Source of the DNA: Octopus vulgaris
Taxonomy: Eukaryota
Length of the DNA stretch: 64,000 nucleotides
Assembly (NCBI GenBank): GCA_951406725.2
Contig: OX597822.1
Span: 25,110,001-25,174,000 of the forward strand
Reading direction: 5' to 3'
Part shown: one piece after another, positions 1 to 64,000 of the stretch
How the letters are laid out: every line of letters starts with the position of its first letter
How positions within the stretch are numbered: position 1 is the stretch's first letter
Position numbers and translations under genes: made by a program
The notes under the pieces: generated by a model
The model's input: the letters and a program-made list of their open reading frames with translations, nothing else
Told to the model about the DNA's origin: nothing
Databases searched by the model: none

Positions 1-83
1 ATAAAATTTACATAAGTATTGCAGATATATTGCGTGGGAAATGGTCAGTAATGGTCATCACCGGTCATGAGCGGACAGCTATC

Positions 84-85
<2 letters not shown>

Positions 86-114
<29 letters not shown>

Positions 115-300
115 TGTATGTATGTATGTATGTATGTATGTATGTATGTTTGTATGTATGTATGCATGCATGTATGTATGTATGTATGTATGTATGTATG
201 TATGTATGTATGTATGTATGTATGTATGCATGTATGTATGTATATATGTATGTATGTATTTATGTATGTATGTATGTATATATGTATGTATGTATGTATA
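86..300. repeat. (TATG)n microsatellite
   Basis: Near-perfect tetranucleotide tandem array read directly. Confidence 0.98.
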
Positions 301-350
301 TAAAAGCACACACAAACACACACATACACGTGTATACACACATACATATT

Positions 351-1261
351 ATTAATCAATGGATACATTGAAGTATCTACCCGCTAGAAATAAGAGTTAA
401 AAACCATCGTTTGAACCACCAAAAATTACACTGAAAATAATTGTTACAACAATATGCGGGCGAGCGAACCGAAAAAGATCTCTCACATACCATTATAACA
501 TATAGATATATATTTAATGGATCAGGTATATATGTGGACCGGTTCCTGGTTTGACACAAAGTTCTTACCTTTCTCAGCACATCTTAACCCTTAGAAACAT
601 TTCCCCTAGTCCATCACGTTGAAATCTGCCGGTGTCCTTAAAATTTGGACAACATCAGCGTAAAAAGTACCAAGCAGCAGTAAAAATGATTTGGTCCTGC
701 AACCACCTATATTAATATTGTTATCATGGACTATTTGTATTGGCTTCGATAATAATAAAAATATTAATATCTATATAAATATTAGATTCTGAATATTTTT
801 GCTGCTGATTTGTACTTTTCACACCGAGGCTGTCCACATTTTGACGTTAAGCAATTAAGGACGCCAGCATATTTCAACATGGCGGACTGGGAAGGTGTTT
901 CGTAGGGTTAAGATGTGCTGAGAAAGGGAAGAACTTTGTGTCTAACCAGAAACCGGTCCACATGTGTACCTGTACCATTAAATATATAGCTTTACGCTAT
1001 GATGATATGTGAGAGTTCTTATTCAGTTTGCTCGTCCGCATACTGTTGTATCTGTTATTTTCAGTGTAATTTTTGGTCGTCCAAATGATGGTTTTAACTC
1101 TTATCTCTAGTGGGTAGATACTTCAATGTGACCTTTGATTAATATAATTTTCATTCTGTAGCTATATAACGCTGATTTAGGCCTGCAGCCACCTATATTA
1201 ATATTGTTGTAATTATGGACTATTTTGTATTGACTTTGATAATAATAACAATATTAATATC

Positions 1262-1267
<6 letters not shown>
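351..1267. repeat. Diverged fold-back module with A-B-A'-B layout, probably Penelope-like terminal-repeat remnants
   Basis: About 351-685 is the diverged reverse complement of about 796-1143. Segment 687-787 is directly repeated at about 1173-1267. Flanked by microsatellites, with a hammerhead-like motif in each arm. Confidence 0.75.
913..963 (+). ncRNA. Type I hammerhead ribozyme-like motif with non-canonical core CTGAGAA
   Basis: ATGTG-CTGAGAA-AGGGAAGA..TCTAACCA-GAAA-CCGG-TC-CACAT. Stem I is ATGTG/CACAT and stem III is the palindrome ACCGGT. A mirror copy lies at 532-582 on the minus strand. Confidence 0.55.
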
Positions 1268-1308
<41 letters not shown>

Positions 1309-1336
1309 ATACACATATATTCATACAGAGAGGGAT

Positions 1337-1396
<60 letters not shown>

Positions 1397-1462
1397 TTAT
1401 AAATGTATGTGTACACATAGAAATATGTATACACACAGACATGCATATATATATATATATAT

Positions 1463-1918
1463 TTATTCTTTTATTCTTTTACTTGTTTCAGTCATTTGAC
1501 TGCGGCTAAGCAGGGGCACCACCTTAAGGGATTTTAATCGAAGAAATTGAGCCCAGGACTTATTGTTTGTAAGCCTAGCACTTATTTCATGGATTTCTTT
1601 TGCGGAACCGCTAATTTACGGTAAGATAAACACACCAGCATCAGTTGTCAAGCGATGGCGGGGTGACAAGCATAGACACACACACACAAATACAGAAAAC
1701 AGACAGACAGGTACAAAAAGACAGATAGACACACACACATGCACGCGCGCGCTCGCACGCACACACAGAGATGCACATACACAGACACACATATGACGGG
1801 CCTCTTTCACTTTCCGTCAATCAGATCCATTCACTAGGCTTTGGTCGGCCCAAAGACAGTTGCCTAAGGTGCCATGCAGTGGGACTGAATCCAGAACCAT
1901 GTGGTTAGGAAGTAATCT

Positions 1919-1919
<1 letters not shown>
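1463..1919 (-). mobile_element. Composite tRNA/CORE-like SINE with internal microsatellite (family B)
   Basis: Matches other copies in the window (38075-38503, 60345-60838), including the GTCCCACTGC..GGCACCTT head part, the TTGACAAC.GATGCTGGTGTGTTTA body and the CAGTCAAATGACTGAAACAAGTAAAAGAATA tail. Confidence 0.85.
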
Positions 1920-1957
<38 letters not shown>

Positions 1958-2718
1958 TTGTATATATATGTTATATATATAGTCACACACGCGTATATAT
2001 ATATAAAACTAGGTAAAGCTTGGTAGACAGAGTATGTTTATGTATATATATGTGTGTGTGTGTATGTGTGTGTGCGTGTGTGTGTGTGCGCGCGGCGTGT
2101 GTATATGTGTCAATGTACGCGTGTTTGCAAGGTGATGGGTGCTGGAATGTGTGTATGTGTGTATAGAATCATGCAAGCAATAGCTGAAACAATTATCATC
2201 ATAATATTATGCTCCTGCCGTAAGTCTTGTTCTGGTTTTTCTCCAATCAAACTCCATACACCTCTACGATTAGCCTCTGTTTATCTATTCAGTTTATTTT
2301 CATACCTATTCCCTGTGTGGAATCTTCCCACATCCCCACTGACATCTAATAAACGAATTTATTACACCTACACACAGCTCACACATACATACATGCATAC
2401 ATGCATACATACATGCATACATACATACATACATACATACATACATACATACATACCTGTGTGTAAGTGTATATGCATATATATATATATATATATAAAT
2501 TGCCTGCCTATGCCTTTTTCACACACATACGCACACACACTCATACACACACTCTCTCCCATAACGCTGCTTCTTCTTTTATCTTATACACACACATACA
2601 TATGTGTTTCTGCGAATAAATGCGAGTGTGTATGAACATATATACATATATATGTATATGTGTGTGTATAGATTCAAGCATATATTCCCTCTCTCTCTCT
2701 ATATATATATGTATATAC

Positions 2719-2846
<128 letters not shown>

Positions 2847-3244
2847 ATATACGTATATGACTAGTTTCTGTGGTCCCATTGTAGAACGTCTCTAATGTTT
2901 ATAGGAGATGCGGGTTCGAGTCCCACGGGTAACATTTGACATTGTCAATCTATTATTTATAGCTTCTCTAAGCCGTTGAGCCAGCAGAACATTTCGTTCG
3001 TCTTTACGTTTCGTACTCTGAGGTCGATTTTTGCCTTTCATCCGTTCGGTGTCGATAAGACAATTACCAGTTGAACATTTGAGTCGATGTCATCAACTTA
3101 CGACTTCCCCCAAAATTGCTAGCCTTAAACCAAAGTTTGAAATCATTATCTATAGATTTCTTTGCTTCTGGATATATCATTCCTAAAAAAGATTTATTTC
3201 ACGTCCTCAAAATTTCTAAATTCTCTCTCTCTCTCTCTCTCTCT

Positions 3245-3318
<74 letters not shown>

Positions 3319-3325
3319 TATATAT

Positions 3326-3627
3326 GTCTGTTCCTTCTCGTGCCACGCCTGGCTCATAAGGGCCGGTTTCCCGGTTTGCTTGGCGTATAGGTTCCCCACT
3401 TGGACGGGACGCCAGTCCGTCGCAAGTGAGCTGCAAGATGCAAGAGGAAAGAGTAAGAGAAAGTTGTGGCGAAAGAGTCAGCAGAAGTTCGCCATTACCT
3501 TTTGCCGGAGCCGCGTGGAGCTTAGGTGTTTCGCTCATAAACACACACATTGCCCGGTCTGAGATTCGAACCCGCCATCTCTCGACCGTGAGTCCGCTGC
3601 TCTAACCACTAGGCCATGTACCTCCAC
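3326..3627 (-). mobile_element. tRNA-derived SINE (family A, tRNA-Arg-like head)
   Basis: Minus strand has A box TGGCCTAGTGG and B box GGTTCGAATCT. Near-identical to 28827-29134 and 61860-62140. Confidence 0.9.
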
Positions 3628-3888
3628 GAATTTTATTTTTCGGATAGGGTGGTGCGTTGTGTTCTTCAGCAAGCCGCTTTATTTACGTTACTTCATTTCA
3701 CTCAGCTGAAAATCAGTATCAGCGACAGCTGGTGAGTTGACCCTGAAACGGACTGGGCTATATTGAAATCTTAGCTGCTTAAACACACCGCTAGGAACTA
3801 ATTAGGCTGTATGTATGTATGATTTATACGCTCTGGCTTTAGACTATTTCTTGTACTAAATCTCAATATAGAGTATATAGTATATATA

Positions 3889-5098
3889 CAGGGGTTGAAC
3901 AGAATAATGGAAATACCTTAAAATTTCAAACAAATTTATTTTAATATGGGGTAGGACTGCCTTTGGCAGTAATTACAGCTTCAATTTTACGAGGTATAGA
4001 CTCGTACAAAGTTTGAATTGTTTCCAAAGGAATTTTTGTCCATTCTTTAGCTAAAAGAGTCCCCAGTTCTTGTAGTGATGATGGTGGGAGATATCGACTC
4101 CTTACTTGTTTTTCTAAACTGCACCATAAATGTTCAATAATATTGAGATCTGGGGACTGTGGTGGCCTGAAGAGATGTTCAACTTCACTAGAATGTTCCT
4201 CGTGCCATTCAGTAACAACTTTAGCTGTGTGAATTGGTGTATTATCATCCTGAAAGATTGCGTTTCCCTCCAAAAACAGTTCCACAACCATAGGATGAAT
4301 TTAGTAAGATAAAATGCTTAAATAGTCTTGACTATTAATTCTTCCACAAAGGGAAACCGTTGGGTCGGCGGATTTCCAAGTTATAGTCCCCCAAATCATC
4401 ACAGATCCTCTTCCATGTTTAACAGTTGGAAGAAGGCGATCTGGGTCAAATGTTTCTTTGAGCTGTCTCCACACGTATACTCGACCGGTGGTCGGAAATA
4501 AGGTAAAGGATGATTCGTCCGAGAAAATAACATTCTTCTACTGCTTTAGGGACTAATTCTGTAGGTTTTTGCTCCACTCTAAACGCTTTGCAACGTTTGT
4601 TTTAAAACGTAGTGGTTTTCTGATTGCAGCCCTCCCGTGAAATCCGGCTTTGAGCAGCTCCCGGCGAATAGTTTTTGATCTACAGTAATTTTGGGGGCTG
4701 TACATTTGCGATCCTTTCTAACAATTCGCGTAAGAGTCAGACGGTCTCTATCTGAATGTTTTGGTTTTCTTTCAGAGTTTTGTTTCGCTGAGGAAGTTTT
4801 TCCCTCTTTCTCAAAGGCTGTCACCACTTTCGTGACAGTACTTCTTGATACACCAAACATTTCGGCTGTTTTTGCTACGGTAGCGCCTGCCATACGAGCA
4901 CCGATAGCTCTGTCATTTTAATGAATTTTAATTACATTTTTCCGATGATATCTGACAAGAAACAGCAATTTTAGCAAAGCGTATTAAACAACACTAATAA
5001 TAAATAAAAAAGATAAAAAAAATAACAAGTTTCTGACGGTTTTATAAATATTTCAAAATTATGATGTTAGGTGTTTCCATTATTTTGTCCAGCCCCTC
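3889..5098 (-). mobile_element. Full-length (1210 bp) Tc1-superfamily DNA transposon, DD36E type
   Basis: TIRs CAGGGGTTGAACAGAATAATGGAAATACCT and AGGTGTTTCCATTATTTTGTCCAGCCCCTC, with TA on both flanks. Transposase remnants lie between them. Confidence 0.95.
3941..4915 (-). pseudogene. Disrupted Tc1-like transposase (HTH plus DD36E domain)
   Basis: N-terminal HTH (AEMFGVSRSTV), VIFSDES, and FQDDNTPIH...PPQSPDLNIIEHLW with 36 residues between the second D and the E. Stops and frameshifts split it into several ORFs. Confidence 0.92.
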
Positions 5099-5196
5099 TA
5101 AGTAGAAATTGGTAGAAGTTAGAATGCAACCCAAGGGCCGAGAGCTTCATGCGTTGGCACTTATCCTGTTTGCACTGCCAAATATACATATATACA

Positions 5197-5254
<58 letters not shown>

Positions 5255-5291
5255 CATATATATATATATATACACACACATACACATACAC

Positions 5292-5332
<41 letters not shown>

Positions 5333-5339
5333 TATGTTT

Positions 5340-5549
5340 GAGGGAAACCACTATGTGGACACCCTTATGATAGAAATAGATCCGCTATGGTCTTACTACT
5401 AAGAAATCCATATTTTTATTGCTTTTTCTTTTGTCTTGCTCGATTACGTTTTGGTTGTTTTGCTAAATTTTTCTTGAGAACATTTCTTAGTGGTAAGACC
5501 ATAGCGGATCTATTTCTAGCATAAGGGTGTCCACATAGTGGTTTCCCTC
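5340..5549. repeat. Hairpin inverted repeat with ~68 bp arms and ~75 bp loop
   Basis: GAGGGAAACCACTATGTGGACACCCTTATG...TAAGAAAT at 5340-5407 is mirrored at 5482-5549. Confidence 0.9.
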
Positions 5550-5910
5550 TAATATGTATATAATACAATTTTGATGAACCTTCAGTTTTTTTATATGCTA
5601 GACCACTGGTGTGAAATCGATGTTAATTAAGTTAATATCTAATTTCTCACCCTCATTTTAAATTTAAATTTATATATATATATATATATATATATAAATT
5701 TTCCAGCAGATGGCTACACCACACATCCTGTGAGGTACAGGGTTCAATTCTTTTTAACCATCTGCCGCCAATTTTTTCTCCATCTTCTAGAGGTCTACAC
5801 CCAATGTACTAAGTTGTTTTCACAGCTATCCCGAGATGAAATTTACTTATTTTCGGTAAAATACCAATCCACTCGACGCTTCTATATTTGTTTATAAGAC
5901 ATATATATAT

Positions 5911-6139
5911 ACCGAAGTAAACACATAAATGTGAAACAAGGTGGAAAAAAGAGTACTCAAATACCAGAGGTAGAGTAATATGGTTTATTTAAAAGCAATA
6001 GAAATTTAACAAAAGCTGATTCGGAGTTTCACGTTCCCGGTCGTCGGACAGTTTTATTTTTAAAAAATACTGTCCGACGAACGGGAACATGAAACTCCGA
6101 ATAACAGCTTTTGTTAAATATCTGCTGCCTTTAAATAAA

Positions 6140-6140
<1 letters not shown>
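5911..6140. mobile_element. (TA)n-flanked palindromic Penelope-like terminal remnant
   Basis: Arms 5984-6052 and 6069-6139 are reverse complements. A hammerhead-like motif sits next to the centre of symmetry. Confidence 0.65.
6070..6107 (+). ncRNA. Minimal hammerhead-like motif with variant core CCGACGA
   Basis: CTGT-CCGACGA-ACG GGAA CAT-GAAA-CTCCGAA-TA-ACAG. Stem I is CTGT/ACAG. Combining the two arms gives stem II ACG-GGAA-CGT. Confidence 0.5.
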
Positions 6141-6193
<53 letters not shown>

Positions 6194-6859
6194 CGATGGA
6201 TGGATAGATAGATAGATAACTGTATGTATGAATGTGAATGTATGTAAATGTTTGTGTGTGATGGTGGATGTTTGTGTGAATCGGGTCTATATATTTTGGT
6301 GATATTGTATTTCGTATATCACATATACAAATGTCCGATATATCATTGTACAATAATCATCTGATACGAAGACAGATGCAGTTACGCAGAAACTTTCGGA
6401 CATTAGTGTAAAAGAATTATTAACGATGACGCATTAGATTGCAAGGAATGTTGTAGGTGGTCGCCTTTGTTTCATCTTTATCTGATAGCTATTGTATAAT
6501 AATAATAATCTCTTGTCTTGCCCAGGAATACACACATGCTGTTTAGTAGTACTAGTATTCTCAAAGTTATTTTCGAACACCGATTCTAGGGTAGTTAGTT
6601 GTAGAGTAGAAGTTTTACAAACAGTCATATATAAAAAAGAGAGAAAAAAATAATAAAACATAATAAAATAATAAAAATAAGTAAAAAAATATAGAAACTG
6701 GCAGATATTCAAGACTGAATATTTTGTCTGCTGCGCAAAAGTTTTTGCTTTATGTTAATTTCACAAAGTAGAGCACTATTAATGATTTTTGTAGGTTTTT
6801 GTATGTGTTTTTTTCTTTTGTAAAAGAAAGGAATTCGCTATTAATAAAATTAATAACGG

Positions 6860-7075
6860 ACAGAGTCAATGATTATTGAAATGATTGGAAGACGTAACAA
6901 AAATTTTAGAAAAAATAAATAAGTAAATGAGTGGAAATCGAACCGGTGAGTGTGTTAAAAAATAAGGCACTAAAAGGGAATGACTCTCCCCAGACATAAT
7001 AAAGTGTGCTTCAACACACGAATTCACATAAAGAATCTTGCAAACCAAACACAAAAACGAAATAATAGAATATAT
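6860..7075. repeat. Dispersed repeat, same family as 10545-10886
   Basis: Shares GGTGAGTGTGTTA..AATAAGGCAC..ACTCTCCCCAGACA and the AAGAATCTTGCAAA..AAACGAAATAATA end with the palindromic element. Confidence 0.7.
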
Positions 7076-7423
7076 ATATTTTTTTTATTTTAGGCCTAGC
7101 ATTGTACAAATTTAACGGAGGTCAATTTTGTTTTTCATCTTTACGGAGTTGATAAAATAAGTGCCAGTCAAGTTCTGGGGTCGATATAATCAACTAGCAC
7201 CTTCTCTCCAAATTCCAGGCATTATACATTTAGCCAAAAGGGTTATTTTAGGCCTAGGGTTTATGATCTGAGTACAAATTCAACGGAGGTAAACTTTGCC
7301 TTTCATCGTTTCGGAGAGGAGGAAATAAATACCAGTCAAGATCTGGGATTGGTGTAATCGACTTGCCCACTACAAAATTTCTGGTTTTGTGCCAAAATAA
7401 AAAAAAATATTATATCATCAGGT

Positions 7424-7592
7424 AAGGCGGGGAATTGGCAGAAACGTTAGCACGCCGAGCGAAAAGCTTTCCTTAGCGGTATTTCGTCTGCCGCTACGTT
7501 CTGAGTTCAAATTCCGCCGAGGTCGACTTTGCCTTTCATCCTTTTGAGGTCGATAAATTAAGTACCAGTTGCGTATTGGGGTCGATTTAATC
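7424..7592 (+). mobile_element. Nin/Deu-domain-like tRNA SINE (family N), 3'-truncated
   Basis: AGGCGGGGAATTGGCAGAAACGTTAGC head, B box GAGTTCAAATTCC, and core GTCGACTTTGCCTTTCATCCTTTTGAGGTCGATAAATTAAGTACCAG. Confidence 0.85.
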
Positions 7593-7599
7593 GTTAGCC

Positions 7600-7878
7600 A
7601 ATCTAATTACAAACCAGATACGGCGTTATTTAACTTCGATAATCGGACCAGATAAATTTATTGGCAACAATAAATTTAACCTAAATTTGAGACACCAGCA
7701 AAAGAAGAAATAAAGGTAGACTTTTTTCTATTCCAAAGAAAAACGATTTCTCACGGCTTTATCGATTGCATTCTCCCCTGCGGTATCTACATATCAAATT
7801 TGAGCGCAATCGGATGGAGGATGCTCGAGATCCTAGAAGACACAGACAGACAGACAGAACGGATTTTATATAATAGAT
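7600..7878 (-). mobile_element. Non-autonomous Helitron-like element, 5' part
   Basis: Minus strand begins TCTATTATATAAAATCCGTTCTGTCTGTCTGTC (TC start plus microsatellite, as in Lep1-like Helitrons). Homologous to 63095-63530 with an internal deletion. Confidence 0.55.
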
Positions 7879-7934
7879 CTATGTACGTATGTATGAGTAA
7901 TTATATATATATATATATATATATATACTCATAC

Positions 7935-7979
<45 letters not shown>

Positions 7980-7985
7980 CATACA

Positions 7986-8017
<32 letters not shown>

Positions 8018-8018
8018 C

Positions 8019-8059
<41 letters not shown>

Positions 8060-8067
8060 CATATATA

Positions 8068-8254
8068 TACTCTTACTCTTTACCCTTTTACTTGTATCAG
8101 TCATTTGACTGTGGCCATGCCGGAGCATCGCCTTTAGTCGAAGGAATCGACCGCAGGACTTATTCTTTGTAAGCCTAGTACCTATTCTATCGGTTTCTTT
8201 TGCCGAACCGCTAAGTTACTGGGACGGAAACACACCAGCATTGGTTGTCAAACG

Positions 8255-8255
<1 letters not shown>
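8068..8255 (-). mobile_element. SINE family B, 3' half
   Basis: TACTCTTTACCCTTTTACTTGTATCAGTCATTTGACTGTGGCCATGC... matches the other copies. Confidence 0.85.
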
Positions 8256-8292
<37 letters not shown>

Positions 8293-8409
8293 GTAATTAA
8301 TATGTGACAATTATTCAGTAGCCAAGTCACATATTAATTTACAGATAAATTTCCTCTATTTACATAATATTGAAGTCTCTTTCTTTCTTTTGATATCTTA
8401 CCGTTTTTA

Positions 8410-8449
<40 letters not shown>

Positions 8450-8463
8450 TTGGTTGTCCAGCG

Positions 8464-8549
<86 letters not shown>

Positions 8550-8664
8550 GTAAACGGTAAGATAAAAAAGAAAGAAAGAGACTTCAATATTATGTAAATA
8601 GAGGAAATTTATCTGTAAATTAATATGTGACTTGGCTACTGAATAATTGTCACATATTAATTAC

Positions 8665-8728
<64 letters not shown>

Positions 8729-8786
8729 ATATCGTTTGACAACCAATGTGTGTGTTTCCGTCCAGTAACTTAGCGGTTCGGCAAAA
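8198..8786. repeat. Inverted duplication centred on (TA)n
   Basis: 8198-8412 is the near-exact reverse complement of about 8548-8786. Confidence 0.9.
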
Positions 8787-8821
8787 AATTTTGTTTTTCA
8801 TCTTTACGGAGTTGATAAAAT

Positions 8822-8897
<76 letters not shown>

Positions 8898-9702
8898 TGT
8901 CTGTCTTTATTATTTGTACTTAGCATACATTATATATGGTGACGAGAGTAATGTTAAATATACATAATGGTAGTCGCGGTGGTATTTGTTGTGTATGCTT
9001 ATTTTCTCTATATACTCATAAATAACGGTCCGCAAATCAGAATCACTTCTTTCAATACGGAGAGAAATGACGTGGGAAGAATGTAGTAAAACTTATGGCA
9101 GTTGAGTTTTGATGGTTTGTAACTTCAGAAAATGGAAGTATGGTAGAATTGTTTTAACACTATAATCGTTGACAGTAATGAAGTCTGTATGTTCGCAGCT
9201 TTCCTTATTGACATCTTTCTTATGTTTTCACAGCAGGCCTTATTTTGTCGCTGAGAGAAAAACGAACGGAGTCTGTTTAAAACAGAGATTTCTGATAAAA
9301 GCTAAATAGCCTATCTCGTGCTTTCGTTCCTGTCGCGGAATCCATTTCGTTTTGTGTAGCGAGGGTTTTTGTGTAGTGTTAATGTGGACTTTGGAATGTA
9401 GGAAATTTCGTCCTCCTAATTTGAGCGTCTTGGGTTACTTTTTGATGACCTTGACATAATGGATTATTGTCTTACATTGCTTTTCTATTCCTTTCACTAA
9501 CACAGAACATCTTATAATCAGCACATATATAACGATTGTACAAGACTTCGTATTTATAGTAGAGATGGTGGTGATAGTGCTGCGAGGAGGCTTTTTCATA
9601 GACCTAATTACGCCACATAAGAAGGCGAAGAGGCAGAGTCGTTAGCGGAAATTGACGAGAGTGTTCCGACATTTTCCGCTCTGTGCTCAAATCATGCCTT
9701 CA

Positions 9703-9834
9703 AAGCTGTGGCTTTGCCTTATAAGCTGTGGCTTTGCCTTATAAGCTGTGGCTTTGCCTTATAAGCTGTGGCTTTGCTTTATAAGCTGTGGCTTTGCCTT
9801 ATAAGCTGTGGCTTTGCCTTATAAGCTATGGCTT
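9703..9834. repeat. 20-bp minisatellite AAGCTGTGGCTTTGCCTTAT, ~6.5 copies
   Basis: Head-to-tail units start at 9703, 9723 and so on to 9823, with no spacers. Confidence 0.97.
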
Positions 9835-10544
9835 GGCAGAACACTTAATCAGTCAGTAAGGAGTTTCGCATCATCTGTTTCTGTTCATTGCATTCGACAT
9901 TAGTGCCAACCATTATCAACTCATCACGGTGGTCATCTTTCTCTTGGACAAATACCCATAGCGTGGATAAGGGGTAATGGACATGCATTAGCAGCTGGTA
10001 GCTTTACAAGAAAAAATAATTTTTCCCATGCTGTTAATGCTTGAGAAGATGCAGAATCAACCATATATTTGTTATTTCTAGAAGAATTAAAATATAGACT
10101 AGATATCTATGTATTTTATTGTATGTATGTATCAAATGACGGCCCTATCTTTTTACATGCTGTTAAGTCTTTTTACATTAATACACACACACACACACAC
10201 ACACATATTAGATGTATGTGTGTGTGTGTTTCAAATAATCAATCTAATATATAAATTTCAATGTCGTCACAAAAATCGTAAACTTCGTCACTCAAACTCT
10301 GAGATAGGACATACATGCGCGGCACTTTCTCGACGGCAGATCCGATATTTATAATAAGAAGCTGTTACAACTGGTTATAATACAGTACAGGAAATAAATT
10401 CGATGAGAAGTCATCGTTATTTGACAGCATCATCACTATTTTATACAAAATGTTACCACGCGCTAAAAGACCCCAAGTCAGACGGAAAACTACGGGAGAC
10501 CCACTGCGTGGAATCTTGAGCATATATATATATATATATATATA

Positions 10545-10886
10545 TTATTTCGTTTTTGGATTTGCTTTGCAAGATTCTTTATATGAGTTTGTGTGTTGAA
10601 AAATATTCTATTGTGTCTGAGGAGAGTGATTTTCTTTTGGTGCCTTATTATGTAACACACTCACTGGTAAATTTCACGTTTCTACGTTTTTCTTATTTTT
10701 ATTGTCCTAAAATTTTCGTTGCGTCTTGCAACCTTTTCGATAGATTTGACTCAAAACTATCGAAAAGGTTGCAAGACGCAACGAAAATTTTAGGACAATA
10801 AAAATAAGAAAAACGTGGAAATTTTACCAGTGAGTGTGTTACATAATAAGGCACCAAAAGAAAATCACTTCTCCCAGACACAATAG
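10545..10886. mobile_element. (TA)n-flanked palindromic repeat (Penelope-like terminal remnant?)
   Basis: Arms 10608-10743 and 10757-10886 are near-perfect reverse complements with a 13-nt spacer. A family copy lies at 6860-7075. Confidence 0.6.
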
Positions 10887-10916
10887 TGTAGATATATATA
10901 GAGTTGCGCCTGGAAC

Positions 10917-11208
10917 TTTTCCCGGATTTAACATTCACGAAGTCTGATCAAAATGTATCGGGACTGGTGCTATAAAATTAAAACAACATCAAGCATCAAT
11001 TTGGCATTTAATATAGCATCGTTTCAATTGATGGAACTCGTTTTTAGGGATATTAAGAAGGTGCTTCGTCGCATTCTCATGGATTTCCTTGATATCTTGA
11101 AATATTGTTGGTTTTGGAGTCATAGCCACAGATCCACGATTCGTCACCTGTTATGACTTGTTTCAAAATGTTTCCGTCTTCCTCGGCACAATCAAGGAGA
11201 TCGTACGC
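10917..11208 (-). mobile_element. Internally deleted mariner remnant
   Basis: Minus strand encodes DLLDCAEEDGNIL../VITGDESWICGYDSK. A TIR-like end, CACGAAGTCTGATCAAAATGTATCGGGACT, lies at about 10917. Confidence 0.7.
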
Positions 11209-11352
11209 ATCTGCCGTCGAGAAAGTGCCGCGCATGTATGTCCTATCTCAGAGTTTGAGTGACGAAGTTTACGATTTTTGTGACGACATTGAAATTTATA
11301 TATTAGATTGATTATTTGAAACACACACACACATACATCTAATATGTGTGTG

Positions 11353-11384
<32 letters not shown>

Positions 11385-11980
11385 AATTAATGTAAAAAGA
11401 CTTAACAGCATGTAAAAAGATAGGGCCGTCATTTGATACATACATACAATAAAATACATAGATATCTAGTCTAAATTTAAATTCTTCTAGAAATAACAAA
11501 TATATGGTTGATTCTGCATCTTCTCAAGCATTAACAGCATGGGAAAAATTATTTTTTCTTGTAAAGCCTGATCTTCTTTTTGATAAGAAAACACTCTATA
11601 CACTTCATTTCGGAAGACTGCTATAAACAATGGATGTGAGCGAGAACGTTATGACTGGGCACGCGCGACAGAGTTCAAAGTCAATTTGTGCCAAGTGTCT
11701 TCACTCTGCATCCTTTAGCTCCGTTACCATAGAAACAGTTTCGATACTTTTGATCAAACCTCGTGTATAATATTCAGATCTCGTGTTGATATTATTATCA
11801 GCTAAAACAATACTGGTTTCAAATTTTGGTACACGGTCTTAGCAAATTCGAGGGCGGGACAAGTCGATTAGATCGCCTCCAGTGTCCAACTGGTCCTTAT
11901 TTTATCGATCCCGAACGAATGAAAGGAAAAGTCGACCACAGCAGAATTTGAATTCAGAACATAAAGACTGACGAAATACC

Positions 11981-12196
11981 TATTTCTTTACTACACAGAG
12001 AGGACAAACAAGGACAGACAAACAGATTAAGTCGATTACATCGACCCCAGTGCGTAACTGGTACTTTATTTATCGACCCCGAAAGGATGAAAAGCAAAGT
12101 CGACCTCGGCGGAATTTGAACTCAGAACGTAGCGGCAGACGTAATACCGCTGAGGATTTCGCCCGGCGTGCTAACGATTCTGCCAGCTCGCCGCCT
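11981..12196 (-). mobile_element. SINE family N fused to an older, diverged relative (about 11815-11980)
   Basis: Head, core and tail (small deletion in tail) match 14394-14625. Confidence 0.9.
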
Positions 12197-12455
12197 AATA
12201 AGCGAAAATAATATTGCTATGATTCTTTGCAACGAGCTCGACCAACATGTCATTATGCACCTTATTAATTTACTCTGAGCAGTTGTTAAAACGTTGATGG
12301 ACTAATGAATTCATGAATTCATGATTGTTGTTTTTCCAAGCTTAATATAAAGGACTAATGACAAAACATGCTCAGACGTCTATGTTTATGTGTGCTTATA
12401 TGCATTTGTGCGAGCCTTTGCTTATTATATAGAAACGTAAGTCGCCGCGTCACTA

Positions 12456-12506
<51 letters not shown>

Positions 12507-12544
12507 TTGTCTGTCTGTACAAACATCTATATATAAATACATTC

Positions 12545-12702
<158 letters not shown>

Positions 12703-12719
12703 CATACATGCATACATAC

Positions 12720-12788
<69 letters not shown>

Positions 12789-13146
12789 GGGTGTGTGTGG
12801 GTGTATTTGTGTATATGCATGCATAGAAGGGAGAGACCGTAAGAGAGTGGGAGAGAATATAAAAAAAAAAATGAAGAATGAAAATTAAAGGGGAAAATTT
12901 TTAAAAAAAAAAGGAAAAAAAAAAGAAAAAGAGAGAGGAAAAAAAAGCCAGTAAAACTTAAGCTAGACGTCAGAGCGGAAAATTCCCGAAACATCCAAAT
13001 CTCATTAATGTTAACAAGTTTAAACATGTGCTTGAGTAAATCTTTTCCAACTAGAGATACAGCGTAGTATCAGATGGAGGATTGACAGGAGGTCAGATAC
13101 GATGCAAGAAATAGAGTTAGCGAGAGAAGAAAGAGAGCAACAGAGC

Positions 13147-13219
<73 letters not shown>

Positions 13220-13678
13220 TGAGAGAGAGATAGAGAGAAAAGGAGAGAGAGAGAGATGAGGTCGTCTCTTTAGTTTATTCCTTGTTTGCATTTAAATATA
13301 TAGTAACTGGGAAGGACGTCATTTCTTCCAGAACTAATCCAATAAGTCGCGTTTAAATGTTGAAATCCTTTTCATTGGTTTCCAATGTTTTTCTAATCTG
13401 AAATCTCGTCTGATTTCCATTCGAATTATTCACGCAAGTAACATGTATATTTAAATTATCGTAATATCAAATTATCACAGACATACGATATATATGTGTG
13501 CATACTTATGTACGTACGTATGTACGTACGTATGTACGTACGTACCTATCTACCTACCTACCTCCTTAACTACCTACCTACCTACTTAACTACCTACTTA
13601 ACAACCTACCTACCTACCTACCTACCTACCAACCTACCTACATACTTATATATGTATATGCATATATATGAGTATACA

Positions 13679-13723
<45 letters not shown>

Positions 13724-14393
13724 CACATATATATGCATATATATATGTATGTATATACATATATGTATATGTATATATATACATGTATATATATATATAC
13801 ATGTATATATATATACATGTATATATATATATATATATATAGGTATATGCATATATACATATATAGGTATATGTATATATACATATATATCTATATATGC
13901 ATATGTATATGTGCATATGCATTTATATATACATTATATTTATATATATGCTTATATATATACACATATATGCATACACATATTCTCATTATATTTGCGA
14001 GATCTTTATTTGTATCATTATGATGTGTGTGTGTGCGCGCGTGTGTATATGTGTACACATACAGATACACACACGCGCACGCACCGAAATATTAAGATGG
14101 CTGATTTTAAGTAAAAGTGTTGTCTTTTGCACTTCTAGGTTATCTATTCTTAATTGTATTACTGTGTCTAATACGTATGAAGTTAGGTTTCGTCTGCTTG
14201 CTCAGTGTTGTTTGAATTATAGTTATTGGCGCGTCATGAATGTTTGTCTTCTGTGTTTGAAAGTTTGGGTTATTAATGTGATTAAGTAAATCTTACATTT
14301 TAAAGTTTAATCAAGTGCAGTTTGAATGTTTACGTGTCTGTCATTTTCAGGGGATTTATTTAGGCGAATTTTTCGCCATTTGAATACGTTTCT

Positions 14394-14625
14394 TATTTCT
14401 TTATTGCTCACAAGGGGCTAAACATAGAGGGGACAATCAAGGACAGACAAACGGATTAAGTCGATTATATCGACCCCAGTGCGTAACTAGTACTTAATTA
14501 TCGACCCCGAAAGGATGAAAGGCAAAGTCGACCTCGGCGGAATTTGAACTCAGAACGTAAAGTCAGACGAAGTACCGCTAAGCATTTCGTCCGGCGCGCT
14601 AACGTTTCTGCCAGCTCGCCGCCTT
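14394..14625 (-). mobile_element. Full-length SINE family N with 18-bp target-site duplication
   Basis: CCATTTGAATACGTTTCT occurs at 14376-14393 and 14626-14643. Has a tRNA head, a Nin/Deu-like core and the tail ..TTTAGCCCCTTGTGAGCAATAAAGAAATA. Confidence 0.95.
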
Positions 14626-15654
14626 CCATTTGAATACGTTTCTGGTGCTTTAGTCAAAGAAGCATACTTAATAGTGGTTTTAAATTTTGGTACAAGGCCA
14701 TCAATTTCTAGGGAGAAGATAAGTTGATTATATCGATCCCAGTGTTTAATTGATACTTATGTTATGATGAAAGACAAAATCGACCCCGACGGTATTTGAA
14801 CTCAGAAGGATAAGTCGGAAGAAATATGTTACCTGTAGCACTCATGAGAGACCTCACAAACGACCTGACACATTATATCATCCTCTACCGTCCTCGATTG
14901 GATGCAACACATATTCTGTCTTCTTATTGATAAATATTGGGAGTCAAGACTAAAATATCACGAATATTTTAATTATTTGTTTAATAATAGGCGCCGATAT
15001 TTGTCAGTTCGAGAAGCACTTCTCGACTTCAACTGACGTATGTCAGTTCATAGTCTTTGGTACACTTAGCGGGGTACACTCAGTTTTAAGCAATTAGGGG
15101 TCAGGTTATTGGCCTAAGAATAATATCCTCCCTTCATGCCACCTGTGTTGGAGCCCTTAAAAAGAGATTGAAGAATGATTCTTGTTTTTCCACCCACCGA
15201 CTTCGCCATTTATAAATAGCAAAGAAGATAGCTTCATAAAGGGTTCGATCCAATCGCGTGACATCTTAGGCAAATGCCATTTTCTAATATCTCGGGTCGA
15301 TACATATCTTCGAGTGAAATTAGATTCATGGAGACTGTGTAGAAACCCGGTCGGGTCGATTATAAATGCAATTCAAAAGGAACAACTTTATCTCACAAAC
15401 ATCTGTATCCTCCTTGTCGAACGACGGCGGCCCACCAAATGAACTCTTCACTCAAAATTATTGAAATATTCATCGTGTTGAAGCTTTCTCATATTTCAAC
15501 TCGGAATATTGACCATTAAATCGAATTATTATAGATAGAGGAGAATTGTGACTGAGATATCCGTTAGCAGTGATGATCAGCTACATGCAAGCCTACGCTG
15601 ACAACACACCACCACTTCCGTACGGAGCAACACCATCTCATAATTCACCCCCCC

Positions 15655-15980
15655 CCTTCGGTCATGAATGACCATGGGATTGCACGTAGAAAGTTTCACT
15701 CCGAGGCACAAATCCAGGCAAGGTTGATTATGAAAGATAAGCAGTTGTCCATGCATACCAACCTCCTCTCTCTAACCCACCGATGTTATCCAAAAGAAAG
15801 ATAAAGACCGATATAGCTTGACACCAGTAACGTCGCAACCCATTTCAACAACCGAATGAACTGGAGTAAAGTGAAATAAAGTGTCTTACTCAAGAACACA
15901 ATACACAGCTCGGACCAGGAATCGAACCCATTACCTCATGATTGTGAGCCCTATGCTCTAACCACTGAGCCATGCGCTTT
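15655..15980 (-). mobile_element. tRNA-derived CORE-like SINE (family C)
   Basis: Minus-strand head GCGCATGGCTCAGTGGTTAGAGC..GGTTCGATTCC followed by GTGTTCTTGAGTAAGACACTTTATTTCAC. Homologous to 37795-38070. Confidence 0.85.
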
Positions 15981-16012
15981 GACTAATTCACTACCAATAT
16001 CACGAAAACCCA

Positions 16013-16095
<83 letters not shown>

Positions 16096-16726
16096 AGACG
16101 GTCATTTCCATCCACACTACCTTGAGATCCAACAATGTAACAGCGTTATGAATTGTTATAGTCGTTGGAGCGTCGGAAGAGTTAGTTTTATGATGTCTCT
16201 TCTGGCTCTGAGTCCAAATTCAACCAAGATCATCTTTGCCTTCCATCCTTTCGGATCAATAAAAAAAAACCAAAAAAAAACCCAGTCAATTACCACGACC
16301 GGCGGTGTCAACCAATCTCTTCTTGCCTGGAAGGTGGTAGCCTATGTGGAGAACAGAGACCTCTGTGAAGTATTGCAAACTGCGTTACATTGGAAATTTG
16401 TGTGGGGCTGGTAGTTTGAATAGAATTTAGAAAAGATTGTAATTAAGATATAAAATTCGCAACCTGTTTACTGATGTAACGATTAATGATGATAGTAATT
16501 AATCACACTTAACTCAGCTAAAAACTAAATGGATGTAGACATCAGACAGAATGCATAGAACCGTCCGCTTCAGCGTGGCCTGCGAAAGCGAATGGAAACA
16601 AAATTACAATTGTAGTGTTCCAGCTAAAGAATTGGCGAACGAAGCAGCTAAAGAACCAGAAAATAGCAGCCTAACATATAATTTGTGTTACTTCATATAC
16701 ATACATAAATGCATGCATACATAAAT

Positions 16727-16888
<162 letters not shown>

Positions 16889-16959
16889 TAACTCAGCTAA
16901 AAACTATAATCATCGTACGACAGAGTGATTAACAGTAGATGAAGACACAAGAATATATA

Positions 16960-17188
16960 TATTTCTTTACTACCCACAAGGGGCTAAACACAGAGGGGAC
17001 AAACAAGGACAGACAAACGGATGAAGTCGATTAAATCGACCCCAGTGCGTAACTGGTACTTTATTTATCGACCCCGAAAGGATGAAAGGCAAAGTCGACC
17101 TCGGCGGAACTTGAACTCAGAACGTAACGGCAGACGAAATACGGCTACGTATTTCGCCCGGCGTGCTAACGTTTCTGTCAGCTCGCCA
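16960..17188 (-). mobile_element. SINE family N
   Basis: Near-identical to 14394-14625. Confidence 0.92.
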
Positions 17189-18242
17189 TATATATATGGA
17201 TGGATCAAGACAGTTTGATTCAAATTCGTTGTTACTTTTGAGTTCCAAGCTAGTCGTCAGCCACTTTGTGTACACACACACACACACGCACGCACGCACA
17301 CACACACACTCACACACACACACACACACATGTATGTATATATATTCCATAAAAATAATGTGCATACATCATAACCATACAGATATAGATATACATATAA
17401 GTGCATGTACATACATACATAACAGTAAGTGAATACATATAGTTTTTCACAGATATAGTAATCATGCATACATGTGTTGAAAAAATGCACATTCATGCAC
17501 ACAGATACATACGGAAATATAAACCATGACATAAATAAACACTTATACACATATACACGTACATTGAGTTTTGTTTTTATAAATGGCAAAATATGACACT
17601 ACAAGAATGCATGTTATTTAAGTGTGATGTTATCTCTAAAAGCACAGATTACGTTGCAGATGGAGAAAATTAAAATTGCATAACACTTCATTAGCAAGAT
17701 GATATTTCTCATGTTAACTAATTAATTTTGGCTAATTTAGACACAAGGCCAGCAATTTTCAGAGGAAGGTAGTTAGTCAATTATGTCGACTCCAGTATTC
17801 GACTAGAACTTAATCTTTTTCGACCCCGGAAGAATGAAGGGTAGAGTTAACCTCGGAAAGGTTTAAGCGAAAACTAAATGTCGTAAGTAAATACTGCAAA
17901 ACATTATGTCAATGTTTTAAACGAATCTACCAAAGAAATTATGCGCTAAAATAATAATATTTTCTGTTATAGACGGAAGACCTGAAATTTACTCGACTGG
18001 TATTTAGTTTATCAACCCCAAAAGGAAGAAAGTTAAAGTCGACCTTGATGGGATTGGACTCAGAACACGAAGACTGGCGAAATGTTGCAAAGTATTTTGC
18101 CCGGTGTGCTAACGATTCTGCCAGCTCACTGCCTTAATAATAATGATAATAATAATCCTTTCTACTATAGGTATTAGAACTGAAATTTTGAAGGACGGGA
18201 CTAGTCGATTACATCGACCCCAGTGCGTATCTGGTACTTATT

Positions 18243-18475
18243 TATTTCTTTATTGCCCACAAGGAGCTAAACATAGAGGGGACAAACAAGGACAGACAAA
18301 CGGATTAAGTCGATTACATCGACCCCAGTGCGTAACTGGTACTTAATTTATCGACCCTGAAAGGATGAAAGGCAAAGTAGACCTCGGCGGAATTTGAAAT
18401 CAGAACGTAACGACAGGTGAAATACCCCTAAGTATCTTACCCGGCGTGCTAACGATTCAGCCTGCTCGTCGCTTT
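18243..18475 (-). mobile_element. SINE family N within a cluster of older diverged relatives (about 17730-18240)
   Basis: Tail ATTTCTTTATTGCCCACAAGGAGCTAAAC, core and head all present. Confidence 0.9.
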
Positions 18476-19431
18476 AATGATAATAATTATTTCTTCAGAG
18501 GCCACAACAATCATTTAGTTAGGAAAATACAAAATGAAGCTCAGTGGGGTTTACAGATGACCGCGCGAGGAATAAAAAAACAATAACAATTTACATGACA
18601 ATTCAAACAGCAAAATTCCTCAGTAGTTGGAATATACCACATGAAGACAACCAAGGAACTCCACAGAATCCAAGCTAACCTACTTATCAGGTGCACCATG
18701 GTATGTTCTCCTCTTCCTCCGTACTCCTCAGCCTACAAGTGTCAGCTTAGTGAAGGCCCATTCATTCAGTCCATCCTTGCCACATTCACCCACATTTCAA
18801 CAAATATACTGATGATGATGGTGTAGGTGACAGTACATCTTTCTCAACTCTTAACTTCCTTTTAAAAATTTCGATAAGGGTTTGGCCAAAGAATAAAGTG
18901 TCTGTCTTCAGTCCATTTAGTTTCGTCTATCACGTAACCTCTTTCGACATAGTTTCAAATTTTGATAGAAGGCAAGAAATTTTTAGAGAGAGGAGCATAT
19001 CGATATTATCGATCCATACTTGATTAGCACTTTATTCTATCGATCCCGGGGAGATGAAAGGCCAGCGTGACCTCAACGGGATTCTGAGAGTTGGAACAAT
19101 TGTAGCATGGCATTTCTTTGACCCACTTACTCAGTGATTCTCATCCATTTTTTGCCTATGGATCTTCATTTTGCGTTTGAGCTTTATTTCAATTTACTGG
19201 ACACCCATAGCCATTCAACGTTTACAAGATTCTCCTATATATTTATAATTAAATATTATAAGGAATTGTATATAAAAAAATGCTAAAATATTTTGTTTAT
19301 TGTATAAGTACGTATATACAGATTATTGCACTTAAATTTTAACATGAAAAATCTCGTTTGGACCACTAAGGGACATTTGGATCCTGCTGAGAACCACTGC
19401 TCTAACACTTCTGCCACTTTATCCCCTTAGT

Positions 19432-19459
19432 GATAATGATGATAATAATAATAATGATG

Positions 19460-19519
<60 letters not shown>

Positions 19520-19534
19520 GTGGTGGTGATGATG

Positions 19535-19566
<32 letters not shown>

Positions 19567-19576
19567 GATGATGATG

Positions 19577-19620
<44 letters not shown>
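19432..19620. repeat. (ATG)n/(ATA)n trinucleotide microsatellite
   Basis: Direct reading. Confidence 0.97.
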
Positions 19621-19622
<2 letters not shown>

Positions 19623-20308
19623 CAACAATAATAGAAAAAAATAGAATAGAAAACACAGTAGAAAGTGATATGTGCAAAATCTGTGGACAAAAGGGTGAAA
19701 CCGTATAGCATATTACCAGCCAATGTACGCCACTGGCCCAGAAAGAATATGAGACGCCACGACAATACAGCCAGGCTTGTCCATTGGACACTTTGCACAC
19801 AAGTATGGACTTGACAGAGCAAAAAATTGGTACGACCACAAACCTGAAGGCATTGTCGAAAATAGAAATGCAAAGATCCTATAAGATTTTATGATTCAGT
19901 ACGATTATGAGATAGGGAATAGGAAGCCAGACATAGTCTTAATTGAGAAAGAAAACAAACTATGCTGGATCATAGACATAGCATGCCCAGCTAACAACAA
20001 GGTATGCGATAAGGAAGAAAGAAAAGTCGAGAGATATGACAGGTTAGCTTGGGAAGTTAAGCTGTTGTGGTCGATTAAAAAGGTAGCAGTAGAACCAATA
20101 ATTGTCGGAGCCCTAGGAACACTGAGCAAAAGTCTCGAGAACAAATAGGGGCTGCAATAAGGATGGAGCACTTGCAGAAAACAGCACTGCTTGGAACCGC
20201 TCGAATACTCCGGAAGGTGCTCGAAAAATAAGAGGTGTTACCTTTGTTCACTGGTAGTGAACAGCTGACCCTGAAGTACATCTCCAGCGTTAGAAGCCGT
20301 GCAAATGC
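19621..20308 (+). mobile_element. 5'-truncated RLE-type non-LTR retrotransposon (R4/Dong-like) in (TAA)n
   Basis: CCHC knuckle CKICGQKGETV*HITSQC and RLE motifs RKPDIVLIEK..IIDIACP..KVERY..PIIVGALG. (TAA)n lies on both sides. Confidence 0.88.
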
Positions 20309-20368
<60 letters not shown>

Positions 20369-20831
20369 TTCACAAGATCGCATATTTGAAGAGAGGAGTT
20401 AATCGATAAAATTAACCCCACTAATCTTACTTGACCCTGGAAAGAAGAAGGAGGAGGGAATTGAAGGGAATTGAACTAAGAATGCAAAGAACTGGAACAA
20501 ATATCGTAAGGCGTTTTGTTCGACACCCTAACGATCCCTCCTTTAATATCCGGGTAAAAGGGGCGATATGAATCGATGATATCAGCCCTCCAGAGCTTGA
20601 CTGGTACATTTTTTTATCTAGCTCGGATGAATGAAAGGGAAAGTTAAGGTTGGCGAAACAAAATACCGTAAAGCAATTTATCCGACGCTCTAGCGTTTCT
20701 TCTATTAATTCTGACAATGTCTCTGAAAATGATGGAGGTGACGATGAAGATGATGATGATGATGACGTCGACGATAATGAAGATGGTGGTTGATGAATAT
20801 GATGCTGATGCTGATGTTGGTGGTGGTGGCT

Positions 20832-21192
20832 GTTGAGCAAAGCGGTCTTCGTCCTAGAGCTCGCAAGATCGCGCCTCTGTAGTGGGAGAAGTCCGAAACG
20901 TGGTTCTTTGCTATTCGCAAGACCCGCAGTAGAGAAAGCAGGTCAACCCCCGACACCGAGAGCATCGACGGATGGATGAATGCGCATCCAGGCTCAGCGG
21001 TTGCGTAGGAAGTCGGGGACAAGAAACAGGAAGAAAGAGTTAGAGAAAGTTGGAGTGAAAGAGTACAACAGGGGTCGCCACCCCCCCCTGCCGGAACCTC
21101 GTGGAGCTTTAGGTGTTTTCGTTCAATAAACACACACAACGCCCGGTCTGGGAATCGAAACCGCTCTAACCATTGGGCCATTGCGCCTCCAC
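20832..21192 (-). mobile_element. SINE with family A-type head and an alternative 3' tail
   Basis: GTGGAGGCGCAATGGCCCAATGGTTAGAGC head and CACCTAAAGCTCCACGAGG middle are shared with family A; the tail differs. Confidence 0.8.
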
Positions 21193-21557
21193 TGCTGCTG
21201 ATGATGTTGTTGTTGGTGGTGTTGATGGTGGTGGTGTTGATGTCGATGAATATGATACTGGTGCTGTTGCTGCTGCTGATGATGACGTCCATGTTAATGT
21301 TGCTGTCAAGAATTACTACTGCCATTGTAATTAACGATTGAAGCAGATATTTTATTTTAGACTACATTTCAAATGAAATTAGGAAAAATAAATTTGATAT
21401 TTCTGAGCGTATCCTCTAATAAATTAATGGAACAACGAAAAAGCTGAAATTTATTTCGTCGTTTAATTTTAAAATCATTTCACTAATTGCTATTTTTTTT
21501 TATTTGTCTACAATATTAGCGGGAGATATCCAAGTTACCATTAAGACCGTCACACAC

Positions 21558-21743
<186 letters not shown>

Positions 21744-21926
21744 ATATCTAATTATCTATTTATTTATTCATCCATCTTTCATCGTTATTATCTTCAGGTT
21801 CATGAATGGAAATGGTAAAAGTTAGAACGTTTTGCACATAGCCCCAACAGAAAGAATGAAAGGAAGGAATATACATACATACATACATACATACATACAT
21901 ACATACATACATACATACATGTATAT

Positions 21927-22248
21927 AGGAGCACTCCGTCGACGACGACGAGGGTTCCAGCTGATACGATCAATGGAACAGCCTGCTCATGAAATTAACG
22001 TGCAAGTGACTGAACAATCCACAGACACGGGTACCCCTAACGTAGTTCTCAGGGAGATTCAGCGTGACACAAAGTGTGACAAGGCCGGCCCTTTGAAATA
22101 CAGGTACAACTCATTTTTGCCAGCCGAGTGGACTGGAGCAACGGGAAATAAAGTGTCTTGCTGAAGGACACAACGTGTCGCCGGGAATCGAACTGACGAC
22201 CTTACAATCGTGAGCCCAATGCTCTAACAACTAAGTACGCGCCTTCAC
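21927..22248 (-). mobile_element. tRNA/CORE-like SINE (family C-related, different tail)
   Basis: Minus strand reads GAAGGCGCGTACTTAGTTGTTAGAGC..AGTTCGATTCCCGG..GTCCTTCAGCAAGACACTTTATTTC. Confidence 0.8.
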
Positions 22249-22274
22249 CATATGTATATACATACACATATACA

Positions 22275-22635
22275 TACGAAAATGAGACAATGATTATCTT
22301 ATGAACTTCATTAGCTTACAGGTTTTACTGATATATGATGTAGTGGGAACATAGTTGAGTGCCCGAGTAACACCCTCTAACTTCACTGGAGCCTCGAATA
22401 TAACGATCCAACAAACTCGAGTTATAATTCTGGCGAACCGAGGAGTGACTGTCGATGAGGTGACATGTTCTCATCAAATTTCTCATGGTTCTGTATACAA
22501 AATCCCCCACGATAGAAGAGGTGCATCGAAAAGCAAGGGGCCTCTGTTGAAAGGTGATTTAATTGTTCAACTTCTACTTTTCTTTTGCAAAAATTACGAA
22601 AACAAGAGTGTGTATTACTTTTAACTTACCCTAGT
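22275..22635 (+). mobile_element. Degraded mariner remnant
   Basis: ILANRGVTVDEVTCSHQISHGSVYKI resembles the second HTH region of mariner transposases. Confidence 0.6.
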
Positions 22636-22697
22636 GTATGTGTATATATTAATTAGTAAACAAAATCTCGTTAATGAAGTGTTATGCAATACACACA

Positions 22698-22763
<66 letters not shown>

Positions 22764-22861
22764 CATACATATACATACATGCATACATTCATACATACAT
22801 AGATACAAATCTGCGCATCCATCCATCCATCGATCTATCCATACATACATACATACATACA

Positions 22862-22946
<85 letters not shown>

Positions 22947-23299
22947 GTATATATATATATATATTATCAAATTAACTCGAGCATTCTAATAAGTACCTAA
23001 ATCAGCGCATGCATACGTAGATTCGTGCATAAAGACGCAACCATACACACTCACGCACACATAGATACATTTATGTACTCAGACACTGAAACTACCACCG
23101 TTTCAAGCACAGGTCTTTTCACGGTATCATTAACATACTGAATGAGAAACATATGGCAGTACACTTGATGAGTTCTTAGGCCGAAACGGCTGCTGCTTGA
23201 TGGTCTGAATAAATAGTACAGCTGTGTTAATTTTACATTTGCTTTATGCAATATTTATTGAATAATATCGTGAAATACGTGAATTTAGTTTTGCTCTCG

Positions 23300-23376
<77 letters not shown>

Positions 23377-23461
23377 GAGTATATATATATGTATGTGAGT
23401 ATATATATATATATATATATATACATATATATGTATATACTCACATACATACATATATATA

Positions 23462-23628
23462 TACGATGGGCTTCTTTCAGTTTCCGTCTACCAAATTCAC
23501 TCACAAGCCTTTAATCGGCCCGAGGCTATAGTAGAAGACACTTGTCTCAGGTGCCACGCAGTTGGACTGAGCCCAGAACCATGTGATTGGAAAGGAAGCT
23601 TCTTACCACACACCCTCTCCTGCGCCTA
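23462..23628 (-). mobile_element. SINE family B, 5' half
   Basis: GGGCTTCTTTCAGTTTCCGTCTACCAAAT...CTCCTGCGCCTA. Confidence 0.85.
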
Positions 23629-23648
23629 TACATACATACATACATACA

Positions 23649-23726
<78 letters not shown>

Positions 23727-23853
23727 TATATATATATCTATATATATATTTATATATATATATATATAACATATATATATATATTTATATGTATATATAT
23801 GTACATACACACGCATATACACACACTCTGATGCACAGTCATACATACATACA

Positions 23854-23896
<43 letters not shown>

Positions 23897-24637
23897 AGCT
23901 GTGGTGAATATTTGATGTGTATGCACCCAACTGAGTGATATGACGCTATAGGTTTTGCCTGAGAGAAATTCTCAGACCGCAAAATTTATTTCAGCCCGTA
24001 AAGCTTTCCACAATATCAGTGAGTGTATCATTTACCGTTGGTGAATTTCAAAGTAAAATTATATTCTTCAAATTTATACAAAGTCACCACGAAAAAGGTT
24101 ACAGGAAAAGGTAAAAACAATGAGAACGAATAATGTTACGTAAAATACTTCTCTGGCTCATCACACTCTACCGTCACCATATTTACATTCTTAACAATAT
24201 CAAAAACTAATGAAAAGATACTTCATTCTGGATCTTAATAATTGTACAGCACAGATATTGGTTTGAACTAACATTTTTCCACTGTGAAAGATTTTATCTC
24301 GTGTAAAGAAATATGTTTTAATTTTGATGATTAATTAGCTTGGGGAGCTAATGAATTATCATCATTATTCATCATTATTTTAATGTTTTAAAATTTATCT
24401 TGTATCGTTTAGTTCTATGCTGATTATACACTCCATGAAGAACTTGGGTTTTATATGTCTGTGTGTGAGTGTATATATGTGTATGTGTGTGTGAGTGTTT
24501 GTAAGTGAGTGTGTGTACGTATGTAAATATATATATATATATATATTAGACATATACATGCATACATATAATATATAATATATAATATATATGTAATATG
24601 TAATATATATATAATATATAATATATAATATATAATG

Positions 24638-24720
<83 letters not shown>

Positions 24721-24725
<5 letters not shown>

Positions 24726-25204
24726 GGGATGGGGCAGAGAGAACGGACGTTTTTGAAATTGTTATTGCTCAGCAACAGGGGAGGGACATATGTCTGACAG
24801 GTACCATTCGGTCCGTGGTATTTTAACATTTCTTTTTCTTTTCAGGTGAAGCAATGGCGCTGTTGACGATAGAGCATCGCGTGTTTACCTACGACAGATA
24901 CGTGAAAATAACGAGTCTTTCACAGCAGTTCAACGTGAGTTTCGGCGCCACTTCAACATTCATCGAAATTAGGCTGTAGGGTGAATGCACTTCATACACG
25001 AGGTACGCTATTGAATAATAGACCAATGGGGGCCTTCAGAAAAGCAGCGATAAAAACGGACACCACATGATGGATGTTGTTGCCCACACTTGACTTTGAC
25101 AAATGCTAGTTCAATACAAACACACTGATGTCAATAAAATTTGTCTGCAGCTAAAATTAATGATTCTGTGAATTTTTCAAAAACGTCCTTCTTCACTGCC
25201 TCAC

Positions 25205-25208
<4 letters not shown>
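24721..25208 (+). mobile_element. Internally deleted Tc1/mariner element with DUF4817-type N-terminus (DD41D/rosa-like)
   Basis: Degenerate TIRs GGCAGAGAGAACGGACGTTTTTGAAA and TTTCAAAAACGTCCTTCTTCACTGCC inside TA repeats. Frameshifted MALLTIEHRVFTYDRYVK/NESFTAVQREFRRHFNIHRN. Confidence 0.7.
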
Positions 25209-25300
<92 letters not shown>

Positions 25301-25705
25301 TAAGTGTAATATTACATGTATGTATATATGTTTAGGTGTAATATTATCTGAGCCGGTAGTGACGTAGTATAATATCGAAAATCATCAGCACAGTGTGAAA
25401 AGACACATTTACATAATACAAGGAATATTAAAATGAAGTTTTCAAATACTTTAGTATTGAACCTGCCTCAATCTTTTTCTATGCTGAAAAGGAAGAATAT
25501 ATATATATATATAATTTTCTTTGTTCTCATTTTGTTTTCGTTACTGTCCCTTGTTCATTCCCTATTCTCAGTAGCTTCTCGCCATTGACGCCACCGAAAG
25601 CGAACAATATTATCGTGAAAGGTGTGAAATTGTAAGGATCTTTTGCACGATAACTGATGAGGATTAGCAACGTCTTGCCCTGTGTGCGAATATATATATA
25701 TATAT

Positions 25706-26165
25706 AATGAAGGGTAAAATTACTTAATCAATTAATAATTAATAATTTTACCAAGTAGTTCTGTGAACCATTATCGGTAAACTTATATAAAAATTTTATA
25801 ATTATGAGCATGATTATAATTAGGGTTCAGCAAAGTTTGCTTCACCACATACCGAAATTTAGAAATAGCAGTTAAAATACTATACTACTTCCATAAGATA
25901 TCTCCCAGACAGCAAAACTCTACAACTCACGCAGGTAAAGAGAAAGAAATTACGAATCCACCCAGCTTTGATTAACTATATACGCGTTTCGGGGTTAAAG
26001 AGATGTAAAACGATGTAAAATCATATTTCTATTCACTTATTCCCTTCCTCAGTATAGTATTTCAAGTTTTACATTTGAGAGCACTGATAATTAACACACG
26101 TACTCGACCAAGCGCCATCGAATATTTTGTGAACCCTAATTATAATTATGCTCATAATTATAGAA
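25706..26165 (-). mobile_element. Penelope-like terminal repeat remnant with hammerhead and short inverted ends
   Basis: TA-flanked. 25797-25828 is mirrored at about 26131-26162, and a hammerhead lies inside. Confidence 0.65.
25975..26058 (-). ncRNA. Type I hammerhead ribozyme motif
   Basis: Minus strand: ACTATA-CTGAGGA-AGGG..(long loop)..CCCC-GAAA-CGCG-TA-TATAGT. Canonical core, 6-bp stem I and palindromic ACGCGT stem III. The first stem II pair is an A/C mismatch. Confidence 0.75.
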
Positions 26166-28826
26166 TATATATATATATTATTTTTTAGGGAATAAAAATT
26201 CCGGCATAGCAGAGGTTCAAATTATTCTCAATGAAGAAATATATTTTAATTTAGAGATAGCAGGCCCTACACAAATTTCATATGGTGAGATGTAGAGGCC
26301 TACTATCTCTAAATTAATACATATGCTTGCCTGTATGATATTTTCAACGATGAACATCAATTTAAAAACAGCAACTAACTGACAAAGGCGGTGAATGAAA
26401 ATAATGAATTAATGCGTTGAAAAGCAATTTTACTAAGAAATGAACTACCATGCATAATATTAGTTTAATATTGCAATTACTATCATTGCATACAAGTGAA
26501 ATATAGCCTTACTTTTTGAGAAGCAGCATCATAGAGGAGCTGTATTTTGTTGAATATCGTTTCTGATTTCATATCAGTTTGATTATACGGGAAATAATAG
26601 GTTCTTTTTTTGTTTAAGTTTATATATCTATTCACAGTGGTTTGTTCTTTTGCTGAGCAGAAAGATAATTTCTTTCGATGATACGTCTGTTTACTTCGCA
26701 GTCGAAATGAATAATGAATGCATTCTGTTGTTTATATTGTCACAAAAGTTTCGTTGTAAACTTCCGGTTACCTTATGTTTAACTTATACTAGTCATTTCC
26801 GTTATCATAATTTTTATGATAATTTCTTTTTTCTCTTCCGCCTTGTAGTTTCAGTGATTCATGTTTGGAGGCTGATTTCCTAGGGAATTGTTAGACTTTT
26901 TATTTTCTTAAGACAGTTTAAATATTACAAACTTCTGGGATTGCCAATACAGTTTTGACTGCTTTTACTAAAGAACTGCGTAAAATACTCTAAATCGGAA
27001 AACGTTTTAAATTTTGATTATATCTTTGTTTGATCAAGAAATGAAGTAGAAATGTGTTCGCAAATATTAAATGATTCAGTGTATAAGCTTTTTGAAAAGA
27101 ATACCGTTTGAAATATTCTGCTAATCTCTACCAAATTGTACAGGATTCTACGATGTTATCTTGTCGAGTATCTTTATGTTATTTATTAATATTGAGCAAT
27201 TAGGTGCGAGAGTGGATGTGTGGTAAGAGTGTTGCTTCCCAACCGTATGTTTCTGGATTCCTTGTGTGGCACCTTGTGCTTTTATAGTTTCTGTCCAACC
27301 AAAGCCTTATGAGTGGATCTGGTAGACGGAAACTGAAGAAAATCTGTCGTGTGTGTATGTGTGCTTGTCTCCCACCAACGTTTGACGACCGGTGTTGGGG
27401 TGTTCACCTCTCCGTAACTTAGCAGTTCGACCAAAGAGACTGGTAAAATTCTAGAGTCGATTCAATGTGCTAAAATTTCTTCAATCTGGTGCCCCTGGAT
27501 GAATGAAAGACAACCCGGCGAAAGAGATCCACGTTCTGGAGTTCTAAATATAGGTATCAAAAACATGTTAATGACAGAATGAGATGATTGGATGCGGTTG
27601 CTTGGCCGCTGGTGATTTGGCACGGCTGAGTGGACATTGAACTTGTTTTGGTGGCAGCAATTTTTGGTCCTGAAGACAAACACAAGCACGCGCACAGAGA
27701 TATAAACATACGGATAGAGAAAGAGATTGAGACTGAGAGAGAGAGAAAGAGAGAGAGAGAGGTGGAGAGATTAGCATTTGTTAATTTAATACAATTGACG
27801 TAAATATCCTCATATACATAAAGGGAAATATGTACACAGACACGCACGTTAACAGAAAGAGGGAGAGAAATGAGAGAGTGTGAGAAAGAGAGAGTATAGA
27901 AAGAGAGGGAGAGAGAGAAGGATAGAATGCGAGGGAAAAAGACAGAGAGAGAGAGAGAGATAGAGAGAGCGGACGAGAGAAACCGTAAAACATCTGATGT
28001 CAAATAAGTTAGCACCGAATCAGCAAAGTCAAACAGGCGGCGCCAAAACGTCTGTGCCAAGACGTCTCATACACCATTTACGAGTAATTAGATCGACACT
28101 GAAGACGTATACCGAAACGGTCAGCACTGCAGAAACCTTGTCTCTCCAACTTATTGAATATAAATTGAAATCAAAAAGATTATGAAATAAGGAAATATGA
28201 AATGAACTCAGAATGAAATTGAGCATAACGAGTAGTTTTGGCTTTAGCTAATGTCAGATAATAAAACTAAATTTAAAATAACAACGATGGTAGAATCATT
28301 AACTATTAATAACACCGAGAGATTTTTTACTTCAGCGGTGTTATAATCAAGTAGTGCAAAACTAAGACTCTGCTATCAAATTGTTTATGTTGATAAGTTT
28401 CACTTATCATATACAATGAAGGAAGACAATTATAACATTGTCTGGAGCCAAATAAAACATTGGCTGGGGCTATTGTCGTAACAGCTATTATTGTTGTTGT
28501 CTAAGAGTTAATTTGTTTAGATCCGACAGAGAATTAATTGGTGGAAGCGTTAGAGTATTAAGCGAAATCCCGTCCTATAAGATTTCTGGCTCCTTACGTT
28601 CTGAGTTCAAATTTCACCAAGATCAACTTTGCTTTTTATCTTTTCGGGATCCATAAATAAAATGTAGTGGTAGTGTTATAGTGTCGTACTGCAGTATTTG
28701 TTACGGTTCTATGCGTCCTCAACTCAAATTCCGCCGTATCCTTTTTAGGTGGTAGACTTAATCTATCATCCGGTTTAACACCACCGATTACTACATAATT
28801 AATTTTAGGACTTCACTGCTTATTTT

Positions 28827-29134
28827 GTGGAGGCACATGGCCTAGTGGTTAGAGCAGTGGATTCGCGGTTGAGGGATTGCGGGTTCGAATCTCAGACCGG
28901 GCGATGTGTGTGTTTATGAGCGAAACACCTAAGCTCCACGCGGCTCCGGCAGAAGGTAATGGCGAACTTCTGCTGACTCTTTCGCCACAACTTTCTCTCA
29001 CTCTTTCCTCCTGCATCTTGCAGCTCACCTGCGACAGACCGGCGTCCCGTCCAGGTGGGGAACCTATACACCAAGGAAACCAGAAAATTGGCCCTATGAG
29101 CCAGGCGTGGCTCGAGAAGGAACAAACAACAAAC
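28827..29134 (+). mobile_element. SINE family A, full length
   Basis: A box TGGCCTAGTGG, B box GGTTCGAATCT and (AAAC)n-like end. Confidence 0.92.
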
Positions 29135-30422
29135 TGCTTGTTTTGATATCGTTAAATTCATTCATAAACACCCAGATTTAAAAGACTATTACTGATGATA
29201 GGTAATACCAAAGTGCATCGCCCAAAGAGAAGAAAACAAAGGAACAAAGAAAACTTATTGAGCCATGAAAAAGAGGGGGGGAGCTTCTATATGATAGCTC
29301 AATATGTTATAAATAACAGCCAAATGACTCACAAATAACATTTTGGTTCCTGAAAATCACAACATTAAAAAGCACAACGTTAAACAATGTAATCCAGGAT
29401 ATACGAAGAAAAACAAAAAGAAAAGAAACCCAAAACCAGGGGACCAGAGTAGAAGACACTTGCCCAAAGTGCACCACTGCACGGCACCTTGGGCAATTGT
29501 TTTGTGAGTGGATTTGGCGGTGATAAACTGAAAGAAGCCCGTTGTATGTGTGTGTGTGAGAGAGTGTATGTGTATGTGTGTGGGTGTGTGTGAGTGTATG
29601 TGTGTATTTGTGTGAGTGTGAGTGAGTATGTGCTTGAGAGTGTGTGTGGGTATGTCTGTATCTATATGTGTGTGTCTGTGTATGTGTGTGTGCGTGTGTG
29701 CGTGTGTGAGTGTGTGTGTCTGTATCTATGTGTGTGTATGAGTATGTGTGTGTGTGTGTATCTTTGTGTTTGTCTCCCGCCAGTTCAGCAAAAGAGAACG
29801 GTAGAATAAGTACCCGACTTGGAAAAAAATAAATAAATAAAAAATAAGTACTGCTGTTAATTTCTGCGACTGAACCCTTCATATCTGTACCCCAGCATGA
29901 CCTTTGTTCAATAACTGAAGCAAATAAAAGGAAAAAAATGGAAAATAAAACAAATAAAAAATACCTCCCCACCACCGAAAAAAAAAAACGTGATGGTCAC
30001 CGGTCTTTGTCCATGTCTGCGCAGAAAAAAACATTAATGAAATTTTTTATATTGATTAACTATAGGAGTAATTAGAAATTTATATTGGCGAACTTCAGGA
30101 AAATTGGTCAATATATGTATTCCAAGAAAAGTTAATGTCTGTGCCATTATGTCTGCAAGGCAAGCTATTGATTTTCTTGGAGTAGGATCTTTTTCTTAAT
30201 GATGATAAATGTATCGTGTTCGATAGCGCTGCGATTAAATTGCTCATATGCTATAATACAATATAAACAAATGTTTTCTTTGGTAGCGTAAATTTAGTAA
30301 TATTTACATGAAAATAATTTCATATTAAGTCATACAGCAAATACTTTAATCAGTTTCGTATAAGAAAATATTCAGTCCCGCTATAAGATAATTCTGGAGA
30401 TTAGTCGAGCGAGCGAGAAAGA

Positions 30423-30483
<61 letters not shown>

Positions 30484-31015
30484 GAAAGAGAAAGAGAGAG
30501 AGAGTAACTGTGTGTAAGAGACAGGAAGAGAGAGAAGCAGCCAATCGAGTGAAGTGTTACCAGTATAGATTTGTTTGCTCTGCTTAAATTAATATTTTAT
30601 TCATGACCGTAATATATCATTTATGCTGTAAGCTTGATAACACGCATGCGACAGAAAAATATGTCAGCCATATCAAAACAAACGACTTCAACATGGCGGT
30701 TTGTATTCTATTTTATTTGTGAATGACAGGTCATACCCTATAATATCTTTGAATGACTTTAAAAGACCAAAAGTAATTTTTGTAGGTCTATTCATGTTAC
30801 GATCCATTTTGATAATGCAAATTTCTTCTGGATGTTTATATTACAAATAAACTATTTCATCTAGCAATTTCAAAACTTCTTTTCAAACTTTATGACAGTT
30901 TCAGCGATTTTTCATCTGAACAATGGCTACTGCGTTTCTGAACGTATAAATCGGCTGTACATTGATATTATTAATCAGCATTTGTTGGTCGTCTTTTGTC
31001 TTTAATTACATGTCT

Positions 31016-31792
31016 TTAATCTTCTCTCTTCGCTCCTTTGCGCCACATGGGCTCAACTCTCCTTCCCTCTTCATCGAATCCCCTCCTCTCTCCTTTCTTC
31101 CTCTCACACCTACTTCTTTTCACTCCTACCCACCTCCCCTCTCCTCTCTTGTTCTGACACCTACTTCCTCTCTTCACTACTACCAACCTTCTCCCTTCCA
31201 ATCCCTTCCTCCATCGTCACTCCTCCATCGTTACCCCCCCTCCACATTCCAACCGCACCATCTCTATACATCTCATTCCACTTCCTCCCAATCTCATGCA
31301 TTCCACTCCAACATACTCCACCCCCACCCTCGTCTCCCCACACCCCACCCTCGTCTCCCCACACCCCACACTACACACACCACATACCACCACATCACAC
31401 CACCCCGCACACACTAGCACTAGCCACTTCCCAGCACTCACACCATTATCCACACACGTCAAGGTCTCCAGCCTCTATCCACACGCACATACGCTCTCAC
31501 ATACATACGCACGCGCACATTCGTTTTGGCATCACCACTACTTTAATATCTCCCCTTCTTCCTAGCTCTCTTGTCTGACCACCACTGTCCAGCATTCGCC
31601 ATGATTGCTCGCTAGCCACTAATATTTTTATTATTTTTTTTATCTTCTCTCTCTGTTTATTTCTGTGTTCCTCTCTGTCAAAGAGTGTAGGCTCGAAACA
31701 TAAAAGACTTTCTCACTTCCCGAGCGTTAAACAAATACATCTGTTTGTTGTTTACACACCTATCTTCGTCCTTTTTTTTGTAAATTACAACT
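31016..31792 (+). mobile_element. Penelope-like element 3' fragment
   Basis: LIFSLRSFAPHGLNSPSLFI resembles the C-terminus of PLE GIY-YIG ORFs. It is followed by a C-rich UTR and a degenerate hammerhead-like GAGT-GTAG-GCTC-GAAAC at 31671-31708, then a microsatellite. Confidence 0.55.
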
Positions 31793-33641
31793 ACATACAT
31801 ACATACATACATACATACATACATACATACATACATACATACATACATACATACATCACACACACACACATATATATGTATATATATACACGACGGACTT
31901 CTTTCAGTTTCCGTCTACTAAATCCACTCATAAGTCTTTGGTGGACCCGAGGCTATAGTAGAAGCCACTTGCAGAAACCATGTGGATAGGAAGGAAACTA
32001 CTTGCCACGCAGTCACGCCCCCCGTTCTGTTTAAGATTGTGTGCAGAAACGTGATGATTAGCAGAAAGAGTTATAAGATCACCTACTGATTAATCAGGAG
32101 TTCATCCACTTCTGACCTTTAGATATTTTGTGGTGTTTCTTGGCAAAATAGAACTTTTTACAGTACGTTGCTTCAGTTCATGAAGCTGTCAGAAACAGAT
32201 ACTGATTTAATTTTAAGTGTTCACTCTCAAGTGGTTAACATCCGAATAATCTCAATGAAGTCTACTATTAGTTCAAAGACTATCTCTGTTAATAGGTTAT
32301 GTGTGGTGGCTGGTGTTAAACAGACCATACTCAATTATAATCGTCTCATGCATTAGCATTCATTAAAAGATAGAAGATAGAGGAGAATATTTGATTCGTC
32401 TCCAATGATGATTCCTCCTATTTCTAATATTCTGTAGAACGTTATGCGATGCTACAAAATGGAACATAACATTCTACAAAATATTGGTTTCCAATTTTGG
32501 TACAAAGTCGGCAAGTTCGGAAGAAGGTTTAAGTCGATCACATCGACCCCGTTGTCCAACTGGTACTCATTTTATCGGCCTCGAAAGGATGAAAGGCAAA
32601 GTCAACCTCGGCGTAATTTGAACTCACGAGGTAAAAGCATTTCCTCAATGTGCTAACGATTCAGCCAGATCGCCACCGTAACGTTCAACAGAATATTGCA
32701 AATAGGAAGTATTCTCTAGAAACCGTGACAAAAAAAAAGTGTTTCTAGTTATGATTATGGAATGAACAAATAATAATTTCGTGCGGTGCTGAATTAATTG
32801 ATCGCAAGTAAAAAGGGACTGATGCAATTGGTGGTAACCCATCTTATTCATAACTGATTAAAATGGTTGATAGGAGCCAGCGAGAAAGAATTAGGGTGGG
32901 TTTGCTCGACCTAATAGAAAAAAAAGCAAACAAAATCTCGTTCAAAAGCATAGCTTATTGTTTTAAGTAAGAAAATATTACATTAGATAATGTAGTCTTA
33001 TACGCGCCTAAAAGTGCGAGATGGTCATATCTGGAATACTTTTGATCTCGAACTGGACTGCAACAACAACAACAAAACTGATTGCGGAGGAGCCAATCGG
33101 AGGAGCTTCTACACAGTTGCTCAACTTGCTAAAGATAGTAGATAATTCTCACTAAAACCACACGCAAACATGGTTTTAAAGCAAAGGACGTGAGATAAAT
33201 TTCATGAAAACTGACGAAAAAGAAAAAAAGAAACGTGGAAAAGAAAACAGAGAGAAAGGTTAATGGGATGAGTAATATAAGAAAACAACGACGTCAACAT
33301 CAACAACAATATGATTGATAAACATATTTATCGAGTCTCGGAGTGACATGAACTTCAACTTTTAAATAGCATGTTGAAGAAGTAAAATATGGTAACTGAA
33401 ATGAGTTTGGTTGATTGTGTTATTGTCGATTGTCGTTGCTATTTCACTGTTTTTGATTCATCAAAGAGATTGACTACTGAATTAGCCACAATGCAACTAA
33501 CTGTTGTTTTAATGTTGAAAGACGTTTAGATGAAGGCAGTTATTAATATCGATCCAAAACGCATGTCTGAGACATACTTTATTGATATCAGAGAAGATGA
33601 AAGTAAAATCATGTTATATCGTCACTTACGTATATCGATGT

Positions 33642-33715
<74 letters not shown>

Positions 33716-34333
33716 CAATACATCACAGTACCAAATATAACCGTATGACAATAAGCAATGTAACAAGAGTTGGTTATCTTATAACCGTTCGCATAATAAC
33801 AATCCAGTACTCCGATGCAGAATAAATAACGAGACTAACACTCTTACAGTTCGACCTCAACTGTCTACTCGGCTCATCTGTTTATAAAACTCGTCCAGTC
33901 CACTGACAGTCACGTGCTGGGGTGTCAGTTCACTCCACAACAAATCAATTATCTCCTTCCACCAGCATGGAGGCGAATTTCATTGAAACTTTTTCCATGA
34001 ATTGGGATCCCGATTATGCCAGTAAGAAACACGCACTGGTTCTGCTTATTTCATTATAATTTATGAATTAGTTAACAATTTAACCAATTAACTAATCGAT
34101 TGCTTGATTAATCCTACTGTCTATCAATCAGTGTTGTAGGTTCATCCGACTACTTTCGCAACATTCTCGATCTCATCAATGACAAGCTCTCACTACTTAA
34201 GAGCTGACCGATTTATTAACCGAACCATTAATCGAACAACCGATTTGCTAATTGGTTAAATAGTCAATGAGTTGAATAATTATGATAAAAGAACTGAAAC
34301 AGAACGAATGTACGTGTTTCTTATTTTTTTTTA

Positions 34334-34644
34334 TTTGTGCGCCCTTTTCAAGCCTAGCCAGGCTCATGGGCCCGGATTCCCGGTTTCTGTGGCGTATGTG
34401 TTACCCCCAGCTGGACGGGACGTCATTCCATCGCAGCGTTACCCAAGAAACAGGAAGAGAGAGTGAGAGAACGTTGGGGCGAAAGAGTACAACAGGGATC
34501 GCCCCCCCCCCCCCCTGCCGGAGCATCGTGGAGCTTTAGGTGTTTTTGCCCAATAAACATACACAACGCCCGGTCTGGTAATCGAAACCGCGATCCTCCG
34601 ACCGCGAGTCTGCTGCACTAACCACTGGGCCATTGTGCCTCCAC
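34334..34644 (-). mobile_element. SINE family A variant
   Basis: GTGGAGGCACAATGGCCCAGTGGTTAG head; the tail is related to 3326-3627. Confidence 0.88.
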
Positions 34645-35353
34645 ACATGTGTCTTATTAGCATAATTATCATCCCAAAATAAACGAAACCTGTTACACAA
34701 AATTCCATGCCAAGACTCTTGCAAACCATAAGCAAGAACCAAATATTCTAAGCTCTTTTCCATAAGAAAATATTCAAATATAAAAATGAATGTTTTCAAG
34801 TAAATGTCTTTTATTTCTTACGTAAGAAAAAACAGTTTGTTATTTATATCTATTTTTGAAACGTATACTTTTGGTAAAGTTTTAAGTTCCTTGAAAAAAT
34901 TGTGGACTCTAATGGATTTCTAATATGAATACACGGCTTCAAGTTTTGAGGAAGCGTTGTATCCCATTAACTGGCTGCTTAAAAAAAAAAAGAAACTTAA
35001 TTTCTATTCTGATCAATTTTCAATAAAATAAAATGAATATCTTTTGACATGTCTGTGTGTCACGTGTAGGTATGTGTGTGTGTGTGTGTGTATGTGTGTG
35101 TGTGTTTAGGTGCATATGTGTATAAATATGTGTATATGTGTGTGTGTGTATGTGTGTAAGAGAGAGTAAGAGAGAGTTTTAACACGTTTTTGCTTGTTTT
35201 AACTGATGATACTCTCGAGAATTATATTCTGACATAATAGGAGGAATTTCAACTCTCAATAAAATTTAAACTAATATAAATCGACATACGCATTTATCTT
35301 CCTCTATAAATATTACAAACACTGCGAATGTATGCAAAAGCGTTAAAACACAC

Positions 35354-35490
<137 letters not shown>

Positions 35491-35607
35491 TGTATGTATA
35501 CATACATACATCATGCATACACGCATGCAAACAGGTAGGAGCGTATGCACATCCATCCATCCATCCGCCCATTCACACATATATGTGTGTGTGTGAGAGT
35601 GAGTATG

Positions 35608-35649
<42 letters not shown>

Positions 35650-36856
35650 TAATATTCATCTGTGAGTCTGTATGTGCGGTGTCATTTTGTTAACGATTTC
35701 TCACATTACATAACAACTTTTCTCTTATGGATTTTCTGCTAAAGTAAGCAAGGACGTGGTGTTTGTTTAGTGTTAGAGCATGCAAAGAGACGCAAATACA
35801 CACACACATACACACACACACACATACACACACACACACACACACACATACACACACACAAACACACACACACACACATTCGAATAAATTATGCCTTGAC
35901 TCATTTCTTAGAGTTTTATCTTACCGATTTTACTTATCCAAACGGTTCATATATGTAAGCAATTGGGAATATACAAGTGAAATTATTTGCAGAGACATCG
36001 AAATATTATTAGCCAACAACACATCGAATTTTGATTGATTGTCAAAAACATTAGAAAATGCATCAAACATCACCGTTTAATTGTCATGTGCAGAACGCAT
36101 AATATTCTCATATATTCAAGGACAAAAACATTTGACGTTTTTATGTCTTCGGCATTGTTGTTTATCCCATGTTTCTTGGTTTTACTAAAAAATCATATAT
36201 ATCATTATATGATATATGTTGCGCGTTCATTCGTAGAAGTAACAAAAGAAACGAACTTAAAATAACACTGGGACTTTATTCCTTCGTAAAGTGGTACAGT
36301 GGATTGAAGAAAGAAACATTACAAATTCTGTAAGTTGTAGTTCATCCATCGTTTGGCTAATCCAGCTTGGGTCGTTGATTGTTACATGTACTGCGCTATA
36401 TTAATTTTCCTCCGGTGAAACGGCAGGAAATCAACATAACTCGCCTTGATGTAGAACTCTCACTGCTCTGATTCGTAAATAATTTGTTACACCAATTTAT
36501 GGAAAAAAAAAGGAGGCTCCAGAAAACATGCGAATTAGTTGTTTGACATATACTACGCGTAATGTGATTGGACATTCGATCCAATTCCTGCGCAACACTC
36601 AACCAATCACAATACAAGACTCAACAAATGTCCAAACACTCACATGGCCAATCACTACAGATTAACGTAATGCGCTATATACAGCAAATGTTTTCAATAT
36701 GCTATAATAGAAATTGGACTCACTACACACCTACACACACACAAACACACACACACACATTCTATCGGTCTCTGTTGCGAATCTGCTAAGTTACGGGGAC
36801 GTAAATACTTCAATACGGGTTGTCAAGAGATAAACACACACACACATATCTATCTA

Positions 36857-37273
<417 letters not shown>

Positions 37274-37736
37274 AATATCTAATACCCACGCACACAATTA
37301 TAAATATATATGGTTAAGGTGTTCTAATGCCATCTTGTCTGAAGTGAGAATTTTTTTCCGCAGCAAACTGCATTGAAAAGCTTTAGCAAGTTGAAATATA
37401 TCCCAAACATATTTCACCTGATCTAAAGTTTGTATATTTCTGTCAGTGCTTCGTGCTTCTTCTCACATATTTGTTCTTGCCTGGCAATCAATAAATAATA
37501 TTTACTGATTTCTGAGAAAGACAGCGAAACTTTCATGTAAGCTCAGATTTGCTTCTCTTTGGATGAGTTAGTGAACAAAGCTAATGAACTAGAAATGCAT
37601 CTGCTAATGTATGGAGAGTGCTCTGAGCTGGCAATGGCATTCTAACACCATTTTTGTCTTGGGCGAAATTTTTTTCTCCATGGTAAATTACAGTGAAAAT
37701 CATGCTTGCACACACACATGCACACACAGACGTGCG

Positions 37737-37792
<56 letters not shown>

Positions 37793-37794
37793 CT

Positions 37795-38070
37795 TTTCGG
37801 ACCGGGTTGCGTGTTGTGTTCTTGAGCAAGACACTTTATTTCACGTTGCTCCAGTTCACTCAGCTGTAGAAATGTGTTGCGACGTCACAAGTGCCAAGCT
37901 GTATCGGCCGTTGCCTTTCCCTTGGATAACACTGGTGGCGTGGAGAGGGGAGGCCGGTATGCATGGGCGACTGATGGTCTTCCATAAACAACCTTGCCCG
38001 GACTTGTACCTTGGAGGGTAACTTTCTAGGTGCAATCCCACGGTCAGTCATCACCGAAGGGGGTCTCAGC
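37795..38070 (+). mobile_element. SINE family C, head truncated
   Basis: GTGTTCTTGAGCAAGACACTTTATTTCAC... is homologous to 15655-15980. Confidence 0.85.
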
Positions 38071-38074
38071 ATAT

Positions 38075-38293
38075 ATATTCTTTTACTCTTTTACTTGTTT
38101 TAGTCATTTGACTGCGGCCACGCTGGAGCACCGCCTGTTTAGTCGAACAAATCGACTGCAGGACTTATTCTTTGTAAGCCTAGTACTCATTCTATCGGTC
38201 TCTTATGCCGAACCGCTAGGTTACGGGGACGTAAATACACCACCATCGGTTGTCAAGCGATGTTGGGAGGACAAACACAGACACAGACACACA

Positions 38294-38351
<58 letters not shown>

Positions 38352-38503
38352 CGACGAGCTTCTTTCAGTTTCCGTTTACCAAATCCACTCACAAGGATTT
38401 GGTTGGACCGAGGTTATAGGAGAAGAGACTTGCCCAAGGTACCACGCAGTGGGACTGAATCCGAAACCATGTAGTTCGTAAGCAAGCTACTTACCACACA
38501 GCC
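38075..38503 (-). mobile_element. SINE family B, near full length
   Basis: Both halves are present around an internal (CA)n(TA)n. Confidence 0.9.
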
Positions 38504-39480
38504 AAGAAAGAGGGAGAGAGGGAGAGAGAGAGAGCAAGAGAGAGTGAGAGAGAGAGAGCAAGAGAGAGTGAGTGAGAGAGAGAGAGAGAGAGAGAGTGAC
38601 AGAGATATTTATTTGTCCGGTGTGTGGGGGAGTGTCTACAAACGCATATTTATTAATTTATGCCTGACCAATGATAGTTTTCCCTCTGCTGTTGGTTTCA
38701 AATCTTGGCAGAAAGCCACCAATTTCAGGGGAGGGCGTAGGTCGATCACATCAACCTCAGTACTCATTTGGTACTTATTCTATCCACTCCGGAACGATGA
38801 AAGGCAAAGCTGACCTCTGCAAAGACAGACTAAGCATTTTGCCGTGTTCGCTAATGATTTTGCCAGCTGGCCGCCTATTTCCACCCATCTAATATTATCA
38901 CTCAATTGTATCATTTTCTGTACCATTCTCTCTATCTTCTTTATTCTTTATTCGCTTCCTTCTTTTGTTTCTTCTTTATTTTTCTCTTCTTCTTTTCCCT
39001 TTCTTATGACCCTCACTCCCTTCTTCCATATTTCTATTTTCTTCAGCACTTTAAATTTTTTTTCTTTTTGAAATTCCAGAAAGTTCTCGCTTCGGGATGT
39101 TTACATTCGGGCTTCGGTCCAGCATAAGCTTTTAAATTTACCGCCACCTTCCCTACATCTCACATCTTCCTTACTCTCTTGGGAATCTGGTACGGAAATG
39201 ATGTTTGATGTACGATCCTGAAAGTGAGTGTGTAACACCTGTTGTTTGTTATTTAATAGAAGGAACCAAAGGGTGTATACACACTCATACACGCCCGCGC
39301 GGGCACTCACACACTCACACAGACAAACAGACAGACAGACACACACTTACACACACACACATACACACACACAAACTCGTAAAATTTAGGCATGTCAAGT
39401 TTCTAATATATGAATACGTGTATTTCTGTATGTATATCTATATATATATCTTTCTCTTTCTCTAAATATGTCCCCTTCTG

Positions 39481-39722
<242 letters not shown>

Positions 39723-40203
39723 TCTCCCTTCCGTGTTTTTGGATAATTTTCGGTTTTTAAAAGTTGGCATTTTTTTATTGCCGGCGAAGGGCTGCGGCTG
39801 CGCAGTAGATTTTGAAAAACTTAGGATGTATAAGCAAGACGCACAAAGTTCGTTCGCCTCGTGTTTATATATTTAACCCAAGGTGTTCTTGCTGAAGACG
39901 ATTTCACCTAGCGAGTATGTTATTTTGCTTGCTAAACGAAAATCAGAAACCAATCGGTCCAGGAAACTAGATGGTTAAATATTTTTATTTTTTCATTTCG
40001 TTCCTGTCGAATTCTATCCCTAATTTTCTGTTTATGGAACCTAGCTGTTCTTTCTAGCGTGTTGAACCCCACAAGTAGATTCCTCATGTGTTTAAATGTA
40101 CACTGTATTTTATGACTAATACATAGTCTTTGGACTAAATTGTTACACGTTAGGCCACTGGAAATGGAAATTTTAATTAATTTCCATTTCCCTTCGATAT
40201 GAT

Positions 40204-40249
<46 letters not shown>

Positions 40250-40278
40250 TACATACGTGTATGTACCTACTTACATCT

Positions 40279-40361
<83 letters not shown>

Positions 40362-40503
40362 TATGTGGGCACAGGACGTCACGAAAGTTACAAAAAAATA
40401 CGAAGTACGAATATATGGAATATGAACTATTTTTTCGAACAACGAAAGACCCACGATAGTCGAGGTATTACTCTGTGTGGGTATGTATGTATGTATGTAT
40501 GTG

Positions 40504-40535
<32 letters not shown>

Positions 40536-41799
40536 TGTATGTATGTATGTATGTATGTATGTATGTATGTATGTATGCATGTATGTATGTAATATATTAG
40601 ATACGCTGGCATATATTTCCCTGGGATTGAGTTAACATATGTCGAGAATATTACTTCTGCCACTATTGCTGCTGCATCAGGTACGGTTACTGATGTTCGA
40701 AGAGGGTCTTTACATTTTATTTTCTCTCTTCATCTCCTTATTCTTTTACTCTCGTCCTCTATCTTACTTTTTCATTAATCTATACCATTCCCATTTTCCC
40801 TATTTGTCTCCGATGACAGAATATCACATACTCTGAGATATCCCAGAAACACCTGTAAAAGTTAGAATTTGTTTTCAATAATAATGTATGACTTGAGAGA
40901 CTTGAGAGAGAAACAAACCCAAACACCTAGGTGATACTTTATTTGCTTTGACCCCAGAAGCACAGAAAGTAAAGATGGTCGTAGATGCATTTGAACAAAA
41001 CATTTCTGGTGAGAATTTCAGAATTGGTAGAGCTCTGAAATAAATCTCAGGAGTTATTTCGATACGTGACTTTGCGGTCTAAGTTCCGATCCCACCATTT
41101 GTTTTGGCATGTTGCATTTGATTGTGAGCTGCCTATAAAACAGCTAGTGATGATCGACTTGGATTCATGGAATCCCTGATAAATAATCTGTTCTAAAACT
41201 GTCACTTAGCATCGCTAAAAATAGCATTTAATTTGTACATAACAGAAAGCGGTTCTCCAGTAAAGTCCTCATCGAGATGGCTTAACCGAGCTAAAGAAAT
41301 TAGGTACTATAGAAGAGCGAACATCATTAGAAAATTTTAATCTTATAGTATACTCATAAATAATTTTACGATATTAAACCAACTCCGCTAAATTCAAAAT
41401 TTTTAACTTGACATTAAAAAAGAAGTTCAATGTTAATTAACATTTTAGTATAATCAATAATACATATTGATTTGTATAACTCGCAACAAACCATTTTCAC
41501 AGTTTGTTGACAACTCCAGGTGAAGACTTAACTGACTTCCTTTCCTAATCAATAGCATAGATTTATATAAACATACTGCGCGCGCGTGTGTAAGTATGTG
41601 TGTGTGTATGCGTGTGTATACAAGGTAGGGCATAAGGATCTCCCACATTTGGAGTGGGCACTGTGCGGGCTGTAGTGGCGGTAGAGAGACGGGGCAGGTC
41701 TCATTCGGTAGGCTAGGCTCTATAATTTTCATTTTCTTCATCGATTATTATCAAGATTTCTCTATCACGTTCATTTTCTCTATTAATGATCATAACAAT

Positions 41800-42030
41800 T
41801 TCTTTATCATTTTCAGAACCCATCATGAATACCGTGGTTTTGTTGTTGATGCGTATTATGAAATAACCGATCTTAATAGCGTTTCGTAGATGCTTCGTAC
41901 TCGGTCCCAATGCCCCTGGAAGACAATTTTGCTTTGGATTTATAATCTTCTGGCAACTGGATCCACATTGGAAAGAAAATCATCTGGTAGACCTGGGACC
42001 GTTAGAAATTCAGAAAATGGGACAGCTGTA
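41800..42030 (+). mobile_element. DUF4817-type (DD41D-like) Tc1/mariner transposase remnant
   Basis: KTILLWIYNLLATGSTLERKSSGRPGTVRNSEN matches the GS...GRPR..RT.EN motif. Confidence 0.6.
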
Positions 42031-42262
42031 TGTTTTTTATGTTTTTTTCGTTTACTTGTTTCAGTCATTTGTCATATATATATATATATATTAGACGCAG
42101 GAGTGGCTGTGTGGTAAATAGCTTTCTTACCAACCACACGGTTCCGGGTTCAGTTCCATTGCGTGGCACTTTCGGCAAGTGTCTTCTACTAAAGCCTCGA
42201 GCCGACCAAAGCCTTGTGAGTGGATTTGGTAGACGGAAACTGAAAGAAGCCCGTCGTATGTA

Positions 42263-43524
42263 TTGGGTTGTCCGGAAAGTTCGTGCCGATTTATAGTAGC
42301 TTACTTTTTTACTTATTTTAGAAAATGTTTGAGTCCATAAAATAGGATTTGACTACACTTCCATTTAGAGCACAGTTTAAACTATTTTTCTTGGAAGAAG
42401 GTCTTATGTTCCTATAACCTGTGTTAATTCTGGGAGATAAGAAATTTCATTTTCGGCACTTGATGCTTTTCTTTTTCCGTAAAGGGGAAAAATGCCTCAC
42501 AAGCAACCAAAGAAATATGCGCAGTTTACAGTGATGTTTCTTTATCCGAAAGAACTGTACGGAAGTGGTTCGCAAGGTTCCGAGCTGGAGATTGTTGTAT
42601 TATGGATAAGAGCGATCATTCACTACAGATGATGACCAAATCAAGTCATTAATTGAGAATAACCCACATTGCACAACCTGAGAATTGGCAGAAAGACTCA
42701 ACCTATTGAAAATCCGTCGTTCATGAGCACCTGGTAAAGCTTGGTTACACAAATCGCTGCGATGTTTGGGTACCACATGAGTTGAGTGAGAAGAACCTTT
42801 TGGATCGCATTTCCATTTGTGATTTGCTTTATAAACGGAATGAAAACGCACCTTTTTTTAAAGCAAATTGTGACAGGTGATGAGAGATGGATTATCTACC
42901 GAAATGTTCAGAGAAAGCGATCCTGGAGTAAGCGACATGAGCCACCCTTAGCCACCCCAAAAGCGGGTCTTCACCCTAAAAAAGGCTTGCTTTGTGTCTG
43001 GTGGGATTGGAAGGGAATTCTGTACTATGAACTTCTCCCAAGTAACCAGACAATTAATTCTGAACAGTACTGCACACAACTGGACGAGTTGAAAGCAGCA
43101 ATTCAAGAGAAACGCCCAGAATTGGCCAACAGGAAGGGTGTTGTTTCCCAACATGATAATGCAAGACCGCAAGTTTCTTTGGGAACCAGAAAAAATTGCT
43201 GCAACTCGGCTGGGATGTGTTACCCCCACCCTCCATATTCACCAGATATTGCTCCTTCGGATTTCCAATTATTCAGGTCTCTGCAGAATAGTGTTAATGG
43301 TAAAAATTTTAATTCCTTGGATGATGTAAAAAGATACCTTGATGAATTATTTGCCATGAAACCACCTCAATTGTGAGAAAAGGGTATTTTCAAGTTAAAG
43401 GAAAGATGGAGACACATTGTGCAACAAAATGGTTCATATTTGGTTGATTAAAAATGTAATGGTAAGTATTTATTGACCTTTTTCTTTCCTTTAAAAATCG
43501 ACACGAACTTTCCGGATAACCCAA
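42263..43524 (+). mobile_element. Full-length mariner (DD34D) transposon
   Basis: TIRs TTGGGTTGTCCGGAAAGTTCGTGCCGATTT and AAATCGACACGAACTTTCCGGATAACCCAA, with TA target duplication. Confidence 0.96.
42430..43450 (+). pseudogene. Disrupted mariner transposase
   Basis: WVPHEL, IVTGDERW and HDNARP...YSPDIAPSD (34 residues D to D), with several frameshifts and stops. Confidence 0.93.
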
Positions 43525-43775
43525 TACATATATATATATATATATATATATATGAGTGTGTGTGTATGTGTGTGTGTGTGCGTGCGTGTATGTTTGTGTG
43601 TCTGTGTTTGTCACCCACCGCCATTGCTTGACAACCGATTTTGGTGTGTTTATGTACCCGTAACTTAGCGGTTCGGCAAAAGAGAACGATAAAATAAGTC
43701 CTGGGGCGTTTTGTTCGACTGAAAGCGGTATTCCAGTATGTCCTCAGTCAAATGACTGAAACAAATAAAAGAATA

Positions 43776-43900
43776 TACGACGGGCTTCTTCCAGTTTCCC
43801 TCTACCAAAACCACTCAGAAAAGCTTTGGTCGGCTCGAGGTTATAGTAGTAGACACTGTGATCAGGAAGCAAACTTCTTACCACACAGCCACTTCTGCTC
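43776..43900 (-). mobile_element. SINE family B, 5' fragment
   Basis: GACGGGCTTCTTCCAGTTTCC...CTTCTTACCACACAGCCAC. Confidence 0.75.
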
Positions 43901-43997
<97 letters not shown>

Positions 43998-46370
43998 AAG
44001 TTTACTTTCAACTCTAAAACTAATCGGAACGGAGAAATGCTCAAAGACTTCTTAGAGGAATTTAATCTCTACACCTCCAACAACTATTTTATGAAACCAA
44101 AAGGTCAACTTTGGACATTCGAGTCCCCACTTGGTGATAGGGCACAAATTGACTACCTCATCTTTCGAAAGAAGTGGCGCAATAGTGTTAAAAACTCGGT
44201 ATCCTACTCTTCCTTTAGTTCTGTCGACTCTGACCACAGAATTGTATCAGCTACCATTAAGCTTAGTCTTCGCTCATCCAAAAAAGCTAAGCCTCACCCG
44301 ATGAAAACGATCGACTGGGAGGAAGTCTTATCTAACTCCGATATGTCCAAACAATTTACTATTGAGGTCTATAACACATTTCAATCTTTGTCTACTTCTG
44401 AAATAGATGCTGAGAACATTGAAGAAGTATACAGCAGCCTCATCAAATCAACAGAGGAATTTGCACTGGCTACTCTTCCCAAAAAGAAGAGTAGGAGCCA
44501 GAGCAAACCTTCTAATTCCCCAAATGTCATCGAAGCCAGAAACCATCTAAAGTCTATATCACTAGCTTACCACCGTTCTCCATCCCAGTCTCTGAAGATC
44601 CAACTCATAGCTGCCAAGAAGAATCTTGATGAGGCTTACTTGAACGCCGAGGTCGACTTTATCAATGGCTAAATTAGCAAACTATCCAAAGAGCACATTA
44701 ATAAAAAACACCATCTCGCCTGGAAATCTATCAGGCAAAAATTCTGGGTCATCAATTTGAATTAAAGGGGGATCAGCTAAGAAGCGTTTAGAAAATTGGT
44801 CAACTCATTTTAAAAACCTTCTTGGGAAGAATGCCAAAATCCTTGATAACCCCACTCTTCCAAGTGTGCCTATATCAGACACGCTTTTACCATATTTGAA
44901 CTAATAGCAGCCACCAAGCAACTAAAAGCCTCGAAAGTATTTGGTCCCGACAACATCCCAGCTATAATTTGGAAGGATGATAGATTTCACACACTTTTGC
45001 TCAACCTTTGCAACCACACACTTTCCACCTTTGTCGCTCCAAAGATTTGGCACCAATCTCAGATCATCCCAATACCCAAAAAAGGCGATTTATCCCTCGT
45101 CACCAACTACAGGAGTATATCTCTAATGTCAATTGCTGCAAAACTGTACAACAAACTGATTCTAAATCGTCTTGTCCTTTTTGTTGAACCTTTGCTCCGA
45201 AAGAACCAAAATGGATTCAGACATGGGAGCTCAATGCTGAGCCAGATACTATGCCTACGCAGACTTATTGAAGAATCAAAAGCATTTAATCGCGATCTTG
45301 TAATGGTATTTGTAGACTTTTCTAAAGCGTTCTATTCTGTAGATAGGTACAAGATGTTTGAAATCCTTAAGCTCTATGGGATATCAGACAAATTCATCTC
45401 TGCCATCAAGGTCCTCTACACAGATATGTCTTCAACCATCTTAACCCCTGACGGAGAAACATCATCTTTCTCAATCAAAGCCGGAATACTGCAGAGAGAC
45501 ACACTCGCCCCATTTCTTTTCATCATTGTCGTTGACTATGTGCTACGTGTGTCAGTTGATACCATCTCTGGCAAGGGCTTTGAAATAAAACCAAGAAGAA
45601 GTTCCAGACACCCAGCTGAATACTTGACAGACACTGACTTTGCTGACGACATCGCTCTTATCAGTGATTCTCTCTCCAATGCCCAGTCTCTTTTACAATC
45701 TCTCGAACAAGCATCAAATTGTGTAAGACTTTACCTCAATGAGGCCAAGACTGAATATATAAACAAGTGCCTGTCCAACAGTGATTACATCATCCATACT
45801 CTCAACAATGCGCCCTTACATATGGTTTCTGATTACAAATATCTTGGATTATACATATCATCATCTGGAAAATATTTTCTAACTAGAAAGGGTATGGCCT
45901 GGTCAGCCTGTAATGACATGCATAAGATCTGGTCATCAAATCTAAGTAGAGACTTCAAACTTGAAATCTTCAAAGCCACAGTCGAACCAATTCTACTATA
46001 TGGCTCAGAAACCTGGACGTTATCAAAGAAGCTTGAGAGGCGGTTGGATGGAACCTACACTCGCCTCCTTATGAGAGCTCAAAATCTCTCGTGGAAGCGC
46101 CATCCAACCAAAATGCAAATATATTGGAAACTACCACCTGTCCAGCTTGCTGGACATTGTTGTAGAGCTGAAAAGAGGTAATTTCTACTCTTCTCCTCCG
46201 GAAGCCATCTACTCGCAATACCAGAGGGTGCACACTCTCCTACCCTGATGTAATCTCCAGAGATACAGGCATCCAGCAACAGGACCTCCGTAATGCCATG
46301 ATGGACCGTGAAGTCTGGCGTAGCATGGTAAATTCCATTGTCTCGACCACGGTCGAACAATGATGATGAT
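43998..46370 (+). mobile_element. 5'-truncated RTE/RTEX-type LINE inserted in (TATC)n
   Basis: APE C-terminus (QIDYLI, SDHRIV) in ORF 43752-44672. RT (PKKGD, NYRSISL, FVDFSKAF, DFADD) and YGSETWT in ORF 44997-46181. (TGA)n tail. Stops and frameshifts present. Confidence 0.93.
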
Positions 46371-46374
46371 CTGT

Positions 46375-46440
<66 letters not shown>

Positions 46441-46523
46441 GTCTGTCTGTCTGTCTGTCTGTCGGTCGGTCGGTCGGTCTATCTGTCTGTCTGACTGTCT
46501 AGCTGTCCGTCCATCCGTCTGCC

Positions 46524-46602
<79 letters not shown>

Positions 46603-46707
46603 ATATCTATCTATCTAGCTAGCTATCTGTCTGTCTGTCTGTCTGTCTGTCTGTCGCACTCTCTCTTTCTATTTATCTATCTATATATATATCCATCTAT
46701 CTATCTA

Positions 46708-46780
<73 letters not shown>
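46371..46780. repeat. (TATC)n/(TGTC)n array between two LINEs
   Basis: Direct reading. Related arrays lie at 43901-43997 and 49780-49965. Confidence 0.97.
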
Positions 46781-49964
<3,184 letters not shown>

Positions 49965-50118
49965 CCCTCTCTCCCTCTCTCTCTCTATATATATATAGTA
50001 TATATATATGTGCGTGTGTGTGTGTGTGTGCGTGTGTGCGTATATTTATTTCTCTCTATAATGGAGTGTTTGTGTATGTTGTGTGTATGTGCTTGTGTGT
50101 ATGTGCTTGTGTGTGTGT

Positions 50119-50210
<92 letters not shown>

Positions 50211-50724
50211 AAGAGAGAGTTCATGTTTAAGCGTATATATATGTGTGACTATATGTGAACTCGTACAAGTACGTCACTACGTCAGCTCTAAGTCTGTTCC
50301 AGAAAAAGAGTAATAACTCTGACTGCAATACTAACATATAACCGAAAACAGAAGGTGAAGTAAAAAAAGAAAAAAAAAAGAGTGAAATAAATACAAAAAC
50401 AAAAGAAACCAAACAAACCAATAAGCAAAATATAATAAAAATAAAAATATAAAATGGTGGGAGTAGAAAAAAAAAGGTGCGGAATGAAGAAAAGAAGCCC
50501 CTTTTTTTGTGTATGCTTATCTTTTTTTTTATAACTTAGAGCCCCCTTTTTATGAAAGGTATGTTTTCGTTTCGATGCAAAGGTAGCGGATTGGGTTTCA
50601 GTTTTGTGACTAAACCAACACCATTTCTAGCTCGACAAAACCCCAGTAAAATATAGAACGAGGGAGAAGAATGAGGTGACGAGGCCTGTGGAGCAGCACA
50701 TACATACATACATACATACATACA

Positions 50725-50760
<36 letters not shown>

Positions 50761-50840
50761 TATATGTATATATACATATATATTTACATATAAAGGACCA
50801 AAGTGTACGTACGCCAAGTGTACGTATCTATATCTATCTA

Positions 50841-50910
<70 letters not shown>

Positions 50911-51277
50911 TATAGATATATACACATGCATACATACATACATACATACATATATACATACATATATACATACATATATATATATATATATATAGATAGA
51001 TAGATATGGATATAGATATATATACACATGCATACATACATACATATATACATACATACATATATATATGCGCATGCCTGCATATATTAATATATGTATG
51101 CATATATATATATGTGTGGCGGTATATGTGAGGGGGGGTGAGTGTGTGCATGTGTGTGTGTGTAAGCGTGGTAGGGTGGTTGAGAATACCAACACATGTT
51201 TAGTAGTGTCTGTGTGTTTCATACAGTAATTGTGTAATCACAACGGGATAGCAGTATAATGGTGTGTGTGTGTATAC

Positions 51278-51310
<33 letters not shown>

Positions 51311-51317
51311 TATATAC

Positions 51318-51373
<56 letters not shown>

Positions 51374-51435
51374 TGCTCACATTCACAATCACCTTCAAGC
51401 ACATTGACACACACACACGTACCCGCATTCATGCG

Positions 51436-51469
<34 letters not shown>

Positions 51470-51675
51470 TTTATGCAGGTACGCATAAACATATACAGAC
51501 ACACAAACATACACACACACAAACAAGGGTACGTGCATATATATATATATAAACACCTTTACACATATGCACTCACCATATTCACAAGTTGTGTGTGTGT
51601 ATGTATATATATATATATATGTGTGTGTGTGTTTATGTGTGCGGTATACAGATATGTACACACGTATATAGAGAT

Positions 51676-51719
<44 letters not shown>

Positions 51720-52213
51720 TTCACATTATACACACACACACACACACACACGCGCATCTCCTCTATATTTTCTATAGTTTCCTTTCTGCAAATCACTTTC
51801 TCTCTGTCTGTTTGTCTTTCTCTCTCTCTATTGCATACACACACGCACACACACGCACACACACACACACACACACACCTACTCCCCGTCCCTCACTAAT
51901 TTATTTCTCTCTCTCTCTTTGTCTCTCTCTATTTTCTTCCCGTACAATGAAAGTCGTTAGCCAGCTTCTATTTACATAACTTTATCTTCATTCTCCCCTT
52001 AAATATATTCCTCTTCCTCTCACATATTTTATCTTTCACGACCCCCACCCTCACTTTCACTCTAACACACTATCTCACTCTCTCTGTGCCTACGCGCCTG
52101 TCTTTCTACCCCTCTCTCTCTCCTTCTACTCTTTCTCTGCCTCTCTTTCTCTCTGCCTCTGTAGTTTTGTCTTTTCCTTTATCATTTCGAGCTGGTGAAA
52201 GATTAAACTTTAT

Positions 52214-52259
<46 letters not shown>

Positions 52260-52935
52260 GCACACACATCCATCAATCCATCCATCCATCCATCCATCCA
52301 TACATATATACATACATACACACAAACATAGCTATATACATACATACATAAGTCCATCTATCCATTTATCCATGTATGCATGCATACACCCCACCACACA
52401 TACATATATGTAAGTATGTGTGTGTGTGCCTGGATTCTTACACATCAGCGTATATTTTTTCCAGACACCCACATACACCCGCTTTCACAGTCACATACGC
52501 ATATGCTTAACCAAAGGTACGCACACGTACACACACATACACACACACATACCTTCTCGTACTCCCCATCAAACATTCACGTAAATACAGACACATCCGC
52601 AAACAGCCCTCGAAACACATATACATACACACACACGCACACATGCACACTCACGCATACGCACACACACACACACACACATACATACACTCATGAACAC
52701 ATACATACTTTAGCACTCGTACGTTATATACACATTTATTCGCACACGCATACACACGCATGTGCATAGGAATCCCACCATACATACATCCATGAACACA
52801 CACTCTCACATACACATCTGCATAGACGTCAATATTTTCCCTCAAACACTCACTCACCTACCCATATATTGAACGCACACACACACACAGACACGCACAC
52901 GCATACACAAACGCAAAACACTACGTCATACATAC

Positions 52936-53135
52936 TCATTTATTCTTTTACTTGTTACAGTCATTTGACAGTGGCCATGCTGGAGCATGGTCGAGAAAAT
53001 CGACCCCAGGACTTATTCTTTGTGAGTCTAGTACTTATTCTGTCTGTTACGGGGACGTAAACACACCAGCATCGGTTGTCAAGCGATGTTCGGGGAGACA
53101 AACACAGACGCACACACGCACACACACACACACAC

Positions 53136-53190
<55 letters not shown>

Positions 53191-53349
53191 CACACACACA
53201 TATATATACGACGGGCTTCTTTCAGTTTCCGTCTACCAAATCCGCTCACAAGGCTTTGGTCGGCCCGAGACTATAGTAGAAGACACTTGTCCATGGTGCC
53301 ACGCAGTGGGACGGAACCCGGAGCCATGTGGTTCGTAAGCAAGCTACTT
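52936..53349 (-). mobile_element. SINE family B; its head remnant is displaced to 55096-55119 by a LINE insertion
   Basis: Ends at ..GTAAGCAAGCTACTT. The continuation ACACAGCCACTCCTACGCCTA lies after the LINE. Confidence 0.88.
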
Positions 53350-55095
53350 TATTTCATGAAAATTCGCCATTAAGGCGTTACATAAAGGGGACATACAAAT
53401 ACAGACAAACATAGGGTGTAGTAGCTTAAAACGTTTTAGTATTTACAATATAATGTGTACAATATTTACAATATAAAGTTTACAAATTTAATATTACACA
53501 GTAGGACAAGGAACCCAGCTATCTGGGTAGAACCTTTACTTCTTGATCCGGCCACACTTACCTGGTGCAAAATATACCCAGCTTGCAAGCTACAGACTTC
53601 CATCTTTTCACAAACATATCTCGTGACAGACACCTCTTCTCCAGCCTAATCTTACTACCGAGGTGGTAACTAAAAAAGTTAACCAACCCCTGGCCGTACG
53701 CGTCTTCCATACTGTTTCTTTCAGTATGGCTACTACGCAGGAAAAACAAGCCTTCCTTTCCCTGCTGAGGAAGGGAGGTGGAACAATCTCAATGATAGAC
53801 TTCGCTGATAGCTGTACTCTTCCATTCACTGACAACAGTTGTTCGGCGAAAGCAATCAGTCCCGATAACTCCGGGCACTCCACGAATGCGTGCAAGACAG
53901 TTTCCCTATCCTGTTCACATTGCGGACAGCTTGTCGCGAACAGGTAACGACGCACGGAAACACTGCCAGGCCAGGGATTTCTGGTAATTATCCAGATACC
54001 CCGGCCCGAACGTTCTCCGGGACAGGTTGATCAACTGATTTTCATCGTAGCCCAGGGTCTCCCCCAAGGCGTCTTCGGACTTAACCTCCACTAACCCGCT
54101 ATAGAAATCTGCGGTGGAACTCCTGTTGCCGGCATTGCCCGCCCGAGAGAGTAGCTGAAGTGCCTGACGGCACTCCAATTGCCAGTCCCAGCCTAGGTCT
54201 CTGCTTGATCCAATTACCAATGTCCGTTAAGGACGTTAATCGCGGAAGGTAGAACCGAACGTGCGGTGACCACACCTGTTCTCCATCCAAGTAAAGCCAG
54301 AGGTGCCTCAACCTTAACGCGAATTTTCGCATCTTCAGTCAAGGCATCCCTAGCCCACCCTTTAGCAGTTTCTGGTAGCAGACAGAGCGCTTTACAAGTG
54401 GCTTTCCTCCTTTCCACAAAAAGTGGGAAGGGATTCTCTCCAACTTGTTCAGCCACAAATCGGGGCAAGGTACCACGGTCAGGCTGTAGGTGACTACTGA
54501 TGCTATGAACATCTGCACCACCTCCGCCCTCCCTAGCAGGGATAACACGCGTCCAGACCAGGTCTGGGTTAGAGCGGTCACCCTGCCGGCCACCTCACTC
54601 CAATTTTTCTCTATCTGGAGGTCTTGACCAATCCAGACTCCGAGCAGGTTAACAGGACCTTCCGTCCAACGCCCCACGACGCTATTGGACAGCATCGGCT
54701 TGCCCCTCCAGGTGCCGAGTTGCAAACCGACCGACTTGTCCTTGTTCACCTTTGCTCCTGCCACCGCCTCATAGCTTTTGATGGCCTCTTCCACCACTGG
54801 AAGCTGGCCTTCATCTGCCACGATGATGGAGATGTCATCCGCGTACGCCTTAGCTCCTCTTCCACACCATAGATCATGCGGTGCGCCCCCTAGTGCCTCC
54901 AACTTCCGCAGCAAAGGCTCAAGAGCCAACACATATAGAAGCGGAGACAGGGGGCACCCCTGACGAACTGAACGCTCGATCCTGAACGGCTTCGAAAGGG
55001 AGCCGTTCACCTTGACCACAGACTCGATGTCGCTATACAAAGCAGCGATCCAACCTCGAAAGGTCGGGCCCAGGCCAGCCTCCCCGAGGACCGCC
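53350..55095 (-). mobile_element. Second 5'-truncated L1/Tx1 LINE (related but distinct family)
   Basis: SVRQGCPLSPLLY, AYADD, GGLGMP and CPQC..ETVLHAFVEC. Frameshifted, and its 3' UTR differs from that of 46781-49779. Confidence 0.93.
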
Positions 55096-55803
55096 GCTAC
55101 ACAGCCACTCCTACGCCTATACGTCTGCAAACATACACAAACATCTACATATGCCCATATTTCAAGCACGTAAACGCATATATAGACACATCGTCATACA
55201 TACACACACATACACATTACACTACACACACACATACATAAACACCATAACATACATACGCATATGTGCAGGAACAAACGAAAGTAACGCTTACAGGGTC
55301 ATTGGACCTGCTAGAAATAGCAGCCAAATCTTCTAATTTCTACGTAAAATTAGATAAAAATAGAATGATGTGGTCTTAGATGCCTGAAATTTAATTAGAT
55401 TGGATGAGCAAGTTTGGAATCACTTAGTCATAGGTCTTTTCCTAGGTTAAGTTTTGCCTGGGATTAAACTATTACAGCATGCACCTACAGGTATGACACA
55501 TTCCTTTTCATCTACTCCCGTCATTCCCCCACATACTTAGAAGCACCTCCACACTCTGCCTCTCTGTCTGTCGGTGTGTGTGTGTGTTTGTGTGTGTGTG
55601 TGTCTTTCTCTCTTACACGCAGGCACACAAACACTCACACGCACACACACACAGACACACTCATATACTCATACATATCCATACGGACTCTTATCAGGGA
55701 GTGGTGTCAGACGGTACATAGGTTTGAAATCGCGAGTTAAGGAAAGGTCCATGAATATCTTAGTGCTCCGCCCTAAAATAATATATATACATATATATAT
55801 ATG

Positions 55804-55866
<63 letters not shown>

Positions 55867-56138
55867 CATACATACATACATACATACATACATACATACA
55901 TACACACACACTCACACACACATATACATACACACATATGTACATATAGATAGGATTCATCCCGTCGTTCATATGCTGGCACCCTGATAGGTGTTACGAC
56001 TCTGGGTAGGAGTAGATCTGGGACAAAATAGTGGCTAAGAGGTGATTCCACCCTTCTTAAATCCCTGGAACTTCTGAATCAGAGCACCGCTCTGGTTCAT
56101 AGGACATACATACATACATACATACATACATACATACA

Positions 56139-56174
<36 letters not shown>

Positions 56175-56685
56175 TACATACATACATACATAATACATAC
56201 ATACATATATATATACATACATAATACAGTAATACTCAGGACATACATACATACAAACATACATACATACACACACCTACACGCAAGCACACACATGCAC
56301 ACACGCATACACACGCACGCGCGTACACACACACGCAAGCACACACACGCACAAACACACACACAACAAGTTTCAAAATTAGAACACGAAACAGAGGAAC
56401 AAACGAAAAATTCACACACAGGCCAAGACGTTGTTAATCCTCATCAGTTATCGTGCAAAAGATCTTTATTATTTTACGCCTTCAACGACAATGTTGTTCA
56501 CTTTTTGTGGCGTCAGCGGCGAGAAGCTGCTAAGAATAGCAAACGAACAAGGGACAGTGACGAAAACAAACACAAAATGTGAACATACATAATAACACAC
56601 ACACACAATTATACATATACACATACATATACATACACACATATATATGCATACGCATGTATATATGTATATTTATATATACATA

Positions 56686-58948
56686 TAGGGTGTGTCAATT
56701 TGGGGGAGTAATTAGGAAACTTCATAATCTTTAATTTTGGTAGTAATTTATTGTTACCTTTTAGCATATAAAGGGAAATTCTGGAAAGAAAAACAATTTT
56801 AACTGTCTCTTAACTACATCAATATGAGTTTGAAATTTATATGTTTTGAGAATTTTGAGTATAATTGGTTTTCGCCTGCATCTTTCTGTTCCAAGTTTCA
56901 TATATACTAAAATACATTCCAATATACTATTTGAAAGTAGTGAAAGCCTTCACATCCTTCTTGCTGTTGTTTCTTTTTATCAGTTGCCGGCTGACTGCTT
57001 GTGCTTTGATGTAACCCTATCGCTTCTCCTGACTGTAAACACGACTCTCAGCTTCATTGACCAACACACCTCTCAACACTATGTGTTTGTGATGGCCATT
57101 TTGGTACTATCGTTGGTGTGTCTTTAAAGCTTTTGAAATTCTTACTAGTTAAGGATGTTGTCAATGGTGGTTCCAGGCCCTCAGAACTCAAATCAGCCAA
57201 TGCAGACATATTGGTGACATTGACAGTTAATTGAGCAACTTTTCTTTGACTAAATGAACAGTCTCCCAACTGGTCATCTTCAAATGGAATACTTCTAATT
57301 CTTAGAATGGTTTCTATAGCCCCAGTACGAAGATTTCAACATTGGCTGGAAAGCATTGTTTGCAACACTGCTTCTCTGATCGAGCATACCATGCGGACCT
57401 CCTCACCACAGGTATCACAATATCCTCCATCAACTTATTTTGTGTTCTTACAAGCAGCAATTGAAACAAAAGGTAATTGGGACGACCATCGACCCCCTTT
57501 TGGATTGAACTTGACATTAAACCAGTTGGGAAGATAGACACCAACTCTAAATTCAACAATTAATCTCAAATTCTTCAGAACCTTTCCCTTCAATTGCTGT
57601 CTGGAAATCCACATCTCGCAGAAGCGCAGAGCTGTAGTTAACCAACGGTTGTGACTAACAGGTCCAAGAAAGCCGATGACTGGGGTACGTCACCTGATCT
57701 TACTGTTTGAGCAAAGCATAGGACTGATCTGTGCTGAGGTCTTTGACAATTTCTTCTGGCAACACTGGAATGGGAGGGCCTACTTCAATCTTTGGAAAGT
57801 CTGCGTTTATATTCTAGCTGTGTTGCTTCATCCAACATGTTGTCATGAGGACCTGACCACTTATTATTTCTTTTTTCTTGAACTATCAATTTCCTGGATG
57901 AGGTGACGAAGAGGTAACTCACCTGTATGCAAATCCCATACAATCCAAATAAGTCTTCCTTCAAGGTTTTTTCTCTAAATAACTTATTACACCTCCCTTC
58001 CAGCCAGTATTCACTGCTGTTGAATCCCCTCTAATTGCTAGCACTGAATTTTCAAGTCTTCTTACATGAAACCAGCATAAAATATTATCAGCAATTACCT
58101 CTGCATGTCTTTTCCCTTCCACTTCAACTTCAGGTGTAAAATGAAACAAAATCTGACTACCAGGCTCAGACAGTGTAGTGTTCTTTGATTTATATTGGAA
58201 AAACTCTGGTAATTCCATCTACTCCAACCATAACTTTGGTTTCATCTGTTCCCTCATCAAACAAAAGACAGGAGAGCCCTCCTTTTAATTCTTTTTCTTA
58301 ATGATCAGATATCTCACTCGTTACTTTTTCTTACGCTCTTCTAAGTTTATTTTGATCTCTAACCAAGCATGAATCTTCTTGACTGATGAGGCCTGCATCT
58401 ATCCAAGCGGCAGATGTAATTTCAGCAGCATCACGGAGTCCAGTATGCTGACGAATACTAGCTAATGTTTGAAATGTCTCTTGTATTGTACTCTCCTCTC
58501 TTTGGTATGGCTTCAGAAGATTCTTTAAAATTTTCATCTGACATTACTTCATTTTCTTCAGAAGAACTATCAACCAACTGATAAACATCATGGCAGTGCT
58601 GCTCTTCTCTTTGCATGTCTTCACTCTTCATTATCATATTTTCTTTCCTCTCTCTGACAAGGCCTTTCCTTTTTTTCAGTAGAAATCTGTCTCTTACTTT
58701 CTTTATAATCAGTTGAGCCCATTTGCATACTGCATTGGTCTCCTGCTTTTGTCCTCTGTGAGCTTATGGAATCTAGCTCTAGAAAAAGTATCTTCTTTTC
58801 ACGAGGGCAACAACAGTCAATGTGAGAATGATTTCCTCTCTTACCTGTGGGAAAAAAACTCTTTCGAACACAGAGCTATGGAACACTTGCAGCTCAAAAT
58901 ATCGAACAGTGTATAAATTTTTAGTAAGTTATTAGAATTGACACCCTA
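56686..58948 (-). mobile_element. hAT-superfamily (hATm-like) DNA transposon with degraded transposase
   Basis: Ends TAGGGTGTGTCAATT and AATTGACACCCTA. Minus-strand motifs GDSTAVNTGWKGGVI, IWIVWDLHTGELPLRHL, GPVSHNRWLTTA and THSVERCV. Confidence 0.8.
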
Positions 58949-59179
58949 ATGTATAATGATATGTAAATGTAAGATCCAAGGATCTAAGTGTAGGAAGTAA
59001 GCTTCGAACAGTCTCTAGAAGGAATAAAAAAAAACAACTTTCAGGAACAATAGTAGTTTATTGGCGTAGAAAGTTGTGAGATTTTCCCATGTAAGTAGAA
59101 AGAAGTTATTCATGGTTAGCAAGTAGGGTTGCTATGTATGCAAATAAAAGTCCAAAATGAGGGAATGGAACAGGTAAAA

Positions 59180-59268
59180 TCCAGTTACATATGTTTCCTA
59201 GCTAGCAGAACCTCGGAAGTAATAATTACTCAACGACGGATACTCCACTTGCTACTCATCAGGCTGAA
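59180..59268 (-). ncRNA. Degenerate type I hammerhead motif
   Basis: Minus strand: TTCAGC-CTGATGA-GTAGC..GCTAG-GAAA-CATATG-TA-ACTGGA. Canonical core and palindromic ACATATGT stem III, with mismatches at the bases of stems I and II. Confidence 0.6.
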
Positions 59269-59433
59269 GATACCTTAGTTATATGAAGGTCACCTTGTCG
59301 TTAAATGATCCCAAGGTAGACCGCAGGAAATAACATACAGATATGCGCGCGTGTGTGTGTGTATGTATGTATGTATGTATGTATGTATGTATGTATGTAT
59401 GTATGTATGTATGTATGTATGTATGTATGTATG

Positions 59434-59495
<62 letters not shown>

Positions 59496-59650
59496 GAGAG
59501 AGAGAGAGAGAGAGTATGGTATACATCGATAGTATGGTGTAAGCAGGGTCCTTGAGAGAAGTTTTACGAGGTGGAACAAGACATGCTTTCGGGACACCTC
59601 AAACATGAGCACTTTTAAAACACAAAGGAATTTGAGTTTTTATAGGTTTA

Positions 59651-59701
<51 letters not shown>

Positions 59702-60344
59702 AAAATGTAAGAACAAAAATTATAAATACGCTAGTTGCTTTGAATTTCCCCAAGGACCCGAAAGCAGGTATTGTTCCGCCTGGCAAAAATTCTCTCGGGG
59801 GCCCAGCATACCTCGTCCTCATACTTAGTTACGTTGCTAGACACATCTGTCAGAGGCAGAATCGTTCGAGCGTCAGGCAGAACGTCTCGTAATTTACTGT
59901 CTCTGTGTTCATATTCACCTGAAATTATATGTCTTTTATCCGTTCGAGGTACATAACGGAAATATCAGGACGATTGATTTATATTTTCATCTTTTAGTCA
60001 GAAGGCCAAGCAATGACCACGACCTCTTACGGTGTTTCCATGATTAATCGGATAGCATTCTTAAACCAGAGACCTAACCCGATTACTTATAATTGAGTAG
60101 ACGCCACTAAAACATCCAAAGTACCATGTGGTGGGGGTTAAGCCGAGCGATGAATTAAGTCTACTAGCCATGTAGGCCATTGTGAGATTTGAACTCAGAA
60201 GGCAGAAACAGGGAACAAAATCCTCAAGACATGCAGTCTAACGTTCATACAATTTCGTCTATTCACTCACTCGGGATTCGTGCTTTAATTTATTGACCCT
60301 GAGAGAATGAAAGACAAGGTTGAAAATACTTATATATACACATA

Positions 60345-60838
60345 TAAGCGCAGGTGTGATTAAAAGCTGGCTTCCCAACCACACGCTTCAGGGTTCAGTC
60401 CCACTGCGTGGCACCTTGGGCAAGTGTCTTCTTCTATAGCTTCGGGCCAACTAAAGCCTTGTGAGTGGATTTGGTAGACGGAAACTGAAAGAAGCCTGTC
60501 GTGTGTGTATGTATGTATGTATGTATGTATGTGTATGTATGTATGTATGTATGTATGTATGTATGTATGTATGTATGTATGTATGTATGTATGTATGTAT
60601 GTATGTGTGTTTTTGTGCCTGTGTTTGTACCCCCACCGCCACTTGACAACCGATGTTGGTGTGTTTACGTTCCCGTACCTTGACAGTTCGGCCAAAAAGA
60701 TCCGATAAAATAAGTACTAGGTTTACAATGAATAAGTTCTGGAGTCGATATGTTCCACTAAAACCCATTAAGGCGGTGCTCCAGCATGGCCGCAGTCAGA
60801 TGACTGAAACAAGTAAAAGCATAAAAGAATAAGAGAAT
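60345..60838 (+). mobile_element. SINE family B, full length with internal (TATG)n
   Basis: Head GGTTCAGTCCCACTGCGTGGCACCTTGGGCAAGTG and tail GACTGAAACAAGTAAAAG. Confidence 0.9.
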
Positions 60839-61164
60839 ACATACATACACATACAAACACACCCTCCATAACCACCAGTAAAACAACCACCACCGCCACC
60901 ATCACCACTACGATAAACAAATACCACCCTCCCTACTACCCGTTTACCGCACGGGCCCCTATTTCGCTCTGTTGCCTTGAATCCTCTAAATCTTGTGCAG
61001 TCAGCTACAGTAACGGTCCTGAAACTATAAGAATGAATGAATAAGTGAATAAATAAATAAAAAATAAATAATAAATAAATAAATAAATAAATAAATAACA
61101 GTCGCTTCTCTTCCTTGCTTCCTTAGAATAACATCTGCTTACCTTTCAACAGCAGTTATATATA

Positions 61165-61224
<60 letters not shown>

Positions 61225-61246
61225 CATACATACATACAGGCACATT

Positions 61247-61303
<57 letters not shown>

Positions 61304-61859
61304 TATACATATGTATGCATTTATATACATATATGTATTTATGTATATATGTATATATATATATATATGTGTGTGTGTGTACACACACACACACCCATAC
61401 ACAAGGCAAGAGAGAAGACGGGTATGCGGGTGACGCGATGTTAACATTTAGTTTCCCCCACCTCTTGCAGGCAGCACCTTCGTCTAATTCTTGACACAAT
61501 CTATATTTAAATGATGAGAGTGTGTCTTAAGACTTCAATGTGTAAACGTCTCTGACATTTGCTAACATGAAGTGGTGTGCTTCAACGGAAAGGCATGTGG
61601 TGTGATGAGAATCTATGAATGCTGTGATGTGAACGTATGAGTTCTGTGTGTGTGTGTGTGAGAGAGAGACCATGTGTGTGTGATATGAAGCATGTTCTAT
61701 GTGTATTGTGTGATGTGTGAAATATGGCGCATCTGTGTATGTGTTTGTTATATGCATGATGTATGGGTGTGATATGCATGATGTGTGTGTGTGTGTGTCT
61801 GCTAAGTATGATGTATGTGACATTCGAGATATATTATGCGTGTGTTATGTGATATATGT

Positions 61860-62140
61860 GCGGAGGCACTTGGCCTAGTGGTCGAGGGATCGCGGGTTCA
61901 AATCTCAGACCGGGCAAGGTGTGTGTTTATGAGCGAAACACTTAAGCTCCACGCGGCTCCGGCAGAAGGTAATGGCGAACTTCTGCTGACTCTTTCGCCA
62001 CAACTTTCTCTCACTCTTTTCTCTTGCATCTTGCAGCTAACCCGCGACGGACCGGCGTCCCGTCCAGGTGGGGAACCTATACGCTAAGGAAACCGGGAAA
62101 CCGCCCTTATGAGTCAGGCGTGGCTCGAGAAGGAACAGAC
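61860..62140 (+). mobile_element. SINE family A with small head deletion
   Basis: Matches 28827-29134. Confidence 0.9.
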
Positions 62141-62151
62141 GTGTTGTATGC

Positions 62152-62375
62152 TATGTATGTATGTATGTATGTATGTATGTATGTATGTATGTATGTATGT
62201 ATGTATGTATGTATGTATGCATGAATGCATGCATGTATGTATGTATGTATGTATGTATGTATGTATGTATGTATGTATGTATGTATGTATGTATGTATGT
62301 ATGTATGTATGTATGTATGTATGTATGTATGTATGTATGTATGTATGTATGTATATATGTATGTATGTATGTATG

Positions 62376-62409
<34 letters not shown>

Positions 62410-62439
62410 TGCATGTATATATGTATGTATGTATGTATG

Positions 62440-62473
<34 letters not shown>

Positions 62474-62479
62474 TGTATG

Positions 62480-62511
<32 letters not shown>

Positions 62512-62575
62512 CATGCATGTATGTATGTATGTATGTATGTATGTATGCATGTATATATGTATGTATGTATGTATG

Positions 62576-62609
<34 letters not shown>

Positions 62610-62627
62610 TGTATGTATGCATGTATG

Positions 62628-62657
<30 letters not shown>
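62152..62657. repeat. ~500 bp (TATG)n microsatellite
   Basis: Direct reading. Confidence 0.98.
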
Positions 62658-62658
<1 letters not shown>

Positions 62659-63094
62659 TATGTTTGGTATGTGTGACGTGTGTGTTATTCAAGGTGTGTA
62701 ATAAGAATTTGTCAGTGTATGTCTGTGTGTGCACGTGCTCGTGTGTGTGGAGTGTATGTTACGTTATCTGTGTGTGGCAATGTGTGTGGCAATGTGTGTG
62801 GCAATGGTGTTGTGTAGTGTGAATTTTATGTAACGTATGTGATATCTGCGATGATTAATTTGCGTGATATGTATGTGATATATGTATGATGTATGTGATA
62901 TGCGACATGTGTATCGTATGTAATGTGATGTGTGCGATAATCAATTTGTGTGTTATATGTGTGATATATATCTAATGTGTGTGAGTGGTATGGTATGTGT
63001 GATATGTGTGCGATATGTGTGATGTTTTTGGTGTGAGATTTGTGAAGTATACGAGATGTATAATGCGTTTTATAGGGTGCGTGTGATGGTATAA

Positions 63095-63532
63095 TCTCGT
63101 ATATAAAATCCGTTCTGTCTGTGTGTGTGTCTTCTCGGATCTCGGGCATCCGCCATCCGATTGCGGCCAAATTTGATTTGTAGATACCGACGGTATCAGG
63201 GCGTGTATAAGTCTCGAAAAAGATTACAAAAATTGATTCCAGGTGAGAATGCGATCGATAAAGCCGTTTTTATCCTGCTTTTTTCCCCGTCAACCTGTAC
63301 ATAACTGCACCTTCCATTTTTGTTGTTTTTGTACTGCTTGAAGGCACGTTTCTTTCCTGCCAAGCTTACTGTTTAAACCATGTTTGTGTTCTCCAAGTCA
63401 ACAGCCTTATCATTACTGGTACTTTAAACTCTTCGGTTGCATATTTGTGTGAATAAAATCGTTTTTCTTTGGAATAGAAAAAAAGTCTATCTTTATTTCT
63501 TCTTTTGCTAGAGTCTCAAATTTAGGTTAAGT
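63095..63532 (+). mobile_element. Helitron-like non-autonomous element, 5' part
   Basis: TCTCGTATATAAAATCCGTTCTGTCTG start. Homologous to 7600-7878 on the minus strand. Confidence 0.55.
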
Positions 63533-63592
63533 CAGCGTTTCTCAAAGGGGAGGCCTATGGGACGGTCGGACAAGTTGTTTTGAGAAAATTTG
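63533..63592. mobile_element. ~60 bp hAT (Charlie-like) mini-MITE
   Basis: TIRs CAGCGTTTCTCAAA and TTTGAGAAAATTTG, flanked by GGTTAAGT and GTTTAAAT (degenerate 8-bp TSD). Confidence 0.5.
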
Positions 63593-64000
63593 GTTTAAAT
63601 GTTTGACAACTCAGCACCGTTATTTGGAGGGCGGCGTTTTGCTCGTGTATCATATGTGTGATATATGTGCGGTATGTGTAATGTGTGTGATACGGGAGAT
63701 GTATAGTGACGTGAATAATGAATATTTTGCGTGATATGTGTGTGATATCTATCTGAAATGTCAGTGGTGTGGTATATAAAATATTTTATAGGTGTGTGGT
63801 AAATATGTGTTTTGCGTGAAATACATCATGGGGATGCGAGTTATTTGTGAACTTTATGCGTTTTCATGTGTATGTGGTACTTCATTACTGGGGTCGATGT
63901 TATCGACTAATTTGTTCCACAAGAACGTCAAGCCTTGTGCCTATAGCAAAAAGTAAAAAAAAACATATTTACAATGTGTAATGTGCGATATATGTGTTAT

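Follow-up and report, generated by a model that had tools for sequence, protein, structure and literature searches.

What copies a SINE whose 3' terminus is a fixed base, with neither poly(A) nor a simple repeat behind it? The question is raised by an element in a 64,000-nucleotide stretch of Octopus vulgaris DNA (hereafter the window), for which an earlier note had proposed that a Nin/Deu-like SINE shares its 3' end and terminal stem-loop with a Tx1 LINE. We consider it likely that this SINE is copied in trans by the ORF2 protein of an L1/Tx1-like LINE, most likely one of the families that we call D, E, G and H, by way of a shared tail and a predicted hairpin. The SINE copies in the window that bear on the question are listed here by window position.

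14376..14393, target-site duplication copy at the 3' end of the focal SINE, beginning AGAA on the SINE strand
14394..14625, minus strand, the focal SINE itself, a 216C-subfamily monomer at 93.9% identity to the majority sequence (head roughly 14625-14533, body as far as roughly 14458, LINE-like tail roughly 14451-14394)
14626..14643, the other duplication copy, at the 5' end of the focal SINE
16960..17187, minus strand, another SINE monomer, of the 216T subfamily, lying in TA-rich sequence, 96.9% to the majority sequence
11993..12196, minus strand, unit that opens a SINE chain, with part of its tail deleted
11810..11980, minus strand, second unit of that chain, head-less, beginning at SINE position 45, with a sister-family tail at its end
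18160..18470, minus strand, SINE monomer (18243-18468) joined to positions 120-163 plus tail of a sister family

The 18-bp duplication reported around the focal copy is present at both ends of the element (14376-14393 and 14626-14643). The unit is about 230 bp long. A 1-Mb sample of 10-kb stretches, 98 of them at round coordinates and 2 beside the window, contains 91 tail-bearing units, which scales to roughly 250,000 in 2.8 Gb. The element is short, interspersed, high in copy number and non-coding, as a tRNA-derived SINE would be. Its head is weakly tRNA-like (of 40 comparisons, made against 20 genomic tRNAs covering 6 amino-acid types, the best reached z 3.3), A and B boxes aligning at about 37-48 and 70-82 in the same weak comparison, and neither ARAGORN nor Rfam gave a tRNA match on the SINE copies; transcription by Pol III is presumed. 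As for the Nin/Deu label, the body presumably resembles Meta or Inv/alpha domains as much as Nin/Deu. The OK, OR1 and OR2 SINEs are reportedly the subject of Ohshima and Okada 1994. Motif searches with the SINE in three literature supplements returned no match, a motif search of the literature brought up nothing but primers, and a by-eye comparison of its body with the mollusc Nin sequences available in the supplement of PMC4758252 yielded one short common stretch.

Sister SINE families have positions 1-163 in common with the focal SINE and carry other tails at the end. In the window they are represented at 17996-18135, 7424-7593 and 14720-14826, with the same head and body and at least two other tails; each of these tails is predicted to form a short stem enclosing the CTTGT loop known from the focal SINE, an (ATT)n end is frequent, and our searches found no partner LINE for them. 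At a separate locus (L154, near 9750, minus strand), two extra tandem copies of the first 20 bases of the SINE precede a SINE copy.

The LINEs against which the tail was compared, with related arrays elsewhere in the genome, are the following; the letters A to M are our own labels for families obtained from genome searches with 3' ends and with the zf-RVT family.

36857..37165, plus strand, Tx1-like family A 3' UTR, 5'-truncated, followed by (TATC)n
37116..37163, plus strand, family A tail like the SINE tail, 40/47 in a gapped alignment
46781..49779, plus strand, Tx1-like family B copy with RT and zf-RVT, 5'-truncated and frameshifted, between two (TATC)n arrays
53343..55193, minus strand, Tx1-like family C, broken copy inserted in the head of another SINE
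43998..46370, plus strand, RTE-like LINE ending in (TGA)n, negative control for the tail
C2 73.04-73.06 Mb, C22 14.18-14.19 Mb and C27 32.95-32.98 Mb, full-length Tx1-like copies arrayed head to tail at a spacing of about 5.3 kb

The ungapped match between the SINE tail and the LINE end at 37122-37162 comes to 34 of 41 positions, exactly as had been counted by hand. By blastn, the 16960 copy finds 37121-37162 within the window at E=5e-7, and the majority tail scores 57 against the end of family A, where 500 dinucleotide shuffles reach a maximum of 30. The part common to the SINE and the LINE clade is about 45-58 bases long and free of poly(A). Against families A, B, C, D, E, F, G, H and J the tail scores 40-68, and in each case none of 500 shuffles does as well; families K and M score 14-29, a weak or absent match, and family I was missed by its anchor in this scoring. 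That the likeness reflects chance or base composition has some appeal in that the stretch is short and T-rich, and an internal segment of another SINE weakly matches its 5' half over 24-27 nt. The blastn value and the shuffles refute this idea, nine families have the identical terminus, and we give it practically no credence.

Is the LINE side of the match really a LINE? The stretch 36857-37165 is LINE-derived, as had been assumed: in 14 of 19 other genomic copies, ORF2 C-terminal sequence with 47-76% amino-acid identity to the window ORF at 47982-49484 lies directly upstream, and the remaining 5 are cut just upstream of the 3' UTR. Family A is a sister of family B (46.8-49.8 kb) and a different family; B is young, with many intact 1149-aa frames in the genome. 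The ORF2 proteins of the partner families combine an N-terminal endonuclease, a reverse transcriptase and a C-terminal zf-RVT domain, and their best solved structure is human L1 ORF2p (E 2e-69, versus 1e-25 for R2). An ORF1 and an ORF2 with APE endonuclease, RT and zinc domain, closest to L1, are the marks of the L1 clade; among three ORF1 sequences tested for the CCHC knuckle, one was above the cut-off and one slightly below. The named Tx1 relative is a coral protein, 'Transposon TX1 149 kDa', at 36%, with unnamed proteins nearer at 45-52%, and among named relatives the one closest to the LINE protein, at 64%, comes from Argonauta. A target preference of Tx1 type is also seen, family B being followed by a TATC-type repeat in 30 of 30 cases. 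Judged by their sequences, then, the partner families are L1-clade and Tx1-like.

Some further features of these elements were seen in passing. Outside octopods, ORF2 has its closest relatives among unnamed proteins (P0004-P0083), with 43-52% identity as against 36-38% for named animal proteins. Family C sits in the tRNA-like head of another abundant SINE in 14 of 23 copies (window 53343-55193, minus strand; L081-L105). Families K and M (L292-L295, L276, L278) have a stem just before AATAAAG in quite different, AT-rich letters, and in family M2 the same target sequence recurs in long duplications. A derivative of family E, internally deleted to about 2.5 kb, retains ORF1-like sequence and has the first and last parts of ORF2 fused; it forms a non-autonomous family (L307, L312 with L385, L324 with L386). 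The window also holds a mariner-type transposase fragment (42786-43376, plus strand; Pfam Transposase_1).

The families closest to the SINE are not those of the window. Of the last 26 nt of the SINE, 22-26 agree with D, E, G and H, 20-21 with A and 18 with B. A quick RT tree, built without reference Tx1 or L1 and with long branches as its outside rows, places D, E, G and H on one branch and A and B on another (SH-aLRT 99 and 96), and the ORF2 proteins of E, G and H are 71-81% alike and 53-58% like that of B. The proposed sharing of a tail with a Tx1 LINE thus stands as to its L1/Tx1-like origin, and its assignment to the window's families A and B gives way to their sisters; the accompanying hedge, that the driver might be a sister family, was well placed, given the better match of the SINE end to sister families that do not lie in (TATC)n. 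The ungapped 41-nt comparison ties A with E1 (both 34/41), so A stays a candidate on that comparison. The 5' half of the tail, which the family C copy at 53343-55193 has in common with the SINE, is closest to families C and F, and the 3' half to D, E and H. No LINE with the entire SINE tail appeared among the 29 matches of a genome-wide pattern, one that would overlook a partner keeping two C bases before the tail; 3 of these matches have ORF2 upstream (C-like, with another hairpin) and the others are SINE-derived. Since no family has the entire tail, the donor would be an ancestor, a chimera or an unsampled family. The ages of the SINE and the LINEs overlap no more than loosely: the median divergence is 3.3% for the SINE (44 monomers not chosen for likeness to the majority sequence; non-CpG, non-diagnostic sites), and 2.6% for D, 5.6% for A, 7.0% for E1 and 1.0% for H, the medians coming from biased sets.

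The second shared feature is the terminal hairpin. The LINE hairpin reported at 49753-49768 (plus strand, family B) can be folded as claimed, as a prediction; the A/B hairpin is one base out of register with that of the SINE and has a 6-nt rather than a 5-nt loop. In the SINE register, which was picked by eye from the same, related sequences, 89% of cells pair across 16 tails, a score reached by none of 500 shuffles, and three of the four pairs show two-sided changes, mainly contributed by family C, whose hairpin at 53377-53365 carries compensatory changes. The A/B register fails across the tail set. RNAalifold returned no consensus fold, most single stems are 3-4 bp long, and in only 3 of 20 LINE tails is the stem better than in shuffles at p<0.05; the focal copy itself has lost one stem pair through a G>A change. 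Because RNAalifold was negative and the stems are mostly unremarkable, support for the hairpin comes from its position and from covariation in a self-chosen structure among related tails. Recognition of this hairpin by ORF2 would fit these observations.

If the SINE is mobilised by such proteins, its insertion sites should be informative. Duplications were found at 47 of 66 full-length SINE monomers, compared with 7 of 66 when flanks were swapped, and non-simple duplications at 35 of 66 compared with 1 of 66, with a median of 16 bp and a range of 10-26 bp; in 25 of the 35 the duplication begins exactly at the SINE terminus. These duplications fit target-primed reverse transcription, as the earlier note had held. 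Among copies with a visible 5' end, family E has duplications of 15-18 bp in 8 of 21 and family D of 14-22 bp in 7 of 16, so that E and D agree with the SINE in duplication length. The site itself depends on the subfamily, defined by T or C at SINE position 216. The commoner 216T subfamily is GGTA-flanked (GGT after 36 of 84 copies versus 0 of 31 216C copies, p 1.6e-6), A[GA]A follows 3 of 84 216T and 16 of 31 216C copies (p 1e-8), and a TATA flank is common in both alike. AGAA, which makes up 0.7% of sites, stands after 11 of 31 216C SINEs and after 8 of 30 family E copies (three of the eight belonging to one derivative; 5 of 23 under a stricter pattern). The focal copy is a 216C element whose duplication starts with AGAA. 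Among the families sampled, no LINE with the GGTA flank of the 216T subfamily was found. At one locus, an internally deleted, E-derived element lies within a SINE at position 12, with the SINE head upstream and the SINE's own 16-bp duplication enclosing the whole nested locus. A second locus has the same position-12 3' junction and lacks the SINE head upstream, which puts nesting at one of the two loci checked.

Taken together, these data are consistent with the following scheme. Pol III would make the SINE transcript, and an ORF2 protein of D/E/G/H type would bind the tail hairpin, by analogy with L2 pairs as described in the available text of PMC4176376; the predicted hairpin so recognised stands just before the terminal A(A/G)TAAAGAAAT. 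A nick at a short motif would allow priming at the fixed 3' end, the sites being observed and the chemistry conjectural, and would result in the duplication of about 16 bp that is itself observed. Different subfamilies are probably served by several partners, and trans-mobilisation would accordingly draw on several LINE families. Chains would grow as a new copy enters an older one at position 45 or 12 and joins it seamlessly via the shared head.

One may accept Tx1-like proteins as the copying machinery and still doubt the role of the hairpin. The tail could be a 3'-end formation signal, AATAAA plus structure, rather than a signal for reverse transcriptase, and priming would then depend on base pairing between the nicked target and a read-through extension of a few bases. 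Nearly all LINE families have AATAAA about 5 nt before the end, the four-base flank tracks the SINE subfamily in the manner just described, the SINE majority sequence has no four-T run, and the stems are weak, all of which this reading would accommodate. It sits poorly with the two thirds of SINE units that have AGTAAA instead of AATAAA and yet keep the stem, and with the 216 T/C change, which preserves the hairpin pair as G-U or G-C. Beyond the four bases, moreover, unique GGTA sites resemble SINE 49-54 at only one of six positions (12/21 there, p 0.011 uncorrected), and the subfamily effect is equally explicable by different endonucleases of the partners. We regard this account as unlikely, and it can hold together with hairpin recognition. 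A different doubt concerns the clade: the SINE may have captured a Tx1-like 3' end once and be mobilised by another kind of LINE. The lack of a partner found for the GGTA subfamily and the existence of sister SINEs with the same head and body, other tails with the CTTGT loop and likewise long duplications would suit this idea, as would the recent activity of R4/Dong, CR1 and RTE elements in the available part of an octopus annotation (PMC13282606, Table 1). Against it stand the exact shared terminus without a simple-repeat tail, and the duplication length and position-12 junction, both as in family E. The one end of another clade that was compared, that of the window's (TGA)n-ended LINE, which we take to be of the RTE clade, showed no match to the SINE tail (score 14, p 0.39). 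We think mobilisation by another clade very improbable, and copying by L1/Tx1-like ORF2 proteins is the reading that we carry forward.

The SINE has a second unusual property, its organisation in chains. In the 1-Mb sample, chains of 2-6 units with head-less downstream units occupy 30 of 62 tail-bearing sites. Of 94 chain junctions across all loci, 68 have the next unit beginning at position 45 and 13 have it beginning at position 12, and the position-45 restart is preceded by a 216T unit in 61 of 68 cases. In the sample, SINE position 45, which accounts for 1.0% of GGTA sites, holds 10 of 24 GGTA-flanked tails, and position 12, which accounts for 0.6% of AGAA sites, holds 8 of 11 AGAA-flanked tails; the nested E-derived element sits at this same position-12 chain junction. 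Tail-to-position-12 junctions occur in four of four sequencing runs (14100-14420 region) and tail-to-position-45 junctions in three of four (11300-12340 region), which shows that the chains exist beyond this one assembly. The contigs of these runs gave neither an empty site nor a monomer allele at the two regions, in tables dominated by repeats and with the flanks uncovered. Whole chains are flanked by duplications in the cases read by eye. Simple tandem duplication of DNA was rejected as the general source of chains, since their units are only about 90% alike; one identical unit pair, in locus L199, is an exception.

We lean slightly towards a nested origin of the chains, in which successive insertions join seamlessly through the shared head, over their formation in a single event, whether through template jumping from one SINE RNA to another or through read-through transcripts of multimer masters. 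The one-event origin, which is compatible with the SINE-LINE partnership, is a serious contender that we nevertheless place below even chances. It is favoured by the absence of a leftover SINE head with a duplication upstream of the chain (0 of 51), by the frequency of young diagnostic bases in first-unit heads, and by four chains whose first unit is 5'-truncated and has no head. Head-diagnostic bases resemble the main family at 32 of 51 chain sites, compared with 156 of 204 monomers and 32 of 177 sisters, an ambiguous result. Nor are last units of the same family clearly older (3.4 versus 4.0%, n=20, p 0.10); last units are more divergent overall (n=41, p 0.014), a difference that we do not take as proof of age because it partly reflects family. 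What weighs against a single event is the LINE-derived element nested at position 12 in one of two loci, the low likeness among units of a chain, and the last units themselves, which come from several families without near-identical clusters (nearest neighbour at most 96.6%). Of 65 chain ends scored, 31 lack the focal tail and mostly carry a sister tail.

Pairs of this kind have precedents. For the L1 clade, the available text of PMC3472496 and PMC3747384 describes tail pairs of ZmSINE2 and ZmSINE3 with LINE1-1_ZM in maize and sorghum and of SINEX-3_CR with L1-1_CR in Chlamydomonas, three SINE pairs among more than 800 L1-clade families and none of them animal (PMC3472496); Table 1 of Ohshima 2013 likewise lists no animal L1 or Tx1 pair (PMC3747384). 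In these pairs an L1-clade LINE and a SINE have a 3' end of 45-80 nt in common, with a covarying hairpin read as stringent recognition; the octopus SINE resembles them in its L1-clade candidate partner and shared 3' end, and its predicted hairpin would be the counterpart of theirs. Those pairs, however, are plant or algal and the algal one is poly(A)-ended, whereas here the partner is animal and Tx1-like, there is no poly(A) or repeat tail, and at least nine families with varied stems are involved. A SINE mobilised by Tx1 has been proposed before, in that crocodilian SINEU was linked to Tx1-Mar by target and age (Kojima 2015, PMC4494074), and there too a transposon serves as target and SINEs insert in tandem. 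SINEU, as far as the text at hand goes, has snRNA heads, poly(A) tails and tandem copies sandwiching a duplication (PMC4494074); the octopus SINE is tied to its candidate partner by the tail that they share, has its own copies as target and lacks the head in downstream units. The predicted 3' stem-loop recalls UnaSINE/UnaL2, ZfL2-1 and ZfL2-2, for which the available text of PMC4176376 gives experimental proof in the L2 clade with repeat tails, compared with ORF2 binding that is predicted here ('TX1' in that paper appears as the name of a mutant and is unrelated to the Tx1 clade). Octopus annotations report abundant tRNA-Deu and tRNA-Core SINEs and L1-Tx1 families, and describe no partnership between them in the sections available (PMC13282606, PMC8967140). 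Bivalve and gastropod surveys name other SINE partners in the portions available, and a 2024 bivalve paper has no mention of Tx1 in its accessible text. We found no description of this SINE-LINE pair or of its chains in the open literature, the scope of the search excluding Repbase, Dfam and subscription journals. Within that scope, a variant of the stringent pair with an animal, poly(A)-less, Tx1-like partner clade and putative self-nesting is new, its mechanism being the conditional one given above.

A broader and more tentative proposal, which we hold to be possible but doubtful, is that of a self-targeting system, in which an animal L1/Tx1-like clade without poly(A) chooses its templates by a 3' hairpin, and SINE sites fixed by subfamily produce head-replacing chains with mixed tails. 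The octopus genome combines numerous intact ORF2 copies, from several families that differ in stem and target, with a SINE of about a quarter-million units. In the available text of PMC3472496, the ancestral state of the L1 clade, stringent recognition or recognition relaxed by poly(A), is left undecided, and this richness in ORF2 proteins and SINEs makes that question directly testable. The fixed-site chains, in turn, offer a handle on the exchange of SINE modules. If they do arise by self-nesting, the chains would represent a visible route for the swapping of SINE tails, a process that the available text of PMC4824008 calls unexplained.
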